A stretch of 64,000 nucleotides of DNA from Convolutriloba macropyga (taxonomy: Eukaryota): assembly GCF_964194025.1 (NCBI RefSeq), contig NC_134470.1, forward strand, positions 12,896,001 to 12,960,000. The letters run 5' to 3'. Positions 1 through 64,000 of the stretch are shown here, piece by piece (the first letter of the stretch is position 1; every line of letters starts with the position of its first letter). The position numbers and the translations under genes are program-made. The notes under the pieces were generated by a model, which was not told where the DNA came from, searched no databases, and saw only the letters and a list, made by a program, of their open reading frames with translations.

Positions 1-277
1 ATAATTCTAAACATATCACTGTTGAACAAAATTGCAAGAACCAAAACATCAGTTAGGACTAACAAATGTCACATCGAAACTCTGTAGTATAGAAAGCGGT
101 AAGTTGATAAAACTTATCAACTGGAATCGAACGCCTTTATTATTGAATGTGGAACAAAGCACAAGCTTTCTCCTATACCACTAGTTAAAATTTACCAGTA
201 AATTAGTCCAATTCACCTGAAATAATAATTCGTCAACATAACCCACTAGTATCCGGCGAATTTCACTCAAACCACTG

Positions 278-540
278 GCGCGCGGTTAGATTCGTCAGTA
301 GCGAGATGTGGCTGTGATGCTAGCTTATGGTTAGTTATTGAGCTGGTGAGATAGGGTGCGGGTGTGAGCTGTGTGTGTGTGGGGGGAATCGCCGTACACG
401 TCACAAATTAATCTCTTAAACTGCCTCAATCAATCACAAACTTATAGAGACTAGTAAGGCTGCTCAGTGACATAATGCCCTCCGGACTTTACCTGTTTGT
501 CCCGTTTATGAGGACGAAAAGTAAAATGGTCAGATGAAAA
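278..540. repeat. Dispersed SINE/MITE-like repeat, copy 1 (in PCMTD intron)
   Basis: Collinear similarity to 5002-5240: ggcgcgcggtt..gtcagtagc, a G-run, then ctacctgttt..gaggac..aaaag..tcaga. Confidence 0.6.
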
Positions 541-2080
541 AATCTAGAAAACAAAAAGTCGGTAGTATATAACTCAAATCTATCACAATTTCTTCATGCA
601 TAGCACTAAAATGTAACAAACTTCAACAAGCAAAACAGGATGTATTGGGGATGTATTAAAAAAGAAATCATTAAAAATAAAAGCGGAAACAAGCATTAGA
701 TTTTCTGAGGTAACGTTATACAACCAGCTGACAACGCTATTTTTTTCCTACAAAGTGCAGCCCAATAAAATCACTTTTTAAAGTTCACATTTTAAAGAAA
801 ATTGTCCAGGAAATCTTCCTTTCAAAATTTTAATTAAAGTCTGGCCTCAAGAATAACTAACTATAGGCGTTGGTTGTAATCTGTTGGTTAGAAACATAGC
901 GAGCAGGTCATATAATAAATATCAAAAAATATAGCGAGCAGGTCAGGCAAAAAGAGATAAATTAAAACAAAGCGATTATTTGGAAGATTGTTTTAAAGAA
1001 ACTGACGTTATCTCGTACACTATTTGTTTCAATTCTTGTCAGATTGATAAACAAAAAAGTAAAAATTTTTTGTTATCCTTCAAATCCACAATTTTTGCTA
1101 ATATTGTTATTTATGAAAACAATAGTAACTGCAAACCCTTTTCGTGCACATAAAGCTCCATATAAAAATTATCAGAATTAACAAAAAAGCGTAATTTTGG
1201 TTTCATAAAAAATGGAGATAAACAGCTCAATTCAATGTTCCGTTCAAAAAAATTTTAAGAATCTTTCCGTTTTTTCAATTTTCAAAACTACTTCTACTTA
1301 ACTGTTCCAACCCGCTTATAAATTTCTAGGGTTCGAACAATATCGAATCTAGTACTGTAGTACTTCATATTAACGCACGGTTGTTATCGTCGATAAGTGG
1401 TAAACCATGTCAAAAAATGTGGCAAACCAGCCGAATTATCAACTATTTTTGAGAGGTCGATAACAACTAGTTTTTAAGCAGACTTTACTGTTTTTTGTTA
1501 GACTACAGGCTTTAGACGCTCCTTTATTGCCATTGTTTATATAGCAGAATGGCGATTAGAAAGTGACGGTAGACAAATGAATGAACATCACCACACGGTT
1601 ATTATCGCAGTCGAAAAGTTATCAAACTCCGAGGCGATGCCGAGTTGTTGAATAACATCGAGAGGGCAATAACAACCGTGTGGCGATGTTTTTAATTAAC
1701 TATCTTGGCAATTACAATAACAAACCCACACACCTGCAATTGATAACTCTACCTTTTTCCGGTATTCTTTTTATAGCAATCGTGGCGGAAAACGATAGTC
1801 CACTCTAACCCGCAACAGAGTTTCGCAACTGTTTCAGGTTTTCAGAATATTCACCGGGTCGAGCAGGTTATTTCCTCGGTAAGTGATGCAACTGTTGTTA
1901 TCGCAACAAAAGTTGACGAAATGGTTCGGCATTTCCATATTTTGGTAGTATTAATCGGGGGTTATAACTGGATCTTATCGATAAGTTATGCACGTGTTGT
2001 TACTGCTACAAGAGTTGGTTAATATGCGTCAGTTCTAAATAGCATTATTAGTTATTTTGAAGCGATTATTTAGACGGTAC

Positions 2081-2297
2081 CTGAAGAAGCACTCGGAAGA
2101 AAGACACATTCCATTGCCTCTGAAGAACTCCGGCAGTCCAATATTGTACTTGTCAAAGTGTGGTCCGCTCCTCACATAGGCAACAATCCGCTCATTAGCA
2201 TAGTCTATACACTCCTGATGAATCTCTACTCCGTGGTTGCAGCCTGCAGGTCCAATTATGTGACCCACCATCAAGTTAAGATACCCAGTACCTGACC
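2081..2297 (-). CDS. PCMTD1: PCMTD-family protein (L-isoaspartate methyltransferase domain), coding exon 2; gene continues left of the window
   Basis: Acceptor tttgcag, phase-1 join gives SAM motif LNIG/SGTGYL; NHGVEIH and GNG follow; donor ag|gtaccg. The expected next YDRIYCGA exon was not found in 1-2080. Confidence 0.85.
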
Positions 2298-2645
2298 CTG
2301 CAAACGACAAATGAGCCTCACGATTTTGCGTACCTGCTTCAAATTCTTATTTTTTCAAAGAACGGTTATCCGTCAGTCCCTCAAATTCATAGTCAGAATG
2401 CTGTAAGCGCAACTTGATTCAACACTGACGATGGAATTTGTACAACAAACAAGAAGGGGTTTTCAGAAAAGGATAGGTAGCTTGTAAACAAAGACTTCAC
2501 ATTTTAAACATTCCACCAAACTAATTTAGTGCCGTTTTTGGGCAAAGAACTTGAATTCAACAAAATGAATCGGAACATTTGGGCCAGAACCGTTCTTGGG
2601 AACAGACACGGGTTATAAATCCGTGGACGGGGTAATAAAATACTA

Positions 2646-3152
<507 letters not shown>

Positions 3153-3403
3153 TCATTGTGTGTATAAAGAATGTGCAATTAGGGGTTGTGCAGATAATGT
3201 GCAACCTATTATCTAGTGGGTGACAAGTGGGAAAACGCCCATCAACATTTGGGAAATCAAACTGTTCTTATTAACTTTCAGAATAGTGATAAGTTGCTAA
3301 AAACGTAAATTGATTCTGATAATTATAATCTGTTAAAATATCAAAAAAAATACATCCAACTGTATAATTGCGATAGACTCCGATTGTTGTGTTAACTTCA
3401 TAA

Positions 3404-4813
3404 TTAGCACCAAGTGAAGAAAGGCCGTTTCTCCTGATACGTTTCTCGGAACTCACTTCCGTCTCGTTCTGCTACATTGTGACTATCTTGGCACACTGTT
3501 TGCTTCTCCACAATTCGAAGCGGCAACTCCACCAAATCAGAAGGCGACATCCTTTTACTGAGAGCCTCACATAAGTTCATAATTTGACCTCTTAAAATTG
3601 ACATTTGCTTCTCGAACAAAGTTTTGCTGAAACCTTTATCGATTGAGAACAACAATTCAAGCTCAGCTATTAACGACTCCACGTTGTTCAGATCTCGAAT
3701 CATTGGAAGGAATGTCTGGATAGTTTCCTCAGAGAATGGGGTTTCAGCGTATGGCTGGAGCCAAGCCCACTGGTATGGATAAGCTCTCCAGGTATCCGGA
3801 TGTTTATAAGGAAAAGCAAGACCATTATCGATTGCAGCTACAGATATCTTGGGAGTACTGACTACGTTCCACTTAACCTTTTGATCACCACCTTCGTCTA
3901 TATCCTCATGCTCTTTCGTAGCGGTTGTTGAAATATAATCCGCTGGGGTTGTTTGCGGACTAGATTCCAGATCAACCTTGACCAACCAATTGTCATTTCC
4001 ACGATCCGTATTGCGTACGATGTAATCCAAAATAACCAACTTTTCGAACTTTAACTGGAACTCATGCATAGATTTGTTCGGTAACGTTTCGTACGAAAAA
4101 CGCTTTAAAATATCATCAGCGCTAGAATAGTCTTTCATAAAAAGTTGGAAAGATCCAACTTTTAGAGGTAGACCTAGACGCTTAAAACGGCGACCAATTA
4201 CGGGCGTTGTTGCCATTATTCCTCGTTTTGCCGTGCACTTAGCTTTTGTTATCTTGGAGTAAAAGAACGTTTCACTTGCTAACCAGACTATTCGCGTTTT
4301 AGGAACAATATTTAAACCTAGCCACTCGTCTACGATACTTGCTCCAGCTTCAGATAAATATCCCTGATTTTTTAAAAGGCAGTTACGACCAAAACAACAG
4401 GGACAAAACACACGTTGGCACCACTTTCCATATTTGGGATTTAAAGCACTATAAGGCTCCTCGCTTTTCGGTTTGAAAACAGCAATATTTTCTTGGCGAG
4501 TATTTTGAACAAAATAACTGCCACTTGAACCTTGTTTTATACGAATAGGATGAATTCCAATTGCAATTGCAAGCTCGGCTTCTCTAACTACATCTTCAAA
4601 CGCCGGATCATTTGGAAAACTATTTAAGTTGAGCATATCAGGTGGTTCTGGTTCTTCGCTTTCGTCGATTGTAGCAATGATTTCATGGGACCTCGAGTTT
4701 TCATAGTTTTCTGTATCGTCCACCTCTACTGTAAACATTTGAGGAGCCTGTTCGTCTGCACTTATCACATCTACCGTCTCTTCTGTCGACAAAAAGCCTA
4801 AATTTTCTGCCAT
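3404..4813 (-). CDS. PI4K2: Phosphatidylinositol 4-kinase type II, intronless CDS, 469 aa
   Basis: QGSSGSYF, FKPKSEEPY, palmitoylation-type CPCCFGR, RNTDRGNDNWL, AAIDNGLAFP, WRAYPYQWAWL, C-terminal PFFTWC. Confidence 0.96.
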   Translation of the reverse strand: MAENLGFLSTEETVDVISADEQAPQMFTVEVDDTENYENSRSHEIIATIDESEEPEPPDMLNLNSFPNDPAFEDVVREAELAIAIGIHPIRIKQGSSGSYFVQNTRQENIAVFKPKSEEPYSALNPKYGKWCQRVFCPCCFGRNCLLKNQGYLSEAGASIVDEWLGLNIVPKTRIVWLASETFFYSKITKAKCTAKRGIMATTPVIGRRFKRLGLPLKVGSFQLFMKDYSSADDILKRFSYETLPNKSMHEFQLKFEKLVILDYIVRNTDRGNDNWLVKVDLESSPQTTPADYISTTATKEHEDIDEGGDQKVKWNVVSTPKISVAAIDNGLAFPYKHPDTWRAYPYQWAWLQPYAETPFSEETIQTFLPMIRDLNNVESLIAELELLFSIDKGFSKTLFEKQMSILRGQIMNLCEALSKRMSPSDLVELPLRIVEKQTVCQDSHNVAERDGSEFRETYQEKRPFFTWC

Positions 4814-5001
4814 TTCTGTCTTGAAACAAAATTTGAATTATGTATTAACTTTAAAGTGTGCATTAACTGGAACTTCGAAATATACCTTTTAGATGCCGAT
4901 ATAACTAGATTAAAGATTCCCAGTAAAATGTTTCTATACAATATAGTCATAATATAATAAACATAACCGACTAACGTCGGATCAAATTGCTCTCAAACGA
5001 C

Positions 5002-5240
5002 AGGCGCGCGGTTGGTTTTGTCAGTAGCTAGCTACGGTTTAACGCAGCGGGGGTGCATCTGGGGGAGGGAGTTATGGGGGGGGCAACCGCCCTTCACAAC
5101 ATAAGTATAAGTCTCCAAAACAGTTTGCGAATCGCATACTTTGAGACTAATGAGCTGAAAGGCTCTAAGAGCACTTAACGCCCGCTGGGCGCTACCTGTT
5201 TATCCAGTTTTGAGGACAAAAAGCCAATTGGCTCAGACGG
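5002..5240. repeat. Dispersed SINE/MITE-like repeat, copy 2
   Basis: Diverged copy of 278-540 in the same orientation. Confidence 0.6.
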
Positions 5241-5997
5241 TCAAGCGAAAAAATCGTATAAAAAAAAGACCAACAGGACTAATATAATTGCTAAACTTCG
5301 TTTGAGAGCAATTAATAACGAAAGATTTAGGATTAATAATCCAATGATTCATAGAAAACCCCGCAATTCAAGTAAATAATCAATTTATATCAGCTAGGCA
5401 AGATTGAGTTCAACGCTCTGCAGTTGTTGCAGCCACACAAAATCAGAAAAGTGCATGGCTCTGATTCGTTGTACGGGATTTTGAATTGTTTAAAGTTGCT
5501 GTATTCAGCTTTTGTGATGAATGTCAAATAGAATATCTGATCTGAAGGAATCAGTATTGCGCACCGAACAAAAAATTAAGAACATCCTTCCCCAAGATTG
5601 GGTGAACATTGGGCTTCCCAGCTCTTTGTATTTCCAAAATTTATCAATAAAATGAAGATATGAGGACAAATGAAGAATAGTAGTAGTAGTAGCGAAGTCT
5701 TTAGGGATATACCATGGGTTTCCACCCTTTATATCATTAGTGAGTAAGCTGGGAATGTTGGTTACAGTTCGTGCATTGGCAGAGTATCCTCCAGGTACAT
5801 AGATTGGCTTCGTTGAACTTTTCGAATTACCAAAATTGCTGTGTTATTCGTGCTTTTCTGTTTTCTTTCGTTGTTAAGTCGATATGTTTACTCAGAATGT
5901 TGTGCAGTGTTCCGTTTCGTGTCCAGAAGTTATCGTCGGTCCTTTTGAGTCTGTAAAAGAAACCGATTTGTCAAATTAAAATTACTTCCAATACTTA

Positions 5998-6040
5998 AAA
6001 CAAACGTTTTCGAACTTTACGTTCATCGTCAGGTTAAAAC
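5998..6040 (-). ncRNA. Putative minimal type I hammerhead ribozyme in the Penelope 3' region
   Basis: Minus strand reads CTGACGA-T-GAAC gtaaa GTTC-GAAA-ACGTT: core boxes, 4-bp stem II, palindromic stem III. Confidence 0.65.
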
Positions 6041-6386
6041 TGTTTTACAAATTGTTAAAAGATAAAATGAATATGTATTTACATTTGTCTGAGATGACAA
6101 TTAAAACAATTCTAGGAAACATTCTAAAAAATTCAATCGAAAATTTTTCCTTATATACAATATTTAGCCTATTTACAACACATATTTACATCTGTTATCA
6201 ATTTACTTAAAAACATTCCTATTCCGGATTTTTCGATTTTGTCCATGTTCTTGTATTTTTAGGGTTATTCCGAATTTGCCCTAACCATAAGTATCCCTCT
6301 TGTGGAGGTTTTGCAAATTTCGTTTTGTCATGCACAAAATGTTTTTTGCCCTATGCATTCTCATTTAGTCAAAAATATGATTTGAA

Positions 6387-7147
6387 CTAATATTTTAGCG
6401 TGAGTTCCCTCCCCCTATATTCGTCGCGTGTGTTTAGTGCCGGCTTCAGCTTGCTGATATATATAGCTTCGATGATCATTAGTTTTTCTACTGACCGACA
6501 GGCGTCCAGAATTCTCCATTCAATGTCATTCGTGGCGCCACGACATTCAACTAGATGTTGACCCACCTGTGAATCCTTCTTTTGATGTTCTGTTATCCTT
6601 GTGGTAACATGCCGGCTTGTTTGCCCAACATAGATGGATCCGCATCCATTACATTTAATTTCATATACCACGTGGGATTTCAGATCTCTATCAAAGGATG
6701 ATTTCAAGGTGGGGAGGCACGATCTTAATTTTCGCGTTGTAAAAACTACTTGCAATTCGCATAGTTTCTTCAATTTGCTTGCGAAGTTTTGAGTGAGGTT
6801 GCCTCTGTATTGTAGAAAAATAGTTGGCTTATCATTAGATTTAGTCTTGCTTTTTTGATGCTCTTTTGGTGTTGTTCTTAATTGGTCTTTACCGCAACTT
6901 ATTATTTTTTCTAGAGTCTGATTCACAATTTTTGAAGACCATTCCTCTGGATATTGATTTTTGGTCCAGCAAGATTTGTTCTTTTCAAGAGCCTGATCGA
7001 AGGCCAACCAATTAGAGGTTGCATTAAAAACCCTGTGAACCGTCCCTTGAATCACATTTTTCTTATGTTGAAGCGGTGCACAGCTGCGAAATTTCAGTAT
7101 TATTCCAGTGTCAGTTGGTTTTTGATACCAATGACAGGTGATACCAA
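6387..7147 (-). CDS. Penelope RT thumb/linker + GIY-YIG endonuclease (5' truncated, open frame)
   Basis: WYQKPTDTG, VVYEIKCNGCGSIYVGQTSRHVTTRITEH, IIEAIYISKLKPALN. Confidence 0.85.
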
Positions 7148-7170
7148 TGACAGGTGATACCAATGACAGG
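7123..7170. repeat. 3 x 16-bp tandem repeat (tgataccaatgacagg) at the Penelope 5' truncation junction
   Basis: Read directly from the sequence. Confidence 0.9.
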
Positions 7171-9859
7171 TGAGTCTGGTTTTGGGAATGTTGAAGCTGG
7201 AGTTGGAGCCTTGTCTGGTTCGTTCGTTGGTATTACGTGATTGTATTCTGATGTTTTCATGTCATACTTGTGGTCAGTGATGGCGCAGAACAGTAGGAGA
7301 CTGTGGAGTTCGAAGTACATTGAGAGTGGCAGTAAGTTGAGTTCTTTGAGTCTTTCTTTATAGGGAATTGTGTTGTTTAGAATCCACTGTGTTGCACTTT
7401 TCTGCATTCTTTCGATGTTTGACAAGTCTGTTTTGATGGGGTACCAGAACTCACATGCGTACGATATGACGGGTACCACATATCCTGTGTATGCGTTTAG
7501 TTTGGCTTCAGTCGTTGACTTAAAAAAAGTTACGCTTGAGGAAACACTATGATTTCAGGGCTTTAGTTCGACGCAGATTACAGTTTTCTTTCCAGGAGAG
7601 GTCGTTCGAGATTAGGACACCAAGGTCTTTTTGAACTTTAACAGGTTTGACAGCGACTTCGTTCGTTTTGGCAACTGACTGTTTTTTGAAGTGTACCAGA
7701 CTACATTTATCATCATGGAGATTCATTTTGTTTGCGACACACCAGTTATGTAAACTTATTAGGTCACTTACTAGGAGTTCATGAGATGTGCTTAACAGAT
7801 TGTAGTCATCGGCATATCCGAAGTATTCACTTTCACTTGCAACAGTTGGGAGGTCATTTATGTAGATTAAAAAGAGTAGAGGACCCAGTAGGGACCCTTG
7901 TGGGACCCCGCTAGTGACATCACGGAATTCAGATCTTGGGTTGTTTATTTTCACACATTGTTTTCTATTGTCTAAATAATTGGCAATTAGTTTAAGGGCT
8001 GTTCCACCTATTCCCATTTTGTGGATTTTCAAAAGCAGGAGATTGTGAGGAACCTTGTCGAAGGCTTTTTCGAAGTCTAAGTAGAAGACCGTTAGTTCAT
8101 CAATTGCCGACGAATCGTTGAGCAGGTATACTTTTTCGAGGAAGCAGATAAGTTGTATAATGGCTGAGCGACCGTCTCTAAATTCAAATTGAGAGTCGTG
8201 AAGTTTTTGCCTTACTACTGGGTATAACCAGTCAGCGATGACTTTTTCTAGGACTTTTGACGGGCAACAGAGGCAGTTAATGGGTCTATATTTGGTTACG
8301 TCGCTTTTATCACCGTCTTTGTAGATTGGAGTTATTTCGCTTTCTTTCCAGTATTGTGGGTATACACCTTTGTTGAAGCAGGTTTGAAAGATGACAGTTA
8401 ATGATTTAGCCAGTCTGGTTGCAAGTTGTTTTAGGGTCTCGTTTCCTATTCGATCCGCTCTTTTTGCCTTTTTTGATTTAAGAGAACTAAGTATTTCCGT
8501 GACTTGTTTTTCGCAGCAAGTTATTTTGTTGAATGTATTTGGCCCGAAGTCAACGTTTGTATTGTTTGTTTTTTAATTAAAAACACTTTGGAAGTATTGG
8601 TTAAATAAATTTGCCTTTCCTTCATCATTTTTTGCTACTTTGTTTTGTAAATGCATTTCATGTGGGTACGGTGGCGCTTTTTTAATGGATCTCAGATAGG
8701 CTTGGATCTTACTGAATCCCCTTGTTCTGAAAATCTCGTTTTCGTAGTCGGCTTGGTCGTTACAAGGTTCGATTTCAATTTTGCTTTCAAGATCAAGAAT
8801 ATTTTGCAGGTTTAGGGGTTGGGCTTTTCTGGCTTCTTTGCGTTTGAGTGTGTTAAGTTGGTTGATCAGGTGGGAGGTAGGTTTCAAGATCCATGGAGGG
8901 AGGTAAGATTGTTGGCTAGTAATTCTTGGTACGTTTTCGGTAAACAGTTTGTTGAACCATAGGTACCATTGATTGGTGATTTCGTCTACATTGCTGTAAC
9001 AGTAAGGTTCAAAGGGATTATCGACAACTGTTTGATTAAAATTCTCCCAGTTAGTCCGAGAGGTTGCATATTTGACATTTTTATGGTGTTTCTCCGTTGC
9101 ATTATTGAAGGTTAACAGGGATGAGAATGCTGGGTGGTCTGGGCACTTTTTTAAATTGACTGAATAGTTAAGTAAGTGTGGTGTCAATTGTTGAATTAAG
9201 CCAATACTCAGGTTCATCTATTAGGAAGACGTCTAACTGCGGTTTGCTGCCAAGTATGCATTGGAAGTCAAATTTTTGTTCACAGTTGAGATTCGCTAGT
9301 TGATCAGTGACAGTGTTTTCATATTCCTTTATGGACTGCATTAACCCCCAAAATATATGCACAAAATTATTATCTCCAGTTATTATAGAGCTTGAGACTT
9401 TCAATTGTTTACGTTTGGTTGTGAGACTTGAAAGGAATTGCGCGCATTTTTCAGGTGGCCATCTGTAGGGACTGTTTTTTGGAGGGTTATAGATACAGCT
9501 GATCAACAATTTTTGTGTTTTGGTTCTGTCAGTTAGTAAAACAGTTATCGCGTCTTCAAATGTATGGTAAAGTGTCAGTTGTTTAGCCTTGATGTCTCTC
9601 CGTACCGCAATGAGTACTCCTCTGTGTTTAGAGACATTTCTGTTGAACTTCTGTCATTTTTGAATATTTGGAAGTTATTGAGGAAAAGAGACTCGTTCGG
9701 GACAGATTTTGTTAGACAAGTCTCACTGAGGCATAAGACATCGTAGTTTTGGGGTAAAATTGCATTTGCAAGAGTGAAACGTCTTTGCAGGTCGAGGACG
9801 CTGTGTACGTTGAAAGTGAGTAGAGTAATTTGTTCGGTTCTGTTTTCGTTGGTGTTTAG

Positions 9860-10793
9860 TCACCGTCCCGTATCCAGGGCGGCCTCATCCCAGGTGTTGC
9901 TTTGATCATCGTAGTGTAGTAGTTTCAGGTTTTGGACCATGACCTTGTTTCTTGGTATTGGTATTCCCGATTCGATGTATTCTCGTCTTTTTTTAAGTAG
10001 ATCGTTTTCCAACAGTTGTTCTTCTTTTGATAGTTCTCTGCTAGGGCACACTTTTTTATCATAGTTCCGCAATTTGCCAAGAGATAGTAAGAGCAGTTTT
10101 CTGTTCCTGTCATTACTGAGTTTGACTATGATTGTTCTGTTGTATGTTTCAATTCGCCTACAATTTTCGATATCAGAAACAACATTTAAGACTTTTAGTA
10201 TGTTTTCAATCTCAACTGTATCATGTTAAGCACGTTTTCTAGCATTGGTGTCTTTTAGCTCGGGTATTCCACGTACATGTACGCCGCTGGAGTGATCGTT
10301 TATGGGAGGTTCGGTTTTGGTTTGACTTTTTTGGTCACAATGTCTCCTAGGTCGTTGAGCTTACTTTTAACAGCGCTCTTAAAGGATGTTATCTCATTTT
10401 TCAGTTGATTACCGACAGTTTCTTTAAACAAAAATTTTCATTTCCTCCTGATTTTCGTTGATTTTGTCGATTTTGTTTTGGCTGATGATAGCGTCCAGGA
10501 CGACGTCCCGTTTGTTGGTTTTTACACAGTTGTTGCATATAAAAGTTGCGTAAAAGTATATTCAAATTTATCTCCTGGAGAGTGTTGATGACGGTGCCAG
10601 ATAGCTGAGTACATTGGGTGGTCATATGCATAATGTTTTCGCATGATACGCACCGAAAGAGTGTATCTTTTTTAGCAATGCCAGCCTTGCATGTATTACA
10701 GTTGATTGTAAGGCCACTTGCAATTTTCGATTTTAAACTTACTTCTTTGTTTGTTATCGTTTTCGATCGACTTTTTGTTTGAGGCGTTTCCGT
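9860..10793 (-). pseudogene. LINE-A ORF1 with N-terminal PHD finger, disrupted
   Basis: CNTC...CVSC..MH...C...CNNC (C4HC3) across frameshifts; C-terminus RELSKEEQLLENDLLKKRREYI. Confidence 0.75.
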
Positions 10794-11001
10794 ATTACTT
10801 CGCTACTACTCGAGAGTTGTTAGGATCGTAGCTGTTTCACTAGTTATTTCTCGCTAGGAGAGATTGTAGTGAAGCAGCGCTTGCTTGCTGTTATCCTTTG
10901 TTTATCGCGAGGAGAGACAGCGGTATAACCACAAACAGTTAAGTAGAAACTAACTATTGTTACCTGGGTGGTTCTTGCTGGGAGAGCCGGAGGAAACGGA
11001 G

Positions 11002-11597
11002 TTAGTAGTTGCAGTTGCAGTTCTTGAATGGGCACTCGAAGTTGTCTAGGTGTCCTTCCTCGTTGTACTTGTTCGAGTAATTCTTGAACAACACTCGTTT
11101 CTTCAGGATCGCTTTCACTCCGCTGATCCCGGAGTTGCTAATGTGCACGTCGTCGTCGCCGATGTGTATCTCACTGAAAATTTCTTCTGAAACACCACGA
11201 TATTTCCAGTTTCTGCTTGTCTTACTTTTGTTGTCCAATAGTTTATTAGTTTACGAAGAACGTTCACGTTAGCTACCACGGTGGGATATACCAAGGATGA
11301 AAACTTTTTTGGCTAGCTTGCACTGCTGTTCGCCCAGAAAGTCTAACTCGTCCACTACCTGTTGCTTGGACAGTGAAGATGGGAGGGTACCGTTGTATAA
11401 GTCGTTGCCGCCAATAAAAACAACAAATATGTTGAACTTATCTTTGATGAGAAGAATTGTTGAGCGTGGGCAATGTGAGCTCCAGGAATGGACAAGATGT
11501 TGAAGTTGGGGAACTCGATGTTTCGGGCTTGTGAATCTGCGAGGAGCAGGTTCCTCGAAGAAGAAGTCCTTAGAGTGTGGAATCGTCTGTTGGACAT
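11002..11597 (-). pseudogene. LINE-A ORF0, SGNH/GDSL esterase-like, disrupted
   Basis: Blocks LLLADSQ (I), SIPGA (II), VFIGGND (III, after a frameshift), DDDVH (V); own stop at 11002. Confidence 0.75.
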
Positions 11598-11972
11598 CAA
11601 AGCATCAATCTCACCCGTCAAAGCTAGGAACGAAGGGACTTAGAACTCGTTCATGTTGAAAAGGATTCTTGTTCCTAGCTCAAAAAGTCTGAAATTGAAT
11701 GATTTGACGAAGGGAAAAGGCAATCTATTTAATAAGTTTATAATGAACAAATGAATAATGAACAAAAGAGTATAAAGGCTACGCCATCACAATACTGCAC
11801 ACACAAACCAGTCTGAAAATCATCTGCGCCACTCACGCTGTTCTGTCACATGCAGTAAAAAGCATACTAAATAAAAAAACAGGGAAATCGGATCTTATTG
11901 GTCAGCTCAAAGGATGCATTTTATTTTTAACCCCCCCCCCCGCAGCACGCGCAATATTTTGACATAACCGTG

Positions 11973-12339
11973 CTGTTGTTGCTGTGACTTTTCGGGATCA
12001 AGCCGAGGGGATTGCTCCCATAGAAGTTTTGGTCTTGGTTCCACTATTTTCTGCAATTGGAGCAATCATAGAAAACGGTTCATGTACACACTACTCTTCC
12101 GTTGAAGTTCAACATCAGACGGTCCCACATAAATGACAGAATACATCTTTTGAGTCCCAAAGGCTAGGAAGAGTCTATCTCTTCAGGCAGATTGTTGGCA
12201 ACTTTGGCAGTTCGAAAGTAAAAGTTCTCTCTGAATTTCTCGGTTCTCAGTTGTGGAATTTTGAATAATCTGCTTTTAACTCTACAATATTGGTGTTCAT
12301 AGGTTTCTATCAATGGAAGTGTGTTTTTTTATCATGGTA
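11973..12339 (-). mobile_element. 5'-truncated 3' fragment of LINE family B
   Basis: Reverse complement matches ~21050-21420, including gcaatcccctcggcttgat.ccgaaaagtca and a (caa)-like tail. Confidence 0.85.
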
Positions 12340-12797
12340 ATTGGCAGGTGATTTGTAATTGTGGGTGCAAAACGCACTGGAGGGCGGGTGGGTGTGCACA
12401 CCGAAAAGATCCAGGAATTCCGATAAAGAAAATTGAATAATCCTTAAAAAAGAACTTTAGTTCCCACTCCTACTTTTTGAGTGGAACATTCTGCCAGCGG
12501 ATCCTTTTATGTTAACACGCTTGTTGCCGATCGAAATCTATTGCACGCAGAGAAACAACTGGTATACAAACTTAAACAAACTGTTGAATTTCCCAGTTCA
12601 AAAGAAAAAGACTTGGGAAGTCGATTTTACATGATGATGCAAGTAATTGAAAGTTGCATAGAATATTGCCTAGAAAAGTTATCATATTATTTAATGATAA
12701 CCAAGTTAAACGTTTTTTTATGCCCATGCAGTCAAACCAACTGAAATTGGAGACACAGACTGAACTTACCATATCACTTCAAGTTGACCAACATCTT

Positions 12798-15700
12798 TAC
12801 AAAAACAAAATAGAGCTTTTTAGCGGAAGAAGACAAATTTATCGGCGTTCAGCGATACTTCAAGTCCATAACGAAGTCAAAAACAATTCCCTCCAAAAAT
12901 TTTTGGGATCACCAAAAAAGAACAAAATCTGCCACACTTCATTTGTTTAACGAAAATTTCAAGTCATGTTCACGCAGGAAATGTGGTAAGATCGGCCATT
13001 CTGTTGTGCCAAGTTTGACCAGCAAAATGAGGTCCAATTTTTTTGTATAACGACTATCACAAAATGACAGCAAAAGAACCACACAAACTGTCCACAGAGA
13101 ACCACAAAAAATCACAAAAGTATCTAAACTTCACAAAATTCTTCTGAAACAAATTGTCTCAGCCCTGAAGACATCATTTAAAAAGTTTAAACAACAGAAA
13201 TTTTAATTTTTGATTCAACAAAACATTAAAAAGAGCTCTAAAAACGATACAATTTACAAAATGATTAAATAGTGTTTTTCCGATAGACTGTTCTGGGATA
13301 GCCGTGGTTATCCACTAAATGTTTATCCTTGGTGCAAGTTCATTGTCGCATGCGATTCGATCTTTACCCTGGTTTATCCGAAAAAGACTAAATCGTCACA
13401 TCCTTGCCATACACAGTTTGTGCTTCAATCAGAAAAAGAACAACAAACGGAAAACTGTTCATACTCCGGAGATCTCTGCGTCGTCGTAAGGACATTATTA
13501 TCTGGCACGATACGCTCAATAAATCGATGACTCAACATAGAAGTAACAACTTCACTCAGGTGTCGCCAGAAAGATTGAGGAAGATCTTATTGTCGTTTGG
13601 CAATCAGGTACAAGGGGTCGTCCATTGCACCCGTGAAGGTGCTCCAGATATTTGGGATCATATCAAAACCTTGAGAACCCAAGGTTTCCAAGTAGCAAAC
13701 ATTGTTCGTGGAATTCTGCCGAAGCAAAAATCTAACGATCCTGAAATCCTGATAGAGTATATTCAGTTGCATCAGAAACCTCTGTAGGAACTTCGAACGT
13801 TAGCAGCTGTGAAGAGAGTCAACTGTGAATTGAATCGCTTTGCCCAGAAAAAGAAAAGACTATCCAAAACTCGTCGCGAAAAATCACTTCGCGACCAAAA
13901 AATCACTAACAGCAAATAACTCTTGGTTCTCAGTTTATCATTTGATATAACTTGAAAACTCATCTTGTGCTACTTCGGACCGGTTTGAGTACAAAAACAA
14001 AGTAGAACTTTTTAGAGGAAGAAGACAATTTTATCGGCGTTCAGCGATACTTCAAGTCCATAACGAAGTCAAAGACAATTCCTTCCAAAAATTTTTGGGA
14101 TCACCAAAACAGAACCAAATCTGCCACAGTACACTTGCTTAACAAAAATTTCAAGCCATGTTCACGCAGGAAATGTGGTAAGATCGGCCATTCTGTTGTG
14201 CCAAATTTGACCAACAAAATGAGGTCCAATTTTTTTTTATAACGACTATCACAAAATGACAACAAAAGAACCACAAAAACTGTCCACAAAGAACCACAAA
14301 AGAACCACAAAAGTATCTAAACTTCACAAAATTCTTCTGAAACAAATTGTCTAAGCCCTGAAGATATCATTTAAAAAATTTAAACAACAGAAATTTTATT
14401 TTTTGATTCACCAAAACATTAAAAAGAGCTCTAAAAATGGTGCTAATTTACAAAAATTATACTATTTACAAAATGATTTAATAGTGTTTTTCAGATAGAC
14501 TGTTTTGGTATAGCCGTGGTTATCCCCTAAATGTTTATCCTTGGTGCTAGTTCATTGTCGCATGCGATTTGATCTTTACCCTGGTTTATCGAAAAAGACT
14601 AAATCGTCACATCCTTGCCATACACAGTTTGTGCTTCAATCAGAAAAAGAACAACAAACGGAAAACTGTTCATACTCCGGAGATCTCTGCGTCGTCGTAA
14701 GGACATTATTATCTGGCACGATACGCTCAATAAATCGATGACTCAACATAGAAGTAACAACTTCACTCAGGTGTCGCCAGAAAGATTGAGGAAGATCTTA
14801 TTGTCGTTTGGCAATCAGGTACAAGGGGTCGTCCATTGCACCCGTGAAGGTGCTCCAGATATTTGGGATCATATCAAAACCTTGAGAACCCAAGGTTTCC
14901 AAGTAGCAAACATTGTTCGTGGAATTCTGCCGAAGCAAAAATCTAACGATCCTGAAATCCTGATAGAGTATATTCAGTTGCATCAGAAACCTCTGTAGGA
15001 ACTTCGAACGTTAGCAGCTGTGAAGAGAGTCAACTGTGAATTGAATCGCTTTGCCCAGAAAAAGAAAAGACTATCCAAAACTCGTCGCGAAAAATCACTT
15101 CGCGACCAAAAAATCACTAACAGCAAATAACTCTTGGTTCTCAGTTTATCATTTGATATAACTTGAAAACTCATCTTGTGCTACTTCGGACCGGTTTGAG
15201 TACAAAAACAAAGTAGAACTTTTTAGAGGAAGAAGACAATTTTATCGGCGTTCAGCGATACTTCAAGTCCATAACGAAGTCAAAGACAATTCCTTCCAAA
15301 AATTTTTGGGATCACCAAAACAGAACCAAATCTGCCACAGTACACTTGCTTAACAAAAATTTCAAGCCATGTTCACGCAGGAAATGTGGTAAGATCGGCC
15401 ATTCTGTTGTGCCAAATTTGACCAACAAAATGAGGTCCAATTTTTTTTTATAACGACTATCACAAAATGACAACAAAAGAACCACAAAAACTGTCCACAA
15501 AGAACCACAAAAGAACCACAAAAGTATCTAAACTTCACAAAATTCTTCTGAAACAAATTGTCTAAGCCCTGAAGATATCATTTAAAAAATTTAAACAACA
15601 GAAATTTTATTTTTTGATTCACCAAAACATTAAAAAGAGCTCTAAAAATGGTGCTAATTTACAAAAATTATACTATTTACAAAATGATTTAATAGTGTTT

Positions 15701-17619
15701 TTCAGATAGACTGTTTTGGTATAGCCGTGGTTATCCCCTAAATGTTTATCCTTGGTGCTAGTTCATTGTCGCATGCGATTTGATCTTTACCCTGGTTTAT
15801 CGAAAAAGACTAAATCGTCACATCCTTGCCATACACAGTTTGTGCTTCAATCAGAAAAAGAACAACAAACGGAAAACTGTTCATACTCCGGAGATCTCTG
15901 CGTCGTCGTAAGGACATTATTATCTGGCACGATACGCTCAATAAATCGATGACTCAACATAGAAGTAACAACTTCACTCAGGTGTCGCCAGAAAGATTGA
16001 GGAAGATCTTATTGTCGTTTGGCAATCAGGTACAAGGGGTCGTCCATTGCACCCGTGAAGGTGCTCCAGATATTTGGGATCATATCAAAACCTTGAGAAC
16101 CCAAGGTTTCCAAGTAGCAAACATTGTTCGTGGAATTCTGCCGAAGCAAAAATCTAACGATCCTGAAATCCTGATAGAGTATATTCAGTTGCATCAGAAA
16201 CCTCTGTAGGAACTTCGAACGTTAGCAGCTGTGAAGAGAGTCAACTGTGAATTGAATCGCTTTGCCCAGAAAAAGAAAAGACTATCCAAAACTCGTCGCG
16301 AAAAATCACTTCGCGACCAAAAAATCACTAACAGCAAATAACTCTTGGTTCTCAGTTTATCATTTGATATAACTTGAAAACTCATCTTGTGCTACTTCGG
16401 ACCGGTTTGAGTACAAAAACAAAGTAGAACTTTTCAGAGGAAGAAGACAATTTTATCGGCGTTCAGCGATACTTCAAGTCCATAACGAAGTCAAAGACAA
16501 TTCCTTCCAAAAATTTTTGGGATCACCAAAACAGAACCAAATCTGCCACAGTACACTTGCTTAACAAAAATTTCAAGCCATGTTCACGCAGGAAATGTGG
16601 TAAGATCGGCCATTCTGTTGTGCCAAATTTGACCAACAAAATGAGGTCCAATTTTTTTTTATAACGACTATCACAAAATGACAACAAAAGAACCACAAAA
16701 ACTGTCCACAAAGAACCACAAAAGAACCACAAAAGTATCTAAACTTCACAAAATTCTTCTGAAACAAATTGTCTAAGCCCTGAAGATATCATTTAAAAAA
16801 TTTAAACAACAGAAATTTTATTTTTTGATTCACCAAAACATTAAAAAGAGCTCTAAAAATGGTGCTAATTTACAAAAATTATACTATTTACAAAATGATT
16901 TAATAGTGTTTTTCAGATAGACTGTTTTGGTATAGCCGTGGTTATCCCCTAAATGTTTATCCTTGGTGCTAGTTCATTGTCGCATGCGATTTGATCTTTA
17001 CCCTGGTTTATCGAAAAAGACTAAATCGTCACATCCTTGCCATACACAGTTTGTGCTTCAATCAGAAAAAGAACAACAAACGGAAAACTGTTCATACTCC
17101 GGAGATCTCTGCGTCGTCGTAAGGACATTATTATCTGGCACGATACGCTCAATAAATCGATGACTCAACATAGAAGTAACAACTTCACTCAGGTGTCGCC
17201 AGAAAGATTGAGGAGTATCTTATTGTCGTTTGGCAACCAGGTACAAGGGGTCGTCCAATGCACCCGTGAAGGTGCTCCAGATATTGGGGATCATATTAAA
17301 ACCTTGAGAACCCAAGTTTTCCAAGTAGCAAACATTGTTCGTGGAATTCTGCCGAAGAAAAATCTAACGATCCTGAATTCCTGACAGAGTATCTTCAGTT
17401 GCATCAGAAACCTCTGTACGAACCTCGAACGTTAGCAGCTGTGAAGAGAGTCAACTGTGAATTGAATCGCTTTGCCCAGAAAAAGAAAAGAGTATCTAAA
17501 GCTCTTCGGGAAAAATCATTTCGCGACCAAAAAACCACTAAGAGCAAATAACTCTTGGTTCTCAGTTTATCATTTGATATAGCTTGAAAACTCATCTTGT
17601 GCTACTTTGATTTGAGTAC
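12798..17619 (+). repeat. Tandem array of 4 x ~1211 bp units (flank + LINE-B 5' end/ORF0)
   Basis: The same ORF starts at 13404, 14615, 15826 and 17037 (period 1211); junctions gagtac|aaaaacaaa. Confidence 0.95.
13319..13919 (+). pseudogene. LINE-B ORF0, divergent SGNH-like (first array copy; others offset by ~1211)
   Basis: MFILGASSL..LAIHSL..(frameshift)..IIIWHDTLN..IQLHQ; order and spacing parallel the SGNH blocks. Confidence 0.5.
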
Positions 17620-17672
17620 CTGGGCCTTAGTATCACGTGCTGAATTTATGGGCTGAAGTATTGTGGGGCAAA

Positions 17673-18556
17673 ATGTCTCGCAACTCCGAGGGGAAATGCA
17701 AAACATGTAAAAGTCAAGTCAAAATAGGAGAAGCTGTATACAACTGTATCTCTTGTGGATTGAAGATGCACATGGAATGTGCTGGTTTGGAAGAGGACGC
17801 CATAAAGGTGCTCTCAAGTCTGCTTAGTAATCTTTTACTCCTGTGTAACGAATGCGTGAATAAAGGGAAGAAAGATCAAGTCATCCAGAAATCCACAAAA
17901 GAAAACGTGGAAGGAAAAAATGACGACAAGCTCAACGAAAGTCTGAAAAAGATGGAGAATTTCTAATCAAACGGATCGATCAGAAAATCGAAGCTGCTCT
18001 GGCAGGCAGCGATGCGAAGACTGAGAAATCCATGGAGAAAATCCTTGAAGAGAAGATAGTTAATTAAGTTCTGAATGTGCAAAAAACGTCTGACGAACAG
18101 AAGGAAGTACATCAAAATATCTTGAAAACCTTCAGAATTCAAGGAATTCCAGAAGACCTAGAAAAAACAAAAGATGAGATCTTGATTTCACTAAATGAGA
18201 ACAAAAAAGATATATTTGATGCAATTGAAATCAACACGACGGTTGAAAACGTGAGAAGATTTGGAAGGTTTGATAAAGAGCGCTCGAAGCCAAGGAGCGT
18301 TCTAGTAACTGTTCCCAACTGTTGGGACACACGGAGGATTTTAACTAAAGCTAGAGAAAAAAGGAAACTACTTTCTGACCGCGGTTTCTTTGTACTTCCA
18401 TCACTAACTAAGGCAGAATCCGAAAAAGAGAATATGTGTCTTATGAAGATATCTGAGATGATAGAGAACAGAACACCTGCAAACCAAATCAAAAATAGAA
18501 ACTTTGAACTGCTTCACAACGGTACAAAAGTCGATTTGGAAGAACCATCCGATTGA
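17673..18556 (+). pseudogene. LINE-B ORF1 (PHD finger, coiled coil, RRM-like C-terminal half), disrupted
   Basis: CKTC..CISC..MHMEC..CNEC; FRIQGIPE, RRFGRFDKERSKPRSVLV. Confidence 0.85.
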
Positions 18557-21345
18557 CTAGAAAATTTGAATCTGATGTTAGTAAATGCTCGTAGTCTTTT
18601 GAATTTTGATAGATGAATTAAGTTTGCAAATGCTGTGATGACCTGTAGATACACCATTGTCATCGTTACGGAAACATGGTGGAATAAAGACGTGGAAGAC
18701 TCTGAAATTACGCTTCCTGTGTATATCTTACTCAATTGTGAAAGAGCTGTCAACAAACACAGAGGTGTTTTGATAGCTATCCAGAGCATCATCACTGCAA
18801 AACGAATCAGTGACGATCTCCCGGTTGGATGTATTCTCACTATCGTTGACATACAACTGAAGAAACATCTTGTATGTGTCATCTACGATCCGCCACTGGG
18901 TAGCGCCTACAGATACATTTTAGCTGATTTTGAACAGGTACTCAGAGTTATTGAAGAATTCAAGCAATACGCATTTTTGATTTTCGGAGACTTCAACCTA
19001 ACAAAGGTCAACTGGAGCCTAAATCACAGTGCCGATGAGTACGAGCAATCGGTGATTGAAATTTTGAAAGACATAACTTTCACCAAATAGTGGACTTTAG
19101 TACTTGTGGAAAGAACACAATAGATATTGTGTTTGAACGGAAAGTGGAAAACACGACTGCCAAGATTGATCTTGTCTTCAGACACATGCTTGACGTTTCA
19201 GATCACGAACCGATATTAATATCGCTTAAAGAACACAAAGAAGAACGCAAAACCCATGTCTCCATTTATTTCAGCTTTGCAACGCCAATTGCGATGCGAT
19301 GCTGGAAGAAATGACCTTGTTCCCTTTCGAGGCTACATGCTTCACTAACATCGATCGCATGGTTGAAGAGTTTTATGATTACATTAAATCCTTAATAGAG
19401 AAACATAGTCCCAAACGTACTCAACATAGACAGCTTGTGCCTCCTTGGTTTTCTAAGGAGACCTCTCATACTATGAAGATGCTGAGCACTGCTCGGCGAG
19501 CCGAACGCAAGAAACCAAACAGCTTAGTGCTATCGGAAAAAGTTTTGAAACTAGCAAAATATGTTACTGGAACTTGCAGAAGAATTTAGGTGTCAGTATC
19601 AACAGAAACTTGTGACCACTCGTGATACGACAGTGATCTTCAAGCACTTAAAGAGTCTTAGAAAAACAGTAACTCAACCCAGAATACTTTCTCTAGAGGA
19701 AGAGACTGCCGATTCCACTCAACAGAAAGTAGGCCTGCTAAATAGGTATTTTCAGTCTGTATTTTCTGAGAAGACTGAAAACACGGTAGCCGATGACCTT
19801 CCGCACCCAAACCTAATAAGAGCAATCTTAACAAACCTTGATGTCTCAAAAACTCGAGGTCCAGATAACATTCCCTCCTGTTTCTTGAAGCAACTGGCTG
19901 AACCGCTCAGTTTATTCTTGAGCGCAGTCTTTAGGAACATCAAAAGATGAGGAAAAATCTCGAACTGTTGGAAAATTGGTGCTGAGTCGCCCATCCATAA
20001 TAAAGGCTGCAGAGCAAGTGTCAAAAATCACAGACCAGTGACTTTGCTGTATATAGTTTCGAAAGTACTCAAACGATGTATGTATGATCCGATCAAAAAG
20101 CAATTCTTGGATCATTTAATAACCAGTCAACATGGATTTGTGAAAAAACGATCCGTTGTGTCGAACATGCTCTATTTCTAGAACGACGTTCAAATTGCGT
20201 TGGCAGGAAACCCAAATTCGGTTTTTTCCTCATACACCGACTTCTCAAAAGCATTCGATAGGTCCCGCATCCTGAATTTTTGATCAAAGTAAGTTCAATT
20301 GGAGTGGGCGGGTTTGTACATAGTCTTCTCAAGGACTATTTATGTAATCCTACACAGTTCGTAAGATGTGATGGTGTCAGGTCGGACCTTCTACAAGTAT
20401 TAATTGGTGTTCCGCAGGGGTCCATTTTTGGCCCCTTACTCTTCTGCATCTTCACAAATGATTTGCCAACTTCCTTGATATTCAGCACCCCATATCTCTA
20501 TGCGGATGACGCAAAGTTCTTGTTTATTGACAAAAGTAACCAAGAAATTCAAAAAGAAGTTTACAGAAACTCACTTTGGGTATCCAGGAACAGAATGTCA
20601 CTTGCAACTGAAAAATGTTGTTATATAGCATTTAAGGGACAGTCCATCAGCCTTACGATGAATAACACTACAATAGAGCAATCCACAAAGGTGACTGACT
20701 GGGGAGTGCAGCTTACAGGTACCCTTAAAGCGTCAAAGCACCTCGAGTCCAGGCTTGCGAAAGCTAATCGAACTTTTGGTTTTCTGAAGAGAAACTTATC
20801 GAAGAATGTGGAAACGAGAGTGAAAAACTGTGCTTACAAATCCCTTTTTCTACTTTTGATTACTTTTGCTTCAGGCAGTTGTCACCCATCGCGTGGAAGT
20901 ATGAGACTAATGGAATGCTTTCAAAAACGTGCGTTGAAATGGATAACGGGCTATAGGAATGCGTCGTACTTCAAAAACATGGTATTCCTAAGATTACTTC
21001 CGATTCCTATGTTTTTGCAACTCAATGATTTACTTCTATTGTCTAGACTGTACCATGATAAAGAAAACATACTTTCGTTGATACAAACCTATGAACACCA
21101 ATATGGTAGAGTTAAAAGCAGATTATTCAAAATTCCAAAACCGAGAACCGAGAATTTCAAAGAGAACTTTTACTTTCGAACTGCCAAAACTGCCAACAAT
21201 CTGCCTGAAGAGATAGACTTTTGGGTGTCAAAAGACGTATTCTGTCATTCATGTGGGACCGTCTGATGTTGAACTTCAACGAAAGAGTAGTGTGTACATG
21301 GACCATTTTCTGAGATTGCTCCGATTGCAGAAAATGGTGGAATCA
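18557..21345 (+). pseudogene. LINE-B ORF2 (APE + RT), multiple stops and frameshifts
   Basis: Fragments 18635-19090, 19090-19314, 19299-19589, 19561-19950, 20280-21266; ends VVCTWTIF*DCSDC. Confidence 0.9.
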
Positions 21346-24300
21346 AAAACCAAAACTTTTATTAGAGCAATCCCCTCGGCTTGATGCCGAAAAGTCAAAA
21401 GAACAACAAAAAACAACAACAATAAGAAAAAAATGGCAAACCAGAACAAAAAGGGATAAGTTGAAGAAAGCTATTACCCTTTTTTTAGAAAATTAATTCG
21501 AAAGTCAAAACAGCCATTAGCTCTCTACCAAAATCAGTTATTTATGTTCAGTTGTTTATCTATAGTTGGCCACTGAGACCTTTAGTTACACAATATATGG
21601 CATATGACAACAAAAATCAACAGCAAATAAGGGGCAAATAAAAAAAACTCTATCAGTTTCTGCAAGAGAACGGTGTCGCAGCCCTTCAAACCATATGTTA
21701 TAAAAACAAGAATTATGTGAAGTTCAAAATTTTGTAAAGCTTCGTACAATTAGATTGTTAAATAATGTGACAATTTACAAAAGAAACAAAAACAACAGCA
21801 AAAATGGGCAATTATGCACAAAAATCAGAAAATTTTGTTTGAAAACTTGTAGTGGCAAAAGCAAGAAGACCTTCTGTTAAAACAATCAGCCTCAAAATTA
21901 GTTTTTATTCTATACGGAGGAGCAGTTGACCTGTACTTACTGAGAATAGGCAATATGTTGACTTGAATATCAGAAAAAATTGACAAGTTCAAAAAATCAC
22001 AGAAATTTTCTTAAAACAAATTCATTCAATAACAAAAGAGACATTATGTAACAACCGAATGAAAAAAAAAGGTTCATTTGCACCTATCCACAGATCTTTG
22101 AGTGGTCATACTTAAAAATCAGACTGCCAAAAGAATAAGAATTGAAGGCAAAGGACAAGAATTCAGTTAAATTTAACTAAATCTCTTCCTCATATAAAAA
22201 CCCTTTGGTTCTCTGAAAACAAACTGTATCTACATTCGGCCTCAAATTTACGAATGTAGCTGTCATTAACGAAGCCGTGAAAAAAATGTTGTCTGTAATT
22301 AAGATTAAAAGAACAAAAGCAAAATATTTTGAAAGGCAGGATCAAAATAAAAATTAAAAAGTCTCTGATTCTAAGAGTCCATGATATTATCGAACATCTC
22401 CCTGATTTTTTCGCGCGCCCTGCAAACCGATCAAGTGTTCCAAATATTTGCGAATTAGACCTATTGTTGAGTGGAATTCTTCAAATATTGAAAGAAAAGA
22501 TTCATTTTGTATAATTATCGAGTAAAATCTGCAGAAAACGACAAGGTTTTAATTCCAGAAGCTTTCATACGGCGCCTAATTGCAACTAGCGCTCTTTTTG
22601 AATTTAGGAAGTCTGTGTTAAAGTTTCTAGTCACTAAGTCAAACTTTAGTCAAACTAAGTCAAACTATGGCAAACTTTAACAAAGTGGACGAAAAAAGCA
22701 TATTTTGTGCCATTTTTGATGAAAAAAGATTGAATTTTGATAATTTTATCAACAATTTTTGCCAAAAAAACTGCAATGAAACAATTCAGCAACGCCAGTG
22801 AGTATATGAAAAACCCATTTGAGTATATAGTTCTTCTCTCCCCACTAAAGTGGGGGTCGGAACAATAAACACTTCGGATTTTATAATCAAGGATTTCGAG
22901 CACTTTTTTTACATAAATGACTGATTATAGAGACGCCTTTTTCCGAGTTATGAGCTGTTCCTATTCCAATCATCTTGGTCGTTTTTTGTGCTTCTTTCGA
23001 TGTTCATAATATTGTTCACAATTTTTTTATGTTTATCACGCATTTCATCATCCCAATTTGCTTGGTTCGATGTTTCTGCGGATTTGTAGATTGTTTTTTA
23101 CATATTGGATGCAAAAATTAAATCATACCATCTACTCAGACGTCTGCATTTCAAACACCAAACTATTGGTCAAGACTTTGAAACTTAGGACATTTTGTTA
23201 AAGTTTTTGGTTTTTTGATTCTTTAAGACTTTTTACTGAAATCCAAAAAAATCTTAAAACTTTTCATTTTCATCTGTTTTTTTGCCAAAAAATTGATAAT
23301 TAAGTCAGTACTGTTTATGCAAGTTTTCTTGAAAAATGTGATTGCTCTTAAAAATTTTCAAAGAGTGCTCAACAATTTTATGAAGTTTGTCCAACGCGAA
23401 GGGCATTTTGCCAAAAAAGCTACACACTCTTGAGTTCCAACATTTCCTAAAACTATCACCTTAACCCTAGTTTTGTATTTAAAATGGCTTTTATGATACC
23501 ACTTAATCTGCATGAGAAACTCAATTGCTGCCTGCAGCCCTCCGTATGTATTCTTTTAGTCCGACTCGAAGGCACAAAATTTTTGATAAAGTGCTTAAGT
23601 ATAGCACCAAAGAAACAAAACACCTGAAATAGAATATGAGGAACTATTATCCACCTGCAAATCAATTAAAACTTCCAAACTTCCAAAAAAGAGTGAATTT
23701 GAAAAAAACAATAGAAAGCAGACAGAGACAAGAACAAAAATTAGTCTCAAATACTCTCAATGCACTATATATCGAAAAGTGTTTAATGGAGAGAAAATGC
23801 AATTTATTGGAGTAAACTTCTTGATATATGCAGAGCAAATCAATAATCATGAAATGTGAGAGAAGAGAAAGCTTGAACAAAGTATCAAACCGATACTGAA
23901 GTAAATCGATTTCTTTGCCACAGAATAAAAAATTTCAACTATATTCTGCGAGAAATGTATACTGTCATGAAAGGGACAAACACAAGGAAACAAGTACAAA
24001 AAAATTCGAATAATTGGAAAAATCTACCCAAAGTTCTAGAGTATTTCATAAATTTTTGGCTATTTTCATCACAATGCAAGGAATGTTTGGCACTCAAATT
24101 AAATTGAAAACATTCCACTGAGAAAATTTGGCTCATTAAACCTGAAAATCATTTAAAATGTGAAACTTTTAAGATTTGAAAAAATATCGAAAATGTTTCC
24201 AACTTTGGTACCAATTCTGGTTTCCTGCTAAGTTACCAGATATCAAAATCAACAACTCTAAAATTTTTTATGATTTGTGTTGTTTCTGAATCTTTAATCT

Positions 24301-27300
24301 CATGAGACGCTCAATGGGGAATTTCTTACTTTTAAATAATAATTGCCAGATATTTTTAACTTTAATTTGTATTTTATGTCTCTGGAAAAGGTACTTTAAA
24401 TCGGTTGATGGTACTAATAAAAAACGCCCTGTGATAAACTTTGCTAAGCACTAATGCTCCATCATATTTTACTGCCAATGAAAAACTCTTCCGATACTGT
24501 ATTTCGTTTTAGTTCCCAGACTTTTTTCTTAAAACGTTTTTCCTTCTTCCTGATAGTTAAAATTTTGATCCAAAAACACGCCTTCGGAGAGGAATTTCTA
24601 CAGACAATTTTACGACTCGAAAATTCAGATTATCTCATCCTCGCTTTCAGAATAATGTATAGTGTTTTTTTGTTCCGTCACTTCTTGAGGTTTTATTCTC
24701 CACTGGGTTGTTTTTTGTTCAGAAAATTTTGGGCGATCGATATTTTCATCATAGATAGTTGAGACTGGCATCATTAGAAAACTCGACAAGCGTAGAATTT
24801 GTAAATAAAAAGATTTTAAAAAATTTAAAATTGCGTTTTCTAGAGTGAGTTTTTGAGAGTTTTTTAGAATACGTCGTTTCCATTTTTTGTGAATTTTAGA
24901 CCGATTTGCGGTATTTTTATTCGCATTTTCCCGAATTTTGCCTAAAATTTTGTCAATGCTGCTAAAAAATGTAAAACTTGTTAACAATAGTCTGTTGATT
25001 TTTTTCAAAGATAAAAGATATTGTAGGCTATTTTGATTTAATTTTTTGGCTAAAATTTTGACTAAATATTTCAAAGTTCAGTTTTTTTTTCATCAGAAAT
25101 TGCCCGAAATCAACCTTTATATTCCACTTCGATTAATTTCGCCGGAAGTAAACACACTAAAGCAATTGTTGTAAACTCAAAAAGAAGCTATGCTTAACTC
25201 CATTTCCTCTGAGAGTAGTCTAGAATTAAATTTTTTCCGTTTTTTTTTAACTTTACTGGATGATTATCAAAAACGCAGCAATGATTCTTGATACTTTAAC
25301 TAAAAAATTATCCAGACCGAAAACACTCGAAACAATTGAGTTTATCCAATGGACAATCAGCAATAGCAAGGCTGGGTTTGGTGCAATCATGGACTGTTAA
25401 AGAACAGAAGAATTCAAATCAAAGCGCACTGTTGATAAATTCCCTGGCTTCCTAATCAGTTTCAAAGTAGTGTGTCTAGTTTTTTTACTCCAAAGTCTCT
25501 GGTCGTTTTGACATTTAAAAAAGATTGATTTTTATTTAAAGAATGGCTTAATGAAATTTAACTCTACTTTCTCTTAATTTGATCATATTGTAGCTTATTG
25601 TCAGCAAAGAAAGAATGCCGTTTCTTGTTGTTCCTTCTACTGAATTGAAATTTAATCTTTTTTGCGATTCAAGGCGTTCAGTTATGGTTTTCTGTGTTGA
25701 TACAACTAGATTTTACATATTTTTTTATTTTATCTGGTTTTCTCACATCACATTACTGAGAGTACATTATCGGCTAAATTATATTAACTGAATTATCGCC
25801 GTCATTACATTATCAGCTTTCAAAATAAGGCAGAATTGAACATATAAAACGTTTTAAAGGCGTAGATTGTGGTTTAAAGGGCTTCGAAAACTCTTTCTCG
25901 AGGTAATTAATTTAATTTTTACATTCGTATTTAATTGTCGTTTTTACTTTGTTCTCTTAGTCGTATGCAAATTTCTTGATAAAGACGGTTCTCATTCAGT
26001 TTTCATAGAAAATTAAATGGGCCTATTTTCTGATTGGAGTAGATGGCTCATGGTTCTCAAGATTTTGAAAAATAAAATTGTTTTTTCAAAATTAAAAAAA
26101 AAACAACTTTAATTCCGCATTTTCGTTTTTTTTCTCTATTTGTTACCGGGTCTCGATAATCAAGGTCAATATGACATTTTTCTGTTTGAAGAAGGTGCAA
26201 GTGTACAAAATAATTGTTTTTGAAGAATTAATTATGAATTTACTGGCTACGACATGCGTTTTTCTCAAAAAAATTTAATTAATTTTTAATTTTTGTCTAT
26301 ATTTGACGTTCTTTTGTAGACATAAAACACATTCTGACTAATTACAATTTTTAAGCGTTTCTTTTGGACGAATAAACGATCCTATTTAATCATTTCAATT
26401 TTGTATCTAAGGGTTTTCATGACTTTGAAAATAATATTTTTGAAAAATAACTTTGCACTTTTTGCTTATTTTTGCCTACTTGTTATCTATTCTCATTAAA
26501 AAAAGAGGTCACAAGCCCCGTTATTGGGTTGCGTGGAAGACTCAACCGCCAAACATCCGCGGATGGTTATCAATCTAATGCGTCTTTTTTTACTCCTCTG
26601 AGTTATTTGCGGTGGAGGCGATCTTTTTGTTCATACACTTTTTTTGAAAATATTTGAATTTTTGGGGGTTCCTCATTTGGTAGGCAATTATGCCAAAAAA
26701 GCGGATCAACGGGGTCAGAACTTCATGTGCCAACCCACATTACCGATCCTCCTTAATTCGTTTCTTATTTTGAATGCTTGTGAACAAAATAATTTACTAT
26801 TGTTTCAAGCAAAATTGAAGGTTTTTGTTTGCTAACGTAAGAGTTGAATTTCCATAAAATTTAAATTATAAGAGGCATACTGCACAAACTTGCATTTAAT
26901 GTTTATGTGACATCTCACATCTTATATGTATAAATTGAATAGCATGGACCAGGCACCGTTACTCAATAAAAACTTTGGTAAAGCTCTTTCTGTTGGATTC
27001 GCTGTTGTTAACCAATGCTTTTTGCCTTCTCTGCTGAGAGAAAGCTTGTTTAATTTCCATAGTTTTTTTTGACAGAACCTATTTTGGTGTTTCCTTGTCA
27101 TGTAAAAATTATCTTTAGTCGAAATCAATTAGTTTGAGAAGTGCGGTAGAGCTGTTGATGCAGATTTACTTTTGCCGACTCTAGATCGCGTTTCTCTAAT
27201 GTAGATTGAAGCCTTTGTGTCGAAAAAAGCACAAAAACTTATGGCTGACAAGATATAGGAAATACAATCAAATTGTCATATTTTTTCATAGTTTTTTCGG

Positions 27301-27366
27301 ATCTTTTCCATTTGTGCCCGCCCCCCTCAGTACGTTATGCCCCCCCCCCCCCCCCCCAGTAACAGA

Positions 27367-29466
27367 CCCGGGCTGAGGTGTCAACGCTAAAAAACGCAAA
27401 ATCATGTAAGATTGGCATTGAATGCGTTGAATTTGTGTAAGATCTACGCCTGAGCGTAGATCTTACATAAATTCAACGCATTCAACGCTAATCTTACATA
27501 ATTTTGTGTTGAATTTTGGCGTAGATCTTACATAATTAGCGTTGAATTTTAGCGTAGATCCTACATATTTAGCGTTGAATTTAGAGTTGATCTTACATAA
27601 ATTCAACGCATTCAACGCTAATCTTACGTAATTTTGCGTTGAATTTTGGCGTAGATCTTACATATTTAGCGTTGAATTTTAGCGTAGATCTTACATATTT
27701 AGCGTTGAATTTAGAGTTGATCTTACATAAATTCAACGCATTCAACGCTAATCTTACATAATTTTCCGTTGAATTTTGGCGTAGATCTTAAATATTTAGC
27801 CTTGATTTTCAGCGTAGATCTTACATATTTAGCGTTGAATTTAGCGTTGATCTTACCTATATTCAACGCATTCAACGCTAATCTTACGTAATTTTGCGTT
27901 GAATTTTGGCGTAGATCTTACATTTTTAGCGTTGAATTTAAGGGTTGATCTTACATAAGTTCAACGCATTCAACGCTAATTTACATGATTTTGGGTTGAA
28001 TTTTGGCGTAGATCTTACATATTTAGCGTTGAATTTTAGCGTTGATCTTACATAAATTCAACGCATTCGACGCAAATCTTACATAATTTTGCGTTGATTT
28101 TTGGAGTAGATCTTACATATTAAGCGTTGAATTTTAGCGTAGATCTTACATATTTAGCCTTGAATTTGGCGTTGATCTAACATAAATTCAACGCATTCAA
28201 CGCTAATCTTTCCATTCCATTTCAGACCACTTTACGATCTCAAAAGTTTTTCAAGTTATTTTTTCAAAAAGTAATTTTTTTCACTTTTTCGACACCCTAT
28301 ACTTCACAGGTTAGAAACATAAGATCAGAAAAAAATCATTTTTAGTGCTCTTTCATAGTGCAAAATCCAATTCTGACCATTTTACGATTTCAAACTTTTC
28401 AAGTTTTTTCAAAAGACTATTTTTTTTACTGTTTCGATCCCATATACTGCACAGGTGAGAAAAGTGAAGTCAGCAAAAAATCACTTTTTAGTGCTCTTTC
28501 ATAATGCAAAATCCATTTTAGACCATTTTACGATTTCAGAACTTTTCCAAGTTTTTTTTTCAAAAAATCATTTTTTTTTCTCTGTTTCGAACCCTATACT
28601 GCAAAGGTGAGAAACATGAGATCGGAAAAAAATCATTTTTAGTGCTCTTTTATAGTGCAAGAACCAATTCAGACCATGTTACGATTTCAAATTTTTTAAA
28701 TTTTTTTTTCGAAAAATTAATATTTTTACTGTTTCGACCCCTACACTGCACAAGTGAGAAAACTTAAGTCAGCAAAAAATAACCTTTGAGTGCTCTCTTA
28801 AGGTGCCAAAACCATTTCAGACCATATTAGGAATTCAAATTTTTTCAAAACTTTTAAAAAAATTGGAATTTTTCCCAGTACGCTTCACATGGTAAATGCG
28901 TTGAATATGCTAAGTTAAATACTACGCAAAATCAACGCAAAATATGTAAAGTCTACGCTAAATTCAACGCAAAATATGTAAGATCTACGCTTTATAAGAA
29001 TTGGGTCTCTTAAGGAAACCAAGGTACTGTGGCACAATGGTAGAAGGGGCGACAAGCAAACAGGAGGTCAGCAGTTCGGGTCCCATACGCAACTGGAGGT
29101 TAATAGTTCAAGTGGACGCTTTGATTTTTTGTAAGATCAACTCTAAATTCAACGCAAAAATATGTAAGATCTACGCTAAATTCAACGCTAATTATGTAAG
29201 ATCTACGCTAAATTCAACGCTAAATATGTAAGATCTACGCTAAATTCAACGGTAAATATGTAAAATCAGCGGCAACTAGCGTTGGCAAGTAGGAAAACTC
29301 ACCGCAATTTTCTTTCATAAATTTGCGTTGAATGCCTTGAATTTTTGTCTCCAATTTCAACGCATTCAACACAAAATTATGTAAGAAAATTGCGGTGATT
29401 TTTCCGACTTGTCAACGCTAGTTGCCGCTGATCTTATATAATTTTGGCCAAGTTCCTCGGCCCGGG
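27367..29466. mobile_element. Non-autonomous foldback DNA transposon with CCC/GGG ends and minisatellite arms
   Basis: TIR cccgggctgagg / cctcggcccggg, ga on both flanks; many gcgttgaattt and gtagatcttaca subrepeats in opposite orientation on the two arms. Confidence 0.7.
29023..29095 (+). other. tRNA-derived (Pol III A/B box) segment inside the foldback element; second copy at 32425-32497
   Basis: A box tggcacaatgg, B-box-like gttcgggtccc; no clean cloverleaf. Confidence 0.5.
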
Positions 29467-29658
29467 GAGCACGAGTCATTACATAGTAATTTATTATGTA
29501 ACGTATGGCACGTGCGTCTAGAGGGTGCAAATAATATGCGCCCACTAAGCCGGGGAGCACAAACGGAAAAGATACGTCTTTCTCATGGATGAAAAACCAT
29601 GGAATGAAATATGGTTTAATTTCTAAAATCAATAAGTTTTCTAAAATTAATCAGTTAT

Positions 29659-29985
29659 TTAGGCTGGCCTCATTCCGTCAAACATCTGGCTGACACTTAG
29701 TTCAATCTCAAACTCTCTTGGTTCCATGGTTCGAACATATCTCGCCCTTTGAGCTTCTTTCCATGCTTTCCTTCTGGCTCTACGCTCTTTCCTCTCTGCC
29801 CTATCATCCTCTTTTTCACCGATTATGAAACCGTGTTCATCTCGGACGACTACAGTTGTTTTTTGCTTGCGTTGACGTCTCTTGAGAGACATTTCTGGGC
29901 TGGGAGTCCCGTCATCTTCATCTTCGTCATTCACCGGACTGGTGGACTTGTCAGCGCTGCTTGTGATGTCCGTTTCGGAAGCAAT
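29659..29985 (-). CDS. Orphan charged protein, duplicated (distal) terminal exon
   Basis: Intact acceptor ccgttcag, open frame, 3 aa differences from the proximal copy. Confidence 0.5.
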   Translation of the reverse strand: MASETDITSSADKSTSPVNDEDEDDGTPSPEMSLKRRQRKQKTTVVVRDEHGFIIGEKEDDRAERKERRARRKAWKEAQRARYVRTMEPREFEIELSVSQMFDGMRPA

Positions 29986-32900
29986 CTGAACGGTCAAGAA
30001 TGAAACTCAAATTATTTTGTATGATAAATCCATTTTTTTAATTTGCCCCGCTCTAGATGTGAAGTTTACTAGAACCATGCCCGCGACCCACATTTTATCG
30101 GTATCGACCAGTTTTTTTTGTTCCCAATATCTTTTTGAAAGTTCAACGTCTCAACTAGGTTGGAAATCAACCTTACTCAATCAATAATATAATTAGATGA
30201 ACAGATGTGAAATGTATTCATAAAATGACAAATGGCGGCGGTTTTCAGTTGAACCTGATTTAATATCGTTGAAAGATATTTGAATGACATCTCAGGTTGA
30301 GGTCTCAGACCGAAATCAAGAATGTCTAGAGGTTCTAAGACTTATGCCCGCTCATGTTCAGAATTTTGTACATTTTCTTGATCTGGTAGTCCAGCCTGGG
30401 ATGGTAAGTTAAAGTAAAAGGTGACCCGCCCCCACTTGCAAACACAGGTCAAAAATGCAGTCACAATTTGCGGGAAAAGGCCGTGAAAAACGGGAAATTC
30501 TCAGCAAACCTGAAGAGTCTGACTTACAGCTTAAATAAATCTGGCTTTGTTAATTTATGAGGATGATAAAATTGATTACAGTTTTCATGATCTAGCCAAA
30601 CTCGAGGACAACATTTTAGGTAGAACCAAAGTCGATGACATTTGTTCTTTGTCGAGCCAAAATTGCGGTCAGCGGTTTCAGATTCGTCTTAAGTCGACAA
30701 CATTAAATTAAGTTGATCCAAACGCTGTTCAAGGCCTGATCGGTCGAGGTTGGTCTGTTAACGGCAAATACCGAACAACCCTAGTCCAAACGTAATGTCA
30801 AATTTGCAAATATTTGCAAATTTTTTGGGATTAATGTCAAATTTGCAAATATTTGCAAATTTTCACTGCTGAAGGTCAAATTTGCAAACTTTTTCATTTT
30901 TTTATGAAGAGAGGCCTTAAGCTTAGATTTAGGTTACATAATTAGCGTTGAATTTAACGTAGATCCTACATATTTCGCGTTGAATTTAGAGTTGATCTTA
31001 CATAAATTCAACGCATTCAACGCTAATCTTACGTAATTTTGCGTTGAATTTTGGCGTAGGTCTTACATATTAAGCGTTGAATTTTAGCGTAGATCTAACA
31101 TATTTAGCGTTGAATTTAGAGTTGATCTTACATAAATTCAACGCATTCAACGCTAATCTTACATAATTTTCCGTTGAATTTTGGCGTAGATCTTAAATAT
31201 TTAGCCTTGATTTTTAGCGTAGATCTTACATATTTAGCGTTGAATTTAGCGTTGATCTTACCTATATTCAACGCATTCAACGCTAATCTTACGTAATTTT
31301 GCGTTGAATTTTGGCGTAGATCTTACATTTTTAGCGTTGAATTTAAGGTTTGATCTTACATAAGTTCAACGCATTCAACGCTAATTTACATAATTTTGGG
31401 TTGAATTTTGGCGTAGATCTTACACATTTAGCGTTGAATTTTAGCGTTGATCTTACATAAATTCAACGCATTCAACGCTAATCTTACATAATTTTGCGTT
31501 GATTTTTGGAGTAGATCTTACATATTAAGTGTTGAATTTTAGCGTAGATCTTACATATTTAGCCTTGAATTTGGCGTTGATCTAACATAAATTCAACGCA
31601 TTCAACGCTAATCTTTCCATTCCATTTCGGACCACTTTACGATCTCAAAAGTTTTTCAAGTTTTTTTTTCAAAAAGTAATTTTTTTCACTTTTTCGACAC
31701 CCTATACTTCACAGGTTAGAAACATAAGATCAGAAAAAAATCATTTTTAGTGCTCTTTCATAGTGCAAAATCCAATTCAGACCATTTTACGATTTCAAAT
31801 TTTTCAAGTTGTTTCAAAAGACTATTTTTTTTACTGTTTCGATCCCATATACTGCACAGGTGAGAAAAGTGAAGTCAGCAAAAAATCACTTTTTAGTGCT
31901 CTTTCATAATGCAAAATCCATTTTAGACCATTTTACGATTTCAGAACTTTTCCCAGTTTTTTTCAAAAAATCATTTTTTTTCACTGTTTCGAACCCTATA
32001 CTGCAAAGGTGAGAAACATGAGATCGGAAAAAAATCATTTTTAGTGCTCTTTTATAGTGCAAGAACCAATTCAGACCATGTTACGATTTCAAATTTTTTA
32101 AATTTTTTTTTCGAAAAATTAAAATTTTTACTGTTTCGACCCCTACACTGCACAAGTGAGAAAACTTAAGTCAGCAAAAAATAACCTTTGAGTGCTCTCT
32201 TAAGGTGCCAAAACCATTTCAGACCATATTAGGAATTCAAATTTTTTCAAAACTTTTAAAAAAATTGGAATTTTTCCCAGTACGCTTCACATGGTAAATG
32301 CGTTGAATATGCTAAGTTAAATACTACGCAAAATCAACGCAAAATATGTAAAGTCTACGCTAAATTCAACGCAAAATATGTAAGATCTACGCTTTATAAG
32401 AATTGGGTCTCTTAAGGAAACCAAGGTACTGTGGCACAATGGTAGAAGGGGCGACAAGCAAACAGGAGGTCAGCAGTTCGGGTCCCATACGCAACTGGAG
32501 GTTAATAGTTCAAGTGGATGCTTTGATTTTTTGTAAGATCAACTCTAAATTCAACGCAAAAATATGTAAGATCTACGCTAAATTCAACGCTAATTATGTA
32601 AGATCTACGCTAAATTCAACGCTAAATATGTAAGATCTACGCTAAATTCAACGGTAAATATGTAAAATCAGCGGCAACTAGCGTTGGCAAGTAGGAAAAC
32701 TCACCGCAATTTTCTTTCATAAATTTGCGTTGAATGCCTTGAATTTTTGTCTCCAATTTCAACGCATTCAACACAAAATTATGTAAGAAAATTGCGGTGA
32801 TTTTTCCGACTTGTCAACGCTAGTTGCCGCTGATCTTATATAATTTTGGCCAAGTTCCTCGGCCCGGGGAGCACGAGTCATTACATAGTAATTTATTATG

Positions 32901-33060
32901 TAAAGTATGGCACGTGCGTCTAGAGGGTGCAAATAATATGCGCCCACTAAGCCGGGGAGCACAAACGGAAAAGATACGTCTTTCTCATGGATGAAAAATC
33001 ATGAAATGAAATATGGTTTTATTTCTAAAATCAATAAGTTTTCTAAAATTAATCAGTTAT

Positions 33061-33387
33061 TTAGGCTGGCCTCATTCCCTCAAACATCTGGCTGACACTT
33101 AGTTCAATCTCAAACTCTCTTGGTTCCATGGTTCGAACATATCTCGCTCTTTGAGCTTCTTTCCATGCTTTCCTTCTGGCTCTACGCTCTTTCCTCTCTG
33201 CCCTATCATCCTCTTTTTCACCGATTATGAAACCGTGTTCATCTCGGACGACTACAGTTGTTTTTCGCTTGCGTTGACGTCTCTCGAGAGACATTTCTGG
33301 GCTGGGAGTCCCGTCATCTTCATCTTCGTCATTCACCGGACTGGTGGACTTGTCAGCGCTGCTTGTGATGTCCGTTTCGGAAGCAAT
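33061..33387 (-). CDS. Orphan charged/coiled-coil protein, terminal exon 4
   Basis: Acceptor ccgttcag|ATT, phase 0 matching the exon 3 donor; 108 aa to TAA. Confidence 0.75.
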   Translation of the reverse strand: MASETDITSSADKSTSPVNDEDEDDGTPSPEMSLERRQRKRKTTVVVRDEHGFIIGEKEDDRAERKERRARRKAWKEAQRARYVRTMEPREFEIELSVSQMFEGMRPA

Positions 33388-34180
33388 CTGAACGGTCAAG
33401 AATGAAACTCAAATTATTTTGTATGATAAATCCATTTTTTTAATTTGCCCCGCTCTAGATGTGAAGTTTTACTAGAACCATGCCCGCGACCCACATTTTA
33501 TCGGTATCGACCAGTTTTTTTGTTCCCAATATCTTTTTGAAAGGTCAACGTCTCAACTAGGTTGGAAATCAACCTTACTCAATCAATAATATAATTAGAT
33601 GAACAGATGTGAAATGTATTCATAAAATGACAAACGGCGGCGGTTTTCAGTTGAACCTGATTTAATATCGTTGAAAGATATCTGAATGACATCTCAGGTT
33701 GAGGTCTCAGACCGAAATCAAGAATGTCTAGAGGGTCTAAGACTTATGTGCGCTCATGTTCAGAATTTTGTACAATTTCTCGATCTGATAGTCCAGCCTG
33801 GGATGGTAAGTTAAAGTAGAAGGTGACCCGCCCCCACTTGCAAACACCGGTCAAAAATGCAACCACAATTTGCGGGAAAAGGCCGTGAAAAACGGGAAGT
33901 TCTCAGCAAACCTGAAGAGTCTGACTTACAGCTTAAATAAATCTGGCTTTGTTAATTTATGAGGATGATAAAATTGATTACAGTTTTCATGATAGAGCCA
34001 AACTCGAGGACAACATTTTAGGTAGAGACAAAGTCGATGACATTTGTTCTTTGTCGAGCCAAAATTGCGGTCAGCGGTTTCAGATTCGTCTTAAGTCGAC
34101 AACATTAAATTAAGTTGATCCAAATGCTGTTCATGGCCTGATCGGTCGAGGACGGTCTGTTAACGGCAAAAACCGGACGA

Positions 34181-34595
34181 CCCTAGTCCAAACGTAATGT
34201 CAAATTTGCAAATATTTGCAAATTTTTTGGGATTAATGTCAAATTTGCAAATTTTCACTGCTGAAGGTCAAATTTGCAAATTTTTTCATTTTTTTATGAA
34301 GAGAGGCCTTAAGCTTAGATTTAGGACGTTTTTATTGATTTTTGGGCCAATTTTCAATTGAAAAAGCCGAGGTCAAATTTGTAAAAAAAGTTGCAAATTA
34401 ATGTGAGAGTTGCAAATTAATGTCAAAGTTATAAAATTATTTGCAAAATAATGTGAGAATTTGCAAAAATTTGCAAATTAATGTCAAATTTGCAAAACCT
34501 GCTTGCAAATATTTGCAAATATAATACATTATTTTACAAAGTTTGTAAATCAATTTGCAAATTTTTGCAAATTTGACCTTGGGTTTGGACTAGGG
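34181..34595. mobile_element. MITE with tttgcaaa subrepeats (truncated copy at ~30779-30933)
   Basis: 13-bp TIR ccctagtccaaac / gtttggactaggg, 2-bp TSD ga. Confidence 0.8.
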
Positions 34596-34667
34596 GAGGA
34601 CGTTTTAAAAAAAACAGGCCTCGACTAGGACATTTATAAAAACCTCGACCTCTTCTGGCCAACTTAC

Positions 34668-34871
34668 ATCTTTTCCATCCTTCTCATCCTCGTCTCTTTG
34701 GGAAGTGGCGGCCAGGATGTCCTCTGTGGAAAGAGTGCCGTGTTGGTCTATCAACTTGATGTAGTACTGGGATGTCTTCCTGTCTCTCTTCTGTTCAAAT
34801 GTCTCTCTCAGCCTCTCCTCCTCTCGCCTCTTCTTGTCAGCCAGTCTCTGCTGTTCTTTCAGCTCGCATTC
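34668..34871 (-). CDS. Orphan protein exon 3 (ECELKEQQRL...EDEKDGKD, 68 aa)
   Basis: tag| acceptor, |gtaagt donor, 204 nt open, phase 0/0, coding-like composition. Confidence 0.75.
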
Positions 34872-36365
34872 CTATTATTTTTAAAGGAATTATAATAACG
34901 TACTAGAAATGTTTGTAGTTTTCATCTATATCTAAAAGAGATAGATTTCGTTGAATTATATGAATGCCCCATTTTACATTATGCCCGAAAAACTTACGAA
35001 AATGATCTTTTTATCGAAATACGGAAAAACAGTTAAAGCCCTTGCATTTTATATAGTATTGCACTCTTGAAGCGTTATCAATCGAAAAATAAAGAATTGT
35101 GGCCGGTACTTTTATGAAAACGAACAATTTTAAGCATATTTTTCAAGACCCGGATTCAGCTGCCAGCCGGGATTGAAAAGTTCAAAAAATAATTCAAAAA
35201 ATTATAAAGTGACATCTCCATATTATGGCGTCTATGAAAAGTTGTAGTCATAAAAATTTCATTCAATGAAGTTTTTAAAAATGATTTTTTTGAGAAATCC
35301 GAAAAAACGCGAAAACAATAACACGAAAAAATTTATTTGAAAAAATTTAAGTAGAATAACATACGTAAGTCACTTTGGTGATCGGGTATTTATGGGAGTG
35401 GTGTAGTCATAGAACGCCATTTAACAAAATTGTTACCCAGATGGAACTGAAAGATCATAATTTATATTTCTTTGGCAAATTACTGATTCCACCGTTCAAT
35501 TATGCCTGAGATTTAGGCAAGGTATCGAATCTGTACATTCTCCTATGGAGAAGTCATAATCAAAGAACTTCATAAGGCAAAAAAAACCTCAATTATTTTT
35601 TAACAGTGCGATTTTTAAAACTGGAACATTGTATCGCATCAACTACACATTAAAATTACTCAGCATTTTCATTCAAAAATCTTGACCCTATTTGGAGCGA
35701 CCATAACCAAATAAAAAAAACTTCGATGAAAAACTTTCAAAGGACATCTCATTGGATCAACTAAAAACCACTATATAAATTTAAAGTAACCTTGTTCACA
35801 TGAAACGTTTTCCAAATAAAAGTCTCTCTACGACTAAATAGACAATTCTTAGGCTGAAAAAAAAAGATTTTTAGCAATATCATATCTAGGAAAAAAAAGA
35901 GCCACCATTTTAGCTCATTTTGCAGGAAAAAATTTCAATCTAATTTCTTTAGTAGTTTAGCAAGCTCATGAGGTCTCATGAAATAACGAAGGTTCTTTAA
36001 ATACTTGTTTGCTGTAACTGAGAATTTTTAACCATAGACCTACCAATTTTGATAAAGTTGTTGTCATACAACTCCCTTTCATGGAAAAATTGTAGTCCTA
36101 GAACTTCCACTTAAGAAAAACTTTTAGTCGCAGAACTTGCGTTCATGACAAATATGTAATTATACCAACTTTTTGATTTTTTTTTTGATTTTTTGAATAC
36201 AATTTGTTTCAATGTAGTCTTTAGCAATTTTACAATTATATTATTAGAAAAATTTCTCCTCCATATAAATCCCTCAAATTTTTTATTCTTTTTCTTGTGC
36301 CCCTTCCAGTTTTTGAAATAACTTTTTTTTCAAACTTCGATAAAACTTCTGAGGGTTATAAAGTT

Positions 36366-36599
36366 TGGAATGATACGTACACAAAACGTGTAAAACTGAC
36401 AGAAGAAAAAGCCGGACTCGCTTACATATTCCCCACTTCTTTTTTTGGAATGATACGTACACAAAACGTGTAAAACTGACAGAAGAAAAAGCCGGACTCG
36501 CTTACATATTCCCCACTTCTTTTTTTGGTATGATACGTACACAAAACGTGTAAAACTGACAGAAGAAAAAGCCGGACTCGCTTACATATTCCCCACTTC
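36366..36599. repeat. 3 x 80-bp tandem repeat (intronic)
   Basis: tgatacgtacac recurs at 36371, 36451 and 36531. Confidence 0.92.
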
Positions 36600-37085
36600 C
36601 GAAAAATTGGGAAGAATTTGCTTAATGGGTTGAAAAAATACGATCAAAAAAGTCTAACAATTGAACTGAATTAACAAAAAAAGGGAAGATGAGATAAATG
36701 AAATGTGCTCAAAAACAAGTAGGCAAAAGGAGTCGGGTGTTGTTATTATGGCAAAATCAAGAATCTCTAATTTTTAAATTTTTATCTCTCTTTAGATCTT
36801 GCATTGTCAGTTTAAAAGGTACCTATGGTGAACAGAACGTTGAGGATCATATCAAACAAGTTAAATCTTGCTAATAACTTACTATGCTACATTGCAAGAA
36901 ACGGTTAATTATTGCATGAATTTGCTGCATTTCTTTCTTGAGTTTTGTCTAAATTTGACAGAAAAACCAAACCAGGTTAAGCAACACAAACCAATTTGTG
37001 GCAATTATTTGTAAATTGGGAGATCAAGATTAAACAAAATATTTTTAAATTAAGCGAGTTCTTAAGGTTTATTAAGGCTATCGAC

Positions 37086-37270
37086 CCCAGACGAACGGTT
37101 ATCTTGCAAAATCTTGCAAGAATCTTGTACATAACGTTTATCTTGCAAGATGAAAGATCCGGACACTTATCTTACAAAAATATTGCAAGAATCTTGCAAA
37201 CAACGTTTATCTTGCAAGATGCAAGATCCGGACACTTATCTTACAAGAATCATGCAAGATCTTCCTCAGG
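37086..37270. repeat. Short atcttgcaaga-rich MITE-like repeat
   Basis: Repeated palindromic tcttgcaaga and a duplicated agatccggacacttatcttac. Confidence 0.6.
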
Positions 37271-37325
37271 TGTTCCATGTTTTGGTGATGTTCAATTTGT
37301 TTCTCTTCAATGTAGCTATACTGAC

Positions 37326-37516
37326 CTTTACCAATCGGTCCAATTCTCGTATTTTGTTCTGTATTTTCTCTCCCCCGTACACTTCTCTCACTACAATCCC
37401 GTGGTTCTTCAATTTAGTTGAGTTTCTCAAAATGGACTTGAGTTTCTCTTGGGGAAGCTGGCTCAATTTTTCAGCAAATTTTTCTGCTGGGTTCGAAGAC
37501 TTACGTCGCTCTCGAC
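37326..37516 (-). CDS. Orphan protein exon 2
   Basis: ttcttgacag| acceptor (phase 1), aag|gtcagt donor (phase 0), open frame. Confidence 0.72.
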
Positions 37517-38008
37517 CTGTCAAGAACTTAAGAAATTACAAAACAAAGCTAGTTAAAAAGAGAATAACAGCTCTCAAATATATTTTTGAATAACAACCTC
37601 GCTATAGTTTAGATATTGAGGATCCAAAATAACTGCTCCAAGCGAGTGCTTAAAGGCCACAGGTTTTATTGAAAGGTAGAATTCTTAAACCAAATTCTAG
37701 AGTGAAAATTACCCTGATCTGGACTCTCAGCTATATACCCGGATATAGACTCTATGAATATTAATCAGAAGTAGAATGATATGAAGAATAATAAATTCTT
37801 TCTGCTTCATTGCAGGGGCCGAACAGCATTAGGCCATTGCGATATTGTTGCACCCTCGGCCTGTTGCCAGCTGCACTTTTATTACCCCCACACTTCAGAC
37901 AGTTCTTTTCACGAGCAGTATAGCTTCTTTTAGTCACTATGACCCCCTTTTTGGGTCTGAAACCTTCACTTAGCGCCACCATTGCAAACAAAATATCTCA
38001 AGCTGTTG

Positions 38009-39295
38009 CCGTAGTCGAGACCTGGAATTTACGAAAAGACCTATTAATTCCAGGTGGGGGGGGGGGGTAAATATTGAAATAAATTACACGGTCGAGGACC
38101 CTAGTTAAAGTCTAGGTTAATTCTTTTCATAGTTCCATCAAAATTCTTTTCATACAAACCTCCATCCCGCCAAATTATTTCATGTACAAACCTGAACTGT
38201 TTCCCAACGAGTCCATCACTTGATGAAAATAGAACACTTTTTGGAAATGTTTTCGCTAATTTAAAGCCAAAAAAAAATTCTGATATTTTCTAGAGAATTG
38301 GACAAAAAATTCTCTGTGTGTTTTGAGTCACATAATTGAAGCACCCCTGACACTGAGTTCGGTTTCATTCCAACAACTCTCTGAACTGAAGAAATCGGAT
38401 TCTTTTTTTCAAAACACTATTCAATTTTTCGATTATTTGAATCTAAAAAAGAGACGAAGACCTAGCTTTTCTTCGAAGCTGAAAATATTTTTTTATTTAA
38501 AATCCTCATGCTCTCTGATTGTGAGTTTAAATGGAGCCGAACTCCTTGATCCGATTAGAAAACGCTACAATTGAAATTTTGTTTCTGTTCATTTTGGAAT
38601 AAAAAGAAACGAAAATCTGACATTTTAGAGAAGCTGGACCAAAGTGTTTAAGTGTTTCATACTCTAAATATAAAGGGGATAATGCATAATAATAGAAATA
38701 TTCAACCTAAATATCAAAAATTACGACGAATACCCATTAACTTCCAAGATAGAGTCATTAACTTGACCCGATTAGAAAACGCTACAATTAAAATTTTGTT
38801 TTTTTTTGTTCGCTGCATTCATCGCATTGTGCGCAAATCTTACACTTTTATTCAAATTCACCGCTAATCTTACATCTTCTAGCGACTTTTAGAGGTGACA
38901 CCTCGACCGGGGCGAACCAATTTTTTGATTGACCAAATGGCATTTGTTGTAGCATGTCTTCAAATTCATAAGTTCAATACTCCATCGACAATTCTGTTTT
39001 TCAGCGACAATTTAATATCTCTATGTTTCCAAAAAAGGAGTTTGCAAATTCCAGAAGAACTGATGTCGATCCGGCCCAAATTACAGAACACGTTTTTTTG
39101 TCCAGCCAAATTCCAGGACGTATGTTTTAATTCCAGCCAAATTCTAGGACGGTTGTTTTAGTTCCAGCCAAAGTCCAGGATATCACATAAGGTCCAGACA
39201 AATTCTTTTCATACCCAATAGCTGCCGAGGACAGTCTTTTCATATCTTAAATCTGTCGAACACGGTCTTTTAATAATTCCAGGTCTCGACTAGGG
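38009..39295. mobile_element. Non-autonomous DNA transposon (intronic)
   Basis: ~21-bp TIR cc[g/c]tagtcgagacctggaatt, 2-bp TSD tg. Confidence 0.8.
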
Positions 39296-39714
39296 TGCCG
39301 ACTTCATGTTATAGTTCAATGAGAGCTCATCTTCAAACTGAGGGCTTCACGGAGACAGGCGACTGAACGGTGTTAGGAATAATGGCGGACGGGGTGTTTC
39401 ATCCTCTGATACACATTCGTTACGCTAGTTGATAATAAGAACTGTGCCGTATATTTGCCTGTATACGAATTCACAGCTTCAGAATTAATCTATTTGCTCA
39501 TTTTACATGAATTGTCTGTTAAATTTCTGATTTCCGGTTGTCGGCTGAAAGCCCTGTAGGCCAACACAGCGTACACCGGGTTAAATTACAAATCTTAAGC
39601 GTTCGAAGCACACACCTTACCTCTCGGCTATCATGCCATTACGCAGAATGTTTTACAAGGGTGTAGAAGGTAGCGGGAAATGTTTTAAACAGTAATCATT
39701 ATTTTGATACTAAC

Positions 39715-39826
39715 TTCGTGCAGAACTGTTGCGAGAACTCTCCCTCTCGTATCTCTGTTCAAATGCCCTCTGGATCTGTCGGTCATAATGTCTGGCCAGA
39801 TATTCCATATCCCGATCGTACTGCAT
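39715..39826 (-). CDS. Orphan protein, putative first coding exon (MQYDRDMEYL...SSAR)
   Basis: ATG preceded by in-frame stops; a|gttagt phase-1 donor fits exon 2. Confidence 0.62.
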
Positions 39827-41420
39827 GCTTCCCACTCTTGACAATTTCTACTTTTTTGCAATTGATCAGATGTTGAGACAGTCAATTCTGCATCGTTATA
39901 ATGCGCTTAAAATGTGATTTATATAGATATAAAGTCGATTCAATATAGACGATGCTTATTACAGCTTGGAATTTTACGTAATGGTAAAATGGTAAACAAC
40001 ATTAAAAACGCGTATTCTTCATAAGAACGCGACGAACAGGTTGACAAAGTATTGATTAACTTAAACTGTTTATATACCTTTATATACGCTCAACGAATAC
40101 ATTATACGAAAAAAATGCATTCAAATATGTAATTTGACAGTTTTGGAAACCTAAGAAAAATGACCAAAACCGGTCAAGAACGGACAAAAGAGGTTGGAGG
40201 TATTTGACCAAACAGGTCTTCTTCCAATGAAAACGATAAACCTGAACTGCAATATAATTATTTAGTTATAACAAATGGTTAATAATTTCTCCCAAAATAA
40301 AATAGAAACTAAAAAAAACGGTAAGAAAAACTTCCAAATCTGCGGTTTTTTACACCTTGACTTCGAAGAACTTTTCGAAGAATGAGCATAATAAATTCGA
40401 TACTTATCAACATAGGATTAAACAATGAGGCTGGGTAATGTTCGGTTGCGCATAATGTTCAGACCTCGCTCATCTCAATTCTCTTCCAAAGGAAGCGAAG
40501 ATAGGAAAATTTCAAAAAAAAAATTCTTGGTTTTGATTTAAAACTTGATGGAATTTCAATTACCAATAGACGACGTGTACACCAGTGAGGTTAACTTTCT
40601 TTACATCACTAGAATGGACAACAATTGAAATAAGCCAAACATTTGGTTGGAAAAAATGAACTCAAGTTGAATAATTTCAAACTAAAGAAACATATTATCA
40701 AGTAAACACCTAAATTTAAATGTTGAATTTAAATTTAATTTTCTAAATGAAATCAGATTTCAAACACCAATTTCTTTCGAGTACGATTGCCTTATAATTA
40801 TCCAGCTTCGGCAATTTCTATGTAATGTCAATCAGATTTCTGCAATCTCAGTTCAGATCTAATGAGTAGGCCTAGAGGTTAACTGAGTGAGGCAAATCAT
40901 GCGTAATCAAAAATCATATCGTAGAATTGAACCAAGGAACCATTTGGAATGCAATAACAAATGAACAATAAAAAAAAGAGTCGCTCTTTGAATTCTTGGC
41001 GCGTAATGAGACGTTCGTAAAAATATGGGAACATGACAAATTAAGAAAAACGAGACAAAAATAACAAAACAGGTCCTGAAATACAACCCCACTAAATGAA
41101 AAGACCAATAGAAAGATCATCAAAACTTTTAGAATAACAACAGTTTTTGACAGTCAACAAAGCATATGAACCCACATAAGCGAATATAAACAACAGCAGA
41201 ACAAAATCTGAGGAAAAAACAAAGCCAATGACAAAATTTTGGAGCAATTCACATTACGCGCGCATGTAAAACAAATTCCATCTTTGATGAAAAAGGAAGA
41301 CAAAAGAGAGCAAAGAATACAATGACAAAAACGACCTTTGGCAAAAATACAAATGTTTCTGTGTAATATTGGTATTAACGTTAAAGAAACAGATAACCTA
41401 TGTTACAGTGTTAATCTAAC

Positions 41421-42409
41421 CCCAGATGGAGGACCAGACCCAATTTTTCGTCTGATCAAACTTTCCAGACCAAAGTTATCTCTTATCACATTTTTCAGAC
41501 AGAAATTAACCCTGATCAGATTTTCCAGACCCAAGTTACCTCTGATCAGACTTTCCAGGCACAGAGGGTCTCTGATCAGACTTTTCCGACGAAGGCGTTC
41601 TGATCAAACCATCTACAGACCATGATCCAGACTCAACTTCAGACCATTGCCCAGACCTTAATCAGACTATGATCAGATTCAGGTGTGGTGTGCTCGAAAT
41701 AGTCTGATCAGAGAAAGACTTTACTTATGAACAAATCTCTTAATTTTGCTATAATTTATTCATTTCATAAAAACTGATGGTTGCAGTATTTAATTCATCA
41801 AAAAAAAACAACTATAAAAGTATTGCTAAAGAAAACGAAACCCAACTGTTGTGAACAAATTTTATTTAGTGTACCGTTTAGTGTATATTTCTGACTTAAT
41901 GGATGAGTTCAGACAGCTTTCCATAAAAACCATCGTGGTCTCCAGTTAATCAAAATTTTCTCTGAAGGGGACCGGCCTTTGCTATCAGCTGGACTCCTTT
42001 TTCTGATCAGAGTCATCGGAAATTAGATGAGTCCCTGATCGTAACTTTGCTTTATTGTTGCCTCTTTGCAGAGCTTATATCTCTCAGTAAAAAAACCAAA
42101 AATATGAAAAGATTTAGGCACTTGAAATGGTCCCTGATCAGACCCAATTGCGCTCGAATGCGCTTCTGATCAGACCCAATTGCGCTCGAATCGTTTATGA
42201 TCAGACTCAAGTGCGCTCGTATACGCCTCAGATCAGATTTTTCAGATCAAACTGACCCCTGATCAGACCAACTCCAGACCATGGCCCAGACTGTAGTGCG
42301 CTCGAAATTGCGTCCAGATCCTGTAATTTCGGTCTGGTAACACACGGGTGTGCGCTTGATTGGGTCTGATCATAGAGCAATTTGGGTCTGCACCTGCGCC
42401 TCATCTGGG
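41421..42409. mobile_element. MITE with ctgatcag subrepeats
   Basis: Ends cccagatg / catctggg, subterminal cagaccc/gggtctg; TSD not clean. Confidence 0.65.
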
Positions 42410-42783
42410 CCCCATTAAATAAATCTGTAACCGCTTCAAACCATTCAATATTAAAAATCAGCTAACAGTGTTTCATAGTTTCACAAAACAAATGATTGAC
42501 AAATTTAGGCATTGTTCCAATGACAAGATGTTTTTTTTTCGTAAATAGCATAGCTCGAAAGTTTAAAACCCAATTTGGTTTTGCAGCGAAAAATTTGATA
42601 GCCAATTATTAGTTATTTAAACTTAATATTTATCAGACTAAAATCTGTTTTGATTTAAACACCGAAAAAAAGGAAATTTGTGTAAAAGAAACATTTTATT
42701 TTAATTACTGAAAAATGCCAAAAAACAAAAACAGATAGAAACTGAAAAATCCAAGCAGAATAACCTATGTGTCGCCAGAAATC

Positions 42784-42790
42784 ACTACTT

Positions 42791-42839
<49 letters not shown>
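42784..42839. repeat. (CTA)n microsatellite
   Basis: Read directly from the sequence. Confidence 0.95.
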
Positions 42840-44180
42840 CATCAGCAAAAAGCACTTTTTGGAACTGGAACCGTAAGAGTTATGCAACTTTTTGTTCATA
42901 TGTATTGTGACAAAACCACAGTTACTTCTGAGCTAGATTCGCCAGAGTGGTTAATTAATAATGAGCTGTAAAGCCACAAAGAAAGAAAAATCACTTTTTA
43001 TCGGAGAATTTTACTTATGTTTCCATCAAATGAGATTTAGAAAAAAAACCTCAGGGCATGTTCAACTAAAATAACGATCTTTCAAAGCTGCTTTTAACAC
43101 ATTAAAACAATACAAAAATACATACTTTTTCTATTAGTTAAGTATTGAAGGGATATTTTTTGCTGATTTGTTTTTGTTCATATTTTTTTGGATCTCAAAT
43201 GCTATGTAAGTTTTGCCATATATTAATTTTTTTAAAGTAAAAAACAAAAGCACAAAAAAGAACCAATCGATCTAAGCAGATCAAATAGAGAGTCCTGCCT
43301 GGAAAAAATATTCTAATAGGAGCTTGGTTCGAAAGCAACTATTTTCTTCTATGGTTTTTCAGCGGTAAAGGCAGGGAATCAGTATGGAAAGGAATATCAC
43401 TGGTCACTATTGAGTATGTAAGATGTACTTAACTGCATACTCAAATAATTCAGCTTGCATATCTTTATATTTTTTGGGACGATCAAAACAATGCACAAAA
43501 GCTTGTAAAATGTATTTGAGCATCAAAGATGCATGAAAGGTTAAACAGATGGTCTAGACCTCCTTTATGAAGCGATAAATTTAGGTCCAAATAATAAAAA
43601 ATTATGTTTAGTTTTTGGAATCTCTGAGAAATCAGAACTCAGGCTTGTGAGAAATCTCCCTCGGCTCTGTGACTGCAGGCTGAAATCGAAAATCAAAGCA
43701 AGCAGCGCCTTTCAGATTTTTTATGAAGATTATTATTAATTCAAAGTTGATTTTTGAAGACTATTCGATAGCTTCATAACAGATTAAATCCTCATTCTAT
43801 TTGAATAACCCGTAGTACATCTTACATACTCAGTAGTGACGAATGATATTCTTTTCCATACTGATTCCCTGCTTTTTACCGCTGAAAAAACCATTTTGGA
43901 AGAATTTTGATTTAAATTTCTCTGATTTTTATTTAAATTGGCACATCTTTGAAATTCGCACAATTTCGCACATTTTTGTAGGGGGGAGGGTGGAAATATT
44001 TTAACTCTATGAGCGTCCTGTGCTAAAAAATAATTTTGGGTCCTTTGAAATCGTGCAACTTTACTAATGCAAAAACAAAAAAACATCTCACAGACAAACA
44101 ATTTCATTGGTCATCTGTCAAAATATATAAACCATATATTAACAAAAATAACTATTCAACACAAAATATCACATTTAACT

Positions 44181-44380
44181 NNNNNNNNNNNNNNNNNNNN
44201 NNNNNNNNNNNNNNNNNNNNNNNNNNNNNNNNNNNNNNNNNNNNNNNNNNNNNNNNNNNNNNNNNNNNNNNNNNNNNNNNNNNNNNNNNNNNNNNNNNNN
44301 NNNNNNNNNNNNNNNNNNNNNNNNNNNNNNNNNNNNNNNNNNNNNNNNNNNNNNNNNNNNNNNNNNNNNNNNNNNNNNNN
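44181..44380. other. Assembly gap (200 N)
   Basis: N run. Confidence 1.
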
Positions 44381-44563
44381 ATTGGGGCACAAACGGAAAA
44401 AATCCATTTTCGAATGAGGAATGAAAAAGACTCATTCTATAATTAGGTCACATGATTGCCGCACCTCAACTACCGATTACTGTAAACTAGGATCTATTTT
44501 GACCCCCCCCCCCCCCCCCCAAGTATGCCCACTAATCGTGGCATAACAGAATAGATCCATAGA

Positions 44564-45057
44564 CTATTTCACAACATCAAAATCATAGTTCGCTACAAGC
44601 CCAAACTGCAGTATACTCAATACCAGCGACCAGTCCTCGGCATTTTGAAGGTCGTCTTTCCTGCTGAAAATGGGCAAAGTTGCCCTGATCAGAAATACAA
44701 CGCACAAACTGCACCCAAGAATGCATTCTTTGATTAGAGATTTGAAGTCTCTGAAAACGTTCAGCACGCCTTCTTTATTTTTGAACTCCTTTCGTCCGGT
44801 TCGAAAGACCAGCTTCCATGTCGATAGAATAGCGCAATACGCAAAAATGCCGCTAGAGGTTGCGAGAATGACGATTTGTTTCATTAGAATTCCGAAGTTG
44901 ACGTTGTTCATGTCAATTATGTTGCACTGTCGTTGAGGGTTCTGGTTCTTGGCGACATTAGCCGAGAATGAAACGATGAATTCTGTCAAGCTGATAAGTA
45001 TAAATGCCATAAGTGTTCGTTTGTGGTTGACATTTAGCACAATCTGGCGGTCGTTCA
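44564..45057 (-). CDS. Divergent 7TM receptor-like protein, terminal exon (TM4-TM7)
   Basis: ccgtttag| acceptor, phase 1; four hydrophobic segments; loop Cys (QRQC) between the first two. Confidence 0.72.
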
Positions 45058-45505
45058 CTAAACGGAATTTTTGTTGGTTATCCTCCTAAGAAACCAACAG
45101 GCAGTAGCTCTGAGAACAGATATAAGTTTATAATTGCGCTGGTGCGAGTAAGACGATGCTGAGCAGAATTGTTCAGCTAGCCTTGGTTATGTTTGAAGTT
45201 TTAGGTCTCGAGTATGAACAGCCTACACTCGACACAAATTTAGCACTACTTTTTCCCTCATACGCAGGATCCTGTTGGACATTTATTTGACTCAAAATGT
45301 TAAATCAAATTTTTATTTAACCAAATGATAAGATGCTAAAAATTGGTAGCACAAAATATCGTGGGGCAAAAAAAAATCATGGTTCTTATAGGTGCATTAG
45401 TCCTAATGACGCAGTGTCTGAGTAAGCTCCTTTTTACGTTTCAACCTCAGAACAGTCATCTCCTATCGAAAAAAGTGTATTAAAACGTTTATTGATTAGA
45501 CTTCA

Positions 45506-45737
45506 TTTCAGACATGAAATAGTTCAAAAATGAATGAAATTTGATCTCAGACATGAAATAGTTCAAAAATGAATGAAATTTGATCTCAGACATGAAATAG
45601 TTCAAAAATGAATGAAATTTGATCTCAGACATGAAATAGTTCAAAAATGAATGAAATTTGATCTCAGACATGAAATAGTTCAAAAATGAATGAAATTTGA
45701 TTTCAGACATGAAATAGTTCAAAAATGAATGAAATTT
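45506..45737. repeat. ~6 x 39-bp minisatellite
   Basis: Head-to-tail tcagacatgaaatagttcaaaaatgaatgaaatttgatc. Confidence 0.95.
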
Positions 45738-47392
45738 CTTGATGAAGAGCTGACTAGCCTTCACTGTGTATTCAAAAACATCTAAATTTTCTAAATATTT
45801 TAAGGTCCTGTTCGGTTTCTGGGTCGATTATTCAGCATTCAAAGAATCAAAAATAAACAAATAAGCATTAACAGATCTTTGAAAAATAGGAAAAACCTAT
45901 GAAAAGACTATAGCTCGACCTAAAACGAATTAAAAAGATCATGCTTATCTATTATTTTTCATTAAGATTATATTCGTTCATTTAGAATAAATTTTTTCAA
46001 GATTGTGCAAAAATAGTGAAATCTTTTGTCTACTTATAAGGCAATGTTTATTTATGATTCATAAAATTGGTTGTTTTTAACGCTCTTCTACAATACTCGG
46101 CTAGTTTTGATTTTGATTTTCTTAATTTTTTTTGCTTTGGAAGAATAGAAAAAGTTGCTTCGAAAGTGTAATCAACTACTAAAAAATACATTATCAAGAA
46201 GGAGATTGAGAGAGATATTGTAATTGATGAAATTGGCCCTCTTGACTTGGGTTTAAATTGGAGAATCGTAGTAGGCGAAGTAACTATAGAAAATTTCATT
46301 GTTATAAACCCATCAATTGATGTGCATTCTCAGAAAAACAATATGTCAACATTTGTTTCAACCAGACCTCTGAAATCTTATCAAAATTTATTTCGGAAAT
46401 TGATTGTTCTAATAACTGTTATGATCACTTTCAAACTGAAGTGAAATCAATTTCTACTTTATGACGAACTGGAAATATGTTGTGAATATATATCTGCAGT
46501 TCTGTGTGCGTCTTAGAACTTGAAGTTTGCTGACTGATATCATCAATACATCATTGCCTAATTAATGCCCGACTAAAAGATTTATGTCGGGCTAGAAAAG
46601 ATTTTTGCATTCTTCTTTTTGCGATAAAAACTTTCAAGGTTTAAAAGACGGGACAAATCAAAAGCATGGAAGCAAATGAGTAAATTTTTAACATAGGAAA
46701 CTATGAAAACTGAGAAACAATTTTGTGTCGTAAATGCTTATCTATTTGTTAATGAAACAACCAAAAGAATTTTCTGAGTTTTTCTAAGTCAGCCAATTCA
46801 TCAGTCTGGCACTCAACGTGTGGGGAGAGGAGTGCTTATTTTTTACTAAAAAAAAATGCAATTAAAATAGTGATAATAATTTTGGTTTCTGTAAAATCGT
46901 AGCGGAACAGCATTAGGCCACAGTAACCTGCTTTCAGCTGACCATTTCCTATTTTTCCAAATTTCAGATGTATGTTTTCAATGGCAGCATTACTCTTTTT
47001 TGCTGCCTTTGGCCACTTTTTTTGCATCCGAAGCCTTTACTTGATAAAATCATTGAAGCCAACAATGGTCATGCTATCCTCAACTTGAAGCTCTGGTTAA
47101 GTGAGTGCTTATCCTCGCAGAGACAGCTCCACGGAGACGGGGGATTCAACTCTCATCCATTGGCGTATAAATCATCCTTATCTCTGGGCTATATGGAGTT
47201 TTGAGGCAAGCTCTTTTAAACCTTTTAGCTCTTCTACACTTTTTCTGTTCCGAACATAAGCTGATCAATTTTTACCCTTGCCAAAAAAATTATCAGTTTA
47301 CTAGGGCGACCTGGGAATCTACCCATGCAAGTAATTTTTTGAGACTGTAAAACGTTTCCTGTTATCTTTAAAACAACTGTAGCATGTTCAGC

Positions 47393-49790
47393 GTTTCTAC
47401 GTTACTGATATACGTAAAAGTATTTATGAAATCCAGTCCAGTCGTCGCAAAAACAACATGATTCTCACCTGGTAACCTCTCGTTCAGTAGATCACACATT
47501 TTGGTTGCTGGACTTTCAGTATTATTTGGCGACAAAGAACACATAGAAGCACGATGTCTTACAACAGCTCAAAAAAATTAAACTTTTTTCAGAAACTTTT
47601 GTCAGAATTTCAGTGACTGCTCATAACTTGATCCTTTTTCATGAGTAGCTCAACAGAAAAACTGTATTAACCTACTGCTTTTAACGTGTTTAGGTAACCA
47701 TTTGATAACCTCCTATTTGCCTATTTCACGACTCCACATTTTTCAGAGATTGATATATTTTTTCAGCGCTTATCAGCTCATTTAATTTTCTGGACAGCTT
47801 GTTTACGCGTTTTGAATATAATAAGGAAGAAAACGTTAATTCAAAACTTTAACTCTTTTTCAGGATGAGTTCTCCTGCGTAACGCCAGCTAAATACTCGA
47901 TAATTTAGCCCACGGTTTTTTGGCTCATTCTTTCCTGTCATATTATTGTGTTTAAAGTCAATATTTCAAAAAAACATGGTCTCGACTTTTATAGGGTTGC
48001 TTATGAGCGCAGTAAATCATTGATGCCGAATTCTTTTATGCTCGGCTGGCTAGGTCAGTAATACATTTTTGGTGCCCCATTCATTTGAGAACATCTATGC
48101 AATATTCTAATCAGATCAGACTTTCAATGCTTAAGAGCAGAAAATGACAATTCAAAAATATCAAACCGAACCAGTCTGTTTTGAGAATCAAAAACTACTG
48201 AAAAAAAACCTAGAACCAGTTAGAGTTTAAAAGCTTGTATCCGTATCAATTCAAATAAGCTTTAACCATTTTTTGAAAAATCCTAAATTTCCTAATGCAT
48301 CGATTAACAAAACTGAACAAATCAAGCCTGAAACAAATTTTCTGAGAAAATATTTTCCCCGATCTATTCAAACTTCTGTTTTTTGTTTAAGGAAACCTAG
48401 TCGATCGCTGTCCTTCAATGAAAAAAATTAAAATTTGTATATTAGCAAAAGATGGATTTTGAAACGATTGCATGCACTCACAGCTGTTTAGGGCAACAAA
48501 AACTAACTAATTTTTTGAGAGAATATTTTGAATTTAAAAAATTGCTCTTATGAGCTTTCAAACGGATACAAGTACGTCTTCTGTAGAGTTTCTACCGCAC
48601 TGATATACGTAAAAGTATTTATGAAATCCAGTCCAGTTTTTGCAAAAACAACATGATTTTGACGTGGTAAACTCTCGCTCAGCAGATCAAACAATTTGGT
48701 TGCTGGAATTTCTGTATTATTCTGCGACAAAGAACACTATAAGGGTGCTGAGTCTTACAACAGCTCACAGAAATACAACTTTTGTTCAAAAACTTTTGTC
48801 AGAAATTGAGTGACGGTTCATAACTTTATCTTTTGTCATGTGTAGCTCGACAGTGAGACTAACACAATCTAGAATGGTTGCGCACAGGACAGTTTCTGAC
48901 ATCTTTTCCTGTACAACCAATAATTGGCGGCACGCTGCTTTTTGTTGTTAACATGTGGTCGAATGTCTTTCAAACGAATGTATTAACCTATTGCCTTTTC
49001 CGTGTTCAGGTAAATATTTGATGACATCCTCTTTGAATATTTCACGGCTCCGCACTTTTCAGAGTTAGTTACAATTTTCAGCGCTTATCAGCTCATTTAA
49101 TTTTCTGTACTGCTTCTTTACGCTGTTTACTATTAATTTTAAAAAATGTTAATTCAAAACTGTACATCTAGTTCAGGTTTATTTTTCCTGCGTAACGCCA
49201 TCTACTCGGTGATTTACCCGGTTTGTTACCCCATTTTGCTCCTGTGTCATATTATTGTGTTAAAAGAAATTACCTAAAAACATATTCTCGACTTTTATGT
49301 GGTTGAGTATGTCAGCAGTAAGTCATTGAAGCCGAATTCATTTATGATCGACTGGCTAGCAATACATCAATGCAATATTCTAATTAGAGCAAACTTTCAA
49401 TGTTTAAGAGCAGAAAGTATTACAGCAAACCAGTCTGTTTTTAACACCGAAAACTAGTAAAAAAAAATCTTAGAACCTATTATAGTTTAAAAGTTTGTAT
49501 CCGTATCAATTCAAATAAGCCTTAACGATTTTGTGAAAAACCATAAAACCCTAAAACAGCCAATGCATCAACTAACAAATATGAGCCTGAAACAACTTTT
49601 CGTAGGAAACGTATTTTTCCTGCTGAAATCAAATTTCTGTTTTGTGGTCAGAAAAACTAATCGATCACTGCTTTGCGATAGAAAAAATACAATTCATATT
49701 TTAGCACAAGATGGATTTTGAAACGATTGCACGCAAAGTTGTTTAGGACAGCACAAAGTAACTAATTTTCTTGAGATATAAAATTTGAAA
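47393..49790. repeat. Old diverged tandem duplication, 2 x ~1.2 kb
   Basis: Shared anchors ctgatatacgtaaaagtatttatgaaatccagtccag (47405/48600), cagcgcttatcagctcatttaattttctg, gtatccgtatcaattcaaataagc, gatggattttgaaacgattgca. Confidence 0.85.
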
Positions 49791-50615
49791 AAAAAAGATT
49801 TTCGAGAACCAATAGGTTCAAATACAGGTTTACTTTTGAAAATTCATTTAAATTAGTTTAATTAGAATAAAAACATTTCATAATCTTCAGAAATCTTTTC
49901 ATTTTTCCGTACCTGTTACGTGCTGGTGCTTCAACGAATTCTCCATAAAGGTGCTCAGAAAATTTCTACAAGAAATCAAAAACCGACAAAAATGGAAAAG
50001 AACTGATCCCCAACCATTGCAGAACAAAAAATGGCTCAAATAGCTCCATTGACATTTCACTTCAGTCCAACGAAAACAGCAAAAAAAATCGTTAATTGAG
50101 ATGTGAACTCAAAAAATGAATTTTCTCAAAACCGTATTTTAAAAAATTGCACAGGATTGATTCGAAAATAGGATGATCATCAAGTAAGGTAAAGGATTAA
50201 TCTTCGTTGAAACCCCCCAACTAGAAACACGATAGCATGTAAAGACACTCCTGAAAAAAAATTAACAAACCAAACATAAAAAGCTATGATTCTCAACAAA
50301 ATGAGAAACACGAAGACACCACGGCTTCAGAAAAATTGGAAAACGATCGAAACTGAAAACCCGATTTGCCATCATTTTAAAGCATTAGTTTCAATCAATC
50401 TTGTGACTTCGTTGATTATGGGAGAGCATAATTGTGACCGCGTGCAATCACTACATTTGAACTAATTGAACGCTATCTCAACATTATTATTTGAGCAAGA
50501 TCCACTTATGAAATACAGTTGAAGCCAAGGTTTTCAACGATTGCACGTTTTTCAACGTTTATTGAAATCAATAAACACTCAACGCAAACTTTACAAAGTG
50601 TCTTTTTTTAAGTAC

Positions 50616-50913
50616 CTGCAACTTCTAACCAGTTGATTGCAACCTGTAGCATTCCTCCCCCAACTAGTGAAATGGTAAACTGCATCAGACTTTCGTTGCA
50701 ACTCTCAACAATCTTTGATCCAGCGATAGCTTTTACAAAAAACGTGGCCAAACACATGAAGAAGGTAGAAGACACTAAAGGACAGTAGCAAACTTCGAAA
50801 TCTTTCTCGCGGTTTGACTCGTTTCGGGCTAAGAGTGATATGGTTAAACGAAATGAGCGATATGCACCAAAAAGGCTGGCGGGTATGCAAAGAATTAACC
50901 ACACGTAGTACAT
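50616..50913 (-). CDS. 7TM receptor-like protein, first exon variant A (TM1-TM3)
   Basis: ATG, 298 nt, gcag|gtact phase-1 donor; three hydrophobic segments; Cys before TM3. Confidence 0.75.
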
Positions 50914-52873
50914 TTTTCAATAATCAAAAAGCTATTTTCTGTTAAAATCCTGACAGATTTTTATTTATGCTGGATTAATAAACAAAAACTGGTTATAAGT
51001 AAAGAAAGGCATATCAAGTTAACGAACTGTAGAGCAGGAAAATATATACCAAAGAGTGATGCAGCAACTTTAAAATGCTAGAATACCGATTTTTTAAACG
51101 AAATAAATGCGACATTTTTGCACCACATTACCAAGACAACTTGGATTAGTTTGTATTGTTTTTTACAGATGCAATTAGCTAATTGTAATTATAACTCAAC
51201 TGCTTGGAGGTTGACGTAGAAGGTATTGCTAAGAGTAATGAAAGTGATATATATTTGTAAGCTGCTGTTGCGTTGAACAAGAACAGATTTTTAAGTTAAT
51301 TGTCTAACATTTGAACGTATTTTCAAACAATGGCCGGTTGTTTCCGTTTGAAACGAAAAGGAAAAGTCATTAAATCTACAGACTCTTAAAGAAACAATAC
51401 TTCAGAAAACAATAGAGCTTTAAAATGCTTTAAAAATGATATATATGCTAAGAAACTAAGAAACAAAACATAATTAAAGAACGTTTGGGACCATTGAAGG
51501 CATATTTTCCATAGTACAATTTATTTCCTTTTTTGTTGTGATTCAAAATGATATTTTGGGAGTTCATTAAGGAATTAAGAGGAAGCGGCTGTTTTGTTTT
51601 AAACCACTCAGTACAAAATGGTAACTTAAGATAGTAATACAAAGTCAAAAGTGATTTTTTTGTTTAATACATTGGCAAAATTTTGAAAAGCGTTTTAAAA
51701 GTTATGACAGTCCAGGTTCCTCTTTGAGCATCTTTTTACTCAAATTTCCTCAAGTCAGCTGTTGCATTCGCAAAAAAAAAATTATTGAACTTTTCCAACC
51801 TCTTCAAGAATTTCAACTATTAATGAATGACTACCCTGAAATAGTTGAAGTTTTTTGTAATCTTGAGAAAGAACAACAAATCAGACAAAAATAATTTTCA
51901 TAAGCGCATCGAGACAATAGGTAGGATTTTCGATTTTTATATTATAATTATCTCGTCAAGTATCATTTTAATTTTCTTACAGATGGTTTAAACTAAAAAT
52001 TCGTTACTGAATCTGTGAAAACAAACGATCAGTATGACTTTGAACACAAGCTTTTAAACTGTTTTTGTCATACAATGACAATAAAAAATAACTTTACGAG
52101 CGCAGAAAATTTGAAATGAATATCCAGCTGTTTTAAAATTTTTTAAGAAAGCAATTGAACATTGCAAACTGGTACGAAATTGCCTATCCATTTCGTTACT
52201 GCCTATTCCGTTAATTATCAAATACTGCGCCCTGGTTTTTTTTGTAAAAGAGAAAGAACAAAGATAAGCACCTGACACACACTGCATTTCCAAATCAAAA
52301 AATGGTCGATTGCAATTTCAAGTTGAACTTTACAAGTTCTTAAGAGCGGCTTGTGTTTGTTGGGTGATGGGAGATTAGGCAAAAAATCGATAACTGGCAG
52401 CCATTAAGCGAATATGTTCAACTAACTTTGCGCGGAAATTTGGCGAAAACCAATCAAAACACTTCAATAGCCGCTTGACGCTACAAAGTACACCAATGTC
52501 TCTAAACAATTGTTTTAACATTAAAAAAGAGTAGATATAATGTATAATGCACCACTTTTTAGCTTTTCACATCCTTTTTACAACCTATGTTAAAATCTGA
52601 GAAGAGAATTTTTGTTAAAACTTACTGCGGAAAGAGTGAAGGGTTTATTTTTTCAGAAAATACTTTATTCTTAATATTATAGAGCTATGGTGGCGCGGGT
52701 AACTTCAAAAAAACTATTAGCATAATTGTGGGATATAAATTGAAGTGTCCCGTACCAAACTTCAAGTGTTAATCAATACTGAGCAATAGTAAATGCAAGT
52801 CTCCCATGTAGTATAATTTGCTCGCTTTCTCACTTGAAATTTGCTTCTTTCAAGCGTATTTTAACGGCGCAAC

Positions 52874-52947
52874 AGTCACAATGGAGCAGTAAGGAGAACA
52901 AACAGCTTGTGAGAGGGAGAGCATGGTTTCGATCCCTGTACGGAACT
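52874..52947 (+). other. tRNA-derived SINE-head-like segment
   Basis: tggagcagtaagg ... gtttcgatccc; 3' end resembles 29023-29095. Confidence 0.4.
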
Positions 52948-54155
52948 TTAGTTTTGCACTTGGCTTAGACTTGCCAAGTCTTGGCCAAGTCTGAAAAGTC
53001 TTAAATCTGTGATGATCATAGCTCTGAATCAGTACTGATATCGAGACTTTGAATTAGACTTGCCCAGTACTGATATTGACTTGGCGTTAAGTACGGGGTT
53101 GCAAATTTACAACATTAAAAACCCGTTTTCGGTGTTTTTGTAAGCTATTATCATGATAAGACCATTGTTAGAGAGACTTGAGTACTTTGTAGCGTCAAAC
53201 TTATTTTGAAGTATAGACTGCAAGTGTTTTATTTGGTGTTCGAATAATTTCCACTAAATGTTTGTGGAATATTTTTGCTAATGGCTTGCGAAATAGCTTC
53301 CCCTATCGAGTTTTTGCCTATTATCCTACACCCCGTTCATTGTCCAAAAATTATAGCTCTTTTGTCCGCCTTCATTAATGAAAGTTTTTCTTTATCTTTA
53401 TATATATTGGATTGGGTGAACACAGGAACACACTAATGAATACTTTTGCATCAGTGCATAAGTGGCCAATTCTGCAGCCTAACAAAATTGGGTAATTCAT
53501 TACAAATCACAGTTTTTCCTTTAAGTGCCAAGTTTGCTGGCTTTGTAAAATTTGCATAGGTAGACCGGCTGCTTAAAATTGCTTTTTGACATGGTTGAGA
53601 ACTTGTTCTTTACTTATTTTTGTCTTTTTTCAGGTCGTTTTGCTTGCTTGGAGCGTCATCTATTAGACTTTTTTGTGTTCTATGCACAGATTTTCTTGAG
53701 ATGTTCTTTCATTTACAACAACCTCGCAATTAAAACTTGGTTCACCTTAATGTATGCCAAAGCGAAATCAAATATGTCCAACTTTAAACAATTTTTGTTC
53801 GGGATTGATAATAAATTTGATATTTTAGCGAATTTTGGCCAGTCTTTTTACAGATCATTGACTCAATATTCGTTTTCTCTAGGATTTTGATTTGAAATTT
53901 TAGCCCAAGTTGCTCGCGCACCGAAGTCACATAAGAGCAGATCCAAATAGCGCCCGCATTGAGTTAGTTATTCACAAAACAAAAAAGGCCTGGATAGCCG
54001 TTCGCGAACGAAAAGACTTTATACCGGACAATAGTTTTGACAAAGTTTGATCAGGAAGCCATTTTGGCCACTCTAGTTGTCATTCCTATCTGGGTTCTGA
54101 AACTTAAAATCTTTATCAGCGATAAATCAGTGAATCTTAAATAAAATTTCCTTAC

Positions 54156-54453
54156 CTGCAACCTCCAGCCAATTGATTGCAACCTGCAACATTGCACCCC
54201 CAATGAGGGAAAAGGAGAACTGCATTAGACTTTCGTTGCAACTTTCCACCATTTTTGATCCAGCGATGGCTTTGACGAAAAACGTTGCCAAACACATGAA
54301 GAAAGTAGAAGACACTAGGGGACAGTAGCAAACTTCGAAATCTTTGTTGCGATTTGATTCGTTTTGGGCCAAAAGTGATATGAATAAACGCAAAGAGCGA
54401 TACGCACCAAAAAGACTGGCAGGTATGCAAAGAATTAACCACACATAGTGCAT
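54156..54453 (-). CDS. 7TM receptor-like protein, first exon variant B (TM1-TM3)
   Basis: ATG, 298 nt, gcag|gtaag donor; 10 of 99 aa differ from variant A, with many synonymous changes. Confidence 0.75.
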
Positions 54454-57400
54454 TTTAATTCCGAAGTTTCAGTTTTTTTCACTAATCACTTAACTGTCAG
54501 ATTTCTGAGCCAGGTTTTAATTTCAATAAAACAAAAAACGCGGCAAATTTTATTTGTAAATAACTATTCGGCTCCAACTTATTCAAGTAAAACGAAAATC
54601 GAATTCTTTGCTATAGATTTTTCTATTATAATAGTCTTTTCAATCGAAGTTAACGAAATGAAGATAATTATTTAGAGGAATGTGGTTATTTATTATTTCT
54701 CGGTGGCCAGCTTGGCTATCATTTTCTGATTTTGAAAAAGCCTCGAAACAATATTTGTCCGATATCATTAGACAATGTTAGCGTACGATTTAAAACAGCG
54801 CAGCATTAAAAATTGGAAGTTGATGAAAATTGTTTACAAAAAAGCGAAGCGTTTAAAATAATTGCATCGGATATTTAGGAAAACTGAGGGAATTACAAAC
54901 GATAATGAAAACGTTTCCACATTCAAGGAGAAATTATCTAACTCTTCACTAGAATAGAGAGAGAGAGAAAAAAAGAGTTTAGAATTGTGATAGCATTTAA
55001 GCCTTCTAAGCGAAGGAAATAGACATTTTCAGCTGTCAATTGCCTGATTATTTTTATTTGACAGAACAACAAAGACAGCAACTGAGAACCCCGATAAACA
55101 GCCCTGTCTCTCAAGGAAGTTGAAATATTAAAAGGAAGCATGCATTGATAGATATAATAATTTGGCATTTTCGGCATCGTTTTGTTCAAATATCCTTGGC
55201 ACGAATATTTGTGTTGCACAGGAGAACACTGATTAATTCTTTCTCCGATAGTCGAAACTAAAGGCTCTTTACAACTTCAAATTTGAGAAAATAATTCGAT
55301 CAATTATTGATTAAATTGACGAGGGTTACAAGTTTTTTCAGTAATCATAGTTCTAACTGTGTTTCAATCACCATCAGTTAAGAGAATATAACTTTGCGAG
55401 TTTTTGGAGTTGCTGATTAGAATATCCAAAACCATGGATATTTGTGGTGCCAACAAAAACCGATGGACTTTTATAGTCTTGGATATAGTTACCAAGAAAT
55501 CATAAACTAGAACCAACATTGCTTTTTCAAAGGGATAAGACAGTTATATGATGCTCGGTTAACCTTTTAATTTTTGTTTACTGCTAGTTTTTGTCATCTT
55601 TTTGAAATTTAATTTTTATGGTTTTACATGACACAATGAAAAAAATGGTCTTCGATAGTTAGTCCCTTAACGTTGCAATGCAAACAAAAGTTCGAAAAAC
55701 TCGACATAAAAAATGAACAACAAAATTTCTTTGACCTATGAAATATTCAATAGCGTTGCAACTTTCTGGGCCAAACTAAAAACGGATGCACAGATCCAGT
55801 GCAACTGAATTGAAAGTTTTCTTGTGGATTCACGATATAGTTACCTCCCAGAGTTTTAAAAGACAACCTAATGTGGTTTACAATGGTCGCCAACAAGTGA
55901 TTGGGTTGTCCTAAAACATAAAGACCCCAGTGATTCTGGAACTTTTATCATGTAAGATCTTATCTGGTTACACGATAACAAATTCTGCCCTACGTGAACT
56001 TTAGTCGTGTAAGATCTGATAAGATACTTATCAGGTTTTATACGATAATAATTCAATTTGCTGAATTGTTATATTATAAGATATTGCCGTATAACGCGGT
56101 CAATTTCTTATGAAAGCAAAAACAAACTGTCGAAACAAAAAACTATAAACAAATTGTATCGAAACAACTTGTTTATAATTTTTCGTTTCGGCAGATATGT
56201 TTTTTATCTTGTAAGAGTTTGTGGCACACAAAATTTTTTGTTGACCCGAGAGGATTTGGTAAATTTAAATGTACTTTATATACTTTTTGTAATGTTCAAT
56301 ATAGAAAACCCCAATCTATATTTAAAGTTTTTATGGAGGTTGTTAACATGATGTCAATTGGGCTTTAGGGTAACTGTAAGACGACTTGGGAGGAATCTCT
56401 CAAAAAGCAGTTTTTATAGCAGACAACGCAGCCTACTGAAGCTTGCCTTTTAATTATTTATGACCTCATATAAAAATTAAAATGAGGTAAACATGGGATT
56501 CATTGTAAAAACTCGACAATTTTGTTGAAAGTTTACCCACAGTACTCCAATTGTTGCATTTCAGGTCTTATGGTTTACCCATTTTTTCTTAGTTTCTAAC
56601 CGCCTGGAATATAACTCGGAAAATTGGCCGTTTTAAAAATAGAAATTCTCTTGCCTTAACCAACTGAGTGACATCCAGACCGCCATTGAATGCCCAAAAT
56701 AGGAATGCAAAATTTTAAGCCCTAGACAACTCATGCTTAATTCTAACACCCTGGACATTCAGTATCTACTCCTGCATTAGTGTATTGGTATAAGATACAT
56801 TTCATTTAGAAACTTGAGCTTGATCACTTCAGATTGAGAATAAAATCTTTGTTTCTCTCTTTCTCTCTCTGGTGCGATTTTTGCCCACAAAAAGACGTCG
56901 AATTACATTTCTGATACAGCGAAAGTTTTTTAAAAAAATTGAGGCAAGTTTCATTTATTATGTTCAAGAAAATTGGTATTGGTTTGTATCAAGAATGATG
57001 TTCTGAGAGAGGCAAAATGGAAACCTTGGAGAACTAGTTATTGTATTTTTGTCATAAGTTTTTTGCCGGCATTCAAAAAGTTTTTCAAACCCCTAGATTT
57101 CAGAAGGTGCCAAATTGGGAACCACTGAAACACTATGATCCTTCTTTATCCAAAAACAAAAAAAATGATGGTGCTAAAAATCTGGTTACTAGGGAACAAA
57201 TTATAGATATTAGGGTCTAACAATGTCTACAAAATTCTTTTTGCAATTGACATATATTTGACGCCTTTGCATACTCATTTCAACTCGCTTTTCTAGTGGA
57301 CGGTCTGAAAATGGTCTGTTTTATAAAACAGTGTTTTGATATGGAAAAATAACAAACTTTTCAGTTTTTTCACAGCAAAGTGCAAAATTTAAACCAAAAC

Positions 57401-60400
57401 AAAAACCGGAACAAAAAGAAATGGAACATTGAACAGCCTTTTTATTAACAACATATGAATTGTGGTTTTAATTGGCAATCCTGTCTTAAAAAGTTTTCAA
57501 TTCAGAAGTGCAAGAGTGTTGCTTACTTTTTCTGAACATGTTTCGGGGCTTTCCTTTATTAATAATTTTCTGCATCACTTAAAGATTTCACATCTATTTA
57601 TTTTCCTCTCTGAGATTATTGAGTAAAGTTGAATGGGAAAACAACTTTTTTCACATACAAATCATTTAAGAGTTCTGATAAAAAAAGCAGGGTGAGTCTG
57701 TCATATGACGTTTCCGTGTTGCTAAAAAAATTCAATCAAATAAAATTTCTTTTTTTTGGGAAACCAATTAAAACATAAAATGTTTGGTGATGATAAAGAT
57801 AAATTCTTTATCAAAGGAGAAAACAGAATTTGAACTTTAAAAGTTTTTGGCTTGTAATATGAAGATAAGAGAGTTGTAAACACTCTTGATATTTTTTATC
57901 AGAATTTTGTCACCGTAAGAAATATTTTATGATATCAAAATATATCAAAATTTTATGGGGCATAATATACTGCAATGTTATTAAAGGGTTTTTATAAGTG
58001 TCAACGTTTGTTTTTCAAAAAATTCGTCTGGTATCCAAACAACGAGTTAAGTATCAATTGTGCTATTCTAATTGAATATTTATTCTGAACGTACTGCTCA
58101 CTCAATCAGACTTAACATATAATTGATCTATTTGGTCAAAAAATTCCCCTGGAAATACAACCTCGAGGTTAGTTTCATACTTCTATTTTTTTCTAAGTTA
58201 TGCAAAAAGAAAAGCGCTGCTAAAATTTGTTGTCAAAAAACCGTTGAACAAATTATATAAGAAAATTGAAGTGAAAAGGATGACTTAAAATCAAAATCAA
58301 TCTGTCAAAAAATGAGTCATAACCTTTTTGGCATTTCAAGCAAAAAAAATGTTCAGATCCCTTATATACACCATTTTTACTTAAATGTCTACCAAGTGAG
58401 GAAGAAACAGAAAAAAAGCATATGCTGGTTGAAAATGTTTGGTAAATGAGGGGGAAAATGTATCAGAAGCAAACCCAAAAATGAGTTAAATAAAACCGCA
58501 TTGGAGATCCGATAAAAATGCCACTACTATGACTACGATACAAGGCAAAAACAAAGAGTAATTATTTTAAAACAAAACAAAAACATTCATTACGGTAAAT
58601 TTCGATGCCTATTTAAGAAAAACTAAAAAAGTCAAAATAGCATCATATATAATCCAAAATTTAAAAAATGAACTTCTACTTCACTTCAAAGCAGATCAGA
58701 CCTGTATTAAATTAAATCCGGAAACAGGTCGACAAAAAGAACAAAAATGAGCAAAGTCTGAGCAAACCCTTAACTTTCAACAAAAACTTCCAGATAGATT
58801 CTTCTGTAACAGATTAAGATGACAATGGAACCAGTCATTGTTGAAACAAAGAATTAAATTTTGCTGTCTTAGAAATCTGATGAGATCTGCCATTGATGAA
58901 GCTAGGAAAAGATAAACAAAAAAATCGATTAATAATAACAAATGTAAAATGCTGAATTTCGAAATATAATTTTTTTTTAAAAAAAAAATACAGTCAGAAA
59001 ATCAAAAAAGCAAGCAACAAGGCCAGAGAAAAGTCAAAATAGCGTCCGATAATGCATCAGATTAAATCCTAAAGAGCTATAGAACACAAATTACAAATTA
59101 GATTGAGGAAAATATATGAAACCGGTCCTTAACGAGACCAGGTTAAAAGTTAACAAGAGAGGAAGAAAAATAAAAAAAAGTTGAAAGTTTTTGAATGCGT
59201 TTCTAATACCGCCATAAGAAACATTGGAAACCTGTCATTATCCAAAACATGTCATGCGACTACTCAAAAACAATTACATACAAATATCAAAAATGCAAAT
59301 AATTTTTCGGGAAAAAATGATGTCGAAGCCGTTAATACAATAAACTATTTAATAAAATTTTATAAATACGTTATTGTTTTTGTCTTCAAAACCAACATAA
59401 ACCGTTATCAATGTGTAATGATACGAGAAAACAAAAAAAAGATTTTACAAAAGGAAAATAACCAGAAATCACAAATTTTTTATGAGCACTCGAAGTACCA
59501 GGGCCAAGAAACCGTTTTGGATTGGTAGGAAACTCAGTCCAGTTTGATATTAAAAAAACTGAGATAAGCTGATAGTCCTAAACAGGAATTGTTATGCAAT
59601 TGTAAGGATACAGCAGATATACAGTTGAAAAGCAATTTGCAAAAATCAAGTATCTGGACAGAGTTGGAACCGCTAAAACGAAATGGGCTTTGTAAAATTT
59701 TCATCGTAATAAAAATTTGGAGGGAAGCCGTTTTAAATAAAGTCGAAAATCAAAAAGTAAATTATATTTTGCAAGAAAATGTTTTTGAAGCCATTAAAGC
59801 CGTTCGTTTTTCACTGAAAACATTAAATTTTTTCAGTTCCGCTTTCTGTTGATGCCAATGGAAACTGTTGTCAATTATATGACAATGCCACAAAAAAACA
59901 ACTTCAAAATGGGCAAAAAACCAATAATCGAAGTTTGTTTTGAAAGTTCGTAAATTCCGAATTTTTTTGTATTGTCAATTTTACGCTGGACGAGCTTTCA
60001 TAGGACACAACGCACAGCCATCTACGATGAATATATCGGTCGGCCGAAACTGACTGAACAAAAAACCCATCTGAGCATATAGTTCCTCCCCAATTAAATT
60101 GGGTCGGGACGATAAAATTCCTGTGGGCAAGAATTTAATAGCTGTCAATCTTGCAAATAACCGATGGAATCCTGCTGTATAATAAGTCAAACAAAACCTG
60201 AAAAAAAACAATCTCGGAGAAACTGCTAAATCAGTTTTTGGCTAATGTCTAGGCACTATAGCCTTCAATATGGTCATTGATGAAAATACTTTAAACAATA
60301 AAAATCTAAGTGATACGATATTCTTCTCGCTTGCAATATTGTTTTGCAGATATATTCACAAGAAAAATACGTCCAAATATTGAGAGTTGACTGAAAAGAC

Positions 60401-60927
60401 ATCGAAAACCGGCTAACGTTGACACTTAGGGCCAAAAAATGACAAACTTTTCATTTACACCGGTCTGAACGTTGTTTTTGTGATTTTCATCTATAACTCC
60501 TTTCTGGACTTGTGAGAAAAGGACTAGACAAGTTTCCAGATTCAGGCAATCATCTTTGTCAGTAACAGTTCATTAGCGTTTATACCTCCTATGCCTTGAA
60601 CAGTTTTTGGTTCTAACTGTCTCCGACCGCAGGAACCACCTTTGTTGATCCACTTAGAACCATAGATCACAAGACACAAGATCACACAGGACTCAACACA
60701 CCTCAAACGTCAACAATAATTTGAAAAAAGTTACTCCACGTGAACTGAGCTATAGAGATAGATATTCATAATGGAATGAGTTTAACAAAAAATTTTACCT
60801 CGCTCTAATTTTTGTGCAATATGCTGGAAGAAGACATCGATTTGTTTCAATATATGTGACTCTCTTAGTCTATAATCATTATTGAACGTGTACATTATTA
60901 TACGCTTAATTCATTTTTTTTGTTTTT

Positions 60928-61815
60928 GACTAACCAATGTCTGAGAATCCAGTTGTACAGGGCAGCAAAAACATTCGGAAGATAAGTCTAAATAACGTTT
61001 GAACTGATAGTCCATTCAGCAACCACCTTGAAAAGTAGGTCACGTCACCTGAATGAAAACTGTCTGAACTTCAGATTCGTAGCTGTTTTCTTTTCGTGCA
61101 TTAAAATCTCTTAATGACTGCTGGCAGTAATGCCATATATTTCATTAACTAGGAACCTAAGTCGTCGGCCAACACGTAATTTTTATACATCCACTCTGAG
61201 AGTTTGATAAAAGTTGACCTCTTTTGAATCTCTGCTATGCCAACACTCAGGTGACTCTGTCGCACAGAAGATCGATCAACTAAAAATATCAAGTTTTAAA
61301 CTGATGAAGAAAGTGCTACTTTGATGCTAAGCTTTTTTCACTATTCCACTCTTGTACGCTGTCCAAAATTCGATTGTCTCAAATATTCTATTTTCCCAAT
61401 AAGGCTCGTAATGTCAATTATTCACAGATAGATAAAAGAAGTAAGAAAATAACGTGCACCTCAATAGGAAAATAGAACAATCTCAAGACGGTTTTTAACG
61501 GTAATTAAAATAAATTTAAAACAAAATCTATGTTCCATTTCTCAGTTGAACTAACCAATGTCTGAGAATCCAGTTTTCGACTAACCAATGTCTGAGAATC
61601 CAGTTGTACATGGCAGCAAAAACATTCGGAAGAAAAGTCTAAATAATGTTTGAACTGATAGTCCTCGTAATTTCAATTATTCACAAATAGATAAAAAGAA
61701 GTAAGAAAATAGCGTGCACCTCAATAGGAAAATAGAACAATCTCAAGACAGTTTTTAACGGTAATTAAAATAAATTTAAAACAAAATCTATGTTCCACTT
61801 CTCAATTGAACTAAC
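60928..61815. repeat. Complex local duplication (A-x-B-a-A-B)
   Basis: ctaaccaatgtctgagaatccagtt at ~60930, 61551 and 61581; ctcgtaat..tatgttcca block at ~61405 and ~61664. Confidence 0.8.
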
Positions 61816-64000
61816 TCAAAAAGGCTCACAATATTCCAAATTGTCTTGCACCTGCTGCTATCCAAACTGAATTTCACTAAAAAAAATTTTGGCCTCTCTG
61901 AATCCAAAATCTCATCTTTTGGCACTACAAAACTCTTTCTCGCCAAAAAAACAGCACTTTCTCCCTCTATCTCTCTCTCTCTCTTTCTTTTGCCTGTGAG
62001 GTGCAAAAATGACATTGCGTGTTTTTCTACGTGTGTCTCTTCAACCTGTAACCACCAACACGCTTTAATCTTAAGCAAACAAACCATGATCTACTATCTT
62101 CAAGTTGCAACTAGCATTCGAACCTGTCATATTCTGTAGGAGGATTCTTTTTACTATTCAAATAAATCATTGCAAAATTTTGCTCTGTCACTCAGCTGCT
62201 ACCAACCATTGTTCAACATTTTTCTTATCTTAAGTAAACAACTTTTGGACTCTTATGTAATCAAACAATATCGACTCTATCAAAAATATACACATGTCAT
62301 TTGTATTACTGTTTGCTCTGTACACATTGAACATTGCTTTGAAAAGTTTATATCGTTCTTTTTCCGCTCTCCAGCTGTAATTAATCTCTGTCAAAACCAT
62401 GAGTTAAACTATTAATTAAACTGTACTCCAGAACTGAGCAAAATTTTTATCCCTAAATTTAAAGCACTTCATGCAAATTCAGTAGTTAAAAACGCCCGGA
62501 GAACCAATTTTCCAGAAGTCCAAAGTTTGACCTCTAGGGGTAATGCAGTGTTCACCCGTCCAAAATGAGGGGATAAGTTGATAGAGAAAACCATTGTCGC
62601 GAAAAGTGTATCTGCAGTTGCGCTTATTCACAAGTTATAAGGAACTGACTCTTAAAAGGACACGAGCAGTGCACGCGCACATGTTTCGTGGGTGTTCCAC
62701 AGGGAACCCTTGTGTTTTAGGAGTAAAATTTACTTCTACTGAATTTTAACTGAATTGGAAATTATAAAACATAATTGATGAAAAATTGACTAGAAAACTG
62801 TGCCTTTTCACAATCTACTTTTCCAGTTTTTAGAGCTTTTTCAACCGGTAGTTTTCAATTATTCAAAATAAAACTACTGATAAGGATTTTTAAACATTAA
62901 CTAGTTTCACGGTTACTTTTTGAAATGAAAAACCGTGGCCTTGATGACACTGAAATAAGTAAAAGGAATGCAAAAAAAACATTAAAAAACTGATTCATGT
63001 TGGATGCACCGTTAACAATAGCTATATTGCATGTAAAGACGAGTGTTAGGGATATTTACAGCTTTATAACATTCAAGGGAATGGAATTTGAGGTACTCTG
63101 TTAAGTGTTTTATTCGTTTTCGCCTAATAGCAACCAAGTTTTAATTCAAGATTTCGTCTGATGGCTATAAAATTTCTGTTTGTCTGATAAATTTTTCGCC
63201 TTCTACCCCATCCCACAAACACATGCACACGACAGCGTATTCTTTTATTGCCCCTGAAGTGTCGTGTTTGGTTTTTATGAGGCCACTTTATAGAGTTTTA
63301 ACAACCAGTTGCGTGTCCTTGTGGTATGCAATCTTTTTATCACTTCGCAACAATAATTCAGTATTCAATATTCAGGTACAGGACACGCAACCCCAGCAGG
63401 AAATTCGAAATTAATTTGAAATAGACGTTCTGGCTTTCTGGAGTGTGACGTCACATCTGAGAGAGAAAGTAAAATTGTAGCCGAGTTTTGGCCCTCATTA
63501 GAAAAGACCCCCAAGAGGTCATGCAAATACAATAAACAAGTGCTTAAGATGTAAGAGGCCTGTGTAATGGAAATCCCTATCGACTTCTCAGCTTGAAGTC
63601 CCAGACGGAACAAATTACGTTCAGACCAAAAATGAACGCACGAGGAAGGCGTCGTGCGTTGAAAATTACTTAGAGTTGGAGCATCGAAAAACGCACAAAA
63701 GTCTGAATATAAAAACATGAAAGACTGGTCATGTCATGAACGCAGGAAAATCTGGACATGAAAGCACTACTTGTTTTCAGCCTTGTTAAAAAATCTATCA
63801 GATGACTTATAGCACTGTTACTCCAGAGTAGCCGCTCAAGTGATAGCCGTCAATGCTGAAAGCCGAAACTCACCTCAGTTCAAAATAAATATAACAAAAC
63901 GCCGAATGCAAAAAGAATCGCACCCAGTTTTTTTGCGTTGTGTTTACAACTTTTACTTCTAGTTTTTATAAAAAGTAGCTTAAGTTGAAAAAAACAAATT

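Follow-up and report, generated by a model that had tools for sequence, protein, structure and literature searches.

The translation of the second open reading frame of a LINE is an old and unsettled question, which L1 and SART1 answer in different ways. The DNA analysed here, a 64,000 bp stretch of the Convolutriloba macropyga genome (the window; NC_134470.1, positions 12,896,001 to 12,960,000), poses the question anew, with two LINE copies, LINE-A and LINE-B, in each of which ORF1 ends at a TGA followed by CTA and the same frame runs on into ORF2. Does translation of ORF2 pass through this stop codon, or does it begin behind it? A preliminary description of the window had proposed that two different families share TGACTA and the frame and express an ORF1-ORF2 fusion by programmed readthrough.

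Both elements and their junctions are located in Table 1. The LINE-A junction reads ...GAT ACG GGA CGG TGA CTA AAC ACC AAC... and after the TGA the same frame continues as LNTNENRTEQITLLTFNVHS without an intervening ATG, as originally described. The LINE-A ORF1 is decayed, with several stops, and retains a Zn-finger (~10551-10703) and RRM-like and C-terminal parts (~9902-10318); ORF2 starts in frame with ORF1 and acquires frameshifts and stops further on, includes a Pfam RVT_1 match (E 1.5e-34, 7550-8572), and is followed by a 3' tail of (CTA)n near 5676-5692. The LINE-B junction reads ...CCA TCC GAT TGA CTA GAA AAT TTG AAT CTG ATG TTA GTA AAT GCT CGT AGT, with ORF2 beginning exactly at the CTA; the hexamer and frame reported for it are correct, and an in-frame ATG at codon +7 past the stop (18575-18577) had been missed. 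Its ORF1 encodes a putative PHD/C1-like Zn finger followed by an RRM-like C-terminal part and has a frameshift near 17960, and its ORF2, interrupted by a premature stop (TGA, 18614-18616) and by several frameshifts, covers residues 2-941 of the ORF2 of the intact element L133 (tblastn). Stops and frameshifts are numerous in both window copies, which are dead elements. Each of the tandem units on the 5' side of LINE-B, found by tblastn with the L133 upstream ORF and L129 740-1120 as queries, contains a 127-aa ORF whose homologue in other families lies upstream of ORF1; these units are context and lie outside the junction signal.

Table 1. Positions of the LINE features within the window.
Feature	Coordinates	Strand	Basis or detail
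LINE-A junction hexamer TGA CTA	9857..9862	minus	stop 9862-9860, Leu codon 9859-9857
LINE-A ORF1 remnant	9863..10703	minus	tblastn with intact L133 and L131 ORF1s; frame translation
LINE-A ORF2 remnant (APE then RT)	5764..9859	minus	RVT_1; tblastn with L133 ORF2
LINE-B junction hexamer TGA CTA, then G	18554..18559	plus	TGA 18554-18556
LINE-B ORF1 remnant	17694..18553	plus	Pfam C1_2/PHD; tblastn with intact ORF1s
LINE-B ORF2 remnant (APE then RT)	18557..21340	plus	Exo_endo_phos, RVT_1 (Pfam); tblastn
Four tandem units of ~1211 bp each, 5' side of LINE-B	13437..17333	plus	ORF list; tblastn

The junction is more than a chance feature of two decayed copies. Within the window, the probability that any stop triplet and the three bases after it read TGACTA is 0.0029, and among the genomic copies (about 30 for each family) TGACTA is the majority state of both, so that the family-level state is a stop and not a sense codon. 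It is present in 26 of 29 LINE-B copies and in 20 of 36 LINE-A matches, the remainder of the latter being mostly one tandem array counted several times. The LINE-A family state is TGG-TGA, with GGATGG in 33 of the 36 matches, and the CGG of the window copy is private to it. The ATG inside ATGGTGA (families A and F2) was considered as an ORF2 start and rejected, as it lies in another frame and opens a short ORF only. The junction is unchanged in the run contigs of organisms A, B and C, which has no bearing on the RNA.

Searching the genome at the protein level with LINE-B ORF1 as query returned more than 1,100 candidates, and 63 divergent junctions were fetched and clustered into families. Seventeen LINE families were tabulated, ten with usable copies in this genome (A, B, F1, F2, F3, F4, F5, F7, F8 and F11) and seven from other assemblies or runs (X128, X132, X133, X134, X136, X138 and X139); L061, a 70% relative of LINE-B, was left out because its only copy is decayed and carries an indel at the site. 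Among the 17 families ORF2 identity falls to ~35%. No match to the L132 flanks exists in G000; for the L128 flanks the only matches are repeats (65-81%), and for L133 the best match is 67%. L133 is fully open, with an ORF1 of 301 aa, TGA CTA, and an ORF2 of 947 aa in a single frame and no other stop, and a more distant LINE with 31% ORF2 identity (L127) yielded no readable ORF1 junction. The description of two families sharing hexamer and frame was thus sound and understated; as judged from the sequences compared, the feature is clade-wide.

The ORF1 stop is TGA in all 17 families, never TAA or TAG, and the codon after it is CTA in 16, with the surrounding synonymous sites varying; the sole exception is CTC in L128, of which a single copy was seen. 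The base after CTA is G in 12 families. From one family to the next the codons preceding the stop show no relation, and in the nearby APE motif N-x-R-S-L the invariant Leu is encoded by five codons (TTA, CTA, CTT, CTG, CTC) and the Arg by four (AGA, AGG, CGA, CGT). Because the flanking codons differ so freely and the nearby invariant Leu has five codons, the hexamer is conserved as nucleotides, and TGA-CTA is kept beyond the need of the encoded protein. CTA accounts for 15-23% of Leu codons (counted in L133 and L131), and for the first 15 families tabulated, treated as independent, the probability of at least 14 of 15 CTA is ~2e-9 and that of 15 of 15 TGA ~1e-6; the families are kin, so these values overstate independence, although synonymous sites between families are nonetheless saturated. 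A Gly at codon +2 uses all four of its codons (GGA 3, GGT 3, GGC 1, GGG 1). Coding constraint thus sets in directly past the stop, this Gly being kept across all four GGN codons, so that the sequence there is translated, with a start at codon +2 or earlier. The string CTAG/G was also considered as a splice acceptor and rejected: five of the 17 families have no AG, a polypyrimidine tract is lacking, and the sequences upstream show no relation to one another.

ORF2 contains the Pfam domains Exo_endo_phos, Exo_endo_phos_2 and RVT_1, corresponding to an N-terminal APE and a central RT, and by sequence the elements are APE-type non-LTR retrotransposons (LINEs). Exo_endo_phos begins at ORF2 residue 8, and a profile built from the N-terminal 240 aa finds human L1 endonuclease structures (E 4e-6), its position 3 aligning with L1-EN residue 7; the match needed a four-sequence profile, a single APE sequence searched against PDB with phmmer giving nothing. 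The endonuclease domain is in the ORF1 frame in 17 of 17 families, with the catalytic Asn 10 to 17 codons past the stop. Between stop and Asn there is no ATG in 11 families (A, F1, F2, F3, F5, F7, F8, F11, X134, X136 and X138), and the other six (B, F4, X128, X132, X133 and X139) have an in-frame ATG at varying positions 1 to 7 codons before the Asn, so that initiation there is possible for those six. From these comparisons the ORF2 of this clade appears to have no start codon of its own. That translation of ORF2 starts at a downstream in-frame AUG, through leaky scanning, through an IRES or from a spliced RNA, with TGA-CTA as an ordinary ancestral stop, is very improbable: the six ATGs agree with it, but the eleven families without one do not, and the ORF2 frame of F3 has no Met before residue 65, which lies past the Asn and Glu aligned to L1-EN N14 and E43. 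The protein-level constraint on the +2 Gly speaks against it also, and inheritance cannot keep six bases in 16 of 17 lineages when neighbouring synonymous sites are saturated.

The shared frame bears also on the main rival, in which ribosomes stop at the UGA and then reinitiate or resume without an AUG at or beside the CUA, giving separate ORF1p and ORF2p. Such a process would resemble the unconventional termination-reinitiation suggested for ORF2 of human L1 and would account for the absence of a conserved AUG, and a slowly terminating context could keep the ribosome at the junction; yet it leaves the ORF1/ORF2 frame free, and every one of the 17 families keeps the frame. With two positions different from AUG, CUA is no near-cognate start codon. 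The stop-start coupling features of L1 and SART1 are lacking here, ATG being absent in 11 of the 17 families and the frame common to all, and known coupling sites have a stop overlapping an AUG (UAAUG in SART1), which is absent from these junctions. The conserved letters are, moreover, exactly those shown to promote readthrough (PMC4132726), and we regard reinitiation as unlikely.

UGA might instead be recoded by another route: by A-to-I editing that yields UGG (Trp), a route known from hepatitis delta virus, by selenocysteine insertion, or through a host that generally uses UGA as a sense codon. Public gene sets contain fused proteins called from individual decayed copies that have TGG or CGA/AGA at the site (P0123, P0142, P0150, P0155 and P0156), and Trp or Arg at this position therefore gives a continuous frame. 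However, the full L133 and L131 elements have no match at E<=1 to SECIS, known recoding elements or other Rfam families, the junctions offer no local hairpin as an editing substrate, and none of these routes predicts a conserved CUA. UGA is a normal stop here: apart from the junction, the ~1,250 codons of L133 include no in-frame TGA, and TGA is the codon that ends its ORF2. Recoding of these kinds is consequently extremely improbable. Gene callers split such elements, or call fused ORFs in mutated copies only, so that readthrough, if real, would also matter for annotation.

Programmed UGA readthrough yielding an ORF1-ORF2 fusion is the probable explanation, and the enzyme is most likely made in this way because ORF2 lies directly behind ORF1, in frame, and separated from it only by UGA-CUA. 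The sequence-level tests named when this was first proposed (state of the stop, conservation of CTA, presence of a conserved AUG, and ORF2 frame) all come out in its favour, and its identification of UGA-CUA(G) as a readthrough context of mammalian genes and alphaviruses agrees with published data (PMC4132726). UGA-CUAG drives readthrough in four mammalian genes at up to 31% (PMC4132726, Loughran et al. 2014), UGA-CUA alone gives 1.5%, and changing the UGA to UAA or UAG lowers readthrough 6- and 3-fold, respectively, all these efficiencies coming from mammalian cells only; UGA-CUA(G) is also present in alphaviruses (PMC4132726). When 110 nt past the stop were folded for ten families, z-scores ranged from -1.3 to +1.8 with no common stem, ruling out downstream RNA structure as a component of the signal. 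Since no stimulatory structure was found, the readthrough rate may be low, and by analogy with the mammalian measurements (PMC4132726) we predict that it is of the order of 1-5%.

In the model that we propose, ribosomes would initiate on the full-length RNA at the AUG of ORF1 and the majority would stop at the UGA, releasing an ORF1p of ~300 aa in which a Zn finger is combined with a coiled region and an RRM-like part. UGA-CUA, usually CUAG, would be a weak terminator, and in a minority of ribosomes a near-cognate tRNA would decode the UGA; these ribosomes would then translate CUA as Leu and proceed through the endonuclease and RT, making a fusion of ~1,250 aa. The leaky stop would set a high ORF1p:ORF2p ratio, as it does for Gag and Gag-Pol in retroviruses, and would keep the enzyme attached to the ORF1p particle on the RNA that encodes it. 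We infer readthrough itself, the identity of the inserted residue, and the fusion as the active form. It seems reasonably likely that an entire and deeply diverged LINE clade of animals produces endonuclease and RT only as an ORF1-ORF2 fusion through UGA-CUA(G) readthrough, and that this signal works in an early-branching invertebrate lineage. If so, these would be the first animal non-LTR retrotransposons with recoding-based, Gag-Pol-like expression, with an ORF1p:ORF2p stoichiometry regulated in the manner of retroviruses; an active enzyme that is an ORF1-ORF2 fusion would give cis-preference a physical basis, and the taxonomic range of UGA-CUAG would extend into an early-branching invertebrate lineage.

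By best named match we read the clade as CR1-like. Among named proteins the best RT match (37% identity) is one of the bird Grus japonensis; it carries the annotation 'mitochondrial enolase superfamily member 1', and on our reading, not by that annotation, it is CR1-derived. CR1-like LINEs of the Jockey/CR1 superfamily share with these elements an ORF2 with APE and RT and a microsatellite 3' tail, and may share a PHD/C1-like Zn finger in ORF1. The finger is a marginal Pfam match in LINE-B ORF1 (17637-17966; C1_2 27 bits against a curated cut-off of 26, PHD 19.6 against 24), and in F3 C1_2 scores 18.5 bits, below the cut-off of 26. CR1-like LINEs with a PHD or esterase-type ORF1 differ in that the upstream ORFs here have no Pfam match of any kind, and so no esterase.

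The closest parallels to the signal are OPRL1, OPRK1, AQP4, MAPK10, MDH1 and the alphavirus nsP3/nsP4 junction (PMC4132726), which have the same UGA-CUA, mostly as CUAG; the UGA-CUA-GGC of X132 is the sequence found in OPRL1, Ross River virus and Getah virus. As in the LINEs, the vertebrate and alphavirus sites are conserved at the nucleotide level across homologues and need no RNA structure, and in alphaviruses too a polymerase lies behind the leaky stop. Unlike the vertebrate genes, the carrier here is an invertebrate non-LTR retrotransposon, and the predicted extension would be an enzyme of ~945 aa and not a short tail. Viruses of the murine leukaemia type combine an abundant nucleic-acid-binding protein with a rare RT fusion, Gag-Pol, at a ratio set by a leaky stop, and ORF1p with the proposed rare RT fusion would follow the same logic. 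In murine leukaemia virus the stop is a UAG with a pseudoknot ~8 nt downstream, and a protease frees Pol, whereas in the LINEs the stop is UGA, folding and the Rfam scan gave no structure, and Pfam shows no protease domain.

Among LINEs, a read-through was suggested once in passing for group 3 of the Paramecium germline LINEs (Guerin et al. 2017, PMC5405496). These differ from the present families in forming a ciliate-specific clade in a host with a variant genetic code, and the remark is a single sentence without motif, conservation analysis or test. It is the only precedent found, full-text literature searches yielding no description of readthrough for animal LINEs or with a UGA-CUA motif. 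In-frame amber stops have reportedly been noted in the Arabidopsis ATLN LINEs. The routes described for ORF2 are the unconventional termination-reinitiation of human L1, the UAAUG coupling of SART1, and 2A peptides (PMC5972666, PMC3894237, PMC3708506). Like the clade described here, they yield a little ORF2p from a bicistronic LINE RNA and require no AUG belonging to ORF2, but they operate across a spacer or an out-of-frame overlap and give separate proteins, whereas here the ORFs are contiguous and in frame, with a known readthrough motif between them. The clade thereby offers a simple third answer to how ORF2 may be translated: with no start codon, in frame behind a well-characterised leaky stop.

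Both LINE copies in the window carry an in-frame TGACTA at the end of ORF1, as the preliminary description had reported, and LINE-A continues in frame after TGA CTA as LNTNENRTEQITLLTFNVHS. The frame likewise runs on past TGA CTA in LINE-B, where that account had overlooked an in-frame ATG at codon +7 (counted from the ORF1 stop). Pfam detects RVT_1 in both copies, confirming their LINE identity, together with an Exo_endo_phos match in LINE-B and a PHD/C1-like zinc finger in its ORF1. Both copies are dead, with numerous stops and frameshifts. DNA searches of the 1.18-Gb assembly recovered ~30 copies per family at 87-93% identity to the window copy, and the family state was read from these tabulated single copies. 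TGACTA is present in 26 of 29 LINE-B copies and in 20 of 36 LINE-A matches, the majority of the remainder being repeated matches to one tandem array, and TGA followed by CTA is thus the commonest state in both families. The codon preceding the stop in LINE-A is TGG at the family level, with CGG private to the window copy. Segments containing the LINE-A junction, all with TGA ATA, recur in tandem on C8 and form an array of a fragment internal to the LINE. A second tandem repeat lies directly 5' of LINE-B ORF1, and no Pfam domain was found in the 127-aa ORF of its units.

Coordinates and junction sequences of the features discussed (G000, genome of the window; F3, a further LINE family of that genome; L-numbers, individual loci)
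Feature	Location	Strand	Sequence or description	Source
LINE-A junction	window 9862-9860 (TGA)	minus	GAT ACG GGA CGG TGA CTA AAC ACC AAC GAA	sequence
LINE-B junction	window 18554-18556 (TGA)	plus	CCA TCC GAT TGA CTA GAA AAT TTG AAT CTG ATG TTA GTA AAT GCT CGT AGT	sequence
L132 junction			TGA CTA GGC	
L133 junction			TGA CTA TGC	
L134 junction			TGA CTA GGA	
L136/L137 junction			TGA CTA GGG	
L138 junction			TGA CTA CAT	
L139 junction			TGA CTA GAA	
L128 junction	3800-3830		TGA CTC ACA	ENA ERZ25878734
LINE-A junction array	G000:C8:21979378-21985412		four segments (L017, L024, L025, L027), spacing ~1.3 kb	
Tandem repeat 5' of LINE-B ORF1	window 13400-17400	plus	four ~1211-bp units with one 127-aa ORF apiece	
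Homologues of the 127-aa ORF, 5' of ORF1	L129 (F3) 740-1120; L133 2-496			
Truncated LINE copy, separate, between LINE-A and the tandem units	window 12035-12268	minus	matches last 78 aa (C-terminal) of LINE ORF2	
3' terminal motif	L133 4380-4416; L131 3' end	minus (L131)	GTAAATCC-N-(CAA)n	
Type II phosphatidylinositol 4-kinase	window 3404-4813	minus	uninterrupted 469-aa ORF; best named homologue Symsagittifera roscoffensis (68% identity), other animals ~50-55%	
200-N run	window 44181-44380		assembly gap or mask	

When the last 159 aa of LINE-B ORF1 were searched as protein against the genome, >1,100 candidates were returned, many only 32-48% identical, and 63 junctions fetched from the divergent candidates were clustered. 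The ORF1 C-termini differ without relation between clusters (DNHEGW, DVQNAH, VETKSN, EGEPDA, GPETSS, EKTESS, PNQHSA, AGCTST and others), whereas nearly all readable copies have TGA CTA and then run on, with the frame unchanged, into the endonuclease start L-G-F-x-N-I-L-x-x-N-x-R-S-L. Three extra clusters with one readable copy apiece (TGA CTA in two, TGA ATA in one) were left out of the family count. Relatives of the reverse transcriptase (RT) and of ORF1, identified in public protein sets, lie on contigs from other samples and represent seven families outside the genome of the window. L128, L132 and L133 are assigned to other genomes because nothing in the genome of the window matches the L132 flanks, those of L128 have repeat matches only (65-81%), and L133 matches at 67% at best. 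Among the resulting 17 families, whose ORF2 identity falls as low as ~35%, the ORF1 stop is TGA in all 17, the next codon is CTA in 16 and the base after that codon is G in 12. The sharing of in-frame TGACTA by two different LINE families therefore stands, but it is not limited to two. The sole departure, CTC in L128, has in-frame ATGs at +4 and +6 and may be a copy-level mutation, since a single copy was seen. The junction letters are also unchanged, at the contig level, in contigs from three organisms. The host carrying the window is probably an acoel, judging from a single gene, the nearby type II phosphatidylinositol 4-kinase, which is closer to that of the acoel Symsagittifera roscoffensis (68% identity) than to those of other animals (~50-55%).

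As judged from codon choice among the families, conservation of TGA-CTA is at the nucleotide level. The invariant Leu of N-x-R-S-L, 14 codons downstream, is encoded by TTA, CTA, CTT, CTG or CTC, the Arg by AGA, AGG, CGA or CGT, and Asn and Ser each by both of their codons; inheritance alone cannot hold six bases when adjacent synonymous sites are saturated. Loss of CTA after the stop had been named as evidence against readthrough, and CTA is instead held while these nearby synonymous codons vary. CTA accounts for 15-23% of Leu codons (counted in two elements, L133 and L131), TGA for 38% of stop triplets in the window, and TGACTA for 0.29% of its stop-plus-three-base strings. For the first 15 families tabulated, treated as independent, the probability of at least 14 CTA codons is ~2e-9 and that of 15 TGA stops ~1e-6, both weakened by shared ancestry.

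The stretch after the stop is under coding constraint. Gly at +2 is kept in eight families using all four codons (GGA 3, GGT 3, GGC 1, GGG 1), a protein-level constraint starting immediately past the stop, and the Pfam endonuclease domain starts at residue 8. A profile built from four sequences and covering the N-terminal 240 aa finds human L1 endonuclease (L1-EN) structures (2v0r, 1vyb and others) at E 4e-6, and its position 3 pairs with L1-EN residue 7. The Asn at +10 aligns with N14 and the Glu of C-x-E-T with E43, the catalytic residues of L1-EN, so that UGA-CUA occupies the place of the L1 ORF2 initiator Met. Initiation of ORF2 at a downstream AUG is unlikely: 11 of the 17 families lack any ATG from the stop to the catalytic Asn, the others have one at +4, +7 or +9, and the first Met of the F3 ORF2 frame is residue 65, past both catalytic residues. 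There is accordingly no conserved AUG start; such a start was another finding that the preliminary description had named as counting against its reading.

Two elements have largely open frames. L133, a public-run contig of 4.4 kb, has a 301-aa ORF1, TGA CTA and a further 947 codons that reach the natural end, all within a single frame that no other stop interrupts. L131 (F3) has a 302-aa ORF1 and TGA CTA GGT, after which the frame is kept through stretches of 530 and 412 codons with one TAA between them. Their ORF2 terminal stops, TGA TCT in L133 and TAA GAC in L131, do not match the junction motif. Although ORF2 of these two families is only 53% identical, L133 and L131 end in a common motif, possibly a recognition site for the reverse transcriptase. 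Gene calls fusing ORF1 to the endonuclease (APE) are limited to copies with the junction stop mutated to Trp or Arg, such that annotation pipelines see a continuous frame only in mutated copies; in public gene sets these are the proteins P0123, P0142, P0150, P0155 and P0156, which come from single copies.

The four efficient mammalian readthrough cases have UGA-CUAG, and alphaviruses UGA-CUA(G) (PMC4132726), which bears out its earlier description as a known readthrough context. UGA-CUA alone gives 1.5% readthrough, replacement of UGA reduces readthrough 6-fold with UAA and 3-fold with UAG, and RNA structure is not required (PMC4132726). The letters conserved at the LINE junctions are precisely these readthrough-causing ones. 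The 110 nt after the stop contain no stem-loop in common and have no unusual stability. Recoding of UGA by editing, by selenocysteine, or as a sense codon of a variant genetic code is in each case unlikely, and an Rfam search of L133 and L131 that included SECIS gave no match, which speaks against selenocysteine. The main rival, AUG-independent reinitiation after UGA as proposed for L1, predicts neither the invariant ORF1/ORF2 frame nor the conserved TGA-CTA letters, and we regard it as rather improbable. The conserved letters, fixed frame, coding constraint from +2 and absent start codon together make programmed UGA readthrough the best reading of these sequences. Some ribosomes would read through UGA-CUA, and the product is probably an ORF1-ORF2 fusion made at a low, fixed ratio to the ORF1 product.

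These families are APE-type LINEs by membership. We describe them as CR1-like from a 37% match to a bird RT, which we take to be CR1-derived, a zinc-finger ORF1 at or near Pfam cut-offs and the (CAA)n tail. Reviews of LINE translation name reinitiation, UAAUG coupling and 2A peptides, and readthrough is absent from them. The signal here is the same as the UGA-CUAG of alphaviruses and vertebrates, carried by a LINE, and by analogy the families would share with Gag-Pol the logic of an RT-bearing fusion made past a leaky stop.

Follow-up and report, generated by a model that had tools for sequence, protein, structure and literature searches.

A separate cistron upstream of ORF1 in two CR1/L2-like LINE families, with a predicted SGNH-fold product in one of them

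The window, the whole 64,000-nucleotide stretch of Convolutriloba macropyga DNA that was analysed, contains a copy of each of two LINE families, LINE-A and LINE-B, on opposite strands (Table 1). In both families ORF2 matches Exo_endo_phos and RVT_1; domain searches placed the RVT_1 domain of LINE-A at 8032-7547 and found APE and RVT_1 domains in LINE-B. The 3' tails are microsatellite-like, (TAC)n in LINE-A and (CAA)n-like in LINE-B, and not poly(A). Judged by the ORF2 APE/RT sequence and the type of tail, both families are assigned to the CR1/L2-like LINEs (Jockey superfamily). The two are related at a distance: ORF1 is 30% identical between them, and ORF1 and RT together fall at 30-33%.

The boundaries were defined from other copies. 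At least seven genome copies of LINE-A coincide at 11737-11741, giving 11741 as the shared 5' end, and contigs from other sequencing runs diverge from LINE-A at 11732-11738. Its 3' tail, GCTACTACTACTACTA, ends near 5678. Copies of the LINE-B family start at 16898-16915 and extend across ORF1 to ORF2. Candidate target-site duplications are TTCATTTGT for LINE-A and AAAATG for LINE-B. A Penelope-like fragment lies inside LINE-A ORF2, and genome copy L016 is contiguous across the gap that it fills. The 5' part of LINE-B is repeated in a tandem array, in which the LINE-B portion of each unit takes in the 5' UTR and ORF0 together with most of the spacer. Unit 2 is identical to unit 3, and the last unit runs on as the full LINE-B, so that the window holds four broken copies of ORF0-B, beginning at about 13319, 14531, 15742 and 16953. 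Both LINE copies in the window are broken; the three-ORF layout is seen in intact copies elsewhere in the genome.

Table 1. Positions of the two LINE copies and associated features in the window
Feature	Positions	Strand	Description
LINE-A copy	5678..11741	-	order: 5' UTR, ORF0, spacer, ORF1, ORF2, (TAC)n tail
Penelope-like element fragment	5954..7170	-	inside LINE-A ORF2; GIY-YIG domain, E 2.4e-6
LINE-A ORF1	9860..10718	-	PHD-like zinc finger, coiled coil, RRM-like part
LINE-A ORF0-ORF1 spacer	10719..11001	-	283 nt; zero ATG
LINE-A ORF0	11002..11597	-	198 codons; ATG 11597-11595, stop 11004-11002; predicted stand-alone SGNH esterase gene
LINE-A 5' UTR	11598..11741	-	144 nt; holds 2-codon uORF
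Inverted LINE-B 3'-end fragment	11974..12330	-	between LINE-A and LINE-B; 87-92% complementary to 21061-21408
Tandem array	12798..17622	+	four 1,211-bp units, each 483 bp of upstream flank + first ~728 bp of LINE-B
LINE-B copy	16898..21425	+	order: 55-nt 5' UTR, ORF0, spacer, ORF1, ORF2, (CAA)n-like tail
LINE-B ORF0	16953..17551	+	201 codons in intact copies; ATG 16953, stop 17549-17551
LINE-B ORF0-ORF1 spacer	17552..17672	+	121 nt; same frame as ORF0 and ORF1 in intact copy L031
LINE-B ORF1	17673..18556	+	C4HC3 PHD-like finger, coiled coil, RRM-like part; ATG 17673

The first-pass annotation had described a frame of about 200 codons in LINE-A with ADS, PGA, GGND and DDVH blocks, and we read it at the same coordinates with the motifs in frame (LLLADSQ / IPGA / FIGGNDL / DDVH). 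The window copy has lost 1 nt near 11448 and carries a stop within the frame at 11271-11269; L003, L004, L005, L008 and L014 carry intact 212-codon frames that end at the same stop. A motif scan of the copies in which the 3' end of ORF0 could be read found this stop at the same position in 10 of 11; in L011, the remaining copy, a frameshift has removed it. Each of the 14 near-full ORF0-A matches in the genome runs on to ORF1 and ORF2, and pairwise dN/dS among ORF0-A copies is 0.33-1.04. The uORF (ATG CTT TGA, 11605-11597) was seen in L002, L003, L004 and the window copy; its stop and the ORF0 AUG overlap (UGAUG). The ORF1 frame opens at 10802, and its start codon at 10718 reads AGT in the window and ATG in other copies. 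With this start, 283 nt separate the ORF0 stop from the ORF1 AUG, longer than the spacer of about 200 bp proposed earlier. ORF1 lies mostly in another frame than ORF0, and ORF2 follows in the frame of ORF1 after a single stop.

LINE-B carries its ORF0 in the same position, where the earlier annotation had noted GAS, WHD and LHQ; intact 201-codon copies, for example L025, L031 and L037, bear this out with the motifs GASS / PG / IIIWHDTLNNS / LQLHQ and a basic tail. Three deletions and a nonsense mutation (CGA>TGA, near 16992) disrupt the window copy. The genome contains over 100 related frames that are intact, 210-250 codons long, and match ORF0-B at E about 1e-40, and another protein of this type, P0216, is 39% identical to it and keeps the same motifs. 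At least 12 of 21 LINE-B loci are unbroken from the 5' end to ORF2. In L031 five in-frame stops, that of ORF0 included, precede the ORF1 AUG. ORF0-B is thus a real, conserved, separate and very basic protein of ~201 aa that occupies the same element position as ORF0-A. Downstream, ORF1 of LINE-B matches C1_2 (27 bits) and PHD (E 1e-3), and a PHD-like finger is present in ORF1 of both families, as had been claimed.

The esterase of known LINEs belongs to ORF1p, as the annotation had also pointed out (PMC3905857), raising the question whether ORF0 is really an N-terminal domain of ORF1p, as in ZfL2-1, that is joined through readthrough, frameshifting or splicing, or is set apart by a stop that is only an artefact of decay. 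ORF0 and ORF1 do share one frame in LINE-B and in the LINE context L047. However, the conserved ORF0-A stop is found again in diverged homologues drawn from five or more other samples, at least 2-5 in-frame stops separate the ORFs, and across elements the spacer to the next cistron ranges from 63 to 413 nt with a variable relative frame. The ORF0-A search matched 176 homologue clusters; among the 150 listed, the longest is 320 aa, too short for a fusion, and no ORF0-ORF1 fusion was found. The best clusters are 195-215 aa and start at the ORF0 Met. No spacer-skipping joint was seen in the contigs, which counts as weak evidence. We consider a fused ORF1p very improbable. The check for fusion leaves stand-alone ORF0-A homologues of ~200 aa, and the proposal of a separate first cistron holds for both families, with a conserved stop and further stops ahead of ORF1.

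For the product of LINE-A ORF0, structure prediction gave a confident model (AF2; pLDDT 92.5, pTM 0.90). SGNH enzymes make up all of the best Foldseek matches (PAF-AH Ib alpha, sialate O-acetylesterase, OatA and TesA; E down to 5e-6) and nearly all of the top 50, and the fold rows of the structure atlas are all GDSL. Against SGNH hydrolases the model scores VIA Z 17.5 with an rmsd of 2.3 Å over 161 residues. Hits to the Pfam models Lipase_GDSL and Lipase_GDSL_2 fall short of the gathering score (E 1e-4). In 27 sequences at 24-55% identity, S22, N65, D149 and H152 are at least 90% conserved, within block I (xDSQ), block II (LPG(A/G)), block III (FIGGNDL) and block V (D.VHL); a C-terminal GH..C..CxC motif is also conserved. 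By the model, ORF0-A is a free SGNH-fold protein of ~198 aa with a three-layer alpha/beta/alpha architecture. The sequence predicts an intact Ser / Gly / Asn / Asp-x-x-His active site, and on fold and residues together the protein is apparently an active esterase. The ZfL2-1 esterase structure, 4c1b, scores only E 0.46 (13 bits, not significant) against the 27-sequence profile and is absent from the top 50 structural matches of the model.

Whether ORF0-B belongs to the same superfamily is far less clear. The annotation's reading of an SGNH esterase-like ORF0 in both families holds for LINE-A, by fold and catalytic residues, and stays tentative for LINE-B, where the AF2 model has a pLDDT of 36 (no confident fold) and hhalign against SGNH gives E 0.02-0.05. 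ORF0-B has no HMMER, Pfam GDSL or PDB similarity to any SGNH family, and HMMER detects no homology between the A and B profiles. The catalytic signatures of block III (GxND) and block V (DxxH) are absent from ORF0-B and P0216; the Ser in GASS is retained in ORF0-B, and no Asp lies three residues ahead of the His. ORF0-B could therefore be unrelated to SGNH, a basic protein, probably one that binds nucleic acid, which came to occupy the position of the first cistron. Under orthology a match would be expected, since the two families can still be matched in ORF1 and RT at the identities given above and the A profile reaches relatives at 24% identity. Against this reading, ORF0-B matches the A-type in size, element position and AUG-free design, and its motifs come in SGNH order with similar spacing: an N-terminal GASS, PG, a hydrophobic strand with WHD..NN, and LHQ, the last at residue 153 compared with H152 in the A-type. 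Candidate blocks IIIWHD(T/A)(L/I)NNS and Y(L/Y)QLHQK occur in both ORF0-B and P0216, and hhalign, although weak, repeatedly selects an alignment with blocks II-III in register. By language-model comparison, P0216 lies next to clusters of ~200 aa that bear GDSL domains (score 0.87-0.88), a lead only. We put the chances that ORF0-B is a diverged SGNH derivative without the block III and block V catalytic signatures at roughly even; an unrelated origin is a tentative reading that we would not favour outright.

The sampled contexts extend beyond these two families. In L047, L079 and L080 the order is ORF0, ORF1, APE/RT, with no APE detected in L079. In L046, ORF0 precedes gag and RT-RNaseH-integrase, flanked by 116-nt LTRs. 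The A-type thus stands ahead of a PHD-type ORF1, a PHD-less ORF1 and the gag of an LTR element, and the B-type protein P0216 heads a BEL/Pao element. As both types also stand first in LTR elements of other assemblies, the cistron is common to several retroelement classes. In this sense the interchangeability suggested in the first-pass annotation is borne out, and ORF0 acts like a portable accessory cistron at the 5' end.

What is new here is an AUG-poor stretch between the ORF0 AUG and the AUG of the next cistron. In all ten elements examined this interval of 669-1211 nt contains 0-4 ATGs, compared with a shuffle mean of 5-12; eight of the ten have none or one, and counts as low as those observed arise in at most 0.2% of shuffles. 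The antisense control CAT occurs 9-20 times in the same stretches, and the ORF1 and ORF2 controls are normal in all ten. LINE-A in the window has no ATG in 876 nt, compared with 17 in its ORF1. Internal Met makes up 0.55% of A-type ORF0 and is missing from seven of eight B-type proteins. The ORF0 AUG context is mostly weak, with a purine at -3 in two of the ten elements, and the AUG of the next cistron is in good context, with a purine at -3 in every one. A nearly AUG-free stretch between a weak first AUG and a good second one suggests that ribosomes reach ORF1 through leaky scanning past the ORF0 AUG. ORF1 might instead be translated by termination-reinitiation or from an IRES built of repeated spacer hairpins, the AUG desert being a by-product or serving another purpose. 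Each A-type spacer examined holds 1-5 short hairpins, most of them reiterated. In LINE-A, CTCTCCNNGCGANAA occurs three times (10972-10986, 10902-10916 and 10848-10862), each copy able to form a 4-bp hairpin; the whole window has four matches, compared with 0.11 expected. L046 has two copies of GAUACUUNUUUAAGUAUC, L080 three copies of its hairpin, L079 four to five, and L047 one, with a z of -4.1. On the other hand, several spacers have ordinary fold z-scores (-0.6 to -1.5), the hairpin sequences are not the same between elements, and neither mechanism calls for a 600-nt coding region and its spacer to be cleared of AUGs in all three frames, as is seen in every one of the ten elements. We regard this alternative as unlikely.

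The proposed leaky scanning past the ORF0 AUG has a parallel in plant pararetroviruses such as rice tungro bacilliform virus, which translate a polycistronic RNA in this way. The likeness lies in a weak first AUG, a long stretch free of AUG in all frames, and, as predicted here for the LINEs, downstream cistrons on the same capped RNA. The RNA there is a viral pregenomic RNA and not a LINE.

Among LINEs, the esterase-type (type IV) ORF1p of CR1/L2/RTEX elements, exemplified by zebrafish ZfL2-1 (PDB 4c1b), is a close precedent for ORF0-A (Kapitonov and Jurka, 2003; Schneider et al., 2013, PMC3905857). Both have an SGNH esterase with conserved catalytic residues upstream of ORF2 and PAF-AH-like structural neighbours, and each is presumed to play a membrane- or lipid-related part in the RNP cycle. 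The ZfL2-1 esterase, however, belongs to ORF1p as a domain that follows the coiled coil, in an element without an RRM-type ORF1 (PMC3905857), whereas the LINE-A esterase is free, ~198 aa long, with its own cistron and stop. That stop, together with the RRM-type ORF1 that follows, sets LINE-A apart from ZfL2-1-like type IV elements. ORF1 of LINE-A and LINE-B shares the type IIC layout, an N-terminal PHD followed by coiled coil-RRM-CTD, known from CR1 subgroup 5 and L2 subgroup 6 (Metcalfe and Casane, 2014, PMC4120745), and the microsatellite-like tails are as in CR1-like elements. No cistron upstream of ORF1 has been described in type IIC elements, unlike LINE-A and LINE-B, and in that survey the esterase was found in vertebrate subgroups only, always within ORF1 (PMC4120745). 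Stand-alone GDSL/SGNH proteins with intact catalytic residues that span unrelated retroelement classes are known as ORF3 of the Vesta LTR elements and Athena/Terminon PLEs of bdelloid rotifers (Rodriguez et al., 2017, PMC5408684). Compared by description, the rotifer esterase is a 3' ORF, whereas ORF0 is an AUG-free first cistron before ORF1 or gag.

Based on these observations, we think it likely that CR1/L2-like LINEs of this kind encode ORF0, ORF1 and ORF2 on one RNA, with a free SGNH protein from LINE-A ORF0 and ORF1 reached by leaky scanning. One RNA would carry three cistrons: ORF0; ORF1 with its PHD-like finger, coiled coil and RRM-like part; and ORF2 with endonuclease and reverse transcriptase. 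As the sequence statistics suggest, some ribosomes would pass the weak ORF0 AUG, meet almost no AUG in any frame and start at ORF1. ORF0-A would perform the membrane- or lipid-related task of the ZfL2-1 ORF1p esterase domain, with the RNA-binding ORF1 retained beside the free esterase. It is conceivable, though we advance it with reserve, that ORF0 and its AUG-free leader constitute a portable 5' expression module of leaky-scanning polycistrons, moved repeatedly among LINEs, BEL/Pao and other LTR elements in a catalytic A form and a dead, basic B form. If true, this module would be the first leaky-scanning polycistron strategy described for LINEs.

LINE-A and LINE-B lie head-to-head in the window, on the minus and plus strands respectively, and APE and RT domains are found in both families alike. 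Their ORF1 sequences are 30% identical over 292 residues and their RT segments 33% identical, pointing clearly to distinct, though related, families. In both elements ORF1 and ORF2 share one frame, with a single stop codon between them (window 9860–9862 (−) and 18554–18556 (+)). The same arrangement is present at L013, another locus of this genome, and at L047, a LINE of another assembly in which the ORF2 ATG lies two codons past the ORF1 stop. The window also contains an intact single-exon ORF of 469 aa (3404–4813 (−)), which by eye resembles type II phosphatidylinositol 4-kinase and is complete in contigs from several runs of the same organism.

Coordinates of the LINEs, their ORF0 cistrons and spacers in the window, and of related elements at loci of other assemblies (L-numbers)
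Feature	Location	Strand	Details
LINE-A 5' end	11737–11741	−	shared by at least 7 other genome copies; contigs of other sequencing runs diverge there too
LINE-A ORF0	11597 (ATG) to 11002 (stop)	−	LLLADSQ, IPGA, FIGGNDL, DDVH
LINE-A spacer hairpins	10848–10986	−	3x CTCTCCNNGCGANAA; 0.11 matches expected in whole window
Penelope-like element fragment in LINE-A ORF2	5954–7170	−	RT C-terminal part and GIY-YIG nuclease, Pfam E 2.4e-6
LINE-A 3' end	near 5678	−	(TAC)n tail
LINE-B 5' end	16898–16915	+	family copies begin there and continue across ORF1 into ORF2
LINE-B ORF0	16953–17551	+	ORF1 ATG at 17673
LINE-B 3' end	near 21425	+	(CAA)n-like tail
ORF0 LINE	L047		ORF0 201 aa, then ORF1 456 aa (coiled coil and RRM-like, without PHD), then ORF2 with APE and RT
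ORF0 LINE	L079		layout like L047; downstream only RVT_1 detected
ORF0 LINE	L080		ORF0 ahead of PHD-type ORF1
Short LTR element	L046:6867–11061		116-nt LTRs; A-type ORF0 ahead of gag, then RT-RNaseH, integrase, second LTR
BEL/Pao element, 9.4 kb	L082:6790–16204		540-bp LTRs; P0216 (B-type) as first ORF, ahead of gag
Spacer hairpins	L046:7592–7731; L080:7646–7945; L079:7613–8025		reiterated short motifs
Spacer hairpin	L047:655–717		single, z −4.1

The coordinates that the first-pass annotation had assigned to the two ORF0s proved exact. Two lesions disrupt the window copy of LINE-A ORF0: a 1-nt deletion near 11448 and an in-frame stop at 11271–11269. At least five other LINE-A copies have an uninterrupted 212-codon frame (198 codons counted from the Met) that ends at the identical stop position, and a conserved ORF1 ATG follows 283 nt past ORF0; in the window, position 10718 reads AGT instead. 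A profile search with ORF0 of the LINE-A kind (A-type) against 1.84 billion cluster representatives matched 176 clusters, of which 89 reach E 1e-10 or better. The top clusters are 195–215 aa long, with the alignment starting at their own Met. No fusion to ORF1 was seen among the 150 listed of these 176 clusters, because the longest of them is only 320 aa, in keeping with the separate cistron that had been proposed.

The SGNH fold proposed for LINE-A ORF0 is borne out by structure prediction. The AlphaFold model has a pLDDT of 92.5 and a pTM of 0.90, and its Foldseek matches are SGNH enzymes: PAF acetylhydrolase Ib alpha, sialate O-acetylesterase, OatA and TesA. VIA-align gave a Z of 17.5 and an rmsd of 2.3 Å over 161 residues. 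An alignment of 27 A-type sequences that are 24–55% identical shows conservation of 90% or more at each of four positions: the Ser nucleophile, the Asn of block III, and both Asp and His of block V. A-type ORF0 is a distant branch, because Pfam GDSL models stay below their cut-offs by sequence and the ZfL2-1 esterase structure 4c1b matches the A-type profile only at E 0.46. Judged by modeled fold and conserved residues, LINE-A ORF0 is an SGNH esterase with predicted activity, stand-alone wherever it was found. Pairwise dN/dS among intact A-type copies ranges from 0.33 to 1.04 and is lowest in the most divergent pairs; the ratios among young copies are only mildly informative. Behind the SGNH domain, most A-type ORF0s have a conserved tail, GH-x(5-6)-C-x(4)-C-x-C (alignment columns 260–305), exemplified by window 11002–11060 (−); the last ~ten residues of the model are of low confidence (pLDDT 69). 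This tail could be a small zinc-binding motif.

LINE-B ORF0 is a real gene too, as judged from its copies and relatives. The window copy is damaged by a nonsense codon and three deletions, and intact 201-codon copies are present elsewhere in the genome. At one such locus, L031, ORF0 and ORF1 lie in a common frame that is interrupted by five stops, including that of ORF0, so that the separate cistron claimed for both families holds for LINE-B as well. Over 100 additional matches (E about 1e-40) were listed in a profile search of the genome, and their open frames span 210–250 codons. Two word-based searches returned only relatives of at least 76% identity, and a metagenome scan returned one, at 80%. 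An alignment search found P0216, a relative from another assembly that is 39% identical and keeps FILGASSL, LPGL, DIIIWHD..NNSLT.HR, GAP, EY.QLHQK and the basic tail.

The first-pass annotation had described ORF0 as SGNH-like in both families, which stands for LINE-A in fold and residues but is unproven for LINE-B. AF2 with a 10-sequence alignment reached a pLDDT of 36, and HMMER, Pfam and PDB searches gave no SGNH signal. Three observations are leads only: hhalign returned an identical in-register alignment of blocks II–III and the next helix three times, at E 0.02–0.05; the spacing of the candidate blocks is close to that of the A-type; and P0216 has GDSL-bearing clusters of ~200 aa as its language-model neighbours (0.87–0.88). 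We put the chance that LINE-B ORF0 is an SGNH derivative at a little over even. If it is, it would have lost GxND as a whole and the Asp of DxxH. A resemblance of its C-terminus to NF-YA (E 0.033) is attributed to chance, since the match is not kept in P0216, and matches to LepB_GAP_N (E 1e-3) were likewise taken as chance.

The 5' end of LINE-B forms the final unit of a tandem array of four, each 1,211 bp long (window 12798–17622), which the first-pass annotation missed. In every unit, 483 bp of upstream flank precede the first ~728 bp of LINE-B; between units 2 and 3 identity is 100%. On a different chromosome, an independent array (L038/L040/L041, G000:C11:49988542–49992317) joins LINE-B nt 1–1011 to an unrelated 477-bp flank with a period of 1,488 bp, and more clustered LINE-B 5' fragments occur on C15 and C12. 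Assembly collapse or expansion is a possible source of these arrays.

In current schemes the LINE esterase counts as an ORF1p variant that takes the place of the RNA-binding type. In published work, the esterase is an ORF1p domain in an architectural class without RNA-binding domains (PMC3905857), and within the Jockey superfamily it is placed in the vertebrate CR1 and L2 subgroups only (PMC4120745). In rotifers, LTR elements and PLEs are known to carry a stand-alone GDSL ORF as their ORF3 (PMC5408684). In contrast to the ORF1p esterase (PMC3905857), LINE-A pairs a separate esterase cistron with an RRM-type ORF1. Here a predicted esterase function and an RNA-binding one coexist as separate cistrons, which would make the LINE esterase an add-on accessory enzyme, not a Gag-like substitute. 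Our literature search, whose coverage excluded most subscription journals and Repbase Reports, found no LINE that combines a 5' esterase cistron of its own with an RRM-type ORF1, and no AUG-free first cistron in LINEs.

The contexts at L047, L079, L080 and L046 show that the A-type cistron precedes different ORF1 types as well as gag, in agreement with the interchangeable accessory cistron postulated earlier: it stands ahead of a PHD-type ORF1, a PHD-less ORF1 and gag. At L046 the esterase ORF begins 19 nt past the LTR, which has TG..CA ends and an AATAAA signal. The LTR retrotransposons carrying A-type (L046) and B-type (L082) ORF0 are both in another assembly.

The stretch between the AUG of ORF0 and that of the following cistron (669–1,211 nt) is nearly free of ATG. 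In ten elements, including LINE-A, LINE-B, three LINEs of other assemblies and both LTR elements, it holds 0–1 ATGs in all three frames, or 4 in two elements. Dinucleotide-preserving shuffles yield 5–12, with a count as low as that observed in at most 0.2%. Antisense CAT occurs 9–20 times in the same stretches, and ATG counts in ORF1/ORF2 controls are normal. Window LINE-A has 0 ATG in 876 nt compared with 17 in its own ORF1, and ORF0 proteins are almost without Met. Around the ORF0 AUG, position −3 is a pyrimidine in 8 of 10 elements and position +4 is not G in 9 of 10; for the next cistron's AUG, position −3 is a purine in every one of the ten. A weak first AUG, an AUG-poor stretch and a good next AUG form the classical signature of leaky scanning, and we infer that the next cistron is probably reached in this way. 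A two-codon uORF, AUG CUU UGA (window 11605–11597 (−)), overlaps the LINE-A ORF0 start with its stop (UGAUG) and is conserved in three other copies. Contigs of four runs contained only short repeat unitigs, with no joint bypassing the spacer, and are uninformative on transcripts.

Short hairpins, repeated up to five times and differing in sequence from element to element, occur in the spacers that separate ORF0 from the following cistron. Because the small hairpins are reiterated, a structured element may contribute to translation of the next cistron; z-scores of the spacer RNA folds are mixed (−0.6 to −4.1).

ORF0 candidates in this genome number at least 1,585 for the A-type and at least 2,331 for the B-type, and outside it the A-type forms 176 clusters at 50% identity. 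None of the 115 A-type members read, from ten clusters with 137 members, has a name or accession. The ORF0 family is large and unannotated, and its spread across retroelement classes bears on module exchange among retroelements. For the question of how three proteins could be made from one eukaryotic LINE RNA, the AUG desert supplies an answer open to direct testing.

What the first reader, a model, noticed from the sequence alone, without database searches (positions are those of the whole stretch)
44564..54453. 7TM receptor with two variable first exons and one shared second exon
Seen: two 298-nt ATG exons (50616-50913, 54156-54453), about 90% identical in protein with many third-position differences. 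Both end in a phase-1 donor that joins 44564-45057 in frame (G|TG AAC GAC). Either join gives 263 aa with 7 hydrophobic segments, a Cys before TM3 and a Cys in the TM4-5 loop (GPCR disulfide pattern), almost no N-terminus, and no DRY/NPxxY. No intact exon-2 paralog lies between the two first exons. Inference: both halves are under purifying selection and share a constant half, a protocadherin/UGT1-like variable-constant design in a divergent receptor.
Basis: partly seen in the sequence, partly recalled or inferred. Interest (0 to 1): 0.72.

Follow-up and report, generated by a model that had tools for sequence, protein, structure and literature searches.

The report
Receptor gene with two alternative first exons
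An acoel worm (Convolutriloba macropyga) has a small, unnamed receptor-like membrane protein gene with two old, still-conserved copies of its first coding exon but only one second exon, so it most likely makes two slightly different receptors from one gene; this gene layout is already known from other families, and RNA proof is still missing.

Summary
On the minus strand, two 298-nt ATG exons (54453-54156 and 50913-50616) are 86% identical in DNA and 89/99 in protein. Each ends in a phase-1 G|GT donor that fits the single acceptor of a 494-nt exon (45057-44564). Either join gives 263 aa.

- **Selection:** 30 of the 42 differences are synonymous (dN/dS 0.07, dS 0.72). Similarity stops within 3 nt of the exon edges, so both copies have long been under purifying selection.
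- **One exon 2:** no second exon 2, intact or decayed, lies in 30001-64000. The 1.18-Gb genome holds no other close copy.
- **Family:** the genome is Convolutriloba macropyga. The gene belongs to a family of about 12 members, named only as "uncharacterized" in acoels. All members share this intron position and end at the seventh helix.
- **Fold:** a confident model of a paralog matches only GPCRs (Z 15-18). No GPCR class can be assigned, and no Pfam family or class A motif fits.
- **Missing evidence:** the only public runs I could reach were DNA, so neither splice junction has been seen.

Best reading, at about 0.68: two alternative first exons feed one shared exon, as in insect Gr39a/Gr28b, protocadherins and UGT1A. 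It is a new member of a known kind. The scan has noted similar variable/constant loci elsewhere in this genome.

The parts
54156..54453 (-). First coding exon 1a (distal). It runs from the ATG to a phase-1 donor and encodes helices 1-3 (99 codons plus 1 nt).
   Evidence: An in-frame stop lies 18 nt before the ATG. The exon is present in DNA contigs of three samples.
50616..50913 (-). First coding exon 1b (proximal), a paralog of 1a: 86% nt identity and 89/99 aa.
   Evidence: An in-frame stop lies 6 nt before the ATG. Similarity to 1a is confined to 50613-50916.
44564..45057 (-). The single shared second exon. It encodes helices 4-7 and the stop codon (TAG at 44564-44566).
   Evidence: It is the only close copy in the window and in the genome.
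54150..54155 (-). Splice donor of exon 1a, GTAAGG (strong consensus).
50610..50615 (-). Splice donor of exon 1b, GTACTT (weaker match to consensus).
45058..45059 (-). The AG of the single acceptor (ccgtttAG|TG) in front of exon 2.
54494..54504 (-). The 11-mer AAATCTGACAG, 41 nt upstream of the exon 1a ATG. It is a candidate promoter or 5'UTR element kept in both copies.
   Evidence: The pattern AAATCTG[AT]CAG occurs only twice in the 64-kb window, and both sites are here.
50950..50960 (-). The 11-mer AAATCTGTCAG, 37 nt upstream of the exon 1b ATG. It is the counterpart of the element at 54494-54504.
45058..50615 (-). Intron between exon 1b and exon 2 (5558 nt). For transcripts that start at exon 1a, the intron would be 45058-54155 (9098 nt) and would contain exon 1b.
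   Evidence: It holds no coding-like sequence of the family.

Best explanation
This is one gene of an acoel-restricted, GPCR-fold seven-helix family, and it has two alternative first coding exons. Each first exon carries its own start codon and encodes helices 1-3. Each is most likely transcribed from its own promoter and spliced from its phase-1 donor to the single acceptor of exon 2, which encodes helices 4-7.

The result would be two 263-aa isoforms that differ at 10 residues. Four of these lie in the outer half of helix 3, downstream of the conserved cysteine (residues 80-87 against Cys72). By analogy with other GPCRs, this is where ligand pockets lie.

What is shown:
- the exons, their phases and the single exon 2;
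- long-term purifying selection on both first exons;
- the family-wide intron position;
- the GPCR fold, modelled on a paralog.

What is inferred:
- that both exons are transcribed and joined to exon 2;
- that each has its own promoter;
- that the protein is a receptor.

The duplication arose within the Convolutriloba lineage. The closest homolog in another assembly has a single first exon.
For: - **Exons, phases and join:**
- **Selection:** dN/dS 0.074, dS 0.72, and 30 of 42 changes synonymous (P 1e-11). At that divergence an unused exon could not have kept its ATG, its 99-codon frame and its donor.
- **Limits of similarity:** it is confined to 304 nt, and 200-nt flanks score at or near shuffled sequence (downstream at the shuffle mean, upstream about 3 SD above).
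- **Start exons:** in-frame stops lie 18 and 6 nt before the ATGs, so each must be a translation-start exon, and including both in tandem is out of frame.
- **One exon 2:** there is one in the window and one close copy in the genome, with no relic of a second.
- **Intron position:** all paralogs have the same phase-1 intron after INWLEV(A/T) and stop right after helix 7. NCBI models of paralogs use that junction.
- **Assembly check:** DNA contigs of three samples tile 50776-56499 in the assembly's order, broken only by short uncovered stretches and at the two high-copy repeats.
- **Upstream element:** a shared 11-mer sits about 40 nt upstream of both ATGs.
- **Fold:** the AF2 model has pLDDT 86 and pTM 0.84. 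The top 50 Foldseek PDB hits are all GPCRs. VIA gives Z 15.3-18.1, all GPCRs or GPCR-like 7TM domains. The Atlas V1R/TAS2R cluster matches at TM 0.73.
- **Cysteines and topology:** the conserved Cys pair maps before helix 3 and into the helix 4-5 loop. Lys+Arg counts are 15 inside against 4 outside.
Against: - I have no RNA evidence. The run search returned only four runs of unrecorded kind, which proved to be DNA contigs.
- Neither protein search returned this gene's own product, so I have no sign that it is annotated. The tools may withhold the window's own proteins, so this is weak.
- The exon 1b donor, GTACTT, is a poor match to consensus.
- The two isoforms would differ by only 10 residues, so any functional difference may be small.
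- The structure was modelled on a paralog that is 30-37% identical, not on this protein.
Confidence: 0.68

Rival explanations
1. One of the two first exons is a recently orphaned relic. In this reading a whole-gene tandem duplicate lost its exon 2 or its promoter only lately, so the exon still looks intact but is no longer used.
For: - Whole-gene tandem duplicates occur in the family: S. roscoffensis P0023 and P0031 differ in both halves.
- The exon 1b donor is weak.
- There are no RNA data.
Against: - A dN/dS of 0.07 over dS 0.72 leaves room, by my rough estimate, for only about a tenth of one branch to have been neutral.
- No relic of an exon 2a lies between the first exons.
- Both copies keep their ATG, frame, donor and the upstream 11-mer.
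- An upstream exon left with a working promoter and donor would by default splice to the next acceptor, which is the best explanation itself.
Confidence: 0.15
2. This is an assembly artefact. The true locus would be two complete tandem genes, with the second exon 2 lost in a collapse or hidden in the gap at 44181-44380.
For: - A 200-N gap lies 184 nt downstream of the stop codon.
- Heterozygosity is reported as 3.65%, and haplotypic duplication had to be purged (PMC13650328).
Against: - The gap lies downstream of exon 2. It is not between exon 1a and exon 1b, where a partner exon would have to sit.
- 45058-54155 contains no N.
- k-mer contigs of three DNA samples tile the stretch between the first exons in the same order.
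- None of the 4694 contigs holds another close exon 2.
- A dS of 0.72 excludes the two exons being alleles.
Confidence: 0.05
3. Exon 1a is kept because it acts without exon 2. It might be translated from an unspliced transcript into a 108-aa three-helix protein, or be spliced to some other, unrelated exon.
For: The unspliced reading frame runs on for only 9 codons past the donor and then stops, which gives a 108-aa ORF.
Against: - No member of the family is known as a three-helix protein.
- The donor is kept in both copies.
- The first three helices need helices 4-7 to form the fold.
- No other family exon lies nearby.
Confidence: 0.04

Closest known systems
Insect chemoreceptor loci with alternative long 5' exons and shared 3' exons (Drosophila Gr39a, Gr28b, Or69a; PMC3011837)
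   Same: Tandem paralogous N-terminal exons each encode several transmembrane helices and each is joined to the same C-terminal exon or exons. Individual variable exons are gained and lost in particular lineages.
   Different: Those proteins are seven-helix ion channels and do not have the GPCR fold. Their variable exons encode most of the protein and the shared part is small. Here the variable part is helices 1-3 and the shared part is the larger half. There are only two variable exons, 90% identical, and no transcript evidence.
Clustered protocadherin and UGT1A variable/constant loci (from my own knowledge, not tested here)
   Same: Each variable first exon has its own start codon, and presumably its own promoter, and splices to common downstream exons. 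An upstream variable exon skips over the downstream ones.
   Different: Those loci have many variable exons and a documented choice of promoter. Here there are two exons and only a candidate 11-nt upstream element, with no expression data.
G protein-coupled receptor superfamily (classes A, B, C, F and adhesion)
   Same: The model is a seven-helix bundle that aligns over 210-255 residues at Z 15-18. It has a conserved Cys before helix 3 and another in the helix 4-5 loop. Charge counts indicate that the N-terminus lies outside the cell.
   Different: No sequence-level match to any Pfam family or PDB chain was found. There is no DRY and no NPxxY. The protein ends right at helix 7, with no helix 8 or tail, and has almost no N-terminus. 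Scores are tied across classes, so it cannot be placed in any one.
Small vertebrate chemoreceptors V1R/TAS2R
   Same: This was the best match among the Atlas predicted structures (TM 0.73 over 254 residues). These receptors are also short, have a short N-terminus and form lineage-specific families.
   Different: The likeness is in fold only. There is no sequence similarity, those genes are typically single-exon (own knowledge), and this family is restricted to acoels.

Membership tests
GPCR superfamily (fold level) | Seven transmembrane helices packed as in solved GPCRs | tested here: met
   The model of paralog P0025, built with this gene's exons in the alignment, has pLDDT 86. The top 50 rows in PDB by Foldseek are all GPCRs, and the top 50 by VIA-align are GPCRs or GPCR-like 7TM domains, Z 15.3-18.1. 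This gene's own spliced protein was not modelled.
GPCR superfamily (fold level) | Cysteine at the top of helix 3 paired with a cysteine in extracellular loop 2 | tested here: met
   Cys72 and Cys144 align to C80 and C152 of the model, just before helix 3 and in the helix 4-5 loop. The loop cysteine is invariant in the exon-2 alignments, and the first is conserved in nearly all exon 1 sequences. The disulfide bond itself is inferred.
GPCR class A (rhodopsin-like) | Match to Pfam 7tm_1, with DRY at the end of helix 3 and NPxxY in helix 7 | tested here: not met
   There is no Pfam hit at E up to 10, and no DRY or NPxxY. Helix 3 ends in INWLEV and helix 7 ends in (C/N)(F/Y)Y(N/D)F followed by the stop.
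GPCR (functional sense) | Couples to heterotrimeric G proteins on ligand binding | not testable with these tools
   The lack of a helix 8 and a C-terminal tail makes classical coupling uncertain.
Variable/constant alternative-first-exon locus | Two or more tandem paralogous first exons, each with its own ATG and a donor in the same phase | tested here: met
Variable/constant alternative-first-exon locus | A single set of downstream exons for all the first exons | tested here: met
Variable/constant alternative-first-exon locus | Every variable exon is kept by selection | tested here: met
   dN/dS 0.074, P 1e-11, and flanks unalignable.
Variable/constant alternative-first-exon locus | Transcripts that join each variable exon to the constant exon | not testable with these tools
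   Only DNA runs were reachable. RNA-seq of this species exists according to PMC13650328.
Insect-type seven-helix ion channels (GR/OR/GRL) | The fold of Orco, ORs and GRs, about 350-450 aa with long cytoplasmic helix extensions | tested here: not met
   I considered this family because the protein ends at helix 7. No such structure appears among the top 50 matches of either PDB search, and the protein is only 263 aa.
Frag1/DRAM/Sfk1 (PF10277) | Sequence or fold match to the family | tested here: not met
   The only support was a feature score of 0.84 for exon 2 alone, which is within the noise range. There is no Pfam hit, and the fold search gives GPCRs.

The most novel reading that the evidence does not exclude
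Acoels may build receptor diversity by duplicating first exons in front of a shared exon, and may choose one promoter per sensory cell, as vertebrate protocadherins do. This locus, together with the other variable/constant loci the scan noted in the same genome (s1-217429, s1-224118), would then be examples of a recurrent, independently evolved strategy in an early-branching bilaterian. It would act on an acoel-only GPCR-fold family that has no helix 8 and no known coupling motifs.
Probability: 0.15. Interest if true: 0.7.

Novelty: new member of a known kind. Interest (0 to 1): 0.42.

Why it matters
If both junctions are expressed, this is a clean and minimal case of the variable/constant gene design. 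It has only two variable exons, the duplication can be dated, and the isoform differences are clear, four of the ten in the outer half of helix 3. It lies in an animal lineage whose sensory receptors are almost unstudied.

The work also defines a small, unnamed, acoel-restricted family with a GPCR fold. Its members are about 263 aa, have no N-terminus and no tail, and match no Pfam family. Current annotation calls them only "uncharacterized". The design itself is already known from insect chemoreceptors, protocadherins and UGT1A, so the gain is breadth rather than a new principle.

Tried and rejected
- **Sequence searches for a named family:**
  - Pfam on the three exon peptides and on six family members gave nothing credible.
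  - A word-based search of 5.8 billion proteins with exon 2 found nothing.
  - A profile against PDB sequences gave 0 hits.
- **Atlas feature search:** it pointed weakly to Frag1/DRAM (0.84). I rejected this after the fold searches.
- **Other seven-helix families:** I considered SWEET, PQ-loop, microbial rhodopsin and insect GR-type channels because the protein is short and ends at helix 7. None appeared in the fold searches.
- **RNA test:** the single run search, made with exon 2, returned four runs of unrecorded kind. Laid on 50500-56499, they proved to be DNA, with even depth over introns and no splice joints. The junctions therefore remain untested.
- **Relic of a second exon 2:** none was found with the family HMM on six-frame pieces of 30001-64000 or with nhmmer.
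- **Both first exons in one mRNA:** rejected, because stops lie 6 and 18 nt before the ATGs and the phase does not fit.
- **Same layout in another species:** the closest homolog (43% identical, ENA contigs) has one first exon 5 kb upstream of exon 2 and none further up to 13.4 kb. The duplication is therefore lineage-specific, and conservation of the layout could not be used as evidence.
- **Spliced protein:** I did not enter the spliced 263-aa protein into any tool, because it has no contiguous reference. Its fold is inferred from a paralog.
- **Gap:** I did not read or fill the N gap.
Full report
**1. What is in the sequence**

All features lie on the minus strand.
- Exon 1a is 54453..54156 and exon 1b is 50913..50616. 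Each is 298 nt and begins with ATG.
- Exon 1a ends in G|GTAAGG and exon 1b in G|GTACTT.
- Exon 2 is 45057..44564. It follows ccgtttAG and ends in TAG.
- The donors are in phase 1. Either join reads ...LEVA-V-NDRQ... and gives 263 aa.
- In-frame stops lie 18 nt (1a) and 6 nt (1b) before the ATGs. Each exon must therefore start translation, and including both in tandem would be out of frame.

**2. The two first exons are old and both are constrained**

- They share 256/298 nt and 89/99 residues. The differences fall 9/3/30 on codon positions 1/2/3.
- Nei-Gojobori estimates are dN 0.054, dS 0.72 and dN/dS 0.074. Thirty of the 42 changes are synonymous, against 9 expected (binomial P 1e-11). Fourteen of 38 four-fold sites differ.
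- Similarity stops within 3 nt of each exon edge (54153-54456 against 50613-50916). The 200 nt downstream score like shuffled sequence, and the 200 nt upstream only slightly above it.
- One short island remains. The 11-mer AAATCTG(A/T)CAG lies 41 and 37 nt upstream of the two ATGs. These are its only two occurrences in the window on either strand, and paralogs lack it. I treat it as a candidate promoter or 5'UTR element and no more than that.

**3. There is only one exon 2**

- tblastn and blastn find no other copy in the window.
- A family HMM on all six-frame pieces of 30001-64000, and nhmmer, find only the real exon 2 (E 4e-66). Everything else has E above 1.
- In the whole genome (1,175,981,408 bases) the next best exon 2 is 30% identical and lies elsewhere.
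- The N gap at 44181-44380 lies downstream of the stop codon. A partner for exon 1a would have to lie between the first exons, so the gap cannot hide it.
- The four public runs that hold exon 2 proved to be DNA contigs of three samples from one study. Their pieces cover most of 50776-56499 in the assembly's order. The breaks are short uncovered stretches and two high-copy repeats.

**4. Organism and family**

- The assembly length equals that published for the acoel Convolutriloba macropyga, 1,175.98 Mb (PMC13650328).
- Paralogs elsewhere in the genome match NCBI proteins of that species. All are named "uncharacterized protein".
- A profile of exon 2 searched against 1.84 billion representative proteins found 24 hits. 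The only named ones come from C. macropyga and Symsagittifera roscoffensis.
- The genome holds about 12 members on several chromosomes.
- Every member has the phase-1 intron after INWLEV(A/T), and every member stops right after the seventh hydrophobic segment. One paralog uses a GC donor at this intron.
- NCBI's models P0025 and P0006 use exactly this junction, which validates the join proposed here.
- Some paralogs split the second half by one further intron.

**5. Fold**

- I could not enter the spliced protein by reference. I therefore modelled paralog P0025 (268 aa) with a 20-row family alignment that included this gene's three exon peptides.
- The model has pLDDT 86.2, pTM 0.84 and seven long helices.
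- The top 50 Foldseek hits in PDB are all GPCRs, with TM 0.5-0.68 and a best E of 1.5e-3.
- An independent all-against-representatives search gave Z 15.3-18.1 over 210-255 residues. Every one of the top 50 is a GPCR or a GPCR-like 7TM domain (classes A, B, C and F, adhesion GPCRs, and the lysosomal protein LYCHOS), and the scores are tied across classes.
- The best Atlas match is a V1R/TAS2R cluster at TM 0.73.
- Cys72 and Cys144 map just before helix 3 and into the helix 4-5 loop.
- Lys+Arg counts are 15 on the predicted inner side and 4 on the outer side.
- A CNES sequon beside Cys72 recurs in several paralogs.
- There is no Pfam family, no similarity to any PDB sequence, and no DRY or NPxxY.
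- The family therefore has a GPCR fold but cannot be placed in any class. That it acts as a receptor is an inference.

**6. How it most likely works**

Each first exon is a start exon with its own upstream region. A transcript that begins at 1a would splice its strong donor over exon 1b, which has no in-frame way to be included, to the one acceptor at 45057. A transcript that begins at 1b would use the same acceptor.

The two isoforms would differ at H2Y, L21F, F24T, Q30R, N36E, M68I, S80T, F81I, I84V and A87G. Four of the ten lie in the outer half of helix 3, downstream of the conserved cysteine (residues 80-87 against Cys72). By analogy with other GPCRs this is pocket-lining territory. The clustering is suggestive but not significant.

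**7. Rivals**

- **A recently orphaned exon.** By my rough estimate the dN/dS leaves room for only about a tenth of one branch to have been neutral. No relic of a second exon 2 exists. An upstream exon with a live promoter would splice to exon 2 anyway.
- **An assembly error.** The position of the gap, the DNA contigs of three samples and the absence of another close exon 2 in any contig all argue against it.
- **A stand-alone three-helix product.** This cannot be excluded, but nothing supports it.

**8. Comparison and novelty**

- The same design is described for the insect chemoreceptor loci Gr39a, Gr28b and Or69a, with long alternative N-terminal exons and shared C-terminal exons (PMC3011837). 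From my own knowledge it also applies to protocadherins and UGT1A.
- The closest homolog in another assembly is 43% identical. It has one first exon 5 kb upstream of exon 2 and none further out to 13.4 kb. The duplication is therefore specific to this lineage.
- Earlier notes of this scan list other variable/constant loci in the same genome. I did not test them.
- My verdict is a real and well-supported locus that is a new member of a known kind, with the decisive RNA evidence still missing.

Noticed in passing
L049:2074-5644 (G000:C2:39314073-39317643): A paralog on another chromosome carries a perfect tandem duplication of 1787 bp at 99.5% identity. It contains the paralog's middle coding exon, and the two copies differ by one residue. 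This is either a very recent exon duplication or a haplotype assembly artefact. It contrasts with the old duplication studied here, where only the exon is conserved.
   Followed up: partly
window 52700-53100 and 55900-56100: Two short stretches, one between the first exons and one upstream of exon 1a, have summed k-mer depths of 1e4-1e5 in the DNA contigs, against about 50 elsewhere. They are high-copy repeats, probably small transposable elements.
   Followed up: no
window 45508-45737 and 44503-44520: A 39-bp unit is repeated 5.9 times at 99% identity in the intron, 450 bp upstream of the exon 2 acceptor. A run of 18 G on the gene's strand lies 44 nt after the stop codon.
   Followed up: no
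L021:1779-1786 (G000:C1, about 13553442): The paralog encoding NCBI protein P0006 uses a GC-AG intron (donor G|GCAAGT) at the family's conserved phase-1 position. The NCBI model reads through this junction.
   Followed up: partly
L047:1-7119: In one haplotype or assembly of the closest foreign homolog, a long retroelement lies upstream of exon 2, where the other contigs have the intron. It carries reverse transcriptase, RNase H and integrase domains and a PEG10-like capsid domain. It pushes exon 1 more than 10 kb away.
   Followed up: no
Whole family (P0001-P0040; loci L002-L046): This GPCR-fold family of about 263 aa has the motifs KDFD(V/I)YY, C..GGC.LQIAINWLEV, N.(R/K)Q(I/L)V..NHK and L(I/M)RE..(I/L)G. 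It appears only in acoel sequences among 1.84 billion representative proteins, and no database gives it a name.
   Followed up: partly
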